In this document: positions 1-63,365 of the stretch, piece after piece
Layout: every line of letters begins with the position of its first letter
How positions within the stretch are numbered: position 1 is the stretch's first letter
From: an uncultured Pseudomonadales bacterium
GTDB lineage: Bacteria; Patescibacteriota; Microgenomatia; UBA1400; MFAQ01
Assembly (NCBI GenBank): GCA_964439805.1
Contig: CAYTOI010000005.1
Coordinates: 1-63,365, forward strand
Length of the DNA: 63,365 bases
Direction: 5' to 3'
Made by a program: the position numbers and the translations under genes
Notes under the pieces: generated by a model
Databases searched by the model: none
Told to the model about the DNA's origin: nothing
The model's input: the letters and a program-made list of their open reading frames with translations, nothing else

Positions 1-239
1 CGGAAAATATTTTTGGAGACGCACAAGCATTGGGGCTTCGGTACTTTGTCCAAAGGGATTCCAAGATCAAACCACAAGGTGTAGAGGGATATGGCTGGCT
101 CAATACACTATATATAGTGTCACCAAGCTTAGAAAAAATTAAGAGTGACAATCGTTGGGAGTACTATGCGTCCGCACCCTGGAAAGAGCCAAAGATGACA
201 AGCTTTGGTGAGGTGTCTCTCTTTAAGTTTGAGAAATAG
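1..239 (+). CDS. 3' end of a window-truncated CDS; probable C-terminal extracytoplasmic domain of another family-A GT-C (ArnT/PMT_2-like) glycosyltransferase
   Basis: The frame of the listed 30..239 ORF stays open back to nt 3 (ENIFGDAQA...), so the TTG at 30 is probably internal. Stop is TAG at 237-239. The tail '...GEVSLFKFEK' resembles the C-terminal tails of paralogues here (...VFEIYEI, ...PLFYEFKY, ...YRITKTNLK). Confidence 0.45.
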   Translation, partial: ENIFGDAQALGLRYFVQRDSKIKPQGVEGYGWLNTLYIVSPSLEKIKSDNRWEYYASAPWKEPKMTSFGEVSLFKFEK

Positions 240-242
240 CCG

Positions 243-2009
243 CTACTTACACTTCTCGGTTTTGAGAGGTTCAATATCTTTTCCGTTTTTTGTATCTCTA
301 GTAATGAGATAAAATGCTACTTCGTTATTTGGATATTTGATAACATCGATTACTTTTAACCCTTGAGGAACCTTGTCTTTGTCTGGAGATCTGAAGTCCA
401 TGGGCAAGTTTTTATCTGAAACCAGATAAAGAGTGTTGGACTTTAGAGAGCTTATCCCCTTGGGATCACAAAAGGTAAAAGGAAAACTTTTTGGTTTTAC
501 CTTATCTAAAGAACTTCCTCTTTGGACCACTTCACTAAAATCAGTTCCATAATTTTGAATATCACTAGATTTTACATTTGCCCAAAAAAGATAATAAGGT
601 ATAGGCGGATCATTGGTATCTGTCAGCTCAATGTGCTGATAGTCTTTTTCTAGCTTGTTAATTTTTTGCATTGCCTGTTTGAAGCCATATCCGTATTCTC
701 TGGCATTTTCTATAGGAAAATGAAAGAAGTAATTATTTGTATACTGCAAAAAGTTAAAAAACCAAATTAATACTAATAAAGTAAAGGTGATTTTGGTGAA
801 TATATTTTTTTGCAAAACCAAAAATATTTGATAGTAACCCAACGAAACCAATACAAGCAACGGTCCTGCGAAACTAATTAAGCGGGAGGCATGCGTACCA
901 CCATCTAATGTTAAATTTGAAGGAATTGATCCTAAAAATAATAACAAAACTAGGAATAAAACTTTTTTATTATTTTTATTTAAGTAGATAAAGATAACTG
1001 ATCCAATTAGGGCAAAAATATCTACTACCAATAACTCACCTGTTTTTTTGGCTGAATGTCGACCGTTGGGATCTCCACTTACAAACAAAAAATCACTAGA
1101 AAAATTACTGAAAAAATTATTCTTATACCGATCTATTACACTAATCCCCTTGTTGTGAAATACTTTTGACCAAAAAGTTGGTTGCTGACCCAAAGCAGTA
1201 TTTTGGTAATTACCAGATACCAATTCCCTACCTCTTAGCACCTCTATGGGTATCATGGGGTCTGAGAAGATAGAAATCTGACTTATTCTAGTTTTATCTT
1301 TTGAGCCAATGGTTGTAGCATACAAAAAAGGCATCATTATGACAGATCCAACAATAAACCATGTAAGTGTTTTTTTGAACCCTAACTTAAAAAAATCTTT
1401 AGAGAAAAAGATCGGCGTTACAAGCATAAGAACTGGTGCCAAAAAGCTCATGGTGCGATACGTATAAATGGACAAACCGAGTACTATAGCGGACATGTAG
1501 ATATATTTATCTTTTTTGGATTTTAGCCACTGGTAAAAAAGTATTAAATAAGAAAACACAAACAACAATACATATTCTGCCTCAAAAGCTACTCTACTAA
1601 ATTGAATTAACCAGGGTGAAAAAGCAAATACAAAACCAGAAATAATTGTAGCTACTGAGGATCGGGTAATCTGAAAAGTAATCACCATTGCCAGCATGAC
1701 AACCAATACCCCAACAAAAGCAGTTCCAGCTCTAACTTGAAACTCTTCAGAGCTAAAAAACTTTGAGGGAATTATTGAAAGTAAAATGGGGACAGGAGTT
1801 TTATCTGTATTAAATGAACGAAAATAAAAAGGTGACACTTCTCCCCTGTAATCTTTACCTGTTTGTTGAAGGGACCTTACCTGTAAAGACAAATCAATTT
1901 CGTCGTAATAAAGTGAAGATGGTACCTGGTCTAGCCTTACAAAGCGAATAAAAATTGCGAGAACTATAACAATAAGATGAGGTAAATATTTAAATTTCAT
2001 ATATTTCAA
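243..2009 (-). CDS. Family-A GT-C membrane glycosyltransferase (ArnT/PMT_2-like, lipid-carrier dependent)
   Basis: 588 aa with many hydrophobic segments. The first loop 'RLDQVPSSLYYDEIDLSLQVRSLQQTGKDYRG' carries a DE motif. Central loop is 'FSSDFLFVSGDPNGRHS'. The C-terminal soluble domain contains 'YGYGFKQAMQKI'. Overlaps the upstream gene end by 20 nt. Confidence 0.8.
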   Translation of the reverse strand: MKYMKFKYLPHLIVIVLAIFIRFVRLDQVPSSLYYDEIDLSLQVRSLQQTGKDYRGEVSPFYFRSFNTDKTPVPILLSIIPSKFFSSEEFQVRAGTAFVGVLVVMLAMVITFQITRSSVATIISGFVFAFSPWLIQFSRVAFEAEYVLLFVFSYLILFYQWLKSKKDKYIYMSAIVLGLSIYTYRTMSFLAPVLMLVTPIFFSKDFFKLGFKKTLTWFIVGSVIMMPFLYATTIGSKDKTRISQISIFSDPMIPIEVLRGRELVSGNYQNTALGQQPTFWSKVFHNKGISVIDRYKNNFFSNFSSDFLFVSGDPNGRHSAKKTGELLVVDIFALIGSVIFIYLNKNNKKVLFLVLLLFLGSIPSNLTLDGGTHASRLISFAGPLLVLVSLGYYQIFLVLQKNIFTKITFTLLVLIWFFNFLQYTNNYFFHFPIENAREYGYGFKQAMQKINKLEKDYQHIELTDTNDPPIPYYLFWANVKSSDIQNYGTDFSEVVQRGSSLDKVKPKSFPFTFCDPKGISSLKSNTLYLVSDKNLPMDFRSPDKDKVPQGLKVIDVIKYPNNEVAFYLITRDTKNGKDIEPLKTEKCK

Positions 2010-3651
2010 AGACTGTAGACAGATCTGGATTTTTTACTGTTTCAACTAGTTTGTAATTTTTGGGCAATGGTAGAAAATTCTTTTTGTATTTAGTAGGCAA
2101 GGCAATATATTTGGGAGCAGAACCTCTGACAACTAACTCCAGATCGGTAGGTGAACTAGGTAGAGAAAAGATTACTTTGGGGAGGGCGAGGTCTAGTCTA
2201 GACGATCCTATCTCTACTCTTGTATTTGTATCTTCAAATTTGCAATCATCAAAGGGCAAATTCTGCCAAAAACAAAACAAACTAAAGGGATATTTGTCAT
2301 CCCAAATTACTAACATTTTGCCAGGCCTTTTGGTTTGGAACTGAGCAAGCTCCTTGAAGCCATACTCAAAACTATCTGCCGCTAAGGCAGGGTAAACATG
2401 GAAGTAACCATAAAAATAATAGAAAGCTGAATAAAGAGAAATGATAGAAAGTATCAATAGATACGATATTTTTGTAAACTTGCCTTTCAACAATTCGTAA
2501 AACTCGACTATCCCCAGGGCTGCAAAATAGGTAATAAAAGGCATGAGAGTAATAACTCTAAGCAAATACGTGGCACCGTCTTTGGTAATGGCAGCAGCTA
2601 GAGGTGAGGCGAGTATCCAAAGGGTAATTAGTAATGAGTGTGTGGTGTGAAGTGTGTAGAACTTGTAAGTGCCAAAGATTATGAATGGCAAAAGAAAAAG
2701 GTAGAAGTTTCCCACCATTCCAGTAGAGTGACGTAAAACCTGGTCCCCTTTGAGAAACAAAAAGTCTGGAGAAAAAAATGATAAGTAATTACTAGTAAAC
2801 TCAGAAGCTACAGAGATTGGAAAGTTAAAAACTAATTTATTTGCCAGTCTCTCTGGATCCATTCCAAAAGAAAAAATAGTTGGAGTACTGAGGCGCGCTA
2901 GCCCTCTATATAAGTTACTATCAGCGGTTACGTTTACATCACGCCAAATGGCAAGATCTACGCCTCTACTTTGGCGATTAAAAATCTGGTTCTTTACCAA
3001 TAGAGCGTATAACAAAATAAGGATAAAGACTGTAATTGCTGAAAATAAATATTTTTTGTTTATAGATTTGTCTTTTATTATGTCAACAGCAGGAACTATC
3101 AAAACAAACGGAGACATAACTATTAAGGAAGGATAAAAGTATCCACCAATGGCGTATGGGATAAGAGACACAAGTTTTCCTTGCCAGTTTTTGGCATTTA
3201 GGTATAGACCCAAATGTAAAAGTGTCATTATAACCACAATAGGTATGTGAGTGTGTCCAATACGGCTAATGGCATAGTTCCAAGGCAAAATGGCAATGAG
3301 AATAGCAAACACCAGAGCTACTCGAAGATAAAGTTTGCTGTCAGACAACTTAGTTAATGTTTTGGCAAAGAAGAATCCAACAACTACAGCTAACGATCCG
3401 TAAATAGCTGAAAACAGCCTAGCTCCAAGCGGGTTCACCCCCACTATCCAGGTAGCTGAAAAAGTTCTATACAGTATCTGCCTGGAAATGCTTATATGCT
3501 CCTCAAGTAAATAGTTTCTCATGAAGTAGTGACCTGCCTCGTCTGCATAAATTGTAGGATTATCGACTCCTAGTCGATAGACCCGCAAAAAAAGAGCTAA
3601 GAAAAAAATAATAGCTAATAGAAAATAAGTGTACTTGGTTTTGGCAGTCAT
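1990..3651 (-). CDS. Family-A GT-C membrane glycosyltransferase, divergent N-terminal loop
   Basis: 553 aa polytopic protein. Motifs: 'YRLGVDNPTIYADEAGHYF' (DE motif), central 'FFSPDFLFLKGDQVLRHS', C-terminal 'FEYGFKELAQF'. It lacks the TGxDE segment present in most paralogues. Confidence 0.75.
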   Translation of the reverse strand: MTAKTKYTYFLLAIIFFLALFLRVYRLGVDNPTIYADEAGHYFMRNYLLEEHISISRQILYRTFSATWIVGVNPLGARLFSAIYGSLAVVVGFFFAKTLTKLSDSKLYLRVALVFAILIAILPWNYAISRIGHTHIPIVVIMTLLHLGLYLNAKNWQGKLVSLIPYAIGGYFYPSLIVMSPFVLIVPAVDIIKDKSINKKYLFSAITVFILILLYALLVKNQIFNRQSRGVDLAIWRDVNVTADSNLYRGLARLSTPTIFSFGMDPERLANKLVFNFPISVASEFTSNYLSFFSPDFLFLKGDQVLRHSTGMVGNFYLFLLPFIIFGTYKFYTLHTTHSLLITLWILASPLAAAITKDGATYLLRVITLMPFITYFAALGIVEFYELLKGKFTKISYLLILSIISLYSAFYYFYGYFHVYPALAADSFEYGFKELAQFQTKRPGKMLVIWDDKYPFSLFCFWQNLPFDDCKFEDTNTRVEIGSSRLDLALPKVIFSLPSSPTDLELVVRGSAPKYIALPTKYKKNFLPLPKNYKLVETVKNPDLSTVFEIYEI

Positions 3652-3652
3652 A

Positions 3653-5071
3653 TTAATTATTCAAAAACATGGCCGTGCTAAGTGGCAGTTCTTTTTTGTT
3701 TCCTGGTATATTGTTTTTGTTATCCTCATAAAAAACTTCTGCAGTTTTATTTCTGTAATACACCTTAAAAAACTCAGAGCCAGAGAGGGATTGGGAAATT
3801 TGCTTGGACTGACCCCAGACCTCACCATTATTTTTGTAGTCGTTTTTAAACTGGAAGAAGAAATTTTCCGGATACTTAGCAGAACGGGCATTAAAATACT
3901 CATAAACTTTTTTTGCTATCTCTCCCCTGCTCACGGAATAATGGCGAGTGTAGGTTAAGTAGTTCATGGAAAGGTTTAAGAAAATGAAAAATACAAAAAA
4001 ACAAAAACTCAAAATATTGAATTTCTTGGGCAATAGCCAGGCAATGATAAGAGAAAATCCGACCAAAGGGAGACCCAGCTCCAAAGTAAATTTGTGAGAC
4101 GGAAGAAAGAGAACCGGCAAAAGAGTAATTAGAAAAAAGGCTTTAAACTTAAGTAAATTAATCAGCGAAGGCACAAAATTTTTCTCTTGGTAGTGATACA
4201 AAAGCTTTTGAAATCCCAAAACCAAAGCAGAAAGTATCGTGATAATTAAAGGAAAAATAATTATTCTCCACCAGTAAACGTAGTCAGTAAAAAATCTGGG
4301 GACAATCTTAAGCCCGCTGCCAATATAGTCCACAAGTAGCTCAGGAGCTCCAAAGCTCCAGAGAATGTACCACAATAGAGTGTTTACAGTTTTGGCTGGT
4401 GAAAAATTCCAGACATAACTATCGCCTGCAGCGAGGCCAAAGTGAAAGAGGCGAAAATATAAGTAAACCATAGAAATACAGACAAGAGATATTAGATTGA
4501 CAGAGTTTTTCTTAAGATCTTTGTAGTTAAACATAAATATCAGAAGAGGCAAGACGATAGCGGTCTCCTTGCTAAGCAGAGCCAAGATAAAAAAGAGGAC
4601 AGAGAGCAAGGGCTTTTTGGCAAAGTTTATTAAAGTAAGCAAAGAAAATACGACAAGAAACAACTCCTGGTAGGCAGAGAGAAAGTAGATTCGAGTGAAA
4701 TTGCTGACCGATAAGCCATAGATTAATGTAGTGACTAGTGCAGAGTGCCTGGTGTTTAGCACAGAGAGGGCATATTTGTAGACAAGATGTAGAGAGTAGG
4801 TAAAGAGTGCAAGGCCAAAAAGATAATAAGGCCAAGCAGTGAGCCCAAAGAGCTTTTGGAATACAAAAAAGAATACCTGGGTTGAAAGGGGTCGATAGAA
4901 ACTTGCTGTTTGCGCGTTGGCTGTAAAAGAAAAAAAGTTAAAAAACTCTTGCAAGCTAGATATTTGGGAAATGCGTAGGTGGAACCAGTCGTCACCGGAA
5001 AAAAAGTTTCCCAGAGCAGGCAAATAAAGAAGGACAGGGAAAAAGTAAAAATATTTTTTTAACCAGTTCAC
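3653..5071 (-). CDS. Polytopic membrane protein, possible GT-C-type transferase (unassigned family)
   Basis: 472 aa with at least 10 hydrophobic segments. The acidic first loop 'FFSGDDWFHLRI' is reminiscent of GT-C first-loop DD/DE motifs. Starts with GTG. It has no family-A central motif, so the call rests on topology and context only. Confidence 0.45.
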   Translation of the reverse strand: MNWLKKYFYFFPVLLYLPALGNFFSGDDWFHLRISQISSLQEFFNFFSFTANAQTASFYRPLSTQVFFFVFQKLFGLTAWPYYLFGLALFTYSLHLVYKYALSVLNTRHSALVTTLIYGLSVSNFTRIYFLSAYQELFLVVFSLLTLINFAKKPLLSVLFFILALLSKETAIVLPLLIFMFNYKDLKKNSVNLISLVCISMVYLYFRLFHFGLAAGDSYVWNFSPAKTVNTLLWYILWSFGAPELLVDYIGSGLKIVPRFFTDYVYWWRIIIFPLIITILSALVLGFQKLLYHYQEKNFVPSLINLLKFKAFFLITLLPVLFLPSHKFTLELGLPLVGFSLIIAWLLPKKFNILSFCFFVFFIFLNLSMNYLTYTRHYSVSRGEIAKKVYEYFNARSAKYPENFFFQFKNDYKNNGEVWGQSKQISQSLSGSEFFKVYYRNKTAEVFYEDNKNNIPGNKKELPLSTAMFLNN

Positions 5072-5089
5072 AATTTTATTTTACACTGA

Positions 5090-6688
5090 TTAATTCTTGC
5101 CAAAATTGTACTGGAAAGGTAAACAGTTTGTATTACCTTTAGAAAGTGTCTGAACACAGACCGGTCCGGACTTGGTAACTGTGGGGTTAGTACGAACAAT
5201 AATTTTCTTGTCACTCCAGTGGATAATATAATCGCCTTGCTCAACACCAGCAATTAGGACTTTACCGACAAAAGGTAGACTTTGGAGGTTTGTCCCGTTA
5301 ATAGTAATATCAACCCAAGCTTCGGATGTTATTGATGGTGAGATACTAAATATTTTTGGATCATTTTGAAACTTGGTAAATCTGCCCACTAGAGAGACCG
5401 ACAAAACCTGAAAGACAAAAAGTAAAACAATAATAAGCGGCTTGTTTCTCCAAAGAATATGGCGTTTAAAGTAGACAATGGCCAAAAATATAGCGACTAA
5501 AGAAAAAATCAAAATACAAAACATGGTTAAGTTTGGAGGTGTTTTGTATTCGGGGTAATAAGACCAAAAAAGTAGATATGATTTGTAAATATTTTCTAGG
5601 CTGCTCCAAAATTTTTTTGTAACAATAATACCAATTAATATTGTAATGATTTGTAAAAATGTTTTTAAACCATTATTGGCATTATTTAAACTTACCTTAG
5701 AAAGCGCTGGTAATAATTTTTCTAGTGGGAATGTTTTCTGATTCTTTTTGTTAAAATTGTAAAATTTTTGAATTACGGCAACGCACAAAAAGAGATAAGC
5801 CCATACTCCAGATTTTTGAGCAAAGCTATGCAGCTCAAAAATTCTAAATATTGGTGTGATTGCTAAAAATAAAATACCTAAAGAGGCTGATATTTGATGT
5901 CCAAATTTGTGACGGTAAATGGTAAGGACCCAAAAAAAGATAATGGAAAATGTCAAAACATAACTATTTAAGTGTAAGTAGAAAATATCTAAAACAATTG
6001 GTATAAGTGTTGCACTTAGCAAAAAATGAAAGCTAGACCCAAGCGTAATTAAAAAAATAATATACAAAGTAAGTGGTAAAAAGTAGATTAGAACACTGGT
6101 TAAATTTTCCTTATCATTTACTACATTTAGCAGTTTTTGCAATACAAAATCGATGGCTTTTTTTCTATCGCTGGTAACTTCTCCTCTGTTAAAAAAAGAG
6201 ACTACCGTGAATACGGGCTCTGTTCTGTCCAAAAATATCCCCCTCCCCTTAATACCTTTTACAGACTCCAATTCAAAAATATAATTCTTCCCTGATGAGT
6301 CTGTGACACCTGGGAAACCAAAAGGGAATAGTTTTCCTGGGAGGAACTGGTCTGTTTTGTATACAGCTTCGTAGTACCATTTTCTTCCACCTTCCTCTTT
6401 AAGGCGGAAAATTATTTCATCGTCACTATCTCTATTACCATTGTTAAATCTGACAGAGACGATTCCCATGTTAGGGTACGTAGCGGTAAACCTACCGAAC
6501 ACCTTATCTCCTGCAAGCAGTTCTCCGGAGCGTGTAGAGATTAGATCAACATTGGTTCCATAGGTAAGAAAGTTGAAAAAACCAAAGCCATTATCAAAAA
6601 GGTACTTGTAAAACATCACCGAGCCAAGCAAAAAAAGCAACAAAGGAACCAAAAAATAAGCAAATATATTTTTAATTTTTTGTTTCAT
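5090..6688 (-). CDS. Membrane protein of unknown function with a C-terminal IPT/TIG-like Ig-fold domain
   Basis: 532 aa. Layout: N-terminal TM, about 150 aa extracytoplasmic segment, multi-TM core, then a C-terminal stretch 'ISPSITSEAWVDITINGTNLQSLPFVGKVLIAGVEQGDYIIHWSDKKIIVRTNP' that fits the IPT/TIG pattern by eye. Confidence 0.4.
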   Translation of the reverse strand: MKQKIKNIFAYFLVPLLLFLLGSVMFYKYLFDNGFGFFNFLTYGTNVDLISTRSGELLAGDKVFGRFTATYPNMGIVSVRFNNGNRDSDDEIIFRLKEEGGRKWYYEAVYKTDQFLPGKLFPFGFPGVTDSSGKNYIFELESVKGIKGRGIFLDRTEPVFTVVSFFNRGEVTSDRKKAIDFVLQKLLNVVNDKENLTSVLIYFLPLTLYIIFLITLGSSFHFLLSATLIPIVLDIFYLHLNSYVLTFSIIFFWVLTIYRHKFGHQISASLGILFLAITPIFRIFELHSFAQKSGVWAYLFLCVAVIQKFYNFNKKNQKTFPLEKLLPALSKVSLNNANNGLKTFLQIITILIGIIVTKKFWSSLENIYKSYLLFWSYYPEYKTPPNLTMFCILIFSLVAIFLAIVYFKRHILWRNKPLIIVLLFVFQVLSVSLVGRFTKFQNDPKIFSISPSITSEAWVDITINGTNLQSLPFVGKVLIAGVEQGDYIIHWSDKKIIVRTNPTVTKSGPVCVQTLSKGNTNCLPFQYNFGKN

Positions 6689-9107
6689 TATTTTCTGCTT
6701 TTGTTATTTTATGTTTTTTTACATCAATAAATATAGAATATCCTGCTAAGGCAAGCAAAGTAGCTCCGGAGATTAATATCCCTATGTAAAATAACCGTTG
6801 GGGCCAAAATTCAATAATAATTTCAAAATTGTAGCTACCATCTTGACTCTGATAACACATACTAGCCTGTTGGCATATTTGCTGCGGATCTATATACCAG
6901 GAGTTTGCATAGCGATTTACGACTTTGTGGGTATTAGAGTCAATAGGTTTCTTCAACCAGGTTTCATAAAAAATCCCGTTTGTTAAATTGTCATTTTGAA
7001 TAGTTCCCTGAAAATTTTTTGAAATAAAATCAATGAAGTAGGTTTCTACATAATCAATTTTTTCGGCACCACTTTCCCATTTTTTGTGTACAGACTTCTT
7101 GTTTTTTCCATCACCTAGATTTGTAATGTAACCTTTATTAATAAAGCCCTCTACTTCTGCCAGAGTTGCTTGATTTTCGCCATTACCATCTAAAATTTTA
7201 TACTTATCTAGGCTTAACAACTTACTAATTTTAGGTGTCTGGCTGTATATTACCCAACCTTTATTAAAAGACTCGGAAAACACTAAGGGAAAGTAATTTT
7301 TTGCACCATGTATTATTACTCTATATTTGGTAGGATTGATTTTTTTATATTCCAAAATAGGAACATCATTAATCACTCTGGGGCCATCTAAGTCATCAGA
7401 TGCATAAATTGCTGATCTAATATTGCCACTAACAGTGCTTGTTTGAACAAATAGTGGAACGTAGACATGTGGAAGAAAGTTAACACTAGAGGCTTTGTAA
7501 AGCTTCACGTACCCCTCTCCAAACGAGTAGTCGTTAGTTGGAGCCTTGGGATTACCCACTTTACCTATTATTGATTCGTCTACAAAAGTTAGTCCTACAT
7601 TGTGATATGCCTGATTAAGCAAAACTGTTTTTTCAAAAATGGGGTTTGATTTGTATGTAAATGAGTAAAATGGTGGACCGAAATATCCCCATTTTGTATA
7701 TATATAAGAAGAATCTGAACCTAGATAGTAGATTTTTGAATCTAGCTTCTGATTATTAATTATTGATGCTACAGAAAAGTACTCTGACGGAACTGTAAAA
7801 CCATACTTTTTATTATCTTTTGCAAACTGGTTAATTTTGGTACTGTTTTTGTAAAAATCACCAAACAAGATAGGAGAACCTGTTATTAAAGTAGCTATCA
7901 ATAATAAAATTTGTAATTTTCTTGAGTATTTTTCCCGTTCTTGAATAAGGATAAATAAATATAATGAGTAAAGTGCAGATAAAACAAATACTGCTCCAGC
8001 GGTAGTTCTTAAAAAAGCGAGTGGATGAAATTTGTTTACAAAATAAATATATATAAATCCAAAAGGAGGATTCGGTCCTACAGATAAAGCTAAAAAAATA
8101 ATTATGAGGACTAAAAGCATCAATTTGTGACCGTCCAATTCATGGTTATGATATTTTTTCATAAATAATATATCCATAAAAAACAAAAATATATATAAAT
8201 AGCTCAAGATAATCATTATTGGGTTTTTCAGATAACGTAGACCTTCCTCTGTGTTAATGCTTATTCCGTTGTGGTGTAAGTTGACCATTTTGTCAACTGT
8301 TGCTGTACCAGAGTCCATCAGTTTGCTGGGGTTATCGTCATCTGGATTTACAGATACTCCGTAACTAGTGGGGCTATAGTTTAAGGCAAAACCAGCTAGT
8401 GGCAATATTAGATAAGATGAAATAAAAATCGACACGACAAACGCGCCAGCGGTTTTTACCAGAAAGGAAAAATTTATTAACTTTAATAAAAAACTAGTTA
8501 CAACCAATACCGCAGAAATTATCAATAAATAAAATATATATTTAGGATTTGGTAGATCCAGTGAGGAAAAATAAATGACAATATTAAGCCAAACGAGATT
8601 TATAATTTTTATTTCCTTTTTCTTTATAAATCCCAAAATTAAGAATATAAACCATGGAATAAATGTATATATATACAAATAATGCCAGGAATTTAGCAAT
8701 GCTGGTGAAAGCAAATAAAAAGTGATTGGAATTGTGAAAGAATAATAATCTTTGCCATTAAAATATAGTTTTGCTAACTTATAAATTCCAAGTCCTGCTA
8801 CAAAATTTAATATAAATAAGATAAGCAATGAAATACTGTAATAACTAAATCCAAAAAACTCAAATATTTTGTAAAAAATGTAAAGTGGATAATAATTGAC
8901 CGAAAAATACAATCCGTTTTGCACTTCTATCCACTGATACAAATACTTAATGACTGCACTACTGTTAAAGGGAATTATTGTATCTCCTCCGATCATTACT
9001 CTCCCCCAAGAAAAGATTGATGGTAAAGCAGAAAGAATAACAATTAATATTAATGGGAAAATTCTAGACGAATCAGATAGTTTATATTGACTTGTTTTTA
9101 TGTTCAT
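6672..9107 (-). CDS. Large polytopic membrane protein, YfhO/AftD(DUF3367)-like GT-C candidate
   Basis: 811 aa. N-terminal loop 'GRVMIGGDTIIPFN', about 12 TM segments, a large extracytoplasmic domain, 'PLVFSESFNKGWVIY' near the C-terminus and a final TM anchor. Similarity is by eye only. Confidence 0.45.
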   Translation of the reverse strand: MNIKTSQYKLSDSSRIFPLILIVILSALPSIFSWGRVMIGGDTIIPFNSSAVIKYLYQWIEVQNGLYFSVNYYPLYIFYKIFEFFGFSYYSISLLILFILNFVAGLGIYKLAKLYFNGKDYYSFTIPITFYLLSPALLNSWHYLYIYTFIPWFIFLILGFIKKKEIKIINLVWLNIVIYFSSLDLPNPKYIFYLLIISAVLVVTSFLLKLINFSFLVKTAGAFVVSIFISSYLILPLAGFALNYSPTSYGVSVNPDDDNPSKLMDSGTATVDKMVNLHHNGISINTEEGLRYLKNPIMIILSYLYIFLFFMDILFMKKYHNHELDGHKLMLLVLIIIFLALSVGPNPPFGFIYIYFVNKFHPLAFLRTTAGAVFVLSALYSLYLFILIQEREKYSRKLQILLLIATLITGSPILFGDFYKNSTKINQFAKDNKKYGFTVPSEYFSVASIINNQKLDSKIYYLGSDSSYIYTKWGYFGPPFYSFTYKSNPIFEKTVLLNQAYHNVGLTFVDESIIGKVGNPKAPTNDYSFGEGYVKLYKASSVNFLPHVYVPLFVQTSTVSGNIRSAIYASDDLDGPRVINDVPILEYKKINPTKYRVIIHGAKNYFPLVFSESFNKGWVIYSQTPKISKLLSLDKYKILDGNGENQATLAEVEGFINKGYITNLGDGKNKKSVHKKWESGAEKIDYVETYFIDFISKNFQGTIQNDNLTNGIFYETWLKKPIDSNTHKVVNRYANSWYIDPQQICQQASMCYQSQDGSYNFEIIIEFWPQRLFYIGILISGATLLALAGYSIFIDVKKHKITKAENNETKN

Positions 9108-9108
9108 C

Positions 9109-9972
9109 TTAGGGGAAATGGCTGAGAATTAGGATTTTTTTACCTTTCAGGCGACCGAACTTTTTTAGTATTGCAAGCACGATTGAATATGCTTGTCCAT
9201 TTTTGTTTAGGATAAAATCAGTTGGTTTTGCGTTTTTGATCTTATGTGTTGAACTTAGTCTAATGTCTTGCATGGGGATGTCTTTAAATTGTAAAAAATA
9301 TATTTTTATAGTTTTTAAAATAAATGCAGGCATTTTTGAGTAAAAATAGCTTACCAGGTTTCTGAATATGACATTAGTTGCAATTTTATTGTGCTTTATT
9401 GGGAAAGTAAAATTTTGGCCATATAACTTATTTATTTTGAATTTTTTACTAATAGCTTTTGTAAACTCAGGCAATGTCCACTCTTTAAAGTGAAATTGAT
9501 TGAGTGGTTTTTGTAGACCCGGAGAGGTTATGTTTTTATTTGGCATGGAAATAACTGCTATGCCACCAGGCTTTAAAACTCTATAACACTCGTTTAGGAA
9601 ATCTTTATATCTCGGCAAATGTTCAAATGTTTCGAATGAGACAATAACGTCGAAATATTTATCTGGAAAGGTCATTTTCTGGGCATCCATATTTAAAAAG
9701 TGGTTGTTAAAGCTACCATAACGCAAATTGCCATACGCCACCAATTGTTCTGAGATGTCAATATTAAAAACTTCTGATGCATTTTTTAGAAGCACTTCGG
9801 AGCCGTACCCAGCACCACAAGCTACATTTAAAACCTTTTTATCTTTGCAAAGATCTTGGACAAAGATGTATCTTGTATAGTGTTCTGAAAGAACTAGTTC
9901 GGAGACAGAACCTGGAATAATTCTTTCGCCTGTTTTATATAAAAAGCTGTTACTAAACTTGAGTTTATCCAT
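9109..9972 (-). CDS. Class I SAM-dependent methyltransferase
   Basis: 287 aa. Motif I 'VLNVACGAGYGSEVL' and post-I/II region 'LKPGGIAVISMPN'. Soluble. Confidence 0.8.
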   Translation of the reverse strand: MDKLKFSNSFLYKTGERIIPGSVSELVLSEHYTRYIFVQDLCKDKKVLNVACGAGYGSEVLLKNASEVFNIDISEQLVAYGNLRYGSFNNHFLNMDAQKMTFPDKYFDVIVSFETFEHLPRYKDFLNECYRVLKPGGIAVISMPNKNITSPGLQKPLNQFHFKEWTLPEFTKAISKKFKINKLYGQNFTFPIKHNKIATNVIFRNLVSYFYSKMPAFILKTIKIYFLQFKDIPMQDIRLSSTHKIKNAKPTDFILNKNGQAYSIVLAILKKFGRLKGKKILILSHFP

Positions 9973-9989
9973 TTTATTAATACAAAATA

Positions 9990-11129
9990 TTATTGAAAGA
10001 GTTTAAACTCTTTTTTTGCAATAGTATTCCAGCTATATTTATTAATTAGTTTGAGTCCTGAGTAATTTACAAAATTTTCGCCATTTAATATTTCAACCAC
10101 TTTTTTTGCAACAGAATTATAATCCCCTTGATTAAATAAATTTAGTTCTTTGTTTTTGTACATATTGTATGCGTCTAGTTTATAAACTAACGTAATTTTG
10201 CCTGAGCAAATTGCCTCCATGGGGGCTACTGGAACGCTTTCTGTCTGACTTAAAAATAAAAAAACCTTGCAAGATTTTATTATGTCATATTTCACCTGAC
10301 CTGTTTTAAAACCCAGCAATATAATATTTTTTTGTAAATTTAGCATCTTGATCTTCTTCGTGAAATTATCTTCTGTATTATCATCACCTCGCCCCATAAG
10401 AGCCAGTTTAAATTTTGGCAATTTCTTTTTTACTATGCTAGCAACCTTTAACAAATCATATATTCCTTTTGCTTCATTAATTCTGCCTATAAATAGGGCG
10501 TCATAGCTATGCTTTTTACTTTTTTTTGCTTTTAAAATTAGGTCCTTTTCTATACCGTTACCTGTAATGATAATTTTATGAGCGGCAAATCCTTTGCTTA
10601 TCAAATAATCCTTTAATTCTGGTTTTACGACAAAAATTGTGTCGGCCGATCTTAACAAAAGAAGACTAATCTTAAAAAAAATCCAAGCCAAAATTCTTAC
10701 CATTAGATTTCCCGAAATTATCTTGCCATTAGCAAATAAAGGCACTGTGTTATCAAATACTGTCAGCCACTTACTTGCTTTTTTGATTTTCTTTAATATA
10801 TAAGGAAGAAGAATTAAATCTAATACAGACGAAACAGAATACACGATACTCACTCTGGGTATTATTTTTATATTTTGCAAAGCTTTTATATTTCTGGAAA
10901 GAGCACTAGTTAAAAAGAAAAGGCCTCCCCTTAAAGGTTTTGTATTTGTCAAACATATTGAATTTAGGTTAGCTATACTGTTTTGCAGTCTTAAAACAAG
11001 ATCCTTACTTCCATACACTATAATTTTGGTTTTTTTTGATTGCCAGTAGATGATTTTATTGATAAGAGGCGTGAGGTTGGCATCGTCTAGAGTGATCCCA
11101 TTGATTAAGACCTTTATTTTTTTTGACAT
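9990..11129 (-). CDS. GT4-type (GT-B fold, group 1) glycosyltransferase
   Basis: 379 aa. 'ALFIGRINEAKGIYDLL' and an E-x7-E-like region 'SQTESVPVAPMEAICSGKITLVY'. Confidence 0.75.
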   Translation of the reverse strand: MSKKIKVLINGITLDDANLTPLINKIIYWQSKKTKIIVYGSKDLVLRLQNSIANLNSICLTNTKPLRGGLFFLTSALSRNIKALQNIKIIPRVSIVYSVSSVLDLILLPYILKKIKKASKWLTVFDNTVPLFANGKIISGNLMVRILAWIFFKISLLLLRSADTIFVVKPELKDYLISKGFAAHKIIITGNGIEKDLILKAKKSKKHSYDALFIGRINEAKGIYDLLKVASIVKKKLPKFKLALMGRGDDNTEDNFTKKIKMLNLQKNIILLGFKTGQVKYDIIKSCKVFLFLSQTESVPVAPMEAICSGKITLVYKLDAYNMYKNKELNLFNQGDYNSVAKKVVEILNGENFVNYSGLKLINKYSWNTIAKKEFKLFQ

Positions 11130-11737
11130 AAGTATATCAAGTTGTATCCAAGTAGAGTTCCAAGGAAGGGAAATATTTTTATTAAGAATCCAAAATGATT
11201 TGAACTATATCTTTCGGACAATATTTTTAAGCCGGAATTTTGCAATAATTTTTTGGCTGTTTCTGAAGTATACAAATGTAAGTGTGTTTTATCCAAAATA
11301 CCAGACTTTGTGTATACAAAACTACCAAAAAGTAAATTAATTCTAATGACGAAGTTGGCAACATTAGGCAGGCTTACAATGATTCTGCCATTTTTCTTTA
11401 GGTTATTATCTACAAAGTAAGTCAAAACTTTTTTAGGAAAAAGAAGATGCTCCAGAATGTCACCAAAAACGATTATGTTATATCTATGATTTAATTTTAT
11501 TTTTTTAAAATTGTTAAGATCTCCAACCCTTACATCTATAAACCCATTTTTTAAAGCTAGTTTGGCTGAGTGGGGCGAGTATTCAATGCCGCTAAATACA
11601 CCATCTGGAAATACTTTTTTTAAATATCCGTCATTACATCCAATGTCTAAAATAGTTTCTCTTGGCTTAAGAAAAGAGGCTATTATACGATGGGTTCCAT
11701 GAACTGAAAGATTGAGCTGATAACTATTTGTCTTCAT
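11114..11737 (-). CDS. Class I SAM-dependent methyltransferase
   Basis: 207 aa. 'ILDIGCNDGYL' (motif I) and 'KKNGRIIVSLPN'. Its 3' end overlaps the next gene's start by 16 nt. Confidence 0.75.
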   Translation of the reverse strand: MKTNSYQLNLSVHGTHRIIASFLKPRETILDIGCNDGYLKKVFPDGVFSGIEYSPHSAKLALKNGFIDVRVGDLNNFKKIKLNHRYNIIVFGDILEHLLFPKKVLTYFVDNNLKKNGRIIVSLPNVANFVIRINLLFGSFVYTKSGILDKTHLHLYTSETAKKLLQNSGLKILSERYSSNHFGFLIKIFPFLGTLLGYNLIYLCQKK

Positions 11738-12711
11738 ATTTTTATTTTGGGGATTCCAATTAACTTTAGTACTTCAAACTTAGTGATTTTTTTGGCCAAC
11801 AATGGCCAAATACTTGGTTTTATTTTTTTTACTTGTATCATTTTCCTTTCGACTATTGTTTCAGATATGTGGCTAAAATTCCAGCCAATGGCCATATATA
11901 AATTTCTTGCAGCTGTAAATTGACCAGTACAAATGTATAGGAATGACTCACCAACTATTAAGAAAAACATTAAGGGAATGGCTATGGCTAAATGGGCAAC
12001 AGTAGCGTTCTTCAGCATCATCCTAATAGTATTTTTCTCTGTCTCATATCTTCTAAAAAGAGGCACTATATGCTTTTCGTCACCTGCATTGGTTGGGAGT
12101 GATGATCCACCTCCAAAATGATTAATTGAGGCTGTGTTAATCATTTTAATTTTATATCCGTAAAGCCAAGCTCGCCAGCACAAATCTAAGTCTTCACTAT
12201 ACATAAAAAAGCTTGAATCAAATCCCCCTAGTGTCTCAAAAACCTTTTTTTTAATTATTAATCCGCAACCCTCAATCATAGTAGTTTTTTTACCCCAAGA
12301 CAGAGACCCCACAATATCCAAGGTTAACTTTCTACCTTGATAAAAATCAACGTTTGAGAAATTCAGTAACTTTGGACTGGCAAGGTCTAGATTGTTTAAG
12401 CGTACTTGCCTTTCAACCTCTCTAAGACAGTTAGGTTGAAGCAAAGTGTCGTTATTTAGAAAAAAAAGAAGTTCATTAGTTGCTTTTTTGGCTCCCAAAT
12501 TATTTCCTCGTCCGAATCCAAGATTTGTCTTACTTTTAATGACTTTCGCTTCTGGGTACTCTCTAGCAACTATTTTCACTGAATCATCAGTGCTGTTGTT
12601 GTCTACTAAAATAACTTCTAAATTTTTTATTTTTTGATTTCTAATTGACCTAAGACAATCCCCTAGCCATTTTTGTCCGTTAAAATTTACAATAACAATA
12701 CTGATTGCCAT
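11734..12711 (-). CDS. GT2 glycosyltransferase (WbbL/rhamnosyltransferase-like subgroup)
   Basis: 325 aa. Motifs: 'ISIVIVNFNGQKWLGDCLRSI', 'ILVDNNSTDDS', 'FLNNDT', 'MYSEDLDLCWRAWLYGYK'. It heads a minus-strand block. Confidence 0.85.
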   Translation of the reverse strand: MAISIVIVNFNGQKWLGDCLRSIRNQKIKNLEVILVDNNSTDDSVKIVAREYPEAKVIKSKTNLGFGRGNNLGAKKATNELLFFLNNDTLLQPNCLREVERQVRLNNLDLASPKLLNFSNVDFYQGRKLTLDIVGSLSWGKKTTMIEGCGLIIKKKVFETLGGFDSSFFMYSEDLDLCWRAWLYGYKIKMINTASINHFGGGSSLPTNAGDEKHIVPLFRRYETEKNTIRMMLKNATVAHLAIAIPLMFFLIVGESFLYICTGQFTAARNLYMAIGWNFSHISETIVERKMIQVKKIKPSIWPLLAKKITKFEVLKLIGIPKIKI

Positions 12712-12751
12712 ATACTTTTCTGTTTTATGACTAAATATATCACGCTTGGGG

Positions 12752-12757
12752 TAGAAT
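12752..12757 (+). promoter_or_regulatory. -10-like hexamer TAGAAT abutting the start of the plus-strand block
   Basis: TAGAAT lies 1 nt before the GTG at 12759 and 10 nt before the ATG at 12768. I saw no SD-like purine run and no convincing -35. Confidence 0.3.
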
Positions 12758-12758
12758 A

Positions 12759-13940
12759 GTGGAAGCTATGAACAAGTTTGACACTGTATTTGTTGTAACC
12801 CATATTGCTTACCGAAAAGATCTGCCGATTATGCCCATAGAGGGTCCGTACAGTTCAATAATTAAATCCTTAGGAAAAATTGTAAAAAATGTTGTTCTGT
12901 TTGGTATACCGCTAAATGGTTTTGAAAATGAAGTTATATGGGGAGAGCTAGGAAAGACAAAGAACATTTACCTGCCAAAAATTCTAGGAAAAATTAACCC
13001 CATAAAGTTTCTAGTTGACATCATTTTAATAGTCTTTGCACTTCTGGCGTGGATATTTAAAACAAGGAGTCAAAAAAGACTGGTTATAGGCATAGACCCT
13101 CTTTCCTGTCTTCCACTTTTGCTTTTTAAAAATATTTTTGGATATACTCTGGTTTTTCATTGCGTTGACTTTAACAAAAATAGATTTAGCAACAAAATAC
13201 TCCAACAGTTATATGAATTAGCAGACGAATTCGCTTCGAAATATTCTGATCAAACGTGGGTTATCTGTGATGCGCTTAAAAAATATAAAAAAAATAAATA
13301 TGGACTTATAGCGCAATACCTACCCAATTCGGTGGTTTTTGACCCAAATATTTTTAAGAATGGCAAAGATTACAGAACAGGTAACAAGATGGTTTGGACT
13401 GGTAGTCTGATGACCGCTAGACAGTTTGATATCTTATTTGGAGTATTCTCATTAATTCAACATGAAATAAGGGGTATAAATTTTGTTATTGCCCCCACGC
13501 GTGAACACGGCAAATTTGACGAATATGTTAAAAAATATAAAATTAAAAACGCAAAAGTAATTCGATTAAATGGGCGATATGAATTTCAAAAAATTGCCGC
13601 GAAGTGCGATGTAGGAATTGCGCTTTACGATGAACAATTTGGATCTACAGAATTTATTGAACCAATGAAGATATGGGATTTTTTACTTTGTGGATTGCCA
13701 TTTATTGTGTCTTGCGAGCCGTCTGTTTCTAGACCAGTTATTAAGAGTGGAGTTGCCTACTTTATGGATCCTAAAAACACTGTCTTCGATATTGAAAAAC
13801 TAAGATCATTTTTGGACAAAAAGAACTTGGCCAGGAAAAACCAAAAATGTTTAGACTTGGCAAAACGGTTTGATATTGATAGGCAGATAAAAATAAGACT
13901 ACAAATGTTATTATCAGATATTAATAAGGCAACAAAATGA
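12759..13940 (+). CDS. Probable GT-B fold (GT4-like) glycosyltransferase
   Basis: 393 aa. Two Rossmann-like halves, 'KMVWTGSLMTARQFDIL' and the C-terminal region 'STEFIEPMKIWDFLLCGLPFIVS', which resembles the E-x7-E region of GT4 enzymes. The alternative ATG start at 12768 is possibly the true one. Confidence 0.5.
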   Translation: MEAMNKFDTVFVVTHIAYRKDLPIMPIEGPYSSIIKSLGKIVKNVVLFGIPLNGFENEVIWGELGKTKNIYLPKILGKINPIKFLVDIILIVFALLAWIFKTRSQKRLVIGIDPLSCLPLLLFKNIFGYTLVFHCVDFNKNRFSNKILQQLYELADEFASKYSDQTWVICDALKKYKKNKYGLIAQYLPNSVVFDPNIFKNGKDYRTGNKMVWTGSLMTARQFDILFGVFSLIQHEIRGINFVIAPTREHGKFDEYVKKYKIKNAKVIRLNGRYEFQKIAAKCDVGIALYDEQFGSTEFIEPMKIWDFLLCGLPFIVSCEPSVSRPVIKSGVAYFMDPKNTVFDIEKLRSFLDKKNLARKNQKCLDLAKRFDIDRQIKIRLQMLLSDINKATK

Positions 13941-14686
13941 AAACAAAATTTTCCAAAAAACAGGCTATTTATTGGGATAGTTACACAAAAAATATTGAAA
14001 GATTGGATTTAACCGATTTACCTTTGGCAGAAAAATTGGAGTTTTCTTTTTTTGAGAATTTATTGGGAAATTTTAAGGGCAAAAATATACTTGATTTAGG
14101 TTGTGGAACGGGAAAGCTTGGTCTAAAACTGGCTAAAAATGCAAAATCTGTTGTTGGGATTGATATCTCTAAACACTCTATTGAGATAGCTAACAAGACA
14201 GCAAGAGAATATAAAATAAAAAACTTTAAAGGTGTTGTAGGAGATTTCAAGAAGAAGGGCTACAAAGAATGTTTCGATTTTGTCTTAGCGGTTAATTTAA
14301 TTCACCATACCGATAATTTGGATGAGATTTTGAAGCACGTCAGAGCATCACTAAAAAAAGATGGAAAGTTAGTAATTTTTGAAATGAATCCACTAAATTT
14401 ACTTTTTATACCCTTTTTAACATTAATTGGCCAAATTAAAAGTCATTTAACTTACGAATATCTACGTAGTAATATTTTTTCGCTAAAGATGATTTTGAAT
14501 AGAAATGGTTACCGTTTGGATAGGCAAAAAAGATGGGGATGGCTTCCGACGGCTCTATATAACAAGTCGCTTTTCTTTAAAAGCTTAAATGAGATCCTAA
14601 ACAAAGTACCACTAGTAAACCAATTTACCGCATTTAACGTTTTGATCTATTCTAAGATTAATTTAAAGAAGACACGTCGCTTATAG
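13937..14686 (+). CDS. Class I SAM-dependent methyltransferase
   Basis: 249 aa. 'ILDLGCGTGKLGLKLA' and 'LKKDGKLVIFEMN'. ATGA overlap with the upstream gene. Its 3' end overlaps the convergent gene by 29 nt. Confidence 0.8.
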   Translation: MKTKFSKKQAIYWDSYTKNIERLDLTDLPLAEKLEFSFFENLLGNFKGKNILDLGCGTGKLGLKLAKNAKSVVGIDISKHSIEIANKTAREYKIKNFKGVVGDFKKKGYKECFDFVLAVNLIHHTDNLDEILKHVRASLKKDGKLVIFEMNPLNLLFIPFLTLIGQIKSHLTYEYLRSNIFSLKMILNRNGYRLDRQKRWGWLPTALYNKSLFFKSLNEILNKVPLVNQFTAFNVLIYSKINLKKTRRL

Positions 14687-16838
14687 TAACAGGCGAAACA
14701 TACAAAGTATCAAATTTACTTGTATTTGAAATATTTAAAGTTGAGTTTTTGGGCTGGTAATATAAGTCTCCAGCACATCTACTGCTATTGACACCAGGAT
14801 CAACACTAAACAGGAGATATTCGTCTTCAAATTCAAGTCTAAGTGGTTTTTTTTGGTCATAGTTACATCCAATAATTAACCACACTCCTTGATTTAAACT
14901 TAGTTGATTATTTCTATCGAGGAAGATTTTTTTAAAATTGATGCTTGCTGATATATTTTTTAATTTAAGAGCATCGTACAGGTTCTTACCTTTATAAATA
15001 GTGTATCTGGAGGTAATATGCTCGCCTTTGGTGTTTGATTGTTCAAAAATTTTATACCAAACATCAAAACCATTTTTGGTACCGTGACCTTTTGAAACTA
15101 TAAAGTTTAGTTGTTGATGGCTGGCAAAAAACTCATCAATTTTTTGCAGCTTTTCTTGCTGAAGGTGGAATATTTCAGTTGGACTGGTACCGTATTTTTG
15201 ATAGATAAAGAGATTGTTAACGCTTTTTGCATAGAGTTCTTGCTCTACTAATCCCATTCCTGAAATGTAGCCACTTGAGTCGAAAAGGCGAGGAGAAAAT
15301 AATGGTTGAAAACCATATGAAGGAATTAGAAAGACCCAATCTTCGTTGCTGATTGCTGCAAGATTGGTTACCGGTTTCCTTCTGAGATTTGTTAACATTT
15401 CAGAGCTTTGCCAGTCTATTACTCCCCTATCAATTAACCTAAAGTGGACCTCGTAAAAAAAACCAGCCATAGAAGGAATAAGACTTAGTAGCAGTAAAAC
15501 AAAAACTGACCTTTTCCAAATGGATACTGTGAAATTGCTAAGGGAATAGGCCATCAAAAATGGTAAGGCCATTTGTGAAGGCAGAATTGACCTCATTGAG
15601 TAATCGTTGAAACCTGCGGACTTAACAAACAAGCCAATTATTATGGGTAGCAATATCGCCAATGCTATGTAAATTGCTTTTTTATGATTGGATTTTGGTT
15701 GAACAGCTATAAAAATTGGGATTGCTGCGATAATCAATCCGTACTCAGTAAAAAAAGTTAAGCAAATATTTATCCATTTTGGAGCAAAAGGTAAATATAA
15801 AAACGGTGTCATGTAAAAGCCAAAGGATAACAGCGAACCTCTTCCGGATAGCTCAATGAGATATGGATACAATAGACAAACCACAAAAATTCCGCTTATT
15901 AGTAAAGAAAGACGATTTTTTTTAAAGAAAATAAAGGCTAAACCCAACCAAATAACTAGTGCTATAGATACAAATGTACTAGAGATAAAACAAAACCAAA
16001 CAGCAAAAGTTAACCAAAAAAAGGAAACCTTTTTGTCTTTAATAATAATCAGACCTGTAACAAGTGCGACAATTCCTGGTAGAGTATGCTGAGGAACCCA
16101 GAGCAGTGCTGTGTAAAGATTATTCACAAGGAAGTTGGATAAGTTTAGTACCTGAGACCAAAACTCAATATGGTTGGCTGTCAAAGCACCTGTTTTGGCC
16201 TGGATTAAGGTAGGGACAATATCTAGACCCGTACCAAATACAAAAAGTACAAAGCTAAGCAATCTCTGATACCAAGTAGTAAATAAACCCATGGCAATTT
16301 GAATTACTACATAAAGAACAATAAAGGTAGTTGTAAGTATATAAAAGAAAAAAACTCTGGCGAGATTTAAATTAAAGGCGTTTGAAATTGCAGCTGGGAT
16401 CAAATAATAGCCGTAGTAGTAAGAAAGATTTGCTGAGGGGAAAAAAGGGTGATGGGCTGGCAAGCCACCGGTTTTTATTGCAGACAAAACATAAAGGTGT
16501 TTGTAATAGTCTCCAAGCGCTGTCAATCCAAATACAGTATGTCCGTCGACCGCAACTTGTTTAATAAGTGGTGACAACACAAACCCGAAGACAAAGATTA
16601 TAAAAATTGCAGGGACAACTAGGCAAATACTTTTCCAGTCAAATAAAATAGCAAATATTTTTTTGTAGCTTAGTCTTTCACAGTAAATAACTATTGATGT
16701 AGAAAAAAGTCCCAAAAGCATTGAAATTTCGTATGCTAGCCTTATTGGAGTAATTAAGTAGAGACACGCGTAAATAACGAATGTAAAAATTAAAAATGGA
16801 AATAGTACTAGACGAATTAATTTTAAATTATCAGCCAT
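14658..16838 (-). CDS. Large polytopic membrane protein with a C-terminal extracytoplasmic domain (polymerase or GT-C candidate, unassigned)
   Basis: 726 aa. About 450 aa of densely packed hydrophobic segments are followed by roughly 260 aa of soluble sequence. I recognised no family motif. Confidence 0.4.
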   Translation of the reverse strand: MADNLKLIRLVLFPFLIFTFVIYACLYLITPIRLAYEISMLLGLFSTSIVIYCERLSYKKIFAILFDWKSICLVVPAIFIIFVFGFVLSPLIKQVAVDGHTVFGLTALGDYYKHLYVLSAIKTGGLPAHHPFFPSANLSYYYGYYLIPAAISNAFNLNLARVFFFYILTTTFIVLYVVIQIAMGLFTTWYQRLLSFVLFVFGTGLDIVPTLIQAKTGALTANHIEFWSQVLNLSNFLVNNLYTALLWVPQHTLPGIVALVTGLIIIKDKKVSFFWLTFAVWFCFISSTFVSIALVIWLGLAFIFFKKNRLSLLISGIFVVCLLYPYLIELSGRGSLLSFGFYMTPFLYLPFAPKWINICLTFFTEYGLIIAAIPIFIAVQPKSNHKKAIYIALAILLPIIIGLFVKSAGFNDYSMRSILPSQMALPFLMAYSLSNFTVSIWKRSVFVLLLLSLIPSMAGFFYEVHFRLIDRGVIDWQSSEMLTNLRRKPVTNLAAISNEDWVFLIPSYGFQPLFSPRLFDSSGYISGMGLVEQELYAKSVNNLFIYQKYGTSPTEIFHLQQEKLQKIDEFFASHQQLNFIVSKGHGTKNGFDVWYKIFEQSNTKGEHITSRYTIYKGKNLYDALKLKNISASINFKKIFLDRNNQLSLNQGVWLIIGCNYDQKKPLRLEFEDEYLLFSVDPGVNSSRCAGDLYYQPKNSTLNISNTSKFDTLYVSPVTISDVSSLN

Positions 16839-17768
16839 TTACTTATCTTTGTAATTTTTTTTGTACCAGTTAATTGTTTTTTGCAGACCGGACTCTAGCT
16901 CTACCAATGGAAAATTAACAAGACTGTCTTGGACAGAAGTATCCAATACACGATTTTGGACGCCAATTGCTTTGGATAGGCTTAAAACTATTTTTGATTG
17001 ACTACTGAGCATGCGATTGATTTGCTTTACCAAATCGAGAATAGAAGCTGAGTTGTGAGTGGCCAAGTTTAAAGGACCTGTGTATTTTTTTTCAACAGAC
17101 GTTAAGATGATCCTTACTACATCTTCAACATATATAAATTGCCTGGTTTGGGATCCATCACCCCATATTTCAATATCTTCGTTGTTTATTAATTTTTTTA
17201 TGAAACTAGGAATGGCACGGCTAGAAGTCTCGTCAAAATGATCTTGAGGACCATAGATGTTGGTGGGTCTTGGTAAGTAAATTCTTAAATTAAATTCCTT
17301 TGCAAAGAGGTTAGCCAAAATTTCTCCAAATCTTTTTGATAAAACATAGCCATTTGTGCTATGGCTGCTGTACTTTTGATAATCGTCGTCTTCTTTGGTT
17401 GGACTGGGAGCTAAGGCAGAATAGATTTCAGCTGTACTTACCAACACAACATCTTTGACGTCATTCTTTTTTGCAGCGTTTAGAATATTGGAGATTATTC
17501 TAATGTTTGCATCCATAATTTTGGCTGCATTACGAATTTTGTATTCTGTGTTACCGTCTAAAGCTGCACAATTTATAACAATATTTGCCTTTTTTAAAGC
17601 CCTAATCGCCTGTATTGGCTTAAGCAAATTGTATTTGTTTTTAGTAACAGATCTGACCAATGCCCCTCTTTTTTTTAACTCTGAAACAAAATGTTTACCC
17701 AAAAACCCATTTGCACCAGTTACTGCTACTATTTTTCCAGTCCAAAATGTTTTATTTTTTAATTTCAT
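16839..17768 (-). CDS. NAD(P)-dependent sugar epimerase/dehydratase/reductase (extended SDR)
   Basis: 309 aa. Glycine-rich 'VAVTGANGFLGKH' and catalytic 'YVLSKRFGE' (YxxxK). Abuts neighbours on both sides. Confidence 0.85.
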   Translation of the reverse strand: MKLKNKTFWTGKIVAVTGANGFLGKHFVSELKKRGALVRSVTKNKYNLLKPIQAIRALKKANIVINCAALDGNTEYKIRNAAKIMDANIRIISNILNAAKKNDVKDVVLVSTAEIYSALAPSPTKEDDDYQKYSSHSTNGYVLSKRFGEILANLFAKEFNLRIYLPRPTNIYGPQDHFDETSSRAIPSFIKKLINNEDIEIWGDGSQTRQFIYVEDVVRIILTSVEKKYTGPLNLATHNSASILDLVKQINRMLSSQSKIVLSLSKAIGVQNRVLDTSVQDSLVNFPLVELESGLQKTINWYKKNYKDK

Positions 17769-18784
17769 TATTGTTTCCAGTGTCGTCTACTAGATTCAGA
17801 TGGGGCAATTTTACCTCTAACCCAGCCATAAATATATATAAATAAAGTAGAGTAGCAAATAATAGGATGAAAAAGCCAGGCAGAATCGGGTTTTCTAATG
17901 TAGCCTATGATGGTTTGGTAAATTATCGGAATTATTAAAACACAAGAAAAAACAAATTTAATTATTTGAGGAAGGAAAGAACCCTCCCAATCAACGTCCC
18001 TATTTTTATTGGCTTTATGGAAAGACATGTCGTTTATTCGTCGAAGCTGTTTTTTGAAAAATTTGTTTAAATCATTTTCTACAAAAGTGTGGACAATACT
18101 AGTCTTTACTTTTGCTATTTTTACTGACCCTTGGGATCTAATTAGCTTTAAGACGATGTCAATATCAAAGAGATAATCTGAGTTTTTTATTGCTTCTTTT
18201 AAATATTTTGAGCGAAAAATGGTTCCATTTGCGCCAATTGTGGGAACTGGTTCTTGGTTTAAATTGATTTTTAAATACCTTTCTTTATCTTCTGTAGGGA
18301 AGTTTAGGTCGGTCCAGCGATTTGTAATATATGAGTATCTGTCGTAGTTGCCGATAAAAAGACAGAGTGGGTCGTTCATCCCTAGCAGAGCGAAATATCT
18401 AGATAGTGCAGGATCTGATTTTCTGTATGTGTACCTTATTGGTTCCGAGAGAATCATCCCTTTGTCTATAAAAGGTTCTACCATGTCAGAGAGCCAATGT
18501 TTATTGGGAAGAATATTGTCTGAGTCCACAAGAGCAATGAGCTCTCCCGCAGCGACTTTTACTCCACAAGCTTTCCCCGACTCGCCTGTTTTTAATTTGT
18601 TAATTACTACTTTTGTTTTGTATTTTTTGCTTATGGAAATGGTTTTGTCAATTGAGCCACCATCGGCAATAATAATCTCAATTTTTGACTTTGGGTATTT
18701 TTGAATTGAGATTGATTTGAGACATTTTTCCAGGACAGACTCCGAGTTTAAAGTTGGGATAACTATAGAGATACTGGGCACCAT
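17768..18784 (-). CDS. GT2 glycosyltransferase with two C-terminal TM helices (GtrB/ArnC/DPM1-like architecture; candidate polyprenyl-phosphate sugar synthase)
   Basis: 338 aa. 'SISIVIPTLNSESVLEKCL', 'IIIADGGSIDKT', 'LVDSDN'. The C-terminal hydrophobic pair is 'IIKFVFSCVLIIPIIYQTIIGYI' / 'LFHPIICYSTLFIYIYGWV'. Confidence 0.75.
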   Translation of the reverse strand: MVPSISIVIPTLNSESVLEKCLKSISIQKYPKSKIEIIIADGGSIDKTISISKKYKTKVVINKLKTGESGKACGVKVAAGELIALVDSDNILPNKHWLSDMVEPFIDKGMILSEPIRYTYRKSDPALSRYFALLGMNDPLCLFIGNYDRYSYITNRWTDLNFPTEDKERYLKINLNQEPVPTIGANGTIFRSKYLKEAIKNSDYLFDIDIVLKLIRSQGSVKIAKVKTSIVHTFVENDLNKFFKKQLRRINDMSFHKANKNRDVDWEGSFLPQIIKFVFSCVLIIPIIYQTIIGYIRKPDSAWLFHPIICYSTLFIYIYGWVRGKIAPSESSRRHWKQ

Positions 18785-18790
18785 GGCTAT

Positions 18791-18799
18791 AGTTTACCA
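18791..18799 (-). promoter_or_regulatory. Extended -10-like box TGGTAAACT, 6 nt upstream of the ATG at 18784
   Basis: The minus strand reads CTGGTAAACTATAGCC-ATG. The TGn+hexamer sits immediately downstream of the terminator at 18803..18831. No SD is present. Confidence 0.35.
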
Positions 18800-18802
18800 G
18801 GT

Positions 18803-18831
18803 AATAAAAAAGAGCCCGCTATTGCGGGCTC
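18803..18831 (-). terminator. Rho-independent terminator downstream of the 154-aa gene
   Basis: The minus strand reads GAGCCCGC-AATA-GCGGGCTC followed by TTTTTTATTAC. This is a perfect 8-bp GC-rich stem (18812..18819 / 18824..18831), a 4-nt loop and a T6 tract (18806..18811). Confidence 0.8.
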
Positions 18832-18886
18832 CTGGTTTGAGTTTTTATAAAGGAGAGTTAATTTGGCTTGTATTCGTAAAAGTCTT

Positions 18887-19351
18887 TCATAGACATTGGG
18901 CGTCTTCTTGAACTGCTACTTGGGCAGCTTTTTTGTTCAGGAAATAGCGAGAGATCTCTTCAGGGGCTAGTTGGATCAGGAGGTCTAAGGTATTAAAGAG
19001 ACAGAACGCCTCTTTGTTGCCTTCTGTCCAAAAAATCTTTACATATTTAAGCCCTTCATTTTCAAGCTTTTCACCTTCAGGCTCTTTGTCTTCGTGAGTA
19101 ATGATGATGGGTTTAATTCTGGCTGGAATTTCTACTTTTTTGACCCGGACAATGTAGTTAAGAATTTCAATTGTTTCCAATGGTGAAAGACAAAGAATTC
19201 CTCTGCCGCCATTGGTGTGGTGGCGGTTGGAGCCGTCGGGAAATGGGATTTGAGAAAAAAGAGAGATCTTGGGACCCATCTCGGTATACTCAATTTTTAC
19301 ATGGCCTAAATAATCTGTAGTCGGGATGTTCAAATAAGCTAAATTGTTCAA
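18887..19351 (-). CDS. Hypothetical soluble acidic protein (orphan, monocistronic)
   Basis: 154 aa with no TM segments. The TTG start is preceded by GGAGG (19357..19361) at a 5-nt spacing, the clearest SD I saw in the window. It has its own terminator downstream. Confidence 0.6.
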   Translation of the reverse strand: MNNLAYLNIPTTDYLGHVKIEYTEMGPKISLFSQIPFPDGSNRHHTNGGRGILCLSPLETIEILNYIVRVKKVEIPARIKPIIITHEDKEPEGEKLENEGLKYVKIFWTEGNKEAFCLFNTLDLLIQLAPEEISRYFLNKKAAQVAVQEDAQCL

Positions 19352-19390
19352 AATTGCCTCCGTTAAATTTTTAATCGTGCTATGGGGTAT

Positions 19391-19399
19391 ATTTTAGCA
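19391..19399 (-). promoter_or_regulatory. Extended -10-like box TGCTAAAAT upstream of the 154-aa gene
   Basis: The minus strand reads GTGCTAAAAT, about 39 nt upstream of the TTG start. No clear -35. Confidence 0.35.
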
Positions 19400-19413
19400 C
19401 AGAAAAGGCAAGT

Positions 19414-21009
19414 CTAGGCGTTTTCGCCGTGCTGGCCTAGCTGTTTGGGAGAGAAGTCCATCATGTGGCCAAGGAATCTCCAACCTGCCATAAAGAGGAA
19501 TTTGATGTCGTCTATACTCCTTATCTCCTTTATCTTCCTAATTATGAATTTTGGACCCAGAAAGGATTTGTACAAGTCTTGAGTGAGCTCTAGGACCTGC
19601 TTTTCTGTCAACGAGCTTTTCATGACTGGTTTGCGCATGTCGTAGTCATCGTAATCCTCTGAGAGTAGCCAGCCTTTTTCTTTGCATTCTTTCCAGAGTG
19701 GAGTTCCTGGGTAAGGAATAACCACTGTGGCCTGGAGAGTGTCAACATAACCTTTTTTAAAGCAGTTTTTTGCGAGGTTTACTGTATTTCTGGCATCTTC
19801 GTAGGTTTCCCATGGGTAGCCCATCATAATAGTAAGGTGAGGATCAAGGCCTCCTTTTTTAGCCATTCTGACACCTTCTTCAATTTGTTCTACCTTTAAG
19901 CCTTTATCTAGGTGATCCAAGGTGTATTGATTGGCTGACTCCATGCCGTAGAGAATAAAGCGGAAGTTGGCTTTGCCCATGAGATTATATTGATCTTGCT
20001 TGAGAGCATTAAGACGCATGTTGCAACCAAAGACGACTTTTTTACTGTACCCTGATTCAATCATCATGTTACAAAAATCAGTAAGAGGTTTGCCGATCAT
20101 AAAAGTACCCGCATCATCGAAGATTTCTTTGACATGATACTTGTCTACAACGTGTTTTACTTCATCAAATAATCTCTGTGGTGAAAATCTTCTGTATGAA
20201 CCTATAGGGTTAATGGTATGGTCCCAAACGCAGAAAGTGCATCTGTTCCACCAGCAGTCTCTACCAGAATACATATATGTTGCTGGAGTGTATTTGTAGT
20301 TGCCGTTGTAGACGCTGTAGAGTTCCCACCTTGTAAGTTCTCTATCGACAAAAGGAAGATCGTTAAGGTTGTGAGCTATACTGGGCTTGCCTGAATTGCA
20401 AAGTTTTAATTTATTTTTGACTGTTACTGTTTCTGCGGGCTTGTCTGCAATTCTTTTGTCGCCTTGTTTCCACCAGATGCCGCCTTCGAGTTTTTCGCCT
20501 TTGGTTAAATGATTCAAAAGATTTACTATGACAAAGTCATAATCCCCTCCGGTAATGAGAAAATCTACTTTTGAGTTCTCAAACATTTCTGAGGGCATAA
20601 AAGTGACATGGTCTCCTACCCAAACAGTGATTAATTTAGGAAGTTCTTTTTTTAGTTTGTTTATTAGTTTCCAGTGTTTTTTTACTATTGGAGACTTGGT
20701 CTCTACCATTAGAACGTCTGGCTTGAACTTTTTGAACTCTGCTAGCCACTCATCAAAAGTTTGCTCCTCTGCTATTCCGTCCATCCACTTTACTGAGTAG
20801 CCATTTGCTTGGGCGTTTGAGGCTGCATAAGCAGGGACCATGGGGTAGATGTAGGTTTTGGCGTTGAAGTATTGGAACTGTCTGTTTTGGGAAAGGAGCA
20901 TGACGCCTTTATCAGAAGGCATTGGGGGGTAGCCGACAACTAGGCGGAGGGCATTAGATTTCAGATCTCGGTTAACAGATCTCAGTTTTTTCTTTTTGTT
21001 TTTAATCAT
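19414..21009 (-). CDS. B12-binding-domain radical SAM enzyme (class B-like)
   Basis: 531 aa. The N-terminal flavodoxin-like segment 'DVLMVETKSPIVKKHWKLINKLKK..VWVGDHVTFMP' resembles a cobalamin-binding domain. The cluster motif 'GRDCWWNRCTFCVW' has CX4CX2C spacing as read. Downstream lies a TIM-barrel-like region 'RFILYGMESANQ'. Confidence 0.8.
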   Translation of the reverse strand: MIKNKKKKLRSVNRDLKSNALRLVVGYPPMPSDKGVMLLSQNRQFQYFNAKTYIYPMVPAYAASNAQANGYSVKWMDGIAEEQTFDEWLAEFKKFKPDVLMVETKSPIVKKHWKLINKLKKELPKLITVWVGDHVTFMPSEMFENSKVDFLITGGDYDFVIVNLLNHLTKGEKLEGGIWWKQGDKRIADKPAETVTVKNKLKLCNSGKPSIAHNLNDLPFVDRELTRWELYSVYNGNYKYTPATYMYSGRDCWWNRCTFCVWDHTINPIGSYRRFSPQRLFDEVKHVVDKYHVKEIFDDAGTFMIGKPLTDFCNMMIESGYSKKVVFGCNMRLNALKQDQYNLMGKANFRFILYGMESANQYTLDHLDKGLKVEQIEEGVRMAKKGGLDPHLTIMMGYPWETYEDARNTVNLAKNCFKKGYVDTLQATVVIPYPGTPLWKECKEKGWLLSEDYDDYDMRKPVMKSSLTEKQVLELTQDLYKSFLGPKFIIRKIKEIRSIDDIKFLFMAGWRFLGHMMDFSPKQLGQHGENA

Positions 21010-21029
21010 TTAAGGTATTTATTTGATGG

Positions 21030-21049
21030 ATTCCTGCCTTCGCAGGAAT
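21030..21049. repeat. Perfect 8-bp hairpin (ATTCCTGC-CTTC-GCAGGAAT) of a GC-rich palindromic element between the ferredoxin and radical SAM genes
   Basis: Read directly: 21030..21037 pairs with 21042..21049. The flanks are GG...GACGGG. No T-tract follows on the transcribed (minus) strand. Confidence 0.6.
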
Positions 21050-21072
21050 GACGGGAAATGTATTAATAAAAA

Positions 21073-21342
21073 TTATGGAAAGATTTGATCGCCTGCTTGG
21101 TTTTTGATAGCTATAGCAAGTATTGGGCAACAGCGGGCTGCTTCGAGAACCATATCTAAGGTATCACCATCCGGATTGCTTATTATCGCTTTACCATCTT
21201 CGGCGCGGATTTCAAAAACTCCTGGGGCAGCTATGGCACAAGGTCCGGCTGCAATACATTTATTTAGATCCACAATTATGGTGTGGCCGTCGGATCTTTT
21301 GCCGGTGGAAAAGTTTTCGTCGGTAGTTACATTTTGGTTCAT
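21073..21342 (-). CDS. Small single-cluster ferredoxin, [3Fe-4S]-type ligand pattern
   Basis: 89 aa. 'DLNKCIAAGPCAIAAPGVFEI' is a CxxAxxC pattern, with Ala where a 4Fe ferredoxin has its second Cys. The distal ligand region is 'ARCCPILAIAI'. ATGA-type overlap with the upstream GT2. Confidence 0.8.
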   Translation of the reverse strand: MNQNVTTDENFSTGKRSDGHTIIVDLNKCIAAGPCAIAAPGVFEIRAEDGKAIISNPDGDTLDMVLEAARCCPILAIAIKNQAGDQIFP

Positions 21343-22373
21343 TGTTTTAGTTTATCAGTAAATAATAATCCTTGTAAAAAGCGAACTCCATACCAGAGAT
21401 GTGTAACAAAGATGACGGGAACAGACAAAAGAGATTGAGTCATTTTTTTTGAAAAGGTAAGAATCCAGATGGAGTTGAGGAAGAGGAGAATAAAATAAAC
21501 AGCTAGAGGGCTGAAAATTACAATCTTAATGGCGGGGATTGCTTCAGTTCCACTAATGCGGAAATTCGCAATGACGAGCGAAACCAACAAAGCCATATAT
21601 ATCAAGAAAAATGATGGGAGAAAGTAGATAAGTCTGTGAGAGGTTTTTGGTAGGACTTTTGCAAAAAAACCTCTGTGTAACCCAAAGTTTCCGTTTTGCC
21701 GCAGATGTGGCCTGAGGACTGGACGTCGGTGGTGGTAGACCAACACTTTGGGATCATAAATTATTTTTTGGTTTGTTTTGCTTACCAAATCCAAACAGAG
21801 TTTGGTGTCTTCCCCAGGCCAATAATTTGAGTCATACCCACCTACTTCCAAAAACTCTTTTCTTCGTACAGCCAAATTCATTGAAGGATAATCTTCAACA
21901 AATCTTTTTTTTCTAGGTAAAAATCTATAAAGATATGTCCCCGAACCAAAAGGGGAAGCTGAAGCCCAACCACTTGCTTCTTCTATTATTGAAACATTTG
22001 GAGGGGTGACTCCTGGACCACCAACTCCCACAATATTTTTACCTTCAAAATTTTTAACTATGTTTTTCAGCCAATCTTTGTGAGGATAGGCATCATCATC
22101 GATAAACGCAAGGACCTCCCCTTTTGCCATTTTGGCACCATCGTCTCTTTTTTCGGCTGGGCCAACATACTTTCCGTAGTGTTTTTTGCTGAGCTTAGGG
22201 TAACTTAAATTATTTTTGTAATCAGTTATCAAAATTATTTCGTAGTTTTTGAAACTTTGCTTTTGAATTGCATCGAGACACTCTACCAAATATGGGTTAT
22301 TTTCTTTGTAGTCGATGATGATGATGGAGACTGTGGGGTGTGATTGGCGTTTGGTGCGAGGTTCTAAGTTCAT
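21339..22373 (-). CDS. GT2 glycosyltransferase with a C-terminal multi-TM region
   Basis: 344 aa. 'VSIIIIDYKENNPYLVECLDAIQKQ' and 'FIDDDAY', with 3-4 hydrophobic segments after about residue 235. Confidence 0.8.
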   Translation of the reverse strand: MNLEPRTKRQSHPTVSIIIIDYKENNPYLVECLDAIQKQSFKNYEIILITDYKNNLSYPKLSKKHYGKYVGPAEKRDDGAKMAKGEVLAFIDDDAYPHKDWLKNIVKNFEGKNIVGVGGPGVTPPNVSIIEEASGWASASPFGSGTYLYRFLPRKKRFVEDYPSMNLAVRRKEFLEVGGYDSNYWPGEDTKLCLDLVSKTNQKIIYDPKVLVYHHRRPVLRPHLRQNGNFGLHRGFFAKVLPKTSHRLIYFLPSFFLIYMALLVSLVIANFRISGTEAIPAIKIVIFSPLAVYFILLFLNSIWILTFSKKMTQSLLSVPVIFVTHLWYGVRFLQGLLFTDKLKQ

Positions 22374-22378
22374 GGAAG

Positions 22379-23173
22379 TTATTTATAGCGTGGTTTGAGA
22401 TTAGGGTCACCCTGCCAGCGGTCTTTGTAGTCATTGTCGTAGTAATGGAGAACGTAAATGCGATAAAGAATGGCGAGGTAGTCTTTGGCGAAATTTTCTA
22501 CCGCTTTTACCCCTACATTACTAGAGAAGTTGTGAACTATCTCTACTGGTGACTCATAAATTCTGGTGTACCCAAGCCTGTTAGCAACAGCCAACATCTC
22601 CAAGTCAAAAGCCCAGCGCTTCACCATAAGCCGCGGTAATATTTTTACAAGAACTTCTCGTCGAAAAACCTTAAGCCCTGTCTGAGTATCAGAAACGTTT
22701 AGACCAAAAAAGAATCTAGTCATTCTTTGTACTATATATGAGAGAATTTTTCGCTGCCAGGGATAGTCTACCCTGCTAGCATGATGTCTTTTGCTTCCCA
22801 CAATAATATCTGCCTTGTACCACTTCATGTGCTCCAAGGCGAGCCCGAGTCCACTAGCATGCAAATCTCCACCTGCGTCGATAAAAGCAATTATTCCGCC
22901 CTTTGCTCTGGCCATGCCGTAACGTATAGCGTAACCCTTGCCTTTGTTGTGTTTATAAAAACAGATTTTTATATTGTTTGCCTTGGTTTTTTTGGCCCTA
23001 AAATAAGTTTTGTCCTTTTTGTCTATCAGCCCATCCACTACACAAATCACTTCCCAAGGTCTATTGAGAGCGTTTAAATAATTTACCAAGACACTTATAT
23101 CGCTATGAATAGATTTGCAGTTGAAAGCAGGAACAATGACCGAAAGCAGTCTTTGGTCGTGTTTAGGTCTCAT
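22379..23173 (-). CDS. GT2, DPM1/ALG5-like polyprenyl-phosphate glycosyltransferase
   Basis: 264 aa. Motifs: 'LSVIVPAFN', 'ICVVDG', 'KGKGYAIRYG', 'FIDAGGDL', 'VSDTQTGLKVF' (compare the DTQCGFK-type motif of Dol-P-sugar synthases). Confidence 0.7.
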   Translation of the reverse strand: MRPKHDQRLLSVIVPAFNCKSIHSDISVLVNYLNALNRPWEVICVVDGLIDKKDKTYFRAKKTKANNIKICFYKHNKGKGYAIRYGMARAKGGIIAFIDAGGDLHASGLGLALEHMKWYKADIIVGSKRHHASRVDYPWQRKILSYIVQRMTRFFFGLNVSDTQTGLKVFRREVLVKILPRLMVKRWAFDLEMLAVANRLGYTRIYESPVEIVHNFSSNVGVKAVENFAKDYLAILYRIYVLHYYDNDYKDRWQGDPNLKPRYK

Positions 23174-24434
23174 GGGTGAATTTTAACCTACTCTTAAAGG
23201 GATACAAGAGGAAAACCACCAATGAGAGGAATAAGCCTAAATAGATGAATAGATTTATGGTCACTAAAGTTGCAATCGTGTTACCAAATTTATACAAGAC
23301 AAATGGCTGAACCACTGCTGCCGCCAAAAGCAAGTAATTGGCATTTTCTCTATTTGTAGCCATTAAGAATGATAATAGATACTGAGAAAGTGCAAACAAA
23401 ACCATAGAGTAAGCAAACAAAGGTAATAAGGGACTAATTTCCAAATACTGAGATCCTGAAAGAAGAGAAATAATTGTTTTTGGAATAAGAGTAAAGACTA
23501 GTGAGCCCAAAAATCCAAGAACAGTTATTCCCATGCCAAGCTTAAAAAATATTGAACGAGAACTGATTTTTTTGGCGAAGCGTATAGAAACGGTGGGAAG
23601 AACTAAACTAATAATTGGGGTGAGACCAAAGAGAATCATACGGCCTAAGATGGACAATGAGGAATACAGACCCGAAATGTGAGTGTCAAAAACAATTCTT
23701 ACCACCAGAATGTCGACAGACATAAGTGTCATTGTGCCAAGACTATATATAAAGGAGAAAAACGTAAAATTTTTGAGAGAGAACTTTTCCTTACCTGTAG
23801 GAATTTCCTTTGGATATATAGAGTCTTTGATGTAGTAAAGCGTAATAATTGTAATGGCTAAACCTGTGATTATTTGGCCGAGCACCGCTCCGGAAGCACC
23901 CAGCCCCATCTTTATGAAGATTACTGAAATCCCAATGGTAAAAACAACACTGACAAAACCAAGAACGGTTTGCACCAAAAACTTTTGAAAGCCAGCCAAG
24001 AAAGAACTAACTATAGTTTGGAACAGAGAAATAAAGGTGCTAATGCCTAGAACAATAAAGGCCAAAGGGTGCGCCTTGAAGAGCGAGGCTAGCGGCGTGC
24101 TAAAAATAATCAGTATCATTCCAACAATTAAGCCGAGCGGTGCAGTCTTATTTAATAAATAGTAAAAAAAGATGTTAATTGAACGCTCGTCTCCCTTACC
24201 CTTAAAATCAGCAATAAACTTGGTAACTAAACTACCAATGGTTCCCGTAGGGATGGCCAAAATATACATTAGAGAAAGATAAGAGAGAAACTCGCCATAC
24301 TCTGGAGGAGTAAGCAAGCGGAGAAGAACAAGGTGAAACAGATAACGAAAGAAATTAAGGGTAAAGTTGCCTATATAATACAAAAGACTTTCTCTAAACT
24401 TGGCCGTGTTAAGCTTTTGAAGTTTTTTGTACAT
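23163..24434 (-). CDS. MOP-superfamily oligosaccharide flippase (Wzx-like)
   Basis: 423 aa with about 12 TM segments. The N-terminus 'FRESLLYYIGNFTLNFFRYLFHLVLLRLLTPPEYGEF' is typical of the polysaccharide-biosynthesis-protein family. Confidence 0.75.
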   Translation of the reverse strand: MYKKLQKLNTAKFRESLLYYIGNFTLNFFRYLFHLVLLRLLTPPEYGEFLSYLSLMYILAIPTGTIGSLVTKFIADFKGKGDERSINIFFYYLLNKTAPLGLIVGMILIIFSTPLASLFKAHPLAFIVLGISTFISLFQTIVSSFLAGFQKFLVQTVLGFVSVVFTIGISVIFIKMGLGASGAVLGQIITGLAITIITLYYIKDSIYPKEIPTGKEKFSLKNFTFFSFIYSLGTMTLMSVDILVVRIVFDTHISGLYSSLSILGRMILFGLTPIISLVLPTVSIRFAKKISSRSIFFKLGMGITVLGFLGSLVFTLIPKTIISLLSGSQYLEISPLLPLFAYSMVLFALSQYLLSFLMATNRENANYLLLAAAVVQPFVLYKFGNTIATLVTINLFIYLGLFLSLVVFLLYPFKSRLKFTHET

Positions 24435-24435
24435 G

Positions 24436-25503
24436 TTAGCCGACGAAGATGCCGCGAACGAAGAAGCTTAAGTTTATAAAAAGCAAGAAGTAAGAAGTGA
24501 GGTAATATAGCTTTTGGAAATAGGGATGCTGGCGCTCTAGCCAATCACCCAAGAAAAAGAAGATGGGGAAAACTACCAATAAGTATCTGGGCATACTGAC
24601 AAAGTCACCTGAAAGAGTGGGGACAAAAAAGGCGAGAAAGAAATAGACCCAATATGAAGGGCGAAGTTTTTTGTAGGTAATAAACAAGAGATAAATGGCA
24701 AATAAACTAATAATGCTTTCGGTCAAAACTATCATAAAAAGAGCCGTGTCGTGATCCATAAGAAGTAACATTTTCAGATAGCGGAAGATTACTTGATGTA
24801 GAAAAATAAATTTGTTTGGTAAAGAGTCATAAAATCTTTGAAGATTACTATCATTTATCTGCAAAAAATTTAAATAATAAAATGCGCCAACAGGTGGAAG
24901 CAAAAGGTAAAGGGTGTTGAGACTAAAGAAGTTTTTTAGATTTTCTTTGTTTTCTTGGTAGAACTCTACTAGCAATACTACCCAGAGAATTAAACCTGCT
25001 AGCCGAGTATAACTAGCGAGTGCAGCAGCCAAACCAGAGAATAAATATTGTTTTTTGCGAGACAGAAAAACTGAAGTAAGACAGAGAAATAGAAATAGGG
25101 ACTCTGAATAAGACGACACCAGATAAAAGGAGGCAGGAAAACAGAGAAGTAAAACCACAGCTCTTTTGACTGAGTCTTTTGGATAGTCTAACAAAGCTAG
25201 TTTTTGGAAGAGATACAAGCTAGCAAAAGCAAAAAGGTGGGATAGAAAAAGGCTAGAACCTAAGTAACCAATAGCTGGCGCAAAGAATTTTATGAGCGTA
25301 GGGTAAAGAGGAAAAAGTAGGTAACTGTAATATGTATTGGGAGTTCCGTAGCCCTCCTTGGCGATATCTATAAACTTGATTCCATCAAAATTACTAAAGA
25401 CACTGAAGCTCTTGGCCAAAGGTACTGAAAACAAAACAACTAAAAGTAGCAACACTCTCCAATTAATAAAACTAATTAAGAGAGAATTAAGAGTTTTTTT
25501 CAT
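24436..25503 (-). CDS. PIG-V/GT76-like GT-C mannosyltransferase-type membrane protein
   Basis: 355 aa polytopic protein. 'SNFDGIKFIDIAKEGYG...YSYLLFPLYPTLIKF' matches by eye the (W/F)D..Y..IA..GY ... FPLYP signature of the PIG-V family. Confidence 0.6.
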   Translation of the reverse strand: MKKTLNSLLISFINWRVLLLLVVLFSVPLAKSFSVFSNFDGIKFIDIAKEGYGTPNTYYSYLLFPLYPTLIKFFAPAIGYLGSSLFLSHLFAFASLYLFQKLALLDYPKDSVKRAVVLLLCFPASFYLVSSYSESLFLFLCLTSVFLSRKKQYLFSGLAAALASYTRLAGLILWVVLLVEFYQENKENLKNFFSLNTLYLLLPPVGAFYYLNFLQINDSNLQRFYDSLPNKFIFLHQVIFRYLKMLLLMDHDTALFMIVLTESIISLFAIYLLFITYKKLRPSYWVYFFLAFFVPTLSGDFVSMPRYLLVVFPIFFFLGDWLERQHPYFQKLYYLTSYFLLFINLSFFVRGIFVG

Positions 25504-26509
25504 TAATTTTTTTGTAAACCTCGTAAGTCAACTCAGCGGTTTTTTTCCAGGTAAAGAATTTACTTCTTTGCTTATTTATTTCAATATATTTTTCTTTGGC
25601 TGATCCTTTTAGAGCTATCACTTTTTTAATTGCCTTCTCCATAGACTTTAAACTTCGAGGGTTAAAAACAATAGTTTCTGGATGGTAAACTTCTGGAAGA
25701 CTAGATGTTTTTGAACTGGCAATGGGGCAGCCTGTGGTCATAGCTTCTAGAAGAGGTATACCAAAGCCCTCGTAGAATGAAGCCTGAACATAGGCGGTGG
25801 CTAGCCTGAGCATAATATTTAAATCTTCATTGGGAACTTTAGGTCGCAGGATGTGCTGATAGACCTCTAGCCTCACCATGTCTATTAGCTCTGGTGGCAC
25901 CGGCTTAATTATTTGCTGGTTCATTCCCCCACCAACAATAACCAAGGGGATATTCAATCTTTCGGTAACTTCTGCCAAACTAGGAAGATTTTTATTTGGA
26001 TTTGGTCCTCCAGCGACAGTTAAGATAAACTTGTCTGGTAAATTGTATTTTTTCTTGATGTCAGACTTTTGCTTTTCTGTGACATTTGATTTGTATAGCT
26101 CATTGACCGCCAACGGAGTGACAAAAATTTTCTCTTCTGGAAACCAAAGATATTTTTGGATGTCTTTTTTGGAATTTTCGGAATCGGTAATAACTGCCGA
26201 AACTTTTTTGAGACTGAGCCATTGTCGAAGTAAACCAAAACTAGTGAGAATTCCCTTTGGGTACCTATCGGCCATTACCAGTGGAGTGACGTCGTGAATG
26301 GTAACTATGGTTTTGCTATTTGGAACTACCTTGAGAGTAGGGTAAAAAAGATCGAAGTAGGGATAGTGGACTATATCTGCATTTTTTGAAACTAGAGAAA
26401 GTCCTTTGATTTTTTTGAGACTAGAAATCAGGTTTTCGGCATACACACCAATTCCCCTTCCGGTGGAGTGATTGTCTTGAATAAACTGAACTTTGAGAGG
26501 GTTTGCCAT
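25487..26509 (-). CDS. GT4 (group 1) glycosyltransferase
   Basis: 340 aa. 'YVQASFYEGFGIPLLEAMTTGCPIASS' is a canonical E-x7-E region. Confidence 0.85.
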   Translation of the reverse strand: MANPLKVQFIQDNHSTGRGIGVYAENLISSLKKIKGLSLVSKNADIVHYPYFDLFYPTLKVVPNSKTIVTIHDVTPLVMADRYPKGILTSFGLLRQWLSLKKVSAVITDSENSKKDIQKYLWFPEEKIFVTPLAVNELYKSNVTEKQKSDIKKKYNLPDKFILTVAGGPNPNKNLPSLAEVTERLNIPLVIVGGGMNQQIIKPVPPELIDMVRLEVYQHILRPKVPNEDLNIMLRLATAYVQASFYEGFGIPLLEAMTTGCPIASSKTSSLPEVYHPETIVFNPRSLKSMEKAIKKVIALKGSAKEKYIEINKQRSKFFTWKKTAELTYEVYKKINEKNS

Positions 26510-26533
26510 TCTTTGAAATTATATCTCTTTTTA

Positions 26534-27415
26534 CTACTTGAGAGCGAGGTCTTCCTTTTTGAGATTTTCCCAGAGTTTCATATAGGCAAAGGCGAAATGA
26601 AGACCTGAGTACAGAGAAAAGACAAAACCTGCGAATCCGTCCAGAAAGCCACGATAGCGGAAATATAATCGACAAAAAGTGGAGAGGGGCAAAAAGACCA
26701 GATACTTAAAAGAATTTAGAAAATTTATATTTACTCTATTGTATTGTAACTCTTTGGCGGTAAGGCTGGAGTAACGATCTTCTCTTAGCAAGTACCTGGC
26801 AAAATTGGGTGAGGCGAAGTGCTCTAGGTCTTCTCTTAACCAACCAGTGACTCCCTTTACTTCCATTTGCTCGTGAACACTAATGCAAGGCAGAAAAGCT
26901 TTGCCGTTTTTGAAAAGTCTTATTACTGGGTCTGGGTACTGACCAGTGTGCTTGAGGTATCTACCTAGGAAATAATTTTTTCTGGGTAGCCAATAGGCTT
27001 CGGCGGAACTGCTAAGTTTTTTTGGTTCGGGAAATATTTTTATTATTTTATTTATAGAGAGTTTAAGCGGTGAGATCCAGCTGGTGTAGCCGAAATATTT
27101 TCCCTCCAACAAACTAACTATTTCGTCTTTTTGTTCTGGACTTACTCTTTCGTCAGCATCTAACTGCAAAATCCAGTCGCTTTTGGCTGCGTCGTTTCCT
27201 ATTTGCTTTTGAACGTGGAAGATAGGGTTATTTTCTCTGAGGAGGACTTTGGCTCCGAATTTTTTGGCAATTTCTACAGTTTTGTCTATAGAATGGCCGT
27301 CAACTATAATTATTTCGTCTACCCAGCCTGATACTGATTCTAGGCAGTCTACCAAAACAGACTCTTCGTTGAAGGTGGCTAAGGTGACGGAAATTGTTTG
27401 GCGCTTATTTTGCAT
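26534..27415 (-). CDS. GT2 glycosyltransferase (WaaE/KdtX-like subgroup)
   Basis: 293 aa. Motifs: 'ISVTLATFNEESVLVDCLESV', 'IIIVDGHSIDKT', 'QLDADE', and the C-terminal amphipathic 'RGFLDGFAGFVFSLYSGLH'. Confidence 0.8.
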   Translation of the reverse strand: MQNKRQTISVTLATFNEESVLVDCLESVSGWVDEIIIVDGHSIDKTVEIAKKFGAKVLLRENNPIFHVQKQIGNDAAKSDWILQLDADERVSPEQKDEIVSLLEGKYFGYTSWISPLKLSINKIIKIFPEPKKLSSSAEAYWLPRKNYFLGRYLKHTGQYPDPVIRLFKNGKAFLPCISVHEQMEVKGVTGWLREDLEHFASPNFARYLLREDRYSSLTAKELQYNRVNINFLNSFKYLVFLPLSTFCRLYFRYRGFLDGFAGFVFSLYSGLHFAFAYMKLWENLKKEDLALK

Positions 27416-29036
27416 TTGTAGAAATGAATTTGTACATAATGTTTCCTGAAGGATCTTTGATGTTGTAGATTAACACATTATCGTCAACAGATTCGTCAGT
27501 AGAAACAATTAGAGTGTTGGGTGACTTTTTGTCTTCGCTGTAGTTAACTGATCTGAACTCATATTTTCCCATTTTTCTTACTGTACTAAAGCCAAACTTA
27601 TCTCTTGGAGTCATGACAAGTTCTTTTTGAAGTACCTCTGGAGGATATTGGAGGAAGAAGGCCATGAGGATATATGGCTGGTCGTAGCGATCTGAAATAA
27701 TTATTTTATCGTACTTATTGTAGTTTTCCTTTGTGTAGGCAGCAATTTGATCAAATCCGTATTGCCAGGCATAAGGCAGCTCTTTGGGGTAGTGAATGTA
27801 GTATTGATGTAGATACTGAAGCAAGGAAAAAGAACTCAAGAAAACTAGAACGCAAGACAGTAGGAGTTTAATAATTTTGTTAGTTTTAAGGTTTAGGAGT
27901 TCGGAGATGCCGAGAGCAGTAATTATACTAAGTGGAATGACCATGTTTTGGGCTCTGAGAGCGTGAGGGGACTGAAATGTCATCGCTGCCGCTACAGGAG
28001 AAACTAAAAACCAAAACAGGATAAACTTTTTCCATTTAAAGTCTAGCTTTAATAAATTGAATAGACCCAAGAAATAGAATGGAATCAAAAACAATAAGCT
28101 CTGGCCCATGCCCGGCACCTTACTACGTGCAATTTCATCACCACCTATAAATAAAAATCTTGGAGAAAAGTGCGATAAATAATTTCTTGTAAAGCGAAGT
28201 CCGTAGGAAAGATATTGATTGTGAATTAATCTCGTATAAAGACCGGCTGGGTGTTCGCGCCTTGCCTCTAGAGCTTGCCACAGTGGTCCAGAATCAGAAA
28301 ATACCGACACACCAGTAAAGCGGGACTGCCCTTCTTTGGAGAGCATTTGATAAGCGAGAGGAAGAGACGCAGCTACACCTATAAAAACAGCAGCCGCAAT
28401 TAGTGTGAAGTGCTTAGTTATTTGTGAGGATAAAGACTTCCAATAAAAAATTACTAGAGACAGGGAAACAAGTGGAGCGATAAGCCTAGATGAGTGATAA
28501 GTATAAAGACTTAATACCATACTAATGACAAAAAGGAAGAAGTACTTAGAATTTTCCAAACCTTTTAAAAATCCGTAAACTCCGAGAAGTATAAAAAATG
28601 TAGACACATTCACTTCCCAGCCACCGCGAGAAAATTGGAGATGCCAAGGTGAAGTGGCGAGTATGAAGGCAGAGATAATCGCGAGGTTGCTGTCAGATTT
28701 GGATTTTAACAACTTGTTAACAATTAAATAAACCAAATAGACGGAAATGGTGCCCAAGATAGCTGATGGAAGACGAACAGACCAGATGTTTAAACCGAGG
28801 AGCTTAACAAAAGGTAACACAATATAAAAGTAGACTGCTGGCTTGTAGTCGTCAAAACTTCTAAAGACCATGGGCCACCTTGTACCATGTTCATCCATAC
28901 CAGTTTTTATTAGAGACCAGGCGTTGTATCCTATGGCGGCCTCATCGGCATTTAAACCTGCTGGGTACCTGTCCAAGCTGACAATTCTAAGAACTGCTGC
29001 CAAAAAAATAATTAAAAAGATTAGGTATTTTCTCAT
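27405..29036 (-). CDS. Family-A GT-C membrane glycosyltransferase (ArnT/PMT_2-like)
   Basis: 543 aa. Motifs: 'LRIVSLDRYPAGLNADEAAIGYNAWSLIKTGMDEHG', central 'HFSPRFLFIGGDEIARS', C-terminal 'WQYGFDQIAAY'. Confidence 0.85.
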   Translation of the reverse strand: MRKYLIFLIIFLAAVLRIVSLDRYPAGLNADEAAIGYNAWSLIKTGMDEHGTRWPMVFRSFDDYKPAVYFYIVLPFVKLLGLNIWSVRLPSAILGTISVYLVYLIVNKLLKSKSDSNLAIISAFILATSPWHLQFSRGGWEVNVSTFFILLGVYGFLKGLENSKYFFLFVISMVLSLYTYHSSRLIAPLVSLSLVIFYWKSLSSQITKHFTLIAAAVFIGVAASLPLAYQMLSKEGQSRFTGVSVFSDSGPLWQALEARREHPAGLYTRLIHNQYLSYGLRFTRNYLSHFSPRFLFIGGDEIARSKVPGMGQSLLFLIPFYFLGLFNLLKLDFKWKKFILFWFLVSPVAAAMTFQSPHALRAQNMVIPLSIITALGISELLNLKTNKIIKLLLSCVLVFLSSFSLLQYLHQYYIHYPKELPYAWQYGFDQIAAYTKENYNKYDKIIISDRYDQPYILMAFFLQYPPEVLQKELVMTPRDKFGFSTVRKMGKYEFRSVNYSEDKKSPNTLIVSTDESVDDNVLIYNIKDPSGNIMYKFISTNAK

Positions 29037-30646
29037 TAAGGTTTGGTTTTGATGACTCTAAAAATAATTTTATGGTCTGGTGTTTCAATCTGTCTAAACA
29101 TGCTGACATTGTCTCCTGTAATGTCGTATTGATTATCAATATTACCTTCAGAGCCGACAAACATTGTGTCTTTCATTCTATTTAACTCGCTGACACCAAA
29201 TTGATGAAATTGAACATTCCCCACCAATCCCACCTTACCAACATCTAACCCGCCATCAATAAAGCTATTATTTTTTTGATAAGTAATTGGATCGTATTGG
29301 GTGTAAAAAAGATAGTAGATATAAGGTTGGCCTAAAACATCAGTAAACAAAACAGTTTCGGTTGGATTATCCTTGATGAGCTGAACTGCCTGCTTATAGC
29401 CATAATTAAATTCCTTGGCAAAAATAGTTTGAGAGTGATAAATATACAAATCAAAAATATAAATGGTACACAGTGTGTAAAGGATGGCGAATGGAACAAA
29501 AAATATCTTTGGAGCCCTAAGCAAGTAATATATGCCCAAGGCCGAGATAATTGCCCAAGGAAATGCCATAAAAAGCGATCTTAGTGGTGAGTATTCTGCC
29601 AACGTAAGAGAGGCAGGAATGGGTGAAATTAAGAGCATGCCTAAGACAAGAGTTTTTTGTTTTAAAGTCGCCTCTTTGGCCAAATACACAAGCCCAGCAA
29701 AAATGAATACAATCTCTATTGGATTTAATAAACCTAAACCTGGAAGATGTGCCCTTTCTGACACTGCAACACCTTCGTAAAACAAAACCTCGGGAGAAAA
29801 ATAATAACTATAGCGAGAAATAACTAATTGTGTTGTTAAAAGTTTTTGATTATGAAAGATTACGTTGTCAGCTACTATTTTTGGTTTGTAGTTGAAAATA
29901 CTAAGAGTTGAAAGTCTGTTCCCTGCTGAGCCAAACAAAGCCCCAATATATATCCAACAGCCAAAAAGTATAAAGGGCAATAAAAATATAATTCTTTTTG
30001 GATTTAAATATTGAACAAACTGGCTTAAAAAGTCTTTAAAATAAATAGCAAGTAAAAGCAAATAAACTAGAGGCACTAATAGCTTTGCACCTTGGTACAT
30101 TGCCAAAGAAACACAAGCCAAGAAAAGTGTTGGATATGCAGTGGACTTGCCTTTTACAAATCTGACGAAAAAATAGACACCAAAGAGCAAACAGCTTACA
30201 AAGACGTTTGTTTCCCAAGCACCATGACTGAAGTGAACCAACCAAGGAGAGACGGCAGTCATTAATGCAGCAATTTGTGCTAGAAGTTCAGGCTGGTCTG
30301 TTGTTTTTCTGGGAAAAAGCTCTTTAACTAGAAGATAAACTCCAAAAATGCTAAAGATTCCAAATAGCGCAGCGGGAAACCTGACTGCAAACTCATTTAA
30401 TCCAAATATTGCCACAGAAGGAACAGTTAAGTATATATACGCACCTGGTTTGTAATCCCCAAAGCTTTTAAAAATAACAGGTAAAAAAGCGCCATGCTCA
30501 TCTCTGCCTGTTTTGAGAATTGAGTAAGCGTTATAGCCTATGGCCGCTTCATCCCATGTTAAACCGTTTGGAACTGTTGAAAGTTGATAAAGCCTAAGAA
30601 AAGTGCCGATCGCTAAAGCCAAGATTAATAAAAAATATTTTTTCAT
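29036..30646 (-). CDS. Family-A GT-C membrane glycosyltransferase
   Basis: 536 aa. Motifs: 'LRLYQLSTVPNGLTWDEAAIGYNAYSILKTGRDEHG', central 'YFSPEVLFYEG', C-terminal 'FNYGYKQAVQL'. Its TAA shares 1 nt (TAATG) with the next gene's ATG. Confidence 0.85.
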   Translation of the reverse strand: MKKYFLLILALAIGTFLRLYQLSTVPNGLTWDEAAIGYNAYSILKTGRDEHGAFLPVIFKSFGDYKPGAYIYLTVPSVAIFGLNEFAVRFPAALFGIFSIFGVYLLVKELFPRKTTDQPELLAQIAALMTAVSPWLVHFSHGAWETNVFVSCLLFGVYFFVRFVKGKSTAYPTLFLACVSLAMYQGAKLLVPLVYLLLLAIYFKDFLSQFVQYLNPKRIIFLLPFILFGCWIYIGALFGSAGNRLSTLSIFNYKPKIVADNVIFHNQKLLTTQLVISRYSYYFSPEVLFYEGVAVSERAHLPGLGLLNPIEIVFIFAGLVYLAKEATLKQKTLVLGMLLISPIPASLTLAEYSPLRSLFMAFPWAIISALGIYYLLRAPKIFFVPFAILYTLCTIYIFDLYIYHSQTIFAKEFNYGYKQAVQLIKDNPTETVLFTDVLGQPYIYYLFYTQYDPITYQKNNSFIDGGLDVGKVGLVGNVQFHQFGVSELNRMKDTMFVGSEGNIDNQYDITGDNVSMFRQIETPDHKIIFRVIKTKP

Positions 30647-32418
30647 CTTATGGAAGTAATTATAAGGGCTGGAGATCCATCTAGATTACTTATTATTTTT
30701 TCAACCTTTGCGTTAGTGGGAATATGATCGGGTGAAGTTATCAACAGACTGTTTGCAGAAGGAATAATTGTTCCACTCTCTAGTTTGAAACTGCCAACCA
30801 AATCTCTAGAGATATTCCAATCATTTATAAAATAGACGTTATCAATTTTATCCGTCCAGAACCAGTCTGATTTTTTGAAACGAATGTTGCTAAGGTTAGG
30901 CTGCATCAGTTTTGGATCGAGTTTGGTGAAGAATGCGTAAAACATGTGCGGTTCAGCTAGCCTTTTGGTAACAAAAACATTTTGATAGTTTTGTCTGTTA
31001 TTTTTTATATATTCAACAGCCTCTTGATATCCAAACTGCCAAGATTGAGAGTATCCAGTAACATATGAGTTGAAATACATTCCAGAATAGCTTGCAAAAC
31101 ATATTCCAATTATTATTAGTATTGTTGGAATAAAAAATTTAAATTTTTGTATCTCTGATAATTTTAATATTGGTAAGGTGGCAAAGATAATAAGCACTGG
31201 TATCATGGGGTTTGGTCTAAGTGCCTGGGGCGGGTCAGCGGTAAGTGAGGCTGCTACAGGAGACAATAGTAGCCACAGAAAAACAAATTGGTAGTTTTTA
31301 TTTGAGATGTTTAGTAAAACAAAAACCAACCCGATAATCGCCAAAATGGTGACAGGAAGAGTCAGCATGTTTTGGCCAGGAATAGCAAACTGAGTCTGTG
31401 ACCCTGTTGATTGCCATAAAAATTGTGGAGAAAAATATTTTAAGTAATTACTTGCAACAGTTTTTGCAAAAAAAATCGGTCTGTTGTAAACAAATTTTGC
31501 GATTATAGGAGAAAGAGAACTTGCTGTTCTCATCTCCCCTATTTGGAAGACTGTGTTTTCTGTAAGAATTTGAAGTTTTCCATATCGGGCAGTGGCCTCT
31601 CCGGAAAAGATTTGGGAGGTGACTATGGTGATGGAAAGGATAAAAAAGATGAAGGAAAATATTGATATTATTCTGGATTGCCACAGCACTTTGTGCTTCG
31701 CAATGACAAACTTATTTTTTATTTCTTTTCTAAAAATTAATAGTGTGGCGAGGAGCATTAAAGGAACGAAAACTCTTGCTGTATTGTAAGTATGGAGAGA
31801 CAGACTGAGGAGAAGGGAGGAATATAGTAGTGCAGAGTGCGAGGTTTTTGGTGCTGAGTTTAAGTATTTAATAAGAAAGTAGAAGCCAAAAATAATAAAG
31901 GTAAGAGCGAGGTTGGCCTCTAAAGCGGGACGAGATACAAAAAAGTGCCAGGGGGAGATGGCGAGGAGAAAGGCTGCGAGTAACCCGAATTCGTCATTGC
32001 GAGGAGTAGTCGATGAAGCAATCCCCGACGCGGAGATCGCTTCAGCACTTTGTGATTCGTGATGACGACCGAATAACTTATTTGTTAGTAAATAAATACC
32101 TGGAATGGCTAATGTACCAGCCAAGGCAGAAATGAATCTAACGGCAAAAGCATTTAAACCAAAAATCCAAACTGGAATAGTTGTGAGGTAAATGTAAACA
32201 GGTAGCTTGTAATCCCCAAAAGCCTTAAAAATAAGTGGGAATCGAGCCCCCCATTCGTCCATTCCTGTCTTTAAAATTGCATAAGCATTGTAACCGTGAC
32301 TTACTTCATCCCAATTTAATGACGGCGGGAAAGTACCAAGTTGCCAGAATCTCAATACTCCTCCAAAAAAAACAATTAGAAATAGCAAAATATTTTTTTG
32401 TCTAGTATTTAAATTCAT
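30643..32418 (-). CDS. Family-A GT-C membrane glycosyltransferase carrying an in-frame insertion
   Basis: 591 aa. Motifs: 'LRFWQLGTFPPSLNWDEVSHGYNAYAILKTGMDEWG', central 'YFSPQFLWQS', C-terminal 'WQFGYQEAVEY'. An extra segment 'GRHHESQSAEAISASGIASSTTPRNDEFG' is absent from the paralogues. Confidence 0.85.
   Translation of the reverse strand: MNLNTRQKNILLFLIVFFGGVLRFWQLGTFPPSLNWDEVSHGYNAYAILKTGMDEWGARFPLIFKAFGDYKLPVYIYLTTIPVWIFGLNAFAVRFISALAGTLAIPGIYLLTNKLFGRHHESQSAEAISASGIASSTTPRNDEFGLLAAFLLAISPWHFFVSRPALEANLALTFIIFGFYFLIKYLNSAPKTSHSALLYSSLLLSLSLHTYNTARVFVPLMLLATLLIFRKEIKNKFVIAKHKVLWQSRIISIFSFIFFILSITIVTSQIFSGEATARYGKLQILTENTVFQIGEMRTASSLSPIIAKFVYNRPIFFAKTVASNYLKYFSPQFLWQSTGSQTQFAIPGQNMLTLPVTILAIIGLVFVLLNISNKNYQFVFLWLLLSPVAASLTADPPQALRPNPMIPVLIIFATLPILKLSEIQKFKFFIPTILIIIGICFASYSGMYFNSYVTGYSQSWQFGYQEAVEYIKNNRQNYQNVFVTKRLAEPHMFYAFFTKLDPKLMQPNLSNIRFKKSDWFWTDKIDNVYFINDWNISRDLVGSFKLESGTIIPSANSLLITSPDHIPTNAKVEKIISNLDGSPALIITSIR
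31991..32068. repeat. 78-nt GC-rich palindromic element embedded in frame in the GT-C gene
   Basis: 7-bp terminal inverted repeats: TCGTCAT (31991..31997) and ATGACGA (32062..32068). There is an internal imperfect hairpin GAAGCAATC...GATCGCTTC (about 32015..32041) and an ATTGC...GCAAT pair. The stretch is visibly more GC-rich than its flanks. Confidence 0.55.
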
Positions 32419-34099
32419 AAAAAAGTGGCTCGCCTGAATGTAGTTTTATTATGTCACTATTTTTGGCAACCGACTTGAACTCTGTATTGAGATACTCAAG
32501 CATGGTTAAATAGTAAACTGCATTTTCTAGCTGATCTGGTCTTTTGTTTCTGTAATCTATTAATGATGCTATGTATAAATTTGTATCTCCAAAACGAATT
32601 CCATCTAAATCATTTTTTCCATCTGTGTTACTAAAAGCTGTTCCAGACTTTACAAAAGACTGAAATTTTTTTGGATCGAATTTGTTGTAATATGCATAGA
32701 AAATTAATGGATATTCATTTTTTGGAGATATTACCACTGGCTGACCACTATACGTGCCGGCCTTTAGAGCTAATTCTTTCATCCCTGAGCTCCATGATTT
32801 TTCTGAATCGTATCTATAGTGAAAAATGTAGTCATGTCCAAAAAACAAAGATTCAATGATTAGTGAAAATAAGAATATATAGAATATCAATCTATAGTTT
32901 TTGAATATATAAGAGAAGCCTACTGAAGAAGTCAATATTAATGGAAGTAAAAACATAAATGACCTACTTGCGTGAGCAAACCCCTCTCTCGTTATTGCAG
33001 AAGTTGATATTGATACAACTGAAAATATAATCAACAAAAACAAAAACTTATCTTTTTTGTTCCTGATCAAATAGTAAATACCAAAGAATAATAATGGTAA
33101 GAAATTTCTATAGATCATCCCCCAGTTTTGAACCGAGTGTCGAAGATTTGGATCCCCATTTGTAAAAAGGAAATCTGTAGAAATCAGACCAAAGAAGTTA
33201 TCTAATAATTTTTTAAAGTAAAATACTGGCTTATTGTGAAATATTTTTGAATAAATGGAGGTTGTAGCGCCGACAACTAAATTTGGCCCCAAGTCTTGTA
33301 CTCTTTGGTAGTTAACCTCAGACCCGGCAACCGGATCAGTGAAAATTGAGATGTAGTTGAACCTTGAAGCAGTGCCTCCATTGATAAACATTAAAATTAC
33401 AGGGATAAACAAAAATATAGAAAACAATTTCGCATATGAATTTTGAATTAAATGCTTAAATGAGTTCGGGAAAAATAACAAAAGAATTGGGTAAAAAATA
33501 ATAGCCATCTTGGCGGTGTTGTAAACCATGGGAGTTAACCCCAAAACAATAAAGGAGGTTAAAAGATAAAAGTTTTTTTCTTTGATTAAATATTCTGTAA
33601 ATAAATAAAGCCCTGAGACCACAAAAAAGTAAAGTAAGGCTAGTGAAAAACCAATTCTAGAATATGTTAAGTGCCAAGGAACAATAGCTACTAGAAAGGC
33701 AGATATATAACCCAAATAAGGCAAATCTAAGTCAAAGATTTTTCTTGATTTTAAATTTTCTACAAAAAGATAAGTCATTAAAATTCCAAGCGTGCCAAAA
33801 ACTGCTGGTACAAGGCGAATGGCAAGATCTAGATTTATTCCTAAAAAACTGGCCAAGGCTATCAGATAAATAGGTATTGGGGGTTGGACATCACTAAATG
33901 AGTGGAACTGTATTGGAAAGCAAATTCCAGAGTAATCACAGCCAGTTTTGAGAAGTGAGTATGCTTGATAACCCATATCTACCTCGTCAGAAAAAAGACT
34001 TATGGGCAGCTTTAATAAACCTACCAATCGGAGACTGCCCCCTAAAATTAAAATTACTAGCAATGGCCAGTATTTTTTTAATGCAACTTTGATGTCCAT
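32402..34099 (-). CDS. Family-A GT-C membrane glycosyltransferase
   Basis: 565 aa. Motifs: 'LRLVGLLKLPISLFSDEVDMGYQAYSLLKTGCDYSG', central 'ISTDFLFTNGDPNLRHS', C-terminal 'WSSGMKELALK'. Confidence 0.8.
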   Translation of the reverse strand: MDIKVALKKYWPLLVILILGGSLRLVGLLKLPISLFSDEVDMGYQAYSLLKTGCDYSGICFPIQFHSFSDVQPPIPIYLIALASFLGINLDLAIRLVPAVFGTLGILMTYLFVENLKSRKIFDLDLPYLGYISAFLVAIVPWHLTYSRIGFSLALLYFFVVSGLYLFTEYLIKEKNFYLLTSFIVLGLTPMVYNTAKMAIIFYPILLLFFPNSFKHLIQNSYAKLFSIFLFIPVILMFINGGTASRFNYISIFTDPVAGSEVNYQRVQDLGPNLVVGATTSIYSKIFHNKPVFYFKKLLDNFFGLISTDFLFTNGDPNLRHSVQNWGMIYRNFLPLLFFGIYYLIRNKKDKFLFLLIIFSVVSISTSAITREGFAHASRSFMFLLPLILTSSVGFSYIFKNYRLIFYIFLFSLIIESLFFGHDYIFHYRYDSEKSWSSGMKELALKAGTYSGQPVVISPKNEYPLIFYAYYNKFDPKKFQSFVKSGTAFSNTDGKNDLDGIRFGDTNLYIASLIDYRNKRPDQLENAVYYLTMLEYLNTEFKSVAKNSDIIKLHSGEPLFYEFKY

Positions 34100-34117
34100 A
34101 TATAAATTATATTCTAA

Positions 34118-35707
34118 CTATTTAAGGTTAGTTTTTGTTATTCGATATGCTGGAGATCCATCTGGATAATTAATTTGTTTTATTAAGGTCAAGTTATTGT
34201 CTTTAATTTGCTGGAGAGATATCGCAAGGCTGTCTCCTATTAGGTATTGTTCAATTTTTTTATCTTCTGTCCAGTTAATCCCCCTTGTTGTTAGCCTGCC
34301 AATAATCTTGGTAGTATTTCTTCCCATGTAAGTATAGTAATTTTCATTACTAACTTCAAAATTATTTTTTTGATATTGAACAGGATCAGCATTTAAATAC
34401 ACCAATAGCTGGCTGTATGGTTCAGCTCTGGCATTGTCCACGACGATTGGTAACTGAGGGTTAAATTCATTTTTAATTACATCGGCCACTTGTTGCCAGC
34501 CATAATCCCAGTAAGGAGCTCTGTAGTACTCATTTAATAAATAGCCAGAACTATACAGTTTAAGAATAGAATATGTGAGCAACAATACAATTACGACAGT
34601 TTGAATTTTGAAAGAAATTTTTTTTAGTAACACTATAGCTGAAAGTGCACATATGATTACGTAGGGAATAACTAAAGGTAGTGAGCGAATAGTAGAGAAT
34701 GGATCTCTGGTTAAGGATGCTGGGATAGGGGCAATGATCAAAAACAATATAATAAATTGCTTTAAGTTGGATGAAATTTTTTTGGTAAACAATAAGTACA
34801 ATCCATGAATGTAAAGGGGAAGTTGCCATAAGTAAAAAACAGACAAACCAGGAAAAGAACTTCTTGGACCTGCATCGCCTAGCCAAAATAATTGTCGAGG
34901 TGAAAAATAAGACAGGTAAAGCGATGGCCATTCTTTTACCCCCCAGCTGTTAACCCCCGAAAAAATTCCTAAAGTGGAAACTCTGGCTAAAAATCCTGGA
35001 GTATTAATTATTCTTAGTGTTGGCAGGGTAATAATAAAACCAATTAGAACACTTAATACTGAGTAGAAGAGATATTTTGAAGAAAAAAGGATTTTGAAAT
35101 ATTTAACTAATAAATACAACAAAATAAGTGGAACCAAAATTCTCTCAGAGTGATAAGCGGGTAAGGCTATGGCAAAGAAAATGCCAGAAAAGATCAGCAC
35201 TGCGGGCTTTTGCAAGGAAACCTGGAAAAGATATATCCCTAAAAGTAGAAGGAACAGAGCCACGTTACATTCGAAATTTGTTCTTCCAAATAATATGTGC
35301 CATGGTGAAATTGACAGGAACAGTGTCGAAAGTAAGGCTAAATTTTTTGAATCCTTTGAGTTATCAGATAATTTTAAAATTAAAAAGTACAAAAGTGGTA
35401 ATGTCAAAATACTAAAGAAAAATGAGGGGAAACGAATTGTAAAAGTATTTAAGCCAAATATTGGAATGATGGGAGCAATTAGGTAAACATATATTGGTGT
35501 CTTAAAGTCGTTAAATGATCGAAATGCGGCTGGAAAAGGCATGCCGAACTCATCCTTGCCTGTTTTGAGTATGGAATAGGCGCTAAACCCTTGTCCTGCT
35601 TCATCCAAATACAAACCTGCTGGAGCCAATCCTAACTTATAAAATCTAACAACAAACCCAAGGATTACTACTAGCAACAAACTTACCGCATAAAAGTATT
35701 TATTCAT
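34118..35707 (-). CDS. Family-A GT-C membrane glycosyltransferase
   Basis: 529 aa. Motifs: 'VRFYKLGLAPAGLYLDEAGQGFSAYSILKTGKDEFG', central 'YFSPRQLFWLGDAGPRS', C-terminal 'WDYGWQQVADV'. Its closest paralogue is 36283..37953. Confidence 0.85.
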   Translation of the reverse strand: MNKYFYAVSLLLVVILGFVVRFYKLGLAPAGLYLDEAGQGFSAYSILKTGKDEFGMPFPAAFRSFNDFKTPIYVYLIAPIIPIFGLNTFTIRFPSFFFSILTLPLLYFLILKLSDNSKDSKNLALLSTLFLSISPWHILFGRTNFECNVALFLLLLGIYLFQVSLQKPAVLIFSGIFFAIALPAYHSERILVPLILLYLLVKYFKILFSSKYLFYSVLSVLIGFIITLPTLRIINTPGFLARVSTLGIFSGVNSWGVKEWPSLYLSYFSPRQLFWLGDAGPRSSFPGLSVFYLWQLPLYIHGLYLLFTKKISSNLKQFIILFLIIAPIPASLTRDPFSTIRSLPLVIPYVIICALSAIVLLKKISFKIQTVVIVLLLTYSILKLYSSGYLLNEYYRAPYWDYGWQQVADVIKNEFNPQLPIVVDNARAEPYSQLLVYLNADPVQYQKNNFEVSNENYYTYMGRNTTKIIGRLTTRGINWTEDKKIEQYLIGDSLAISLQQIKDNNLTLIKQINYPDGSPAYRITKTNLK

Positions 35708-36286
35708 TTAAAAAAATAATCTTAGTTCGTAAAAAATCTCAAATAAAATAAGTAAAAAAAACAGAATTGTAAGTTTTTTTTGAGAGTTGAACATTTCTAT
35801 TAATCCTAAATATATTGCGACAAAAAAGAATGGCCATAATAAAAAATCTAGCATATGATGGTTGGCAAAAAACGAAAGCATGACAATGGCTAACAAAAAT
35901 AGATAAGCAATAATATTTTTGTATTTTCCTTTAAACTTAAAAATAAAAAACAACAGTGGAAGTATGACAAGCAAAGGTAACCTGATGTAATTTTGGCCAT
36001 TTACCACTTCCCTGGGATGAGAACCAAAAAAGTAATAGTTTGGGTCTAGAAAATCAAAAAGATTATCAAAATACTTATTTGAGATTATTACAAGCTTGTT
36101 TTGAAAAAATCTTGCTAAAGGAATATTGGGGTAAATGTTAATGTTTCGAAGTACCAGCTGCCTCGCTTGGTAATCTGATTCAAATATACTTTTTATGTCT
36201 GTAGCTGAACCTATATTTTGTGCACCAAAGTTTGATATCCAAATAGACAAAGACAAAATGGTTACAACCATGATTAATTTCTTCAT
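35708..36286 (-). CDS. Small membrane protein resembling the central loop plus following helices of family-A GT-C proteins
   Basis: 192 aa. Layout: N-terminal anchor, loop 'LARFFQNKLVIISNKYFDNLFDFLDPNYYFFGSHPREVVNGQNY', then 3-4 TM segments. It is paralogous to 39274..40089. It abuts both neighbours (0-nt gap and 4-nt overlap). Confidence 0.5.
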   Translation of the reverse strand: MKKLIMVVTILSLSIWISNFGAQNIGSATDIKSIFESDYQARQLVLRNINIYPNIPLARFFQNKLVIISNKYFDNLFDFLDPNYYFFGSHPREVVNGQNYIRLPLLVILPLLFFIFKFKGKYKNIIAYLFLLAIVMLSFFANHHMLDFLLWPFFFVAIYLGLIEMFNSQKKLTILFFLLILFEIFYELRLFF

Positions 36287-37953
36287 TGGCTAGGATTTGT
36301 TTTGAGGATTCTTAATGCTATTTCTTTGTTTGGATATAGAATATCGATAATTTTTGTAATGTTATGTTCCAATATCTGCTGATCTGAGATAGCCCTTGAA
36401 TCTACAATTAAATATTTTTCAACTCTATCTGTGTCGACCCCCCAGACAAAATTTTTGACAGTAACTCTTCCAATTTTTTTGGTTTCATTTCTTGAAATAT
36501 TACTGTAGTAATCAGAACTGGATACCTCAAAGTTTTCATTTTGGTATTTTTCTGGATCGAATTTTGAGAAAAAAAGCAATTCTATATATGGATGTCCCCT
36601 GACACTATCTACCAGTATAGGTATGTTAGGATTTAGCTTGTCTATTTCCTCAACCGCATCTTGCCAACCGTAACTCCAAAACTCTGAACGATAATAGTCG
36701 TGATGATAAAAAATTGAGACATACATTTTGCCTAGTGAGTAAAATACTATTAGAGTTAAAACCAATAACTTTACGTAAGACGAAATTGATACCAAATCCC
36801 ACGACTTTATTATTCCGTAGGAAACAATGATTGTAAACGGAATTACCATTGGAAGGGACCTAAGAGTGGAATACGGGTCTCTAGTTAAGCTCGCAGGTAT
36901 GGGAGAGGCCAAAAGCAGAGTAAGAATTAAGGGCTTTAGTTTTTTTTGATCTGAGCTTTTTAAGAGGAAATAAAGACCGACAAGATAAAACGGAAATTGC
37001 CAAACAAATAAGGACCCTAGGTCTGGAAATGGTTTTCTCGGGCCTGCGTCACCAAGTGAAAAAATGAATCTTGGTGAAAAGTAAGATGAGTAAAGTGACG
37101 AGAATTCTCTGATGGTAAGAATTGTGCGATTGTTTGAAATGCTCGCCAATGGACTGTTGCCATTTACTTTGCCCCATGGAAATTCATGAACGTTAGATAA
37201 AATGCTTAATGCTGATGTTCTAGCCTTAAATCCTGGAGTTTGAATTATTTTTAGAGTTGGAAAAATAATTATGATTCCTATAACAAAACTTAAGATAGCA
37301 GGTAAGAAAAATTGTTTTTTATATTCTAAAAACTTTTTAAAATTTAAGACAATAAACATTGTTAACAATACAGGGACCAAAAATAATTCAGCACGATACG
37401 CCAAGGCAGAAAGGGATAGAGTAACGGCTGACAATAGCAAGAACCAAGCCTTTTTGAGGGAACTATAGAGCAAAAGTAAGCCTAAAAGGAGAAGAAAAAG
37501 GGCGATATTTGCCTCGTATGCAGTTCTGCTATAGAGAATATGCCAAGGAGAAATGGCAAGGAGTGTGGCAGAAAATGGGGCTAGGTATTTATTGTTAGGC
37601 TCGGGGGAAAGGTTTTTGACCAAGAAAAACAAGAGTGGAATTGTTAACATTCCAAAAATAGCAGATGGAAGACGAACAGAAAAAGGTGTTATGCCTAAAA
37701 AGTATACAAATGGAACCGTAATGTATGTATAGACAGGACTTTGAAAAGTGGAAAAAGATCTGAACATAACTGGAAAACTTTTTCCGAATTCATCCTTGCC
37801 TGTTTTGAGTATGGAATAGGCGTTATAACCAATTGAAGCTTCGTCTATATAGAACCCCTTAGGTACTTCTCCAAGCTTGTAAAATCTTATAAAAATTCCA
37901 ACAGCAATAATTGCAATTAAGATGATGCCGGCAATTTTTTTATAATTGATCAT
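36283..37953 (-). CDS. Family-A GT-C membrane glycosyltransferase
   Basis: 556 aa. Motifs: 'IRFYKLGEVPKGFYIDEASIGYNAYSILKTGKDEFG', central 'YFSPRFIFSLGDAGPRK', C-terminal 'WSYGWQDAVEE'. Confidence 0.85.
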   Translation of the reverse strand: MINYKKIAGIILIAIIAVGIFIRFYKLGEVPKGFYIDEASIGYNAYSILKTGKDEFGKSFPVMFRSFSTFQSPVYTYITVPFVYFLGITPFSVRLPSAIFGMLTIPLLFFLVKNLSPEPNNKYLAPFSATLLAISPWHILYSRTAYEANIALFLLLLGLLLLYSSLKKAWFLLLSAVTLSLSALAYRAELFLVPVLLTMFIVLNFKKFLEYKKQFFLPAILSFVIGIIIIFPTLKIIQTPGFKARTSALSILSNVHEFPWGKVNGNSPLASISNNRTILTIREFSSLYSSYFSPRFIFSLGDAGPRKPFPDLGSLFVWQFPFYLVGLYFLLKSSDQKKLKPLILTLLLASPIPASLTRDPYSTLRSLPMVIPFTIIVSYGIIKSWDLVSISSYVKLLVLTLIVFYSLGKMYVSIFYHHDYYRSEFWSYGWQDAVEEIDKLNPNIPILVDSVRGHPYIELLFFSKFDPEKYQNENFEVSSSDYYSNISRNETKKIGRVTVKNFVWGVDTDRVEKYLIVDSRAISDQQILEHNITKIIDILYPNKEIALRILKTNPSQ

Positions 37954-39266
37954 TATCGTCTAATAACTCCTAAAGGACCTGATGTGTATACAAATTTTTC
38001 ATTTGCTTTTGATGTCAAGGAAATACTGAATAGGTGCCCTTCTGGTCCGGAGAAAGGCTCGTGCTTAAAATACTTAAAAATATATTGATACCCTGTATTT
38101 TCGCCTAGAGGAAGATCATAAGAAACATTGAACACTGGAAACTCTTTTTGGTTTACTATGTAACTAACTACATTAAGTTTGTCTCTTAACCGGACAAATG
38201 GTTTATCGTTAAGTACAATAATGAACTGTGAATATACCAACAATCCTATAACCGGAATAATAATCCATATAGTAAGTTTGTCGACAAATAATTTTGCTAA
38301 AAATAACGGTATTAAAGCATTTGCCATACCATAGTAATACTCAGGAATATTACCCTTGTACTGAGAAAGCGCCAACATGGGTAATAGTATCCAAAGTGAA
38401 GTAAGAATTTTTGATTGAAAATCTTTTTGCTTATAGATTGCGTAACAAAAGGCTATAAGAATAATAATTTTTTCCTGCACATAACCACTCAGAACAAGTG
38501 ATCTCCAAAAAGTTTGCATAAAATACCAAGTTGGGTATGTTCTATCTGCAGACTGACCACCTATAAATATTAATAATTTGTTGAGATTTAAAAATTGATG
38601 TCTAAGATCAAAAATCGCTATTGGAGTAAAGAACAGAGCCAAGACAATTAAACCCCAAAGCAATTGCCTGACTGTTGCTTTCTTTTTTGTAAGTAATTGA
38701 GTTAGGGCGACATAGCCCATGATTGGAGCGGTAACCAGATGGAATGAAGCAGCAAAGCCTGCAAAGGCCGACGCATGTATAAAAAGTTTATTTGATTTTA
38801 GTAGCTGATGGCACAAATAATAACCAATTAGACTAAAAGGAGTAATAAACATGGCATTCCAAGAAACAATAGAAACTGAACTGGCCGTAATAATTGCAGC
38901 GAGAATGGCAACCCTTTTATCGTATAATTTCTCACCTATAAAATATGTGAGCAAAGGAACAATTCCACCTATCAAAACCGAAGCAATGGCTCCTGCAGCT
39001 GGGTGACCACCCACGGCAAGAAAAAGAGGTAGTAAAAAATAATAGAAGTAAGGACCTGTAAAAAAACCATTATCGTTTGCAACTCTTGGACCAATTAGCA
39101 CAGGCTTCTTGTCCCAAACCATGCTCATAACATTCATAGCATCATTAGACTGATCCCATTCGAAAGTATACCTATCATTGATTCTGATCGCTTTAATGCA
39201 GATAGAAAAAGCTACTATAAAAGTGAGCAGAATTATTTTTGTCCAATTTGGACGAAGTTTGGCCAT
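37953..39266 (-). CDS. Family-B polytopic GT-C-like membrane protein
   Basis: 437 aa. First loop: 'FEWDQSNDAMNVMSMVWDKKPVLIGPRVANDNGFFTGPYFYYF'. It shares a D(Q/E)xxD ... (I/L)(V/I)GP ... G(P)xxYY pattern with 43282..44826 and 50375..51919. TAATG overlap with the next gene. Confidence 0.6.
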   Translation of the reverse strand: MAKLRPNWTKIILLTFIVAFSICIKAIRINDRYTFEWDQSNDAMNVMSMVWDKKPVLIGPRVANDNGFFTGPYFYYFLLPLFLAVGGHPAAGAIASVLIGGIVPLLTYFIGEKLYDKRVAILAAIITASSVSIVSWNAMFITPFSLIGYYLCHQLLKSNKLFIHASAFAGFAASFHLVTAPIMGYVALTQLLTKKKATVRQLLWGLIVLALFFTPIAIFDLRHQFLNLNKLLIFIGGQSADRTYPTWYFMQTFWRSLVLSGYVQEKIIILIAFCYAIYKQKDFQSKILTSLWILLPMLALSQYKGNIPEYYYGMANALIPLFLAKLFVDKLTIWIIIPVIGLLVYSQFIIVLNDKPFVRLRDKLNVVSYIVNQKEFPVFNVSYDLPLGENTGYQYIFKYFKHEPFSGPEGHLFSISLTSKANEKFVYTSGPLGVIRR

Positions 39267-39273
39267 ATATTAA

Positions 39274-40089
39274 CTATATTATAGTCACCCTGATTAACTC
39301 TGTAAGACTAATTAAGATATAAATTACCATAAAAATATTAGATAAATAGTTATTGTTTGTACTTATCCTTTTGAGACCATAAAAGCAGACAAGTGAAACG
39401 GGAACGAAAAGTAGTGACTCATATTTATCTTGATTGTTTATTAAGGCTAGAGAAAGCATTGAAGAAAGAATAGTGGATAATAACCATTTTCTGTGGATGT
39501 TTTTATTTAAGTAATAAATTCCAAAAATAAATAACATTATTGTTAAGTAGGAAAACTTAATTAAGTTTTGACCTGAACCCAACTCTTGTGGATGAAAGGC
39601 AAAAAAATAATTATTTAAATCCAAAGATTCAAAGATATTTGACTTGAATTTTTCCAATGGAACTGTAAATCGATTTTCATAAACTCTTGCTAGATTCCTG
39701 TTTGGTATTAAGGATATTTTTTTTATTAAGGTGTCCTTTGCAAGTGGGTCTGGAGTAAAAATTGAATAAGCATAGAATGACTTAAATGTAAACAAGAATA
39801 ACAGCGTTAAAATTCCCGCATAAGCAACTAAGGCTTTGATAGGGACCTCTTTGATATAAAAAATAATTAAAATAACCGGGACAAACAAAAAAACAGGATG
39901 GAAGAGAGGCAAAATCAAATAAAGAAAATAATGATACTGAATTTTTTTGGTATACAAAACCCAGTTCAATACTATTACGAGAGTAGAAGTAATAAAAAGT
40001 AACCAAACTTGGCGATTTGCTAAATAAAACGAGATCGGCCAAAAAACAAAAATTAAAAATGCTGATACTCCAAATAATAATTTATTCAT
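39274..40089 (-). CDS. Small polytopic membrane protein, paralogue of 35708..36286
   Basis: 271 aa. The loop 'LARVYENRFTVPLEKFKSNIFESLDLNNYFFAFHPQELGSGQNL' aligns by eye with the 192-aa protein and with the family-A central loop. It is the first gene of the long minus-strand block. Confidence 0.5.
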   Translation of the reverse strand: MNKLLFGVSAFLIFVFWPISFYLANRQVWLLFITSTLVIVLNWVLYTKKIQYHYFLYLILPLFHPVFLFVPVILIIFYIKEVPIKALVAYAGILTLLFLFTFKSFYAYSIFTPDPLAKDTLIKKISLIPNRNLARVYENRFTVPLEKFKSNIFESLDLNNYFFAFHPQELGSGQNLIKFSYLTIMLFIFGIYYLNKNIHRKWLLSTILSSMLSLALINNQDKYESLLFVPVSLVCFYGLKRISTNNNYLSNIFMVIYILISLTELIRVTII

Positions 40090-40133
40090 ACTTAATATCT
40101 TAAATTATATGCCTATTCTTATACTATTTGCAG

Positions 40134-40139
40134 TAGAAT
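40134..40139 (+). promoter_or_regulatory. -10-like hexamer TAGAAT, 6 nt upstream of the GTG at 40146
   Basis: CAGTAGAATTAAGAT-GTG in the 56-nt divergent intergenic region. No SD. Confidence 0.3.
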
Positions 40140-40145
40140 TAAGAT

Positions 40146-41678
40146 GTGAAACGAACTTTGTCTGTTGTTTTAATTTTTTTGGCTTTTGTTTTTTTTAGAT
40201 TGTGGCTGGTAAAAAGCATTGAATTCACTAATATTGAGCATTTGTTGGTTTATAGATCTTGGACATTAGCAAAGTTTGGTACTGATGAGTTCGGTAGGCA
40301 TTTACCTTTTTTGTTTGGTTCTTCTGACGGCATGGAACTACCTGGATTGTCTTATTTGTCCTCTGGAATTACTTATTTTTTTGGATCTAATTTACTGTCT
40401 GAGCAAATTTTGGACTTTGTCTATTTTGTCTTGCCAGGCTTGGTCGCCATATGTTTTGGTTATGGCTATCTGTTCTCTTCTCTTTTGCTAGCAAGTCCAA
40501 TATTTTTTTGGCCGGGAAATTGGGAGGCAAAACTTCTGACCTCTTGCTTGCTTATAATCTGGAAACTATTGACTGAAAACAAAAATATAATCTATCTTAT
40601 TCTTGCTGGCATTGTGTCCATAATGATTTCATTTAGTGCTTGGTTTATTTGTCCATTAATTTTACTAATTGGATATTTTAAAAATAACCTTAATTACAAA
40701 ACCCTCATTGTTATGGCATCGACGATAGTCTTATCCTTAATGATTATAAAATCTGACCGAAACGTTTTAAGCCACATTAAATCCAACTATTTTAACTTTA
40801 ATCAAAATGTAAGCATTTTGAATTCAATTAATAGTTTTCGAGGTCAAGATCTTAAAACTGAAAATAGTGCGATTGGCAGAGTTTTTCACAATAAACTTCA
40901 ATACATTCCCGTATTACTTGGGCAGTCCTTAATGTATATCAGTCCATCCTTTTTGTTTGCCGTGGGTGACAAAAACACCCTATCGAATAGTATGTGGGTG
41001 CCTCCATATTTGAGTATTTACTTTTTCTTACTGATTTTGTCTCTATATTTGAAGAAAGACAAAGAAAATAATTTTTATTATTTTTGGATATTGGCGGTTT
41101 CGGTTTTTATTGGTCTTACCAAATTTCCTCAAACTGAACAACACATATATTTGATAAGCCTCCCTCTTCTATTGATTATTTCAAAAGCTTTATCACAAAC
41201 TAATAAGTATATGGTTTTTATCTTTATTCTGGGATTAGTCAATTTATTCGCACTAGGCATGGTATCTGGAACGGTTAGCTCGACTTACAAAGAAACGTGT
41301 TCTTTGAATTTACTGACAGAAATTGTGAAAGTAACTAAAAATGCGGGAATTAATACAGCCTTTATCACTGATGATGTTTGCAGTGATTTGGGCCCTGGAA
41401 TCGCAATGTTACAAGGCCAACAACCCATTAAAACAAATGATGACCATTTTAATAAAATTATTAGACACTCTGGAAACGTTAAGATTATTTCACCTTCCGG
41501 AATTAGCGAGAGCATGATATCTGAGAATAAGGTATTGATACTTTCAGATAATCTGGCTGAAAAATTTGTGAAAAATTTACCAAAAAAGAAGATTGTAAGT
41601 AAACAACTAATTTTTAAAGGAAGAAATGTAAATAACAACATGTATTTAATAAAACAGGAACCAAGTGAAAATATCTAA
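40146..41678 (+). CDS. Family-A GT-C paralogue with a degenerate first-loop acidic motif
   Basis: 510 aa. 'NIEHLLVYRSWTLAKFGTDEFG' aligns position for position with 'YIDEASIGYNAYSILKTGKDEFG', so the conserved Asp is Ile here. The central 'YISPSFLFAVGDKNT' is retained. Confidence 0.65.
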   Translation: MKRTLSVVLIFLAFVFFRLWLVKSIEFTNIEHLLVYRSWTLAKFGTDEFGRHLPFLFGSSDGMELPGLSYLSSGITYFFGSNLLSEQILDFVYFVLPGLVAICFGYGYLFSSLLLASPIFFWPGNWEAKLLTSCLLIIWKLLTENKNIIYLILAGIVSIMISFSAWFICPLILLIGYFKNNLNYKTLIVMASTIVLSLMIIKSDRNVLSHIKSNYFNFNQNVSILNSINSFRGQDLKTENSAIGRVFHNKLQYIPVLLGQSLMYISPSFLFAVGDKNTLSNSMWVPPYLSIYFFLLILSLYLKKDKENNFYYFWILAVSVFIGLTKFPQTEQHIYLISLPLLLIISKALSQTNKYMVFIFILGLVNLFALGMVSGTVSSTYKETCSLNLLTEIVKVTKNAGINTAFITDDVCSDLGPGIAMLQGQQPIKTNDDHFNKIIRHSGNVKIISPSGISESMISENKVLILSDNLAEKFVKNLPKKKIVSKQLIFKGRNVNNNMYLIKQEPSENI

Positions 41679-43281
41679 ATTTAGCTTTCCATTAATATTC
41701 GTAATTATTTTGGCATCGGTTCTTAGACTCGGATTTTTGTCCAAACATCCAGTAGCGCTAAACGTCGACGAAGTAGCAATAGGATATGATGCTTATTCAA
41801 TTCTAAATACCGGAAAAGATATGCATCAAAAAACTTTTCCTTTGGTATTTGAGTCCCTTGGTGACAACAAGCCCGGGCTTTATATATATAGTGTGGTTTT
41901 GTCTGAAGCTATTTTTGGTTTAAATGAATTTTCTGTTCGCTTACCTGCGGCTCTTGCAGGGATAATTACCATATTTGTTTTGTATTTAACACTAAAACTA
42001 ATTAGTCAAAACAATAACTTGGCTCTATTTTCGGCATTGGTACTTTCTCTTTCACCTTGGCATATAAAACTATCTCGCGGAGCTTTTGAAGCAAATTTAG
42101 CCTTGTGCCTGTTGCTTTTGGGTTTTTATTTGACCATAAAAGCAGTTAAAGAAGGTAGAAAAATGAACTGGGGACTTGTGTTTTTTGCGCTATCCATGCA
42201 CGCTTATCACTCTGAAAAAGTCTTAGCGCCACTACTTATAGTTTCAATGATGTTTGTTTTCAGAGATCAGTTGGTTAACAAAAAACTTTTGGGCTGGTGG
42301 TTATTGACACTGGTGATTATTATTTCACCTTTTTTGATGACTTTGGGTGGAAATAATCAATCTAGACTAAAAGCAAAACTTCTAGACAAAGATCCTGAGA
42401 TGTCAATTTTTCTTTCCAGAGCAACTGACTTTCAGGATTTTGACAAAATAGTGGTAATGGGGAGTACTGTCTTTAAGAGGTATCTAGGATTTTTAGACTT
42501 TGGTTATTTAAATAACAAGGGCTTAGATTTAACTAACTCTAGTAGCTTTGATATAGGCTGGATTTACTGGTTAGAATTTCCTTTGCTGATTATTGGTGTA
42601 TTTGTTCTTTTTAAAAAAGATATTTTTGTTGATAAAAAATATTTTTATTGTTTTCTACTCTGGCTGTTAATTTCGCCTATTCCGGCCAGTATAACCATGG
42701 ATGATTATCATTCCTACCGGCTTTTAACTTTAACCATACCCTTTTCGATAATAATTGCTATAGGAATTAATTACTTTTTTGAAATTGCTAAAAATAAAAA
42801 ACTTATAAATATATTTTTTGTGTTTCTGACTGCAATTTATATTATAAATATTTCTTATTTTTTTGATTATTATTTGTTGCACTACCCAATGGATAAGTCT
42901 GACTGGCTTTTTGACCCATCTAAAGAGGTAGCTATGACAGTTTTGGAAAACATGGATAAATTTGACAAAATTATTGTTGATCCTGTTTTTGGGAAAAATG
43001 GTCCATACATATATGGAGTACCTGACTTGTACATATTATTTTATGGAAAAATTAAACCACAAATATTTTGGACTCAGACCACAGAAAATGGTTTTAAAAA
43101 TATTGAGTTTAGAAATATTGATTGGAACAAAGAAATTCAGACTCCTAACAACTTGGTAATAGGTTCTGCCTGGAGTCTTTCAAAAACTGATTTAAAAAAT
43201 TCGCTTGTAAAAGAAATTAATTATTTTAATGGTGAAACAGCATATTTGGTAGCAGAAACTAATATTTTGAAAAGTCACTAA
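41665..43281 (+). CDS. Family-A GT-C membrane glycosyltransferase
   Basis: 538 aa. 'LRLGFLSKHPVALNVDEVAIGYDAYSILNTGKDMHQ'. The central loop is divergent ('YLGFLDFGYLNNKG'). Confidence 0.8.
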   Translation: MKISKFSFPLIFVIILASVLRLGFLSKHPVALNVDEVAIGYDAYSILNTGKDMHQKTFPLVFESLGDNKPGLYIYSVVLSEAIFGLNEFSVRLPAALAGIITIFVLYLTLKLISQNNNLALFSALVLSLSPWHIKLSRGAFEANLALCLLLLGFYLTIKAVKEGRKMNWGLVFFALSMHAYHSEKVLAPLLIVSMMFVFRDQLVNKKLLGWWLLTLVIIISPFLMTLGGNNQSRLKAKLLDKDPEMSIFLSRATDFQDFDKIVVMGSTVFKRYLGFLDFGYLNNKGLDLTNSSSFDIGWIYWLEFPLLIIGVFVLFKKDIFVDKKYFYCFLLWLLISPIPASITMDDYHSYRLLTLTIPFSIIIAIGINYFFEIAKNKKLINIFFVFLTAIYIINISYFFDYYLLHYPMDKSDWLFDPSKEVAMTVLENMDKFDKIIVDPVFGKNGPYIYGVPDLYILFYGKIKPQIFWTQTTENGFKNIEFRNIDWNKEIQTPNNLVIGSAWSLSKTDLKNSLVKEINYFNGETAYLVAETNILKSH

Positions 43282-44826
43282 GTGAAAAATAACATCCTCC
43301 TTTATATAATTTTTGCACTTGCCTTACTTGTTAGATTTTATGATTTTTCAAAAAGTGTATATTTTGGCTACGATGAGGCTAGAGATGCAATTGTGTCGCA
43401 AGCAATTTACAAGCAAGCAGACTTTAAGATTGTTGGTCCAGCAGCTAACGGTGTAACAGGATTAAATCATGGTGTCTTACATTGGTATCTTATTGGAGTA
43501 ATTTATTTGGTTGGCTTTGGCAACCCCTTCTTTGCTTCAGGCATTTTTAGAATTATAAATGCCATCGCAGTGTTTCCCGTTTTTTGGATATCAAATAAAT
43601 TGTTTAATCGAAGAGTCGCCTATCTTGCATCGCTGTTTTTTGCCGTATCTTTTGAGGCTACTCAATACGCTTTATACTTTGGTAATCCTAGCTTAGCTAT
43701 CTTTTCTTGGATTATTATTTTTATCGGAGCATCACTCATTTATAAGTCTAAGAACAAATTTTGGGGATTGCCTCTCATGGCGATCGGTGTTTCAACCGGA
43801 GTTCAATTTGAGCTATTTTTGGTGACCCTATTCCCACTTAGCTTAATAATCTTGTTTATTTTAAGAAGATATCTAAATAAAATTACATTTAAATCATGGG
43901 CTATAGCAATTATTTTAGGACTTAGCATAGTCTCAACATATATTATTGGTGAGCTAAAAAATAATTTTCGAAGTATAAATATATTGCTAAATTTTGACTC
44001 TTTATCTACCATTGCAAACAATAATCTCAAATGGAGCATTTATGTAAACAGATGGATGTTAATGCTGCATGATAATTTTGCTCCTTTGGATACAAAACTA
44101 CTATACATACTCGCACTTGGAGTTTTATTTTTACTAATTACCAAGTCTTTTCAAAAAAAGGTTGAGTACCAACTGATACTACTCTGGATTCTAGGCGGAT
44201 TAATTTTAACTTTTATAGGATCTTATAATTCATACTACGTAAATGTAGGTATTGGAACTGGTTTGATTATTAGTATTGCAATATTTATAAATAAAGTTTT
44301 TGAGTTGAACAAGTACCTAGCAATATTCTTAGTTATTATTTCTCTTTTTGGCAATCTTTATCGAATTAAAAACCAAAATAAAAATGGATTAATTGAAGAT
44401 ATTAAAACTCAACAATTTATGTCTCTTAAAGACGAAATTGACGTGATTAATAAAATATATTCTTTGGCAAACAATAGACCTTTTACATTAAGAATCACAT
44501 CCATGCCTTATAGAGTTCAAACTGTTTGGGCATATTTATTCAATCAATTTGGACTGCCAGTTTATGGCTATCTGCCTTACCTAGAAACCGGAAATGTATT
44601 AGGATTTGAAGGTTATTTACCACAACCCAAGAGTGGAACTACCTGCTCCAGATTTTTATTAAAAGAACCAAATGGAGGAATTCCAAAAGTATTATTTATT
44701 GAAGATGAAGTTGAAGAAGAATCATTTTCTTCAATAATTGAAACTTACAAAATAGGCCATTTTGTTATCCAAAATAGATTATCGAAAGACAAAAAATGTT
44801 TATCTAATAATTTTCCTAGTCTCTGA
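43282..44826 (+). CDS. Family-B polytopic GT-C-like membrane protein
   Basis: 514 aa. 'FGYDEARDAIVSQAIYKQADFKIVGPAANGVTGLNHGVLHWY'. Starts with GTG directly after the upstream stop. The TGA stop overlaps the convergent gene by 11 nt. Confidence 0.6.
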   Translation: MKNNILLYIIFALALLVRFYDFSKSVYFGYDEARDAIVSQAIYKQADFKIVGPAANGVTGLNHGVLHWYLIGVIYLVGFGNPFFASGIFRIINAIAVFPVFWISNKLFNRRVAYLASLFFAVSFEATQYALYFGNPSLAIFSWIIIFIGASLIYKSKNKFWGLPLMAIGVSTGVQFELFLVTLFPLSLIILFILRRYLNKITFKSWAIAIILGLSIVSTYIIGELKNNFRSINILLNFDSLSTIANNNLKWSIYVNRWMLMLHDNFAPLDTKLLYILALGVLFLLITKSFQKKVEYQLILLWILGGLILTFIGSYNSYYVNVGIGTGLIISIAIFINKVFELNKYLAIFLVIISLFGNLYRIKNQNKNGLIEDIKTQQFMSLKDEIDVINKIYSLANNRPFTLRITSMPYRVQTVWAYLFNQFGLPVYGYLPYLETGNVLGFEGYLPQPKSGTTCSRFLLKEPNGGIPKVLFIEDEVEEESFSSIIETYKIGHFVIQNRLSKDKKCLSNNFPSL

Positions 44827-45634
44827 ACTTTTTACCTCTGAGCAATACTTGCCATTTATGGCCTATCCAAAGTATGGAGTTTAGAATAGCAAAATAGAAC
44901 GGCCCGTAATAGATCTTTGCAGAGGCAAGTAATGGGCTTTGGGCGTGAACTGTGAAGTTTCCGCTCGCACCATGGGCATGTTGAACCTTGGCTTTTGGGA
45001 AGTAATACACTGGCAAGCCAAACTTGTGCAATCTTCGGCAAAATTCTATATCTTCGTAATAGAGAAAAAATCTTTCATCCAGTCCACCTACGTACTCGAA
45101 GGTAGACTTTGGAACCAGCATGGCTGCCATAACCGCAATATCGACTTGTGCAGTATTGTCACCTGGAATGTATTTTTTGTAGGCGTTTTTGTATCCCAGA
45201 AAGTTTTGCTTTATGGCATTGGTGATATTGGGAAAGTGAAAACAACTAGCCTGGACTTTGCCATCGTAGTTTAGTAGTCTAGGGGCGACAGCGCCTAGAA
45301 CTGTTTTTGTTTCTGCAAAATCGAATAGCGACTTGAGAGCATTTCCCACCACTCTGGTGTCTGGGTTAAAAATGAAGAAATATTTTCCTTGAGCTTTTTT
45401 TGCTCCCCAGTTGATGGCTTTGGAAAAACCGACATTTTCGGTGTTCCTAAGAACCAATGGCTTAAGGGAATGTTTTTCGGCCAAGTCTGCACATTTATCC
45501 GCAGGATAGTTGTCGACAATAATGACTTCCTTTTTTAATCCATCTTTACTTTTTTTGATGGAGTCCAAGAAAGGCAAAATGGTATCTTCAGATCGATATC
45601 CAACAGCAATTATCGAAATATCAATTTTGCTCAT
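44816..45634 (-). CDS. GT2 glycosyltransferase (WbbL-like subgroup)
   Basis: Motifs: 'IDISIIAVGYRSEDTILPFLDSI', 'IIVDNYPADK', 'FNPDT', 'FLYYEDIEFCRRLHKFGL'. The ORF track starts at a TTG (45685) with a 65-nt overlap. I prefer the ATG at about 45634 (MSKIDISII...), computed from the track coordinates. Confidence 0.8.
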   Translation of the reverse strand: MSKIDISIIAVGYRSEDTILPFLDSIKKSKDGLKKEVIIVDNYPADKCADLAEKHSLKPLVLRNTENVGFSKAINWGAKKAQGKYFFIFNPDTRVVGNALKSLFDFAETKTVLGAVAPRLLNYDGKVQASCFHFPNITNAIKQNFLGYKNAYKKYIPGDNTAQVDIAVMAAMLVPKSTFEYVGGLDERFFLYYEDIEFCRRLHKFGLPVYYFPKAKVQHAHGASGNFTVHAQSPLLASAKIYYGPFYFAILNSILWIGHKWQVLLRGKKFRD

Positions 45635-46508
45635 ATTTTTTATTGACGAGGGATAAGACCTCTTTGTCGGTTCTGGTAAAGACAATGTTTTGGACGGGGT
45701 TATATGTTATGAATCTGAAAAGTGCTGAAAGAATTACTTTTAAATAGCCTGGATGCTTGAGTGTATGGCTTAATAAATATTTTTTGTGAGCAACTGCCAA
45801 ATCTTTATCAGTTATGTTTATCCAGTTGAAGAGTAACTCGTTTCTTTGTTTGGTTAGACTCACGTAGCTTGGCTTAAGCTTTTTGCTGGTGGATTCGTGT
45901 TCGTGGTGGACAATGGACTTGTTGTCCCAGATAGTTTTGTACCCCATTTTCCAAGCGCGGTAACAGATATCGATATCTTCCCAGTAGAAAGGGGCATAGA
46001 TCTCGTTAAAGCCTCCTATACTATCCCAAATGCTACGTCGAAAAATGGCACTACCGCCCGATGCCCACGCTGAGTAATAAGGCTCACTTTTATCCTCTCC
46101 CCTGGTGAACTGAATTTTTCCCTGACTCCAAGTAAGGTTTGGCCAAGAGGAAGTTGATTCGTTGAATGAAACAGCAAAAACTTTTTCGTCTTTGAAATAT
46201 TTGAGGATATCTCTGAGATACCCTTTTTCTGGTCTGACGTCGTTATTTAGTAGTACCAAAAAATCTGCCTTAGAAACTGCTACTCCCTGGTTAACTGGCT
46301 TGGTAAAAATTAGATTGGTTTCGTTTTCTACGACCACTACATCTTTGTAGTTTTGTTTGAGCCACTCAACTGTACCGTCGGTACTGCCATTGTCGACAAT
46401 AATGACTTTGTTTAAAAAATCGGTGTTTTTTATTATTTCTGGTAAGTGTTTTTCTAGCAAATATTTACCATTGAAGCTGGGGATTATGACGTCTACTGTA
46501 AAGTTCAT
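45621..46508 (-). CDS. GT2 glycosyltransferase (WbbL-like subgroup)
   Basis: 295 aa. Motifs: 'FTVDVIIPSFNGKYLLEKHLP', 'IIVDNGSTDGT', 'LLNNDV', 'FYWEDIDICYRAWKMGYK'. Confidence 0.85.
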   Translation of the reverse strand: MNFTVDVIIPSFNGKYLLEKHLPEIIKNTDFLNKVIIVDNGSTDGTVEWLKQNYKDVVVVENETNLIFTKPVNQGVAVSKADFLVLLNNDVRPEKGYLRDILKYFKDEKVFAVSFNESTSSWPNLTWSQGKIQFTRGEDKSEPYYSAWASGGSAIFRRSIWDSIGGFNEIYAPFYWEDIDICYRAWKMGYKTIWDNKSIVHHEHESTSKKLKPSYVSLTKQRNELLFNWINITDKDLAVAHKKYLLSHTLKHPGYLKVILSALFRFITYNPVQNIVFTRTDKEVLSLVNKKYEQN

Positions 46509-46545
46509 CGTAGTGTAATTTTACCTTATTTAAAGTAATCTGAGA

Positions 46546-46551
46546 TAAAAT
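46546..46551 (+). promoter_or_regulatory. -10-like hexamer TAAAAT (or TGAGATAAA extended form), 5 nt upstream of the ATG at 46557
   Basis: CTGAGATAAAATAAGAT-ATG in the 48-nt divergent intergenic region. No SD. Confidence 0.3.
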
Positions 46552-46556
46552 AAGAT

Positions 46557-48104
46557 ATGTTTGGAATCATTTTGATAATTTGTTTACCTGTAGTTTGGAG
46601 CCTGTTTAAGAGCGGTTTCTATTACTCCCATGACGGAGCCTTTCACCTGGTTCGCTTGGGTCATTTTTTCAATGAACTAATGGCCGGTCAGTTCCCTGTA
46701 AGGTACTCGCAAGATTTGTTTTTTCGACATGGTTACCCTGTGTTTAACTACTTTTATCCTCTCCCATATTACTTTGGTTCTTTAATCCACTTTTTGGGTT
46801 TTGATCTGGGTAGCTCCATTAAGATATTAATGGGTATATCAACTATTGGATCAATTTGGTTTTTTTATCTTTTTCTGGAAAAACTTTTTGGGAAGTGGCC
46901 AGCAGTGATTGCTAGTGTTTTGTGGGCATATTTCCCTTATAGACTCCTTGCCATGTATGTAACCGGATCAATTGGAGTGATAATGGCTTTGTTTTGGGTA
47001 GCTCTTGCTTTGTTTGCAGTAAGCAGGCACAGGAGTACACTTTTATCTTTTTCAGTTGCTGGTCTGATACTTTCGCACAATGTCTCCGCACTTATGTTTT
47101 TGCCAATAATCTTATTAATTTCAATAATATTAAATTTTGGTGATAAAAGAAAAATAATTACAGAATCTCTTGCCATGTTTTTGGGGGTAGCTTTGTCTAG
47201 TTTTTTTATTGTGCCAGCTCTTTTGGAAAAATATATGGTACATCTTGATCCCCCTGTTGTTAACTATTTGGATCACTTCCCCACCTTTAAGCAGCTTTTA
47301 TACTCTCCATGGGGTTACTGGTATTCTGAAAAAGGACCAAAGGATGGGCAATCACTTCAAGCTGGTTTTGCAATCTGGATGGCACTTGGGTTAAGCGTAT
47401 TGGGACTTTTTAAAAATAAAAAAAGTAAGCTACCTTTGTTTTTGATTATTATTTTTGGGGTAACGATTTTTTTGATGCTTGAGAACTCTAACTTTATTTG
47501 GAAATTAATTCCAATTTTGCCTCAAATACAGTTTCCCTGGAGACTGTTAGCTGTGACAGGACTACTGGGGTCAATTCTTTCTGCTTTTGCAACCAAAAGC
47601 TGGCGATGGCTTGGACTACCTTTGATAGCACTAGCTTTGTTTAATAGTAGAAATTATCTGAGACCAATGGAATCTGTTCGATACCCAGACAAATTCTATC
47701 AAGACCAAACATCACTTTGGTTTGGAACAACGGATATTGCCAGCGAAAGTACTCCTCGATGGGTGACCCAATCTCCTAACTGGTTTGATAATAACGTTGT
47801 CGCAACAACTTCGGGAGACATAAAGGTTTTAAAAGCTACCAAAAATAACATCGGCTGGATATTTGAAACAAACGCAAAAAAAGGAATAATTGAAACAAAC
47901 TTAATTTATTATCCAATGTGGACCACAAATACAAAAAATGTTAATTTGAATAAAAATCCAATTGGATATACTCAATTGAAAGTTACTGAGGGAGTAGATA
48001 AGGTTGATTTGAATTTGAGCCAAACTCCAATTGAAAGGACGGGAAATATAGTTTCCGTGCTGGCTTTGCTTGCAATTATTTTTGTTTGGTTCCTGAAGCT
48101 GTGA
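46557..48104 (+). CDS. PTPS-related-domain type polytopic membrane protein (GT-C-like)
   Basis: 515 aa. 'SHDGAFHLVRLGHFFNELMAGQFPVRYSQDLFFRHGYPVFNYFYPLPYYF' matches the HD..FHL.R...... P.W....... GYP.F.FY.PL.YY signature I associate with the membrane family named '6-pyruvoyl-tetrahydropterin synthase related'. Confidence 0.7.
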   Translation: MFGIILIICLPVVWSLFKSGFYYSHDGAFHLVRLGHFFNELMAGQFPVRYSQDLFFRHGYPVFNYFYPLPYYFGSLIHFLGFDLGSSIKILMGISTIGSIWFFYLFLEKLFGKWPAVIASVLWAYFPYRLLAMYVTGSIGVIMALFWVALALFAVSRHRSTLLSFSVAGLILSHNVSALMFLPIILLISIILNFGDKRKIITESLAMFLGVALSSFFIVPALLEKYMVHLDPPVVNYLDHFPTFKQLLYSPWGYWYSEKGPKDGQSLQAGFAIWMALGLSVLGLFKNKKSKLPLFLIIIFGVTIFLMLENSNFIWKLIPILPQIQFPWRLLAVTGLLGSILSAFATKSWRWLGLPLIALALFNSRNYLRPMESVRYPDKFYQDQTSLWFGTTDIASESTPRWVTQSPNWFDNNVVATTSGDIKVLKATKNNIGWIFETNAKKGIIETNLIYYPMWTTNTKNVNLNKNPIGYTQLKVTEGVDKVDLNLSQTPIERTGNIVSVLALLAIIFVWFLKL

Positions 48105-48123
48105 TGCTAGAATTAGTTTAATA

Positions 48124-50382
48124 ATGAAAAAAAATATTTTCAGTTGGCAATTGCCCCTAATAGTTCTTGCCACGATTTCCCTGATTTATTACTGGAGAAT
48201 TCTGGCTGGTAAAGTACCCTTTCCGGGAGACTTGTTGATAGGAGCGTATCTACCTTGGCTGGAATATAAATGGGGAAATGTTGTAGGTGTGGCTATAAAA
48301 AATACTCTGATTTCGGACATATTTTCTCAGTTTTTTCTCTGGAAAAATGAAATTGGGAGAAACTATGCGATGGGACAGTGGCCACTGTGGAACCCCTACT
48401 CTTATTCTGGATACCCTCTACTTGCAAATTTTAACTCCGGCGCACTTAACCCTCTTAACATATTGTTTGTAATTTTTGGATCTATAAATGGCTGGTCTAT
48501 GTTTGTATATGTTCAGACCTTGGGAAGCGCTCTTGCAATGTATTATTTTTTGAGAACATGCAAAAGAGAGACTTTGTCTGCCTATTTGGGCGCGGTTGTT
48601 TATGCTTTTGGTGGCTTTTCGATTCTTTGGTCACAATTTGTAAACGTGGGGGTAACAATGATCTGGATTCCTCTCATTTTGAATTCCATTGAACTAACTT
48701 ATTTAAAAAAAGACAATAAATATCTTTTGCCCATAGCACCACTTTTGTTTTTGATAGTTTTGGCTGGCCACTTACAAGCACTTGTATACACAGCTGTAAT
48801 TACGGTGTGTTATTTTGTTTATAGACTTGGTATTAGAAATATTTCTTACAACATTTCTTTTTTTATTCTTGGAATGCTAGCTATAGGGATGAGTATGATT
48901 CAGCTTCTTCCTACTATTGAACTTATGGGACTATCTATAAGATTCGCTGATAAATTTGTAGATGGTATCAACAACGGTCTTCTTCCATTAAGGAACTTAA
49001 TCACCTTGGTTGCACCCGATTTTTTTGGCAACCCTTCTACTGGTAACCATTGGGGGTTTTTTGACTATCACGAGACGATGACCTATGTAAGCATGCTTGG
49101 ACTAGTAGGACTGTCCTACGCAATTTTTAATTTTAAAAAATTAGCGCAAGGGAAGTTCTTTGCAATCGTTGCCTTAGTAGCTCTACTAATGCAGTTTGAT
49201 ACACCCTTAGGACAAGCAATATACACTTACAAGTTCCCATTTTTATACACCAGTGTTGCAGGCAGAATTAACATGATCTTGCTACTTTCGGCATCAATAC
49301 TTGTTGCTGAGTTCGCAGATAATGTTAAAAACCTTAACTTTAAGAGTAAACTGCTCACATTTATACCAATTTTTGGTGCTATTTTTGCCTTTGGGATAAT
49401 AAGTTATGGATACCTAAAGCTAAATTGGGACATTTCTTGGCTAGGGAGGGTAAGCGCTAAAAATATAAATACAGGAATGAGAAACCTTGCGATTCCTGGA
49501 TTACTATCGGGAGCAATTTTTATGATTGTATTGCTCTCAAATAAATTTAAGCATTGGAAAGTCTTATTACTTCTTGTTTTAATGGCGGATGTTTTTAGGT
49601 TTGGATGGAAATATATTCCTTTTGTCCCCAAAAACTACATTTATCCAGAAACTGAGGTTACAAAATTTCTAAAAGGTGATAAAGGAGTTTACCGTATTGA
49701 AAAAGAGCTCGGTGAAATAATGCCACAGAACACTTGGACAGCATATCAATTTATGAGCCCTTCTGGATATGACCCAATGGCTCTAACTAGCTACACAAAA
49801 GCTTTTAGTAAGGATATAAACTTTGTACAAAATCCTGGCGTAACTAGATTTAGCGAAATAAATACTTATAACGCAGGAGCTCTAGGGAAATACAATGTTA
49901 AATATCTACTAGCAATAAAACGAGATAAAGAGGCTAAACTTGGTGGTGACTATCTGAACCACAACATCAATATAAAGGAGTGGAAAAAAGTGTTTGAAAC
50001 TAAGATGGTAGCAGTTTTGGAGAACACTAAATATCAGGAAAGAGCCAGAGTTGTTTTTGCGAATGGTAAACAGGCTAGCGGATCTGCAAAAATATCTAGC
50101 TATACTAACAATAGAATTGTTGTTGACTTTGAAAATAATAATGGAGACGAGCTTTTACTTGCTGACACATTTTACCCTGGATGGATAGCAAAAATTGATG
50201 GGGCAAAAGCAAATATTAGTGACAAGACTGTGCCTTTTAGGACTGTAGATATTAAAGGTAAAAAGTCAGGTCAAGTAGTTTTTGAATACAAACCTAAGTC
50301 TTTTTATAACGGACTACTGATCTCAATTATTAGCTTATTTTCCTGGACTGTCTGGCTAATAATTTCAAGAAAATCTACTTAA
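48124..50382 (+). CDS. YfhO-family GT-C membrane glycosyltransferase
   Basis: 752 aa. Motifs: 'FPGDLLIGAYLPWLEYKWG', 'GQWPLWNPYSYSGYPLLANFNSGALNPLN', C-terminal 'FYPGWIAKIDGAKANI', plus a final TM segment. Confidence 0.75.
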   Translation: MKKNIFSWQLPLIVLATISLIYYWRILAGKVPFPGDLLIGAYLPWLEYKWGNVVGVAIKNTLISDIFSQFFLWKNEIGRNYAMGQWPLWNPYSYSGYPLLANFNSGALNPLNILFVIFGSINGWSMFVYVQTLGSALAMYYFLRTCKRETLSAYLGAVVYAFGGFSILWSQFVNVGVTMIWIPLILNSIELTYLKKDNKYLLPIAPLLFLIVLAGHLQALVYTAVITVCYFVYRLGIRNISYNISFFILGMLAIGMSMIQLLPTIELMGLSIRFADKFVDGINNGLLPLRNLITLVAPDFFGNPSTGNHWGFFDYHETMTYVSMLGLVGLSYAIFNFKKLAQGKFFAIVALVALLMQFDTPLGQAIYTYKFPFLYTSVAGRINMILLLSASILVAEFADNVKNLNFKSKLLTFIPIFGAIFAFGIISYGYLKLNWDISWLGRVSAKNINTGMRNLAIPGLLSGAIFMIVLLSNKFKHWKVLLLLVLMADVFRFGWKYIPFVPKNYIYPETEVTKFLKGDKGVYRIEKELGEIMPQNTWTAYQFMSPSGYDPMALTSYTKAFSKDINFVQNPGVTRFSEINTYNAGALGKYNVKYLLAIKRDKEAKLGGDYLNHNINIKEWKKVFETKMVAVLENTKYQERARVVFANGKQASGSAKISSYTNNRIVVDFENNNGDELLLADTFYPGWIAKIDGAKANISDKTVPFRTVDIKGKKSGQVVFEYKPKSFYNGLLISIISLFSWTVWLIISRKST

Positions 50383-51919
50383 TTCTTAGTACAAACAGCT
50401 TGGGACTGATGTTGTAAGTGGTTGCTGACTTTAGATTGTATTTTCCGAAGCTATTTAGCCAGTTTAAGTATAGCTTTTCGTTTTCTCCTTTTTCGACAAT
50501 CATAAAGACAGGGTCTGCTGAACTCTTTTCTCTTTGAGGAGTATGGAATAACTTCATATCCTCTATATAATCTGGCTGGTCTGGAAGATAAGTAAGGTCT
50601 GATGGCATGTAACCATAAGTTTTTTTACCGTACCACCAAAACAGGTATTGATATGTATAGTCGATAACAGATGGAAGATAGACATAGACCTTAAAGTTTT
50701 TTCCGTTTGCTTCTTTATAGACGTATTCCATGGCCTTTATCTGGTTTGAGAGACTACTGGGGTCATCAGAGGGGTTCACTTTGATAGTTTTGAGATACTT
50801 GCTGTAGTTTGTAGAGACTGCATAAAAGCTAAACACAATAACCAAGGCGGATAATGTTTTTCCCCACTTTGAACCGATTGCTATCTGGTAAAGAAATGTA
50901 GCAGTAAGAAAAATAAAAAATACTGGTAAGCCCAGGGTGTACCAGGACTTTAAGTTTTGAGAAAAAATAAGATAAAAGACAAAAGAGGTTGCCAGGAATC
51001 CGAGAGATAGGAATAAACTTTGAACAACTAAATTGGAAACTTTTTTCTTTATAATCAGAAGTAGCAAAACTAGTAAAGAAATTACAAAGAGATAAAGCAG
51101 GAAATTGTTTTGAATATGATTTGTCTCGCGAATTGCCCCAGCATAAACCTGTCCTCTTTGGATAAATTTTTGGGCAAAGAGGAGTTTTTTGCCCAAGATG
51201 TCTGAAGAGCCAGAGAGCCCGGCAAAAAGTGTTTTACTCATCACAAAACTGTGTCTGAATTCAAATAGAATTTGAGGGACAATGGTCAGAAGAAATGAAA
51301 AGAGTAAGGCTAATAAATTTTTTAGAGTCTTTCTGTTTAGTAGTAAAAAGATTACAGAAAATGGAACAAAAATAACTCCAAAAGCAGCTTCTACTTGTAG
51401 TGAAAAACCTATTAGTAAGCCTAATAAAATTAGCCATATTTGCTTAGTAGACCAGATTGATTTGAGTAAAAGGGCTACAAAGAGAATGACAAAGATTGGC
51501 ATGGCGTTGGCATTCCAGAAATACCTAGCAGTATAAAAACCCATGGGAGAAAGCAACAGGAGTGTGCTCGTGATATCGGCGAGGAGTTTGCTTTTTTGCT
51601 TTAAAACTAGCCACAAAACTATGACTGATAGCTGAAACCAAAATATTTGCCAGTAAACAATAGCAGCTGGACTGCCGCCAAAGAGGATGAAAGGGATGGT
51701 GATGAAGTAATAATAAAATGGCCCCAACAAGACGCCGTTAATACTAGTTGTTGGCCCTACCAAACGAGGAGACTGAAAGACCACCATGTGCCGAACATCG
51801 ACCAGATCTCTACCTTGGTCAATAGTAAAGGCAAAATTGTTGCCAGCTACAGAAGAAATTTTTATGTAGGAACTAAGCAGAATGGAAACAAAAAATAACG
51901 CTGTAAAAAGCTTATTCAT
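50375..51919 (-). CDS. Family-B polytopic GT-C-like membrane protein
   Basis: 514 aa. 'FTIDQGRDLVDVRHMVVFQSPRLVGPTTSINGVLLGPFYYYF'. Its 3' end overlaps the convergent YfhO gene by 8 nt. Confidence 0.6.
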   Translation of the reverse strand: MNKLFTALFFVSILLSSYIKISSVAGNNFAFTIDQGRDLVDVRHMVVFQSPRLVGPTTSINGVLLGPFYYYFITIPFILFGGSPAAIVYWQIFWFQLSVIVLWLVLKQKSKLLADITSTLLLLSPMGFYTARYFWNANAMPIFVILFVALLLKSIWSTKQIWLILLGLLIGFSLQVEAAFGVIFVPFSVIFLLLNRKTLKNLLALLFSFLLTIVPQILFEFRHSFVMSKTLFAGLSGSSDILGKKLLFAQKFIQRGQVYAGAIRETNHIQNNFLLYLFVISLLVLLLLIIKKKVSNLVVQSLFLSLGFLATSFVFYLIFSQNLKSWYTLGLPVFFIFLTATFLYQIAIGSKWGKTLSALVIVFSFYAVSTNYSKYLKTIKVNPSDDPSSLSNQIKAMEYVYKEANGKNFKVYVYLPSVIDYTYQYLFWWYGKKTYGYMPSDLTYLPDQPDYIEDMKLFHTPQREKSSADPVFMIVEKGENEKLYLNWLNSFGKYNLKSATTYNISPKLFVLRIK

Positions 51920-51928
51920 TTGAGGTTT

Positions 51929-52996
51929 TCATTTTAATAGCGAGGTAATTTTGTCATTGAAGACTGACTGAGAAAATTGCTTGGAAGTTGCAATAAGTTT
52001 TTCGGTAAGGACTGCCTGAGCCGCATGATCTCTAGCCAGATCGGCTGTTTTGTTTGCTATTTGGGTACTGGTACTGCAGAGAAGTTCTGGGAAGCTTGCA
52101 AGGATTTCTTTTTGGCCACCTTTGGCAATAACCAACGGGATTGCTCCTGAAGCCATGGCTTCTACTGTGGTCATACCAAAATGCTCCACTTTTTCTGGCT
52201 CTTTTTCTTCATCGATATCAAAACCAGCAGCGTGCCAAAAAAATTGAGCTTTGCTATACAAATTCTTTAAAACATTAAAGTCTGGACTAGTAATGATTTC
52301 TACATTTAGATTTCCGGCTTGTTCTCTGAGAGAATCTACTAATATGCTATCCCCTACTACACCACCCGCTAAAACTAATTTGTAACCATCTACTTGCTCG
52401 GAAAGTTGCCTGAAGGCTTCTATCAAGACATCTTGTCTCTTTGAGTGACTAGGAGAGCCAAAGCGCGCAACTGAGAGAATTAGTTTTTCTTTTTGACTGA
52501 CGACTAGTTTATCTACATCAATTGGTGGATACAAAACAACGCCTTTGTTTTTGGCTAGACTTTTTTCGATTACTTTTTGAGTAAACTCAGAGTTGTAGAC
52601 AAATTTATTGATGAAAAAGCTTTTTACAAAATTAGTAATTGGATTTCCACCTAGAACAGTAAAGGGAACTTGAAAATGGACGAGGTTGTTTTTGCTGAAC
52701 AAAAATGGCAAGCTGCCGTCACTGACCCAAAAAATTAGATCGTAATTTTTGAAATAATTGTATTTATTTTTTAGAGAAGTTTTTTCGGTACAAATTTTAT
52801 AGGCAGATTCGCTGATGTGGAGACTCTCAAAGCTTATTCCAAACCTACTCTCGGCCTCCATAAGTGTCCCGACATGATTCCAAGCGATATCGACAGAATA
52901 ACCTTGGTTTGCTAGGCAAGAAGCAAAAGACAAGGTGTAGCGTTCTCCACCGCCAAGAGTGTTGAGATATGGATCGAAGATTAGTGCTTTTTTCAT
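51929..52996 (-). CDS. GT4 (group 1) glycosyltransferase
   Basis: 355 aa. 'KVEHFGMTTVEAMASGAIPLVIAKGGQKE' (E-x7-E region) and 'ILSVARFGSPSHSKRQDVLIEAF'. Confidence 0.8.
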   Translation of the reverse strand: MKKALIFDPYLNTLGGGERYTLSFASCLANQGYSVDIAWNHVGTLMEAESRFGISFESLHISESAYKICTEKTSLKNKYNYFKNYDLIFWVSDGSLPFLFSKNNLVHFQVPFTVLGGNPITNFVKSFFINKFVYNSEFTQKVIEKSLAKNKGVVLYPPIDVDKLVVSQKEKLILSVARFGSPSHSKRQDVLIEAFRQLSEQVDGYKLVLAGGVVGDSILVDSLREQAGNLNVEIITSPDFNVLKNLYSKAQFFWHAAGFDIDEEKEPEKVEHFGMTTVEAMASGAIPLVIAKGGQKEILASFPELLCSTSTQIANKTADLARDHAAQAVLTEKLIATSKQFSQSVFNDKITSLLK

Positions 52997-53799
52997 TTTT
53001 TATCACTCCACTCTTTGATAACATCTTTGTCGATTTGTGAATAGCTTTCTTTGAGAGATGGATTTCTTTGCATTTCCCACAGTCTTTCGTAAGTCATAAA
53101 TTTACTAAACATTTGGTAGATTATTTCTATCCAACCTTCTGTACCATCTCGCCATAAGCCTTGCTTAACGCACCTATCCCAAAACTCGGTAAGCATGATA
53201 CGAATAAATCTCCAGCCTGCCATGGGTGGATGATTTGCTTTGAGCAGCATTTCAGCTTCCAATTGTGACCAGACTAGAGTGCTATGAATTTTTTCGTCAA
53301 TATTTTTGTGAGACAAATGAATCATTTGCTCTCTTAGGTTTCCTATAGTGCCGTTTATTTTTGGTTGTTCGTGGAGCTTGCCTTCCCATTTTACTAGCGC
53401 TTTTTTTTCTATCAACCTAAGAACTCTAGGGTCTCCCCAATGATTTAGGTGCTTGCCCAAAAATACTTCGAAGCGAGAAATGGTGTAGGCATTGTGTTTG
53501 GGTTCGGTGATTTCTTTTTGAATTTCTCTCGCCAATTTTACCGGTATTCTTTCGTCTGAGTCTATGTACAGCAACCAGTCCCCTTTTGCTTCTTTGGCAC
53601 CATCATTGCGCCATTTGGAAAAACTAGTGCCAGACGAATGAACAATTTTTAGCTTGTATTTGCGGCAGATTTCTAAAGTTTTGTCTGTGGAGCCAGTGTC
53701 TACAATTATTATTTCGTCTGCAAACTGACTAGAGACAATAGCGGGAATGATTTCGTTTTCTACGTTTCTTGTTAGGATAATGACTGATATTTTTGGCAT
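52993..53799 (-). CDS. GT2 glycosyltransferase (WaaE/KdtX-like subgroup)
   Basis: Motifs: 'ISVIILTRNVENEI', 'IIIVDTGSTDKT', 'YIDSDE', C-terminal 'GLWRDGTEGWIEIIYQ'. The track's start at 53946 gives a 49-aa leader overlapping the upstream gene. The ATG at 53799 (MPKISVIIL) lies 1 nt past the upstream stop. Confidence 0.8.
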   Translation of the reverse strand: MPKISVIILTRNVENEIIPAIVSSQFADEIIIVDTGSTDKTLEICRKYKLKIVHSSGTSFSKWRNDGAKEAKGDWLLYIDSDERIPVKLAREIQKEITEPKHNAYTISRFEVFLGKHLNHWGDPRVLRLIEKKALVKWEGKLHEQPKINGTIGNLREQMIHLSHKNIDEKIHSTLVWSQLEAEMLLKANHPPMAGWRFIRIMLTEFWDRCVKQGLWRDGTEGWIEIIYQMFSKFMTYERLWEMQRNPSLKESYSQIDKDVIKEWSDKK

Positions 53800-53800
53800 A

Positions 53801-54706
53801 TTATTTTTTGAAACTTCCCCAACCAAAGTTTCCGGTATAGAAGTCTTTGATGGCTTGTTTTTGAGTATTTGTACCTGTAAAAAGCATACGGAAACTTTCT
53901 CTAAATAATGCGAACTTGGCACGAAATGAAGCATAAGTAAAGCCAAATAATAGTCTGTTGCGGGTTAAGAAATAATCATTTAGAGGAGAACCTATACCAG
54001 AACTTTGGGCAACTTTGTGCCACATTTTTATGTTTGGGTCCATCATCAGCCTGTACCCGGCTCTTTTTATTCTTAAACCTAGGTCTGAGTCTTCGTTGTA
54101 CAAACAATATCTTTCGTCAAATAAGCCAACTTGCTTCAGGACTTCCAGCTTTGTAATAAAGAGACAGCCTGTTACAAAATCTGTATTAAGTACCTCGGAA
54201 TATTGACCATGGTCTACCTCATTAACTCCAATATGCGACCCCAGGACATTATTCCAATCATATTTTCCTCCAGCATACCAAATAACTTTTCCCAGTTCGG
54301 AAACCTTGTATTTTTTTTCAAACTCAAAACCTTTGGCGAAGTATATTAAACCGCCCACCACACCTACATTGTCGTCTGTAATTGGAGAGCTGAGGATACT
54401 TAATAAAAAGTCTTTCTCTACAATAGTGTCGTTATTTACTGTACCAATAATGTCAATTTCTTCGTCTATGCACTTTTGAAAACCAATATTGTTACCCGCT
54501 GCAAAACCAACGTTACCTGGACTAGAAAGATAAGTAGCATTTGGAAATTTGGTTAACTTGTTTTTTAAATCTTCTGAGCGAGAGTTGTCGACGACAAAAA
54601 TTTTGAACTCTATTCCTTGCGGAACGGTGCAGCTACTCAAATCTTCCACGATATTTAGCGTGTCGCTGTCACTATGGTAGTTTACGGTAACAATACCTAT
54701 TTTCAT
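53801..54706 (-). CDS. GT2 glycosyltransferase (WbbL-like subgroup)
   Basis: Motifs: 'KIGIVTVNYHSDSDT', 'FVVDNSRSED', 'VNNDT', 'LYNEDSDLGLRIKRAGYR'. The ATG at 54706 directly abuts the upstream stop (54703..54705). The track's start at 54832 is a 42-aa overlapping extension. Confidence 0.85.
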   Translation of the reverse strand: MKIGIVTVNYHSDSDTLNIVEDLSSCTVPQGIEFKIFVVDNSRSEDLKNKLTKFPNATYLSSPGNVGFAAGNNIGFQKCIDEEIDIIGTVNNDTIVEKDFLLSILSSPITDDNVGVVGGLIYFAKGFEFEKKYKVSELGKVIWYAGGKYDWNNVLGSHIGVNEVDHGQYSEVLNTDFVTGCLFITKLEVLKQVGLFDERYCLYNEDSDLGLRIKRAGYRLMMDPNIKMWHKVAQSSGIGSPLNDYFLTRNRLLFGFTYASFRAKFALFRESFRMLFTGTNTQKQAIKDFYTGNFGWGSFKK

Positions 54707-55629
54707 TTGGAGGAAAATTTTCGCACCAATTTGTGATAAATGGATTCGGATTTGGTTTTGCTGGAGTTGATTTTGAAAGTGAGGAACCAGTAGCGAAGTT
54801 CTTTGAACTTGTTTAGGAACACCTCTGTCCAAATACTCGCGAACTGATTTTCGGAAACTTTTTTGTTTCCTTGAGTTTGCCAGATTTTTAGATAGACAAG
54901 CAGAATGGCAAAAAATTGCAAAACAGAAACGATAAAACCATGAAGTCCATCTTTGTAGCCTTCTCCGGCAAAGAAGCGAGATAAAAATTCACCAATGGGT
55001 TTGCTGATTAAATCTTTTGTTTCAAATTGGTAGCCTGCATCCATGAGCTCTTTGGCCTGAAGATCGGCATATCGCATAGAGCGAAGAATAAATTCTTCCA
55101 CGGAGTTGTAATGGAAGTGCTCTATGGCGAGGTCTTCTGATTCTTTTAGATTTGTTCCCGTACCTTCGGTAATTGGGACGGAGTGAATCTCATCTTGCCA
55201 AGTGACTACCCCTCGTTTAAAAAAGCGAACATTGTAATCTGGCCACCAACGAGAGTGTTGCATCCATTGACCAAAAATAATGTTTTTGCGAGGAACTCTG
55301 ACAAAGTCTGTTTCGTCTGCTTCGGCTACTTTTACCAGTTCCTTGGCTAAGGTTTTTGGAATTACTTCGTCGGCATCTACTATGAGTATCCAATCGCCAA
55401 GTGCCTTACTGATGGCCATGTTGCGAGCTGGCTCCACGTAGCCTACGTTTTTGTGAGAATAAATTTTGTGAGTGTATTTTTTGGCTAGAGCTACAGTTTC
55501 ATCCTCTGACTCCATATCAACGACGATTATTTCGTCACAAAACTCTAAGCCTTTTAAGCAACGCTCAATGTTTTTTTCTTCGTTACGTGTATTTACGACG
55601 GCAGAGATTTTTATTTTTGAAGTGGCCAT
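54703..55629 (-). CDS. GT2 glycosyltransferase (WaaE/KdtX-like subgroup)
   Basis: 308 aa. Motifs: 'ISAVVNTRNEEKNIERCL', 'IIVVDMESEDET', 'IVDADE', C-terminal 'EGYKDGLHGFIVSVLQ'. Confidence 0.8.
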   Translation of the reverse strand: MATSKIKISAVVNTRNEEKNIERCLKGLEFCDEIIVVDMESEDETVALAKKYTHKIYSHKNVGYVEPARNMAISKALGDWILIVDADEVIPKTLAKELVKVAEADETDFVRVPRKNIIFGQWMQHSRWWPDYNVRFFKRGVVTWQDEIHSVPITEGTGTNLKESEDLAIEHFHYNSVEEFILRSMRYADLQAKELMDAGYQFETKDLISKPIGEFLSRFFAGEGYKDGLHGFIVSVLQFFAILLVYLKIWQTQGNKKVSENQFASIWTEVFLNKFKELRYWFLTFKINSSKTKSESIYHKLVRKFSSK

Positions 55630-55637
55630 GTGAGTTA

Positions 55638-55643
55638 ATTATA
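55638..55643 (-). promoter_or_regulatory. Consensus -10 hexamer TATAAT, 8 nt upstream of the ATG at 55629
   Basis: The minus strand reads GTCATATAATTAACTCAC-ATG within the 30-nt gap after the 55660 stop. No SD. Confidence 0.3.
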
Positions 55644-55659
55644 TGACAATTGGCACATA

Positions 55660-58617
55660 CTAATAATTTAGTTTGTAGATGCTAACTTCGCCAGAGGAGA
55701 ATATCTTAGTTAGAGGAATATTGGCAGGGTCAAAGGTCATTTTTTGGATTGGAGTTTCGACGATGTATGTGATGTTGTTTTTACTTAGGAACTCTTTAGC
55801 CCAGACCGTGTCCAGGGTATTATAAAAACGGTTGACACTATTAGCTTTTGTTTTGTAGTCGATACCGGTAATATCCAGATTAATAGTGTCTGAGAGAAAT
55901 TCTTTTTGGCCACTCAGTGCTGAAATGTATGATGAAGAAACATAATCGTAAAGTGGCTGTGGTGCAGCAAGGAAGGACCAATTTGGATGGATGGGAGAAA
56001 GTACAATTCCCCAGGGTTGTCTGGAGAGCTGCTCCAAAGCACTTAGCTCCACGTAGGTGACTCTGGCAGTAGAGTTTGTAGTTGCATAGTCTGCCAAAGT
56101 ACCGACGCTGCCAAAAGTGCCCATGAGAATGAGAATAAAAGTAAGCAAGGATTTTTTGCTAAAGAAACTGGCGGTATAAAAACTTAAGAAAAATAAGCCG
56201 TAGTACAAAAACTGAATACTGTTCCAAGGATTTACTCTTTGGACAAATAAGAGAGGTAAAACTAGTGAGCAAAAAATTATGGACTTGAGCAATCCATCCA
56301 GGCCACCTTGAACTTTTTCTTTAATTACCTGATACAAACCAAATACTCTAACCCCTAGATTGCCAATTATAAAAACAAGCAAGGCAAAACTGTTTAGAAC
56401 AAATAGTTTTGCAAAAGCTCCCGTGGCCTCGTAAACCTGCCAAGCCTCTGCTGCCTTTTGCCAATAGGCTCTATCAGAGGACTCGAACATGGATTTTAAA
56501 AACCAAAGTGGTTGAAAAATAAATGGTGAAGCGCCAACCTTGGTAAAGGGAATACTAAGTAACAACCCACCTACTCCTACAAGAGCAACCAGAACAAGAT
56601 CTACTCTGAGAGCTAAGCCAAGGCAGAGAAGGATAAAAGCGTAAACTTTTGTTTGGGCCAGGAGAGAACCAAATAGAACTAGCCAGATATAGTCTTTTAT
56701 CACTTTGTTTTCTTTGGCGTAGATATTTAAGAAAGCCAGTAAAAAAACCAAAGACAAAACAAAAGGAGGATTGAGAAACATTGAAACAGATTGATTTGCC
56801 CAAAAAGCAGACTCACCGCCAAAAACAGAGCCACTTTGGAAAAACCTGAGAATGTACCCAAACGAACTTCCAAGAAACATAAAAACAAGCGCTATCCCTT
56901 TTTGGAACTCATTCAGCTTCATTTGTTTAAAAAGCTGAAGTGATAACTTAAGAATGAAGATTCCGGCAATGATGGGAAAAACAACAAAGTAATAAAAAAT
57001 TAAGGGTGTGTGGGTGAGCTTGATAACTGTGGCACTTAAGTAAGCAAAAACGAAATGATAGTTACTGAGAACTTCTGAACTAATTTGGGGATGTGATAGA
57101 TTGAATGGCTCTAGAAGAAACTTATTGATTATCGACAAATGGAAGATGGCATCGTGACCATTTGGGCCCCAGAAACCCATCCCAAAAGAATATAGAAGTC
57201 CGCTGCGGAAGGTGGTAATACCGGCAACAGCAACCAAGAATAATCCTAAGATCGTCGGGTTATCTTTTTTTTTAAACAACAAATAGAGCAAGACTACAAT
57301 TAATACAAACCAGAAGAGAATGTTTAACTTGGAGGTGTTTTGGAAGGGAGAAAAATCTTGTGGGGTCCAAGTGACTGAGTTGTCTGTGTTTGCTACTTTT
57401 ATAAGGGAGTTATTTATACTAGGAGCTGACAAACCCTCAAAAATTAAACTATCTGGATTGAGAGTAATTTTTTCAGAATTATTTTGGAATTTTATGGACC
57501 AAAAATCGAAGTTCTTGAGGTAGTTGCTGAGTAGTGTGCCGCCTTTTTTGGCTATGCTGAGGTCGGTTTTTCCTTGTAAAACATTTTCCACTTTGTGGTA
57601 CACATCGTTCATCAAACTCGGTGTCGCAACGCTTGGTTCGTAGGAGTTGTGATTGTAGACATTAAGACTTACAAGCTCAACTGATTTTTCTGAGTCCGTA
57701 AAGACTAACTTATACCAAGGGCTTTGGTAAAGATAAGTAGTGGTGTTATCAGCATTAACTTTTTTGTAGAGGGACGCAGGTGAGCTTTCTGGATAGCGAG
57801 CCTTGAACCTGTCTGAAAAAGTGGAGTAGGTTACGAAATGTAAATTGTACTTGCCTTCTTCATTTGCCAAGCCCTTGAGAAAAGCTCTGTAGGTTTTTCT
57901 ATTTAGAGTTTTGGAACTGTTGTCGGTTTTTAAGTTTAATAGAGTAAATTCGTTAAGATATTTTTGACCGTAGTAGCCTAGGTCTTTGGCAACATTGAAG
58001 TTCTCTAAATCTACAGTTTCGGAAAAGGCTAAATTGATTCTTTCGTTGTAACTTTTGGCAGGTAAGTAATGATCTTTGCTGCTTGGGAAAAATGGCGCTA
58101 CAGAGTAAGCGCCATTTACGGATGGAGTTTCTTCGGCGTTCCTAGGTAGTGAGATTACACCTAAGACAGAGTATTTACTTTGGAGATATTGCAGAGAGTG
58201 AGCGTCGAAATTGTTGGCTGCAACTGTCTTTGGGTAACTTCCAAAAACTGAAAAAAAACTATTCATTGCCTCGTCCAAGATGACCTCTCGCTCTTTGGGC
58301 TGGAGGGACTGGAGTTCTACTCCCCCATAATTTTTGAGGAAAAGTCCAATTTCTTGGCGAGGGTCGCCTTTGCTTATTTTTTGGAAGTAGGCGGAGACAC
58401 TAGCGTTTTTGACAGCTGCTGAGGTAAGGACCCAAGTATTAAAAACACCAGAACGAGTAGACTCTTCGTAAACAATTTTGGGGACATCTAGAGGGTTTCC
58501 AGTTTGTTCTATGATATGAATTAAAGGAGTAAAGGTGTCTGCTTTAAAGGCTTCTACTTGAGAAACTCCAAAAAATAAACTAAACAAAATAACAATGGTA
58601 GTTAAAAACTTATACAT
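55660..58617 (-). CDS. Large bipartite envelope protein: signal peptide, about 430-aa extracytoplasmic domain, then about 12-TM domain with a C-terminal soluble tail (function unknown)
   Basis: My preferred start is the ATG at 58617 (MYKFLTTIVILFSLFFGVSQVEA...), which overlaps the upstream stop by 8 nt. The track's start at 58710 adds 31 aa inside the upstream gene. The TM block begins around 'LNILFWFVLIVVLLYLLF'. Confidence 0.45.
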   Translation of the reverse strand: MYKFLTTIVILFSLFFGVSQVEAFKADTFTPLIHIIEQTGNPLDVPKIVYEESTRSGVFNTWVLTSAAVKNASVSAYFQKISKGDPRQEIGLFLKNYGGVELQSLQPKEREVILDEAMNSFFSVFGSYPKTVAANNFDAHSLQYLQSKYSVLGVISLPRNAEETPSVNGAYSVAPFFPSSKDHYLPAKSYNERINLAFSETVDLENFNVAKDLGYYGQKYLNEFTLLNLKTDNSSKTLNRKTYRAFLKGLANEEGKYNLHFVTYSTFSDRFKARYPESSPASLYKKVNADNTTTYLYQSPWYKLVFTDSEKSVELVSLNVYNHNSYEPSVATPSLMNDVYHKVENVLQGKTDLSIAKKGGTLLSNYLKNFDFWSIKFQNNSEKITLNPDSLIFEGLSAPSINNSLIKVANTDNSVTWTPQDFSPFQNTSKLNILFWFVLIVVLLYLLFKKKDNPTILGLFLVAVAGITTFRSGLLYSFGMGFWGPNGHDAIFHLSIINKFLLEPFNLSHPQISSEVLSNYHFVFAYLSATVIKLTHTPLIFYYFVVFPIIAGIFILKLSLQLFKQMKLNEFQKGIALVFMFLGSSFGYILRFFQSGSVFGGESAFWANQSVSMFLNPPFVLSLVFLLAFLNIYAKENKVIKDYIWLVLFGSLLAQTKVYAFILLCLGLALRVDLVLVALVGVGGLLLSIPFTKVGASPFIFQPLWFLKSMFESSDRAYWQKAAEAWQVYEATGAFAKLFVLNSFALLVFIIGNLGVRVFGLYQVIKEKVQGGLDGLLKSIIFCSLVLPLLFVQRVNPWNSIQFLYYGLFFLSFYTASFFSKKSLLTFILILMGTFGSVGTLADYATTNSTARVTYVELSALEQLSRQPWGIVLSPIHPNWSFLAAPQPLYDYVSSSYISALSGQKEFLSDTINLDITGIDYKTKANSVNRFYNTLDTVWAKEFLSKNNITYIVETPIQKMTFDPANIPLTKIFSSGEVSIYKLNY

Positions 58618-60073
58618 GTTTGAGAGAAAAATAGTTTTTGGTAGTAATAAAAAATTGTTTGCCTTCGATAAACAAAACCGAGATTCCATAAATAGCAAAG
58701 GAGATAGCAAACAGAGCCAGAATAAAATAAGGGTTTTGGCCAGCTAGCCTTAAACTGGGATAAAGAAAAGCAGACATAACTAAACTGGAAATTACTGAAG
58801 TTTTTAAAATTTTTACAAAATTTAATTTAACGATCTTATTGGTTAAGAAAATTGTAACGTAAGAAGAAGTAGCAATAATTGCAGTTGCGTAAGCAGCCCC
58901 CATAAAGCCATACCTGGTAGCAAGTATTGGCATGGTCAGCCAGGTCAGTGATGTCCACATTAACATTAGTTTGAAGGTGACCTTGATATTGCCAGTGGCA
59001 TTTAGAAGATTGGTAAGGCTGGTAGAGATACTAGCCCAGCCGGAGTTATACAAATAAAAATACAAAGGAATAATGGCTGGTAACCATTTTTGGTATCTGG
59101 GGATAGCCATGGCTAAGGGTTGCGCTATAAAACCCATGCCGATAAGGATAGGGAAAATTACTAGTGTTAAATATTTAAGACTTACTTCCACAGCTTTGGT
59201 TAGCTGTTCTTTATCGTTTTGAAGTCTGGCAAAAGCAGGGAAAGAAACTTTTGAAAGATTGTCCATGACAATTCGTAGTGGCAAGCCAGACCATTTACTT
59301 GCCCAGCCGATGTAGCCTAAGCCAGAAGTACCGATGATTTTGGTAAGAAGAATGGTGATACCATCATCTTTGAGAATGGCGAGAATAGTATTTGTTTGGT
59401 ATGGAATACCAAACTTAAGGAGAGAGCTAAGTGACTCTCTGTAGATTCCAATCTGAGGCACCCATGGATAAACTATGTATACAGCAATGAGACCTACGAT
59501 ACCTCTAGCTAGAACTGCGTAAGAAAATGAATTAACGCCCATGCCATTTAGCGCGCAGTAAACAGCGACGATGTTGAAGACTAGGGTTTCTAAGACCTGA
59601 GGAATAATTAGCTTATTAAATTTAATTTCTCTCTCCAACATTATTGAAGGAATGGTTTTGAGAGAACTTAAAAGGAAAGAAGTTCCCATGGCAAAAAGCA
59701 AAAAGACACCATCACCATCCAAACTGTAGGTGCGTTTTAAAAATGGTGTCAAGAAATACAAAACAGTAAGAGAGGTTAAAACTAGAATTTGCTGAAGACT
59801 AAAAGTGGTGGCTAGATCTCTCCTGCTTAGCTGTCCTGACTTTTGCACCAACGCCGCAGCCAGACCAATGTCAGAGAAATAAGAGAGGAAGTTAACTACT
59901 GAAGAGACAAGATAAAAAATGCCGTAAGTTTGAGGATCTAAGTAGAGTGTAAGTACAAGAGTGGCTACAAAAGAGATGATTTGAACAATAAAGGTTCTGG
60001 ATATCAGAGCCAAGACACCAGAGACAGAACGAGTTTTTACTTCCGAGACTGTGAGAGTGTCGTTATTTTCCAT
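58610..60073 (-). CDS. MOP-superfamily polysaccharide/oligosaccharide flippase (Wzx-like)
   Basis: 487 aa with 12-14 TM segments. 'SGVLALISRTFIVQIISFVATLVLTLYLDPQTYGIFYLV...FSDIGLAAALVQK' is typical of the family. Confidence 0.8.
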   Translation of the reverse strand: MENNDTLTVSEVKTRSVSGVLALISRTFIVQIISFVATLVLTLYLDPQTYGIFYLVSSVVNFLSYFSDIGLAAALVQKSGQLSRRDLATTFSLQQILVLTSLTVLYFLTPFLKRTYSLDGDGVFLLFAMGTSFLLSSLKTIPSIMLEREIKFNKLIIPQVLETLVFNIVAVYCALNGMGVNSFSYAVLARGIVGLIAVYIVYPWVPQIGIYRESLSSLLKFGIPYQTNTILAILKDDGITILLTKIIGTSGLGYIGWASKWSGLPLRIVMDNLSKVSFPAFARLQNDKEQLTKAVEVSLKYLTLVIFPILIGMGFIAQPLAMAIPRYQKWLPAIIPLYFYLYNSGWASISTSLTNLLNATGNIKVTFKLMLMWTSLTWLTMPILATRYGFMGAAYATAIIATSSYVTIFLTNKIVKLNFVKILKTSVISSLVMSAFLYPSLRLAGQNPYFILALFAISFAIYGISVLFIEGKQFFITTKNYFSLKHV

Positions 60074-61760
60074 TTTGTTTGCGGAAGAAGTAAATGAGAT
60101 AGCCGAAAGAGACTAAGCTTAAAATGTCTGACAATAAGCGGACTGGTGTGAGCCAGATTTTTGCTTCTACAAAACTGTCTGGAGTGTTTAGATTCACAAT
60201 TACTCTACCCAAGTCAGCATCCATTTCGGTTTTTACCTTTTTCCCATTTACGTAAACATCTAAACCCTGATAGGTATAAAGCGGAAGCATGACTTTGGCT
60301 GTGGGAGTAGAAAGTTTGAAATTAAATTTTTGCCAGTTGGAACCAGAAGTAAAATTCATTACAGAACCGTTTCCTTCCAAAACTCTTGGAATTGTAAAAG
60401 CTGGGTCTCCTGGAGGTCTGCTAGCAGTACGAGGTAAGTAGTCAAAAATACCACCGGTAACCTGATTTTCCCAAGACAAACCTGAGAGTTTTTCCTCTAT
60501 AGTGACTCTAAGGTGCCGATCGACTCGGAAGAAAGTAACGTTGTAAGAAATTATGGCGAGAGAAAGTGAGGCCAGTAAAACGGTTTTTTGTTTTGGGGTT
60601 AAGGCGACCGTAAAAAGAAAACCTGCAGAAAAAGAAAAATAGAAAACAATAAGAGCTACAAGCCTCCATGGGAACTGAGAAAACTGTAAAAGCTTTATGT
60701 GATCCCAAAGAAAGACGGATCTGCTGTGAGTAAGAAAGGCATATCCCAAACCAGCAAAAATCATAAAGAGGACGGAAAGAGAAAGTGCTTTGTTTTTCTT
60801 GAAACTAAACAGAGCTAGACCACCTGCAAGGAAAGCAAAAACCCACTGCATAATGCCGACAGAAAAAGACATACCGTCTTTTGGACCCCAAGTGGAACCA
60901 CCGTAACCCCAAAACTGGGAAATGAAAAGTTGCTTGAGATCGGCAAAGTGGGCTAGATAGTTGAAGTAGCCGACCATCATAGAGTCGACGTGAACAAATT
61001 TTTGTTCAAACACTACAGGAATAAAGAAAAAGGCTGAAAGAGATACACCGAGAATTCCTGAGTACAATAGAGCCGTGATTGATTTGTAATTTTTGGTAGA
61101 AATTATCCAGTAGAGTGCCCAGATAGCGGCAGTGGGAGCAAAGACCATAGTCATGACGTTGTGAGAAGTTAGCTGGAGAGCCAAATATATTCCAAGGAAA
61201 ACAAAGTTTTTCTTTTCTTTGGTGTTTTTTATCAGTTTGTAAATGTAAAGCAAAACAAATGGAAACCATGCCATGCCCCACGCTTCGTTTAGAGCACCTC
61301 TAACGTAAATATCTACAGAGTGATATGGCGCGTAAATGTAGAGAATAGCTGAGAAAAAGCCTCCCCAGATGCCAAACATTTCTTTGGCAAGTAGATACAT
61401 GCCAATTCCAGAAACAACAAAAGCTAGGGCAAACATGATTTTTACCGACCAAAAAAGACCAGCTCCGAGGAGATTGAGGAGCTCCATGGGGTAATAAGGC
61501 ATCGGAGGATAAAACTGCATTAGAGGGTAGCCGTAGCCAAAACCGGCATCTGGCACCCAACGACAAGGGAACTGGAGGTCTTTGACGCATTTATCGAGCT
61601 CAAAGAGACGGAAAAACTGGAGATCATCGTGCATAGGAAAGAACCCAGGCTTAAGGAGGTCAGAAAAGGCTGGGATGCTAAGGATAAAGATCGCTATAAT
61701 TGGCCAGTAGAGGCGTAAACTGAGCCTGATTTTCTTAAAAATTGCCAAAACAAGTTCCAT
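60063..61760 (-). CDS. PTPS-related-domain type polytopic membrane protein (GT-C-like), paralogue of 46557..48104
   Basis: 565 aa. 'MHDDLQFFRLFELDKCVKDLQFPCRWVPDAGFGYGYPLMQFYPPMPYYP' and the C-terminal beta-rich domain 'LPLYTYQGLDVYVNGKKV'. Confidence 0.7.
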   Translation of the reverse strand: MELVLAIFKKIRLSLRLYWPIIAIFILSIPAFSDLLKPGFFPMHDDLQFFRLFELDKCVKDLQFPCRWVPDAGFGYGYPLMQFYPPMPYYPMELLNLLGAGLFWSVKIMFALAFVVSGIGMYLLAKEMFGIWGGFFSAILYIYAPYHSVDIYVRGALNEAWGMAWFPFVLLYIYKLIKNTKEKKNFVFLGIYLALQLTSHNVMTMVFAPTAAIWALYWIISTKNYKSITALLYSGILGVSLSAFFFIPVVFEQKFVHVDSMMVGYFNYLAHFADLKQLFISQFWGYGGSTWGPKDGMSFSVGIMQWVFAFLAGGLALFSFKKNKALSLSVLFMIFAGLGYAFLTHSRSVFLWDHIKLLQFSQFPWRLVALIVFYFSFSAGFLFTVALTPKQKTVLLASLSLAIISYNVTFFRVDRHLRVTIEEKLSGLSWENQVTGGIFDYLPRTASRPPGDPAFTIPRVLEGNGSVMNFTSGSNWQKFNFKLSTPTAKVMLPLYTYQGLDVYVNGKKVKTEMDADLGRVIVNLNTPDSFVEAKIWLTPVRLLSDILSLVSFGYLIYFFRKQNGK

Positions 61761-61767
61761 TAAGATG

Positions 61768-61773
61768 ATTATA
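61768..61773 (-). promoter_or_regulatory. Consensus -10 hexamer TATAAT, 7 nt upstream of the ATG at 61760
   Basis: The minus strand reads CTCCTATATAATCATCTTA-ATG in the 48-nt intergenic gap. No SD and no clear -35. Confidence 0.35.
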
Positions 61774-61808
61774 TAGGAGTAACAAATTTAATGCTTGCCT
61801 AGCGGTAA

Positions 61809-63281
61809 TTACTTGAGCTTGAAGAACTGGAGGGAGTCGAAGGTGCCGTCATCGTTTTTGAACTTGGGGTACTCCTTGATGAGCTCCAACTTGGCTAGAT
61901 CTACTGGCTCTAGCTTGTTCCGGCTGCTGTTGATGACGAAGAATCTTTCGTTGGATTTTGCGGTGCTCAGGAGGCCTTCTGGGAGCCTTTTGGCTATGGG
62001 GTCTGAGCCTACAACAGTGATATTCGGATAGCTTTGGGTATAAATCTGGAGACCGTCTGGAAGTGTACCGAAGAAACCTTCGGTAAAGACTACGGATTTT
62101 TTACCTTGGTTATGAAGATCTATTAAGTAACTTGCGATTTCTTTTTGACCCCAGCCTGAAGTCCAACCTCTGTAGTAGCCTGAGGACATGTCGTATGGAA
62201 GCGGAGCGTTTGAAGGTGAATATAGATTCCACAAAGAAAGAGTTAAAGGAATAGCAAGCAAAAGATAGAGAAGAACTGGTTTAAGCTTGGAAAGTCCAAG
62301 AGCGGCAAGAGGAATGAGGGGGTAAACTGCAAAGAGGATGTAACGGCTGGTAAAGACTTTGGCGACAGATGAAAGTCCCAAAAGTGGAAGTATGGAACAA
62401 AGAAGTAATAGATAAAAATATTTTTTGTTGTCAGCTATTTTGTAACTTAAAAATACTCCTATTAAAGCTGTGGGGGTCAACAATATCCAGAGCCAACTCC
62501 AAACAGTTTTGAGGTTCCCTACTATGGGAGTTTGAGGATGAGACAAAACTTCTTTGAAAGTGTAAACATAATCCAAGTTCCTACTACCTGCCATAGCTGA
62601 GTTTGGACCTAGTTTGAGAATGGCGTTTAAACCTTGAGAAATTACTAGAATATAAAAAGCACCGATAACTAGAGGAACCAAAGTTTTTAGATTTTCTTTT
62701 TTGAAATTAAGATTAAAAAAGGCTAACAAGAAAATCCAAAGATAATAAATAATGGCTGGAGACTTGGTAAGGAGCCCTGCGCCAATGGCTATACCTGTCA
62801 GCATGGCCCAGTCTAAGCTTCTCCTGTCCAAAAAATTTTTGAAAAAGACTAGAGACCATACCCCAAACATAGCAAGCAAGCTGTCTACTAGAGCCATGCG
62901 ATCGAAAAACACGGTAAAGGGTAAAACTGAATAGAGGGCGGCTGTGAGCAGGGAAACAAAAGTGTTACCGAAAAATAGCTGAGACAAAATGGCAAGACCG
63001 ACTGCTGAACCAAGACCACTAAGAGCTGATAAAGTTCTGGCAGCAACTAATGGATCTGAGATTACTTTGAAGAAAGGAATAGTGGCCCACATAAAAAGAG
63101 GTTGTTTACCGTCGCTCATAGGGAGAAAGCGAAGGGAGGCTTCGGCTCGCATGATTTGTGACCAGCGGACATAGATAGCTTCGTCGACAAAGACCGGGAC
63201 GGAGTAGATTTTTGAAAATCTTAAAAATACAAAAACGCAAAAAATCAAAATAAGGTAAATGGAAATTTTAGTTTTTGTCAT
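61809..63281 (-). CDS. ArnT/PMT_2-like GT-C glycosyltransferase (distinct from family A)
   Basis: 'VPVFVDEAIYVRWSQIMRAEASLRFLPMSDGKQPLFMW' with a first-loop DE. Polytopic, and lacks the family-A central FSPxFLF motif. The ATG at 63281 (MTKTKISIY...) is preferred over the TTG at 63293. Confidence 0.75.
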   Translation of the reverse strand: MTKTKISIYLILIFCVFVFLRFSKIYSVPVFVDEAIYVRWSQIMRAEASLRFLPMSDGKQPLFMWATIPFFKVISDPLVAARTLSALSGLGSAVGLAILSQLFFGNTFVSLLTAALYSVLPFTVFFDRMALVDSLLAMFGVWSLVFFKNFLDRRSLDWAMLTGIAIGAGLLTKSPAIIYYLWIFLLAFFNLNFKKENLKTLVPLVIGAFYILVISQGLNAILKLGPNSAMAGSRNLDYVYTFKEVLSHPQTPIVGNLKTVWSWLWILLTPTALIGVFLSYKIADNKKYFYLLLLCSILPLLGLSSVAKVFTSRYILFAVYPLIPLAALGLSKLKPVLLYLLLAIPLTLSLWNLYSPSNAPLPYDMSSGYYRGWTSGWGQKEIASYLIDLHNQGKKSVVFTEGFFGTLPDGLQIYTQSYPNITVVGSDPIAKRLPEGLLSTAKSNERFFVINSSRNKLEPVDLAKLELIKEYPKFKNDDGTFDSLQFFKLK

Positions 63282-63365
63282 ATTTACCTTCAAGGTCGTT
63301 AAGCTTAACTCTTAAAATTTGTTTTAACATATCCAAGGACTCGGTAATGAAATTTTTACCCTTAC
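63268..63365 (-). CDS. 3' end of a window-truncated CDS, function unknown
   Basis: The minus-strand frame is open from the window edge: ...KGKNFITESLDMLKQILRVKLNDLEGKYDKN, ending at TAA (63268..63270). It overlaps the ATG at 63281 by 14 nt. Only 32 codons are visible. Confidence 0.35.
   Translation of the reverse strand, partial: KGKNFITESLDMLKQILRVKLNDLEGKYDKN

What the first reader, a model, noticed from the sequence alone, without database searches (positions are those of the whole stretch)
31991..32068. GC-rich palindromic repeat element inserted in frame inside a GT-C coding sequence
The paralogue at 30643..32418 carries 'GRHHESQSAEAISASGIASSTTPRNDEFG' where its siblings have about 7-10 residues between 'K(L/E)(L/F)' and '..SPW'. 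The underlying DNA is conspicuously GC-rich for this genome. It is bounded by 7-bp inverted repeats (TCGTCAT / ATGACGA, 78 nt end to end, which is 26 codons). It contains an internal 9-bp imperfect hairpin (GAAGCAATC / GATCGCTTC) and an ATTGC/GCAAT pair. Translated, it gives '...IASS..PRNDE'. This recalls the peptides produced when a widespread class of short palindromic intergenic repeats is spuriously translated (strings like ...LAMT or ...PRND). That is my recollection, not a search result. A REP/MITE-like element tolerated in frame in a loop of a membrane enzyme would be an unusual way of generating paralogue diversity.
Basis: partly seen in the sequence, partly recalled or inferred. Interest (0 to 1): 0.65.

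Follow-up and report, generated by a model that had tools for sequence, protein, structure and literature searches.

The report
Hairpin repeat pair inside glycosyltransferase gene
The 78-base GC-rich palindrome is a real in-frame copy of a widespread bacterial hairpin repeat (a 'CGTC-tagged' REP pair linked to small GIY-YIG nuclease genes), sitting in a probably cytoplasmic loop of a membrane glycosyltransferase. This kind of event is already known from Rickettsia and other bacteria, so it is a new example, not a new mechanism.

Summary
Window 31991-32068 is a 78-nt palindrome with 52.6% GC in a 36% GC genome, read through in frame by the GT-C (PMT_2/ArnT-like) ORF 30643-32418(-). The closest orthologue (79% aa identity) lacks it.

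It is two hairpin units facing each other with their CGTCAT tags outward. This is the 'HH dimer' of the CGTC-tagged REP superfamily (Di Nocera 2013), the same class as Neisseria dRS3/NTS and Rickettsia RPE-4/-6.

- **More copies.** Three more units lie in the window: one in the same ORF, one in a GT2 ORF, one intergenic. A near-identical dimer occurs twice in a more distant orthologue's gene. Unit-type peptides mark 36 of 67 long loop inserts in 120 orthologues.
- **Nuclease link.** Units of this class flank 96-aa GIY-YIG nuclease genes in the unit-gene-unit layout reported for the ssDNA nuclease SsnA (Chenal 2025). This was seen in CPR contigs, one of them Collierbacteria, and in Atribacter. 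The window's dimer is therefore a gene-less, MITE-like relative.
- **Not shown.** No such nuclease gene is in this window, and mobility itself was not demonstrated.

It is a new member of a known kind, of moderate interest.

The parts
31991..32068 (.). Composite element: head-to-head (tags outward) heterodimer of two CGTC-tagged hairpin units, 78 nt. It spans codon 117 position 3 to codon 143 position 2 of the GT-C ORF.
   Evidence: It is absent from the closest orthologue. A near-identical composite occurs twice in L002.
31992..32024 (+). Unit A: CGTCATTGCGAGGAGTAGTCGATGAAGCAATCC. It has the CGTC tag, an ATTGC/GCAAT stem and a CC tail. It is antisense to the ORF and gives ..GIASSTTPRND.
   Evidence: It belongs to the same class as 216 units in 120 genome loci from many phyla.
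32025..32032 (.). 8-nt spacer CCGACGCG between the two units. It forms the tip of the long hairpin.
   Evidence: It is identical in all three composite copies.
32033..32067 (-). Unit B, partly decayed: CGTCATCACGAATCACAAAGTGCTGAAGCGATCTC. It is sense to the ORF and gives RHHESQSAEAIS.
   Evidence: It shares the inner hairpin CACAAAGTGCTG with the loop-3 unit. 81 metagenome loci hold this subfamily.
31675..31708 (-). A second, single unit in the same ORF (loop 3, codons 237-248, 'VIAKHKVLWQS'): TGTCATTGCGAAGCACAAAGTGCTGTGGCAATCC, followed by the AGA tail.
   Evidence: It is shared with orthologue P0002/L001, with 35/36 nt identical. It matches 31/33 nt of the unit that abuts a Collierbacteria GIY-YIG gene.
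30643..32418 (-). Host gene: a 591-aa GT-C fold glycosyltransferase (PMT_2 / GT39 / ArnT-like), one of a tandem array of paralogues.
   Evidence: PF13231. AF2 model with pLDDT 81.9 and pTM 0.85. Foldseek matches to AglB, STT3, PglB, ArnT and Pmt4.
21536..21576 (-). Unit inside the GT2 glycosyltransferase ORF 21339-22373(-), codons 266-280 ('VIANFRISGTEAIP'): CGTCATTGCGAATTTCCGCATTAGTGGAACTGAAGCAATCC.
   Evidence: The peptide is shared by only 3 close orthologues. Other orthologues carry different unit-type peptides in the same loop.
21028..21053 (-). Intergenic unit of the dRS3/NTS (CGTC-1) type: CGTCATTCCTGCGAAGGCAGGAATCC. It has an 8-bp stem and a GAAG loop.
   Evidence: ssDNA fold z -4.13, with 0/200 shuffles as good. 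It differs from the Neisseria NTS by a compensatory C-G to T-A stem change, which makes it miss the published SRM search string.

Best explanation
**What it is**
- The 78 nt are a non-autonomous, MITE-like member of the CGTC-tagged REP superfamily.
- It consists of two different hairpin units of the form CGTCAT-[stem-loop]-ATCC, placed with tags outward around an 8-nt spacer.
- This is the gene-less counterpart of 'unit -> small GIY-YIG nuclease gene <- unit' cassettes found in CPR bacteria and other phyla.
- It lies in a length-variable, K/R-rich, probably cytoplasmic loop between two transmembrane helices of a GT-C glycosyltransferase.

**Why it survives there**
- Its length is a multiple of three.
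- It sits in one of its two open frames.
- The loop tolerates about 20 extra disordered residues.

**How it most likely spread (inferred, not shown)**
- The units act as single-stranded DNA hairpins that an Ssn-type GIY-YIG nuclease, supplied in trans, recognises and nicks.
- New copies arise during replication, repair or uptake of ssDNA, or by recombination or gene conversion between copies.
- The peptide it encodes is a by-product, not the selected function.
For: **Shown**
- The units have a CGTC tag, a stem that starts with AT, and a CC(A) tail. The pair has its tags outward. These match the published definition of CGTC REPs and their dominant HH dimers.
- The family is dispersed. There are 4 unit loci in the window, against about 1 expected; 4 of 200 shuffles reach that count.
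- Three composite copies share an identical 24-nt core across two genomes. Another copy with the same 34-nt core sits elsewhere in metagenome X4.
In them, 65 unit pairs are tags-outward, 5 are tags-inward and 3 are tandem.
- The element is absent from the nearest orthologue.
- Among 81 metagenome loci selected only for carrying unit B, three have a 96-aa GIY-YIG ORF (PF01541, E about 1e-15) bracketed within 65 nt by convergent units.
- The same layout occurs in contigs carrying a protein that NCBI names for a Collierbacteria MAG, in a Patescibacteria contig, in WWE3 contigs and in Atribacter.
- In Atribacter, a gene-less dimer made of the same two units lies next to two gene-carrying copies.
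- The GIY-YIG protein has Y8, Y19 and E66. This is the same spacing as the residues mutated in SsnA (Y6A, Y17A, E64A) in Chenal 2025.
- AF2 gives pLDDT below 50 for residues 120-140, which is the insert.
- The four length-variable loops are K/R-rich, while the fixed-length loops are near neutral.

**From the literature**
- SsnA binds and cleaves NTS hairpins as ssDNA only, and NTS-ssnA-NTS resembles an IS (PMC11893778).
Against: - No GIY-YIG gene is in the 63-kb window or in L001-L003. Whether this organism has one is unknown.
- No transposition, empty-site polymorphism or target-site duplication was seen.
- The Ssn paper shows nuclease activity and an effect on transformation. It does not show mobilisation.
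- The published SRM search string matches none of the window's units.
- The units here have bipartite stems with long loops, not the 8-9 bp stems and 4-5 nt loops of the four described CGTC families.
- Enrichment within the window alone is modest.
- The nearest orthologue keeps CCTCGCA at the right-hand junction. 'Insertion here' and 'partial deletion there' therefore cannot be told apart.
Confidence: 0.8

Rival explanations
1. The element is old and kept by selection at the DNA or RNA level. It would be a functional hairpin, for example an Ssn recognition site that limits ssDNA recombination around envelope-glycosylation genes (as proposed for NTS around surface-protein genes in Neisseria), or an mRNA structure that modulates translation. 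On this view the two orthologues share it by descent.
For: - Window and L002 carry it at exactly the same codon position on both sides.
- It is the best-conserved DNA in the whole gene: 70/81 nt identical, against 62.4% gene-wide and 40.8% at third codon positions.
- All of the 33/33-identical 11-codon windows of the gene lie inside it.
- The loop-3 unit is 35/36 identical between window and L001.
- The sense RNA folds at z -5.3.
- Chenal 2025 reports NTS clusters around membrane-protein genes.
Against: - P0001 and P0004 are not sister sequences. Descent would need at least four independent losses, in P0002, P0006, P0003/P0005 and P0015/P0025.
- Orthologues carry unit-type peptides of different subfamilies and reading frames in the same loops, which points to repeated turnover.
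- A relative about 93% identical in the flanks has 150 unalignable nt in place of 31966-32091.
- No functional data exist.
Confidence: 0.25
2. The repeat is mobilised by an IS200/IS605-type tyrosine transposase (RAYT), as proposed for GTAG-tagged REPs and REPINs. The GIY-YIG association would then be incidental.
For: - The architecture is the same as REPINs: inverted doublets of hairpin units with an asymmetric tag, and no target-site duplication.
- Di Nocera 2013 raised the possibility that CGTC elements might be mobilised by RAYTs or by other transposases.
Against: - The tag is CGTC, not GTAG.
- Di Nocera 2013 found no RAYT or other transposase gene flanked by CGTC units in any species examined.
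- Here, the gene bracketed by units in the eight cassette loci listed in the full report (L174, L158, L138, L205, L209, L212 twice, L213) is a GIY-YIG.
- I did not scan the loci for HUH/Y1 proteins.
Confidence: 0.04
3. This is not a repeat at all. It would be a lineage-specific, GC-rich loop extension that looks palindromic by chance, or an assembly chimera.
For: - Exact 10-mer matches in the window are not significant on their own: 3 found against 1.84 expected.
- The assembly-graph contigs of run X1 break inside the element.
Against: - The composite was recovered independently in two other assemblies, L002 and L003.
- The ORF stays open and its downstream domains are conserved.
- Dozens to hundreds of related units exist elsewhere.
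- Folding beats shuffles.
- Contig breaks inside a repeat are what an assembly graph is expected to show.
Confidence: 0.02

Closest known systems
CGTC-tagged REPs (families CGTC-1 to -4; Di Nocera, De Gregorio & Rocco 2013, PMC3733652)
   Same: - A CGTC tag at one end, a stem that begins with AT, and a short CC(A) tail.
- Mostly tags-outward (HH) dimers, often heterodimers.
- Intragenic copies, more than half of them dimers that encode 20-30 residues, sometimes twice in one ORF.
- The window's intergenic unit is a plain CGTC-1 / dRS3-type hairpin.
   Different: - The coding units have a short ATTGC stem plus an inner variable hairpin, giving 26-50 nt units. The described families have one 8-9 bp stem and a 4-5 nt loop.
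- The host is a CPR (Microgenomates) bacterium. The paper found CGTC REPs in five phyla, and CPR was not among those I saw named in the parts I read.
- The paper found no partner enzyme.
Neisseria NTS / Ssn-related motifs (SRM) and the SsnA GIY-YIG ssDNA nuclease (Chenal et al. 2025, PMC11893778)
   Same: - The same CGTCAT 5' flank and a C after the palindrome.
- The same 'repeat - small GIY-YIG gene - repeat' layout.
- A partner protein of 96 aa against 94 aa, with the same Tyr-Tyr-Glu spacing.
- Distribution across many phyla.
   Different: - The published SRM search string matches none of the window's units.
[quoted passage not shown] Three of the four unit loci in this window are inside genes.
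- No nuclease gene is present in this window.
- Homology of the CPR GIY-YIG to cd10448/SsnA was not tested directly.
Rickettsia palindromic elements (RPE)
   Same: - Palindromic repeats inserted in frame in unrelated protein-coding genes, translated as extra surface segments (PMC10969869).
- RPE-4 and RPE-6 are CGTC-4 and CGTC-1 elements.
   Different: - The RPEs first described are about 150 bp and each encodes a conserved peptide. This element is 78 nt, and its relatives are read in several frames.
- The host is a free-living or episymbiotic CPR bacterium, not an intracellular alphaproteobacterium.
REPINs / GTAG-tagged REPs with RAYT transposases
   Same: Inverted doublets of tagged hairpins, a single-copy partner gene flanked by the same units, and no target-site duplication.
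   Different: The tag differs (CGTC, not GTAG). The partner is a GIY-YIG nuclease, not an HUH/Y1 transposase.

Membership tests
CGTC-tagged REP superfamily | Unpaired CGTC (or TGTC/CCTC) tag at one end of a stem-loop | tested here: met
   Unit A, unit B, the GT2 unit and the intergenic unit start with CGTCAT. The loop-3 unit starts with TGTCAT.
CGTC-tagged REP superfamily | Stem begins with complementary A-T, T-A pairs, and the unit ends in a short tail (consensus CCA) | tested here: met
   Units have ATTGC...GCAAT or ATTCCTGC...GCAGGAAT, followed by CC(A/C).
CGTC-tagged REP superfamily | Stem of 8-9 bp with a loop of 4-5 nt (families 1-4) | tested here: not met
   This is met only by the intergenic unit at 21028-21053 (8-bp stem, GAAG loop). 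The coding units have a 5-bp outer stem plus an inner hairpin. The paper notes loops of other lengths in Bradyrhizobium.
CGTC-tagged REP superfamily | Multi-copy, predominantly tags-outward (HH) dimers | tested here: met
   In 120 genome loci, 65 pairs are tags-outward, 5 tags-inward and 3 tandem. The window composite is tags-outward. The copy number in this organism's own genome is unknown.
Ssn-related motif (SRM/NTS) with Ssn nuclease | Matches the published degenerate SRM string HGTCWYN(0-2)YYVSBRHN(0-5)WNVSBRGN(0-2)RNCYNB | tested here: not met
   There are 0 matches in the window. The ATTGC class and the T-A compensated intergenic unit both fail, while a canonical NTS passes.
Ssn-related motif (SRM/NTS) with Ssn nuclease | Units flank a small single-domain GIY-YIG gene on both sides | tested here: met
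   Seen in L174, L158, L138, L205, L209, L212 (twice) and L213. Pfam PF01541 was confirmed for three of the proteins. It is not seen in the window itself.
Ssn-related motif (SRM/NTS) with Ssn nuclease | Partner protein belongs to cd10448 (GIY-YIG_unchar_3) / is homologous to SsnA | tested here: inconclusive
   Only the Pfam GIY-YIG match, the size (96 aa against 94 aa) and the Tyr8/Tyr19/Glu66 spacing equal to SsnA Y6/Y17/E64 are available. No SsnA sequence or CDD model was at hand.
Ssn-related motif (SRM/NTS) with Ssn nuclease | Unit is bound and cut as ssDNA by its nuclease | not testable with these tools
   This needs purified protein and oligonucleotides.
Rickettsia palindromic elements | Palindromic repeat inserted in frame in a functional gene and tolerated | tested here: met
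   The ORF is open through the element, downstream domains are conserved, and the insert is a low-confidence surface loop.
Rickettsia palindromic elements | Family members of about 100-150 bp with a conserved encoded peptide, found in Rickettsia | tested here: not met
   This element is 78 nt. Relatives are read in at least three frames (VIA.., SLRG.., RH[CHR]E..). The host is a Microgenomates bacterium.
Classical MITE | Terminal inverted repeats plus a target-site duplication | tested here: not met
   Inverted ends are present, but no duplication flanks any of the three composite copies.

The most novel reading that the evidence does not exclude
The GIY-YIG / CGTC-REP system is currently active in CPR bacteria, and it inserts or gene-converts with site preference. 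The same composite sits at exactly the same codon of two non-sister orthologues whose genes are only 62% identical in DNA, yet the element is 86% identical with a 41-nt perfect core. If that reflects homing-like targeting or ongoing copy correction, it would give the first handle on how CGTC REPs move. It would also show them remodelling the cytoplasmic loops of envelope glycosyltransferases across a whole phylum-level lineage.
Probability: 0.2. Interest if true: 0.7.

Novelty: new member of a known kind. Interest (0 to 1): 0.4.

Why it matters
- **Annotation.** Peptide strings such as VIA..QS, SLRG.., ..PRND and ..LAMT in CPR proteins are translated repeat DNA, not conserved motifs. In this family they should be masked in alignments and domain calls.
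- **Range of the repeat family.** The CGTC-REP / small GIY-YIG association now extends to Candidate Phyla Radiation genomes. In these compact genomes, with little intergenic space, the repeats often survive inside genes.
- **A test system.** The P0204 nuclease, together with units A and B, offers a concrete way to ask whether Ssn-type nucleases mobilise their repeats. Both source papers leave that question open.
- **Limits.** It does not reveal a new mechanism of protein diversification.

Tried and rejected
- **Rfam.** A scan of the whole window at gathering thresholds gave no match.
- **Exact 24-nt core.** Scanning the JGI metagenome collection for the composite's core found nothing. A degenerate unit-B pattern then found 81 loci.
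- **GIY-YIG in the window.** A motif regex and tblastn with home-made consensus sequences found nothing in the window. A phmmer search with the same consensus over six-frame ORFs of the window and L001-L003 also found nothing.
- **GIY-YIG next to generic units.** In the 120 reference-genome loci only 1 hit appeared (L113). Most units are therefore far from a nuclease gene, as expected for a multi-copy repeat.
- **Empty-site allele.** I looked in public runs. None was seen, only a relative with a different 150-nt segment whose sequence the tool does not print.
- **Target-site duplication or conserved target motif.** Neither was found. All three composite copies are preceded by GTC.
- **Published SRM pattern.** 0 hits in the window.
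- **Supplementary tables of the Ssn paper.** I wanted them for CPR entries, but none are held.
- **Considered and rejected.** An intein or intron (too small, no catalytic parts), an invertible phase-variation segment (no recombinase), a DGR target (no reverse transcriptase), and a CRISPR repeat (no array).
Full report
**1. The observation**

Window 31991-32068 reads TCGTCATTGCGAGGAGTAGTCGATGAAGCAATCCCCGACGCGGAGATCGCTTCAGCACTTTGTGATTCGTGATGACGA.
- The terminal 7-bp inverted repeat is exact and extends to 12-nt arms at 83%. An inner pair of 14-nt arms is 86% complementary.
- GC is 52.6%, against 36.1% for the window. Only 1% of 78-nt windows reach that value.
- As ssDNA the two strands fold at -15.2 and -16.2 kcal/mol (z -2.5 and -3.15). 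As sense RNA it folds at -32.6 kcal/mol (z -5.3).
- The minus-strand ORF 30643-32418 (591 aa) reads through it as GRHHESQSAEAISASGIASSTTPRNDEFG.
- Two of the element's six frames are open.

**2. Anatomy**

The element is not one palindrome but two different hairpin units facing each other.
- Unit A, plus strand, 31992-32024: CGTCATTGCGAGGAGTAGTCGATGAAGCAATCC.
- An 8-nt spacer, CCGACGCG.
- Unit B, minus strand, 32067-32033: CGTCATCACGAATCACAAAGTGCTGAAGCGATCTC.

Each unit has an unpaired CGTC tag, a stem that starts with AT, a variable inner hairpin and a CC tail.

The window holds three more units of the same design.
- A single unit lies in the same ORF (31708-31675, 'VIAKHKVLWQS'). It shares the inner hairpin CACAAAGTGCTG with unit B.
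- One lies in a GT2 glycosyltransferase ORF (21576-21536, 'VIANFRISGTEAIP').
- One is an intergenic hairpin, CGTCATTCCTGCGAAGGCAGGAATCC (21053-21028).

Within the window alone the enrichment is modest: 4 unit loci against about 1 in dinucleotide shuffles, with 4 of 200 shuffles reaching 4.

**3. Is it an insertion?**

The host protein is a GT-C fold enzyme.
- It matches Pfam PMT_2, and its named homologues are Microgenomates and Collierbacteria GT39 proteins.
- The AF2 model has pLDDT 81.9 and pTM 0.85. Its Foldseek matches are AglB, STT3, PglB, ArnT and Pmt4.

The closest orthologue is P0002 (79% aa and 79% nt identity; locus L001).
- It has only PEPRTENF where the window has 28 residues. It does share the loop-3 unit.
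- The net difference is 60 nt.
- P0002 reads CCTCGCACCGAG where the element ends in CCTCGCAATGAC. A fresh insertion here (perhaps next to an older remnant) and a partial deletion there cannot be told apart.

A more distant orthologue, P0004 (loci L002 and L003, two independent assemblies), carries a near-identical composite at exactly the same codon position.
- It carries a second copy in loop 3 of the same gene. That copy has a nested perfect palindrome, CCTGCCTGCCGGCAGGCAGG.
- The 24-nt core GATCTCCGCGTCGGGGATTGCTTC is identical in all three copies.
- Between window and L002 the gene is 62.4% identical in DNA (40.8% at third positions), but the element is 70/81 identical. All of the 33/33-identical 11-codon windows in the gene lie inside it.
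- In a neighbour-joining tree P0001 pairs with P0002, while P0004 falls in another clade with P0015 and P0025. Simple vertical descent would need several independent losses.
- Independent gain at the same site, lateral replacement of the loop, or copy correction are all possible. I could not separate them.

**4. Recurrence in the protein family**

In an alignment of 120 orthologues, four length-variable loops hold 67 long inserts.
- 36 of them carry unit-type peptides: VIA..QS, SLRG..WQS, RH[RH][EK]S.., VIPAKAGIH, ..SGMT, ..RND.
- These come in different subfamilies and reading frames.
- The same is true of the variable loop of the GT2 family.

The four variable loops are K/R-rich (net +1 to +3.4), like the N-terminus.
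- The fixed-length loops are about neutral. The long 82-residue loop and the C-terminal domain are invariant in length.
- By the positive-inside rule and the usual GT-C layout, the inserts lie on the cytoplasmic face, away from the active site. This is an inference.
- AF2 gives pLDDT below 50 for residues 120-140.

**5. What family of repeat is it?**

A literature search on the unit sequences led to two papers.
- **Di Nocera et al. 2013 (PMC3733652)** defined 'CGTC-tagged' REPs: an unpaired CGTC tag, stems that begin with AT, a CCA tail, and mostly tags-outward 'HH' dimers.
  - Neisseria dRS3 and Rickettsia RPE-6 and RPE-4 are members.
  - Intragenic copies are reported, more than half of them dimers or groups encoding 20-30 residues and sometimes two per ORF.
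- **Chenal et al. 2025 (PMC11893778)** showed that the NTS (CGTCATTCCCGCGMAVGCGGGAATCYRG) and related 'SRM' hairpins flank ssnA, a 94-aa single-domain GIY-YIG gene.
  - Its product binds and cuts the hairpin as ssDNA only and modulates transformation.

- They come from Alpha- and Gammaproteobacteria, Bacteroidota, Melainabacteria, Elusimicrobia, Armatimonadetes, Chloroflexi, Omnitrophota, Firmicutes and Absconditabacterales.
- In these loci 65 unit pairs are tags-outward, 5 tags-inward and 3 tandem. The window's composite therefore has the canonical architecture.

**6. The nuclease link**

A metagenome scan for the unit-B subfamily returned 81 loci.
- 53 units lie outside any ORF of 150 aa or more, and 28 lie inside one.
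- Three loci hold a 96-aa GIY-YIG ORF (PF01541, E about 1e-15) bracketed within 65 nt by convergent units: L174, L158 and L138.
- A homologue that NCBI names 'Endonuclease [Candidatus Collierbacteria bacterium GW2011_GWC2_44_18]' (P0204) sits in a nest of units. The unit 10 nt after its stop codon is 31/33 identical to the window's loop-3 unit.
- The same bracketing is seen in a Patescibacteria contig (L213) and, as whole dimers, in WWE3 contigs (L209).
- In the complete Atribacter laminatus genome (L212), two gene-carrying copies stand next to a gene-less dimer built from the same two units.
- The CPR protein has Tyr8, Tyr19 and Glu66. This is the spacing of the residues mutated in SsnA, Y6A, Y17A and E64A.

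I therefore read the window's 78-mer as the gene-less, MITE-like counterpart of a unit-GIY-YIG-unit cassette.

**7. What is not shown**
- No GIY-YIG gene is in the window or in L001-L003.
- The published SRM search string matches none of the window's units.
- The coding units have bipartite stems, unlike the four described CGTC families.
- No target-site duplication, empty-site read or transposition event was seen.
- In public runs the source metagenome (X1) holds the window. A relative about 93% identical in the flanks (X4) replaces 31966-32091 with 150 unalignable nt. A further dimer with the same 34-nt core lies elsewhere in X4.
- That Ssn-type nucleases mobilise the repeats is a hypothesis in the literature and here, not a result.

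**8. Verdict**

The element is a tags-outward dimer of CGTC-tagged REP units, in frame in a tolerant and probably cytoplasmic loop. In-frame palindromic repeats in genes are well known (Rickettsia RPEs; intragenic CGTC dimers), so this is a new member of a known kind. The added value has three parts:
- The host lineage is CPR.
- The ATTGC-class units escape the published search pattern.
- These units are tied to small GIY-YIG genes in CPR genomes.

The identical-site, near-identical composite in two non-sister orthologues is the one feature that remains unexplained.

Noticed in passing
window 27405-39266 (- strand): A tandem array of membrane glycosyltransferase paralogues: six PMT_2-like ORFs of 529-591 aa plus a 437-aa relative. 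ORF ends overlap or nearly abut. L001 and L002 hold a similar run of PMT_2-family genes. Only one paralogue carries the repeat units.
   Followed up: partly
L002 10703-10726; L205 5795-5814 and 6338-6357: A perfect 20-nt palindrome, CCTGCCTGCCGGCAGGCAGG, sits nested inside the hairpin part of some units. Translated, it gives the 'LPAGRQA' strings seen in several orthologues (P0003, P0020, P0087). It may be a second-order insertion or a common stem variant.
   Followed up: partly
window 31966-32091, compared with runs X4 and X10: A relative about 93% identical in the flanking gene has 150 nt that do not align, even at 80% likeness, in place of these 126 nt. The X10 contig continues as ...AAAAATGCTGCTTTAATTGCTGCATTTTTA on the coding strand. 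The whole loop-1 neighbourhood, not only the element, is replaced between close strains.
   Followed up: partly
P0002 and P0005, loop 1 (alignment A1, columns 136-170): P0002 and P0005 share the loop peptide PEPRTE[NH]F although they are not sister sequences in the tree. P0005 pairs with P0003, which has a different loop. The history of the loop disagrees with the history of the gene, which hints at recombination confined to the loop.
   Followed up: no
L212 1434-2632 (Atribacter laminatus CP065383.1): Two tandem copies of the unit-GIY-YIG-unit cassette are followed by a gene-less dimer of the same units. At least four distinct GIY-YIG proteins of this subfamily come from this one genome (P0163, P0164, P0220, P0222), as expected for a multi-copy selfish gene.
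   Followed up: partly
L205 1-693: A DprA (DNA_processg_A) gene lies about 5 kb from the Collierbacteria GIY-YIG cassette. It is relevant only because SsnA acts on incoming single-stranded DNA. This is probably coincidence.
   Followed up: no
window 21073-21342 (- strand): A small 89-aa ORF with Cys-rich ferredoxin-like motifs (CIAAGPC ... CCP) lies just upstream of the intergenic hairpin unit, which sits between it and the next gene.
   Followed up: no
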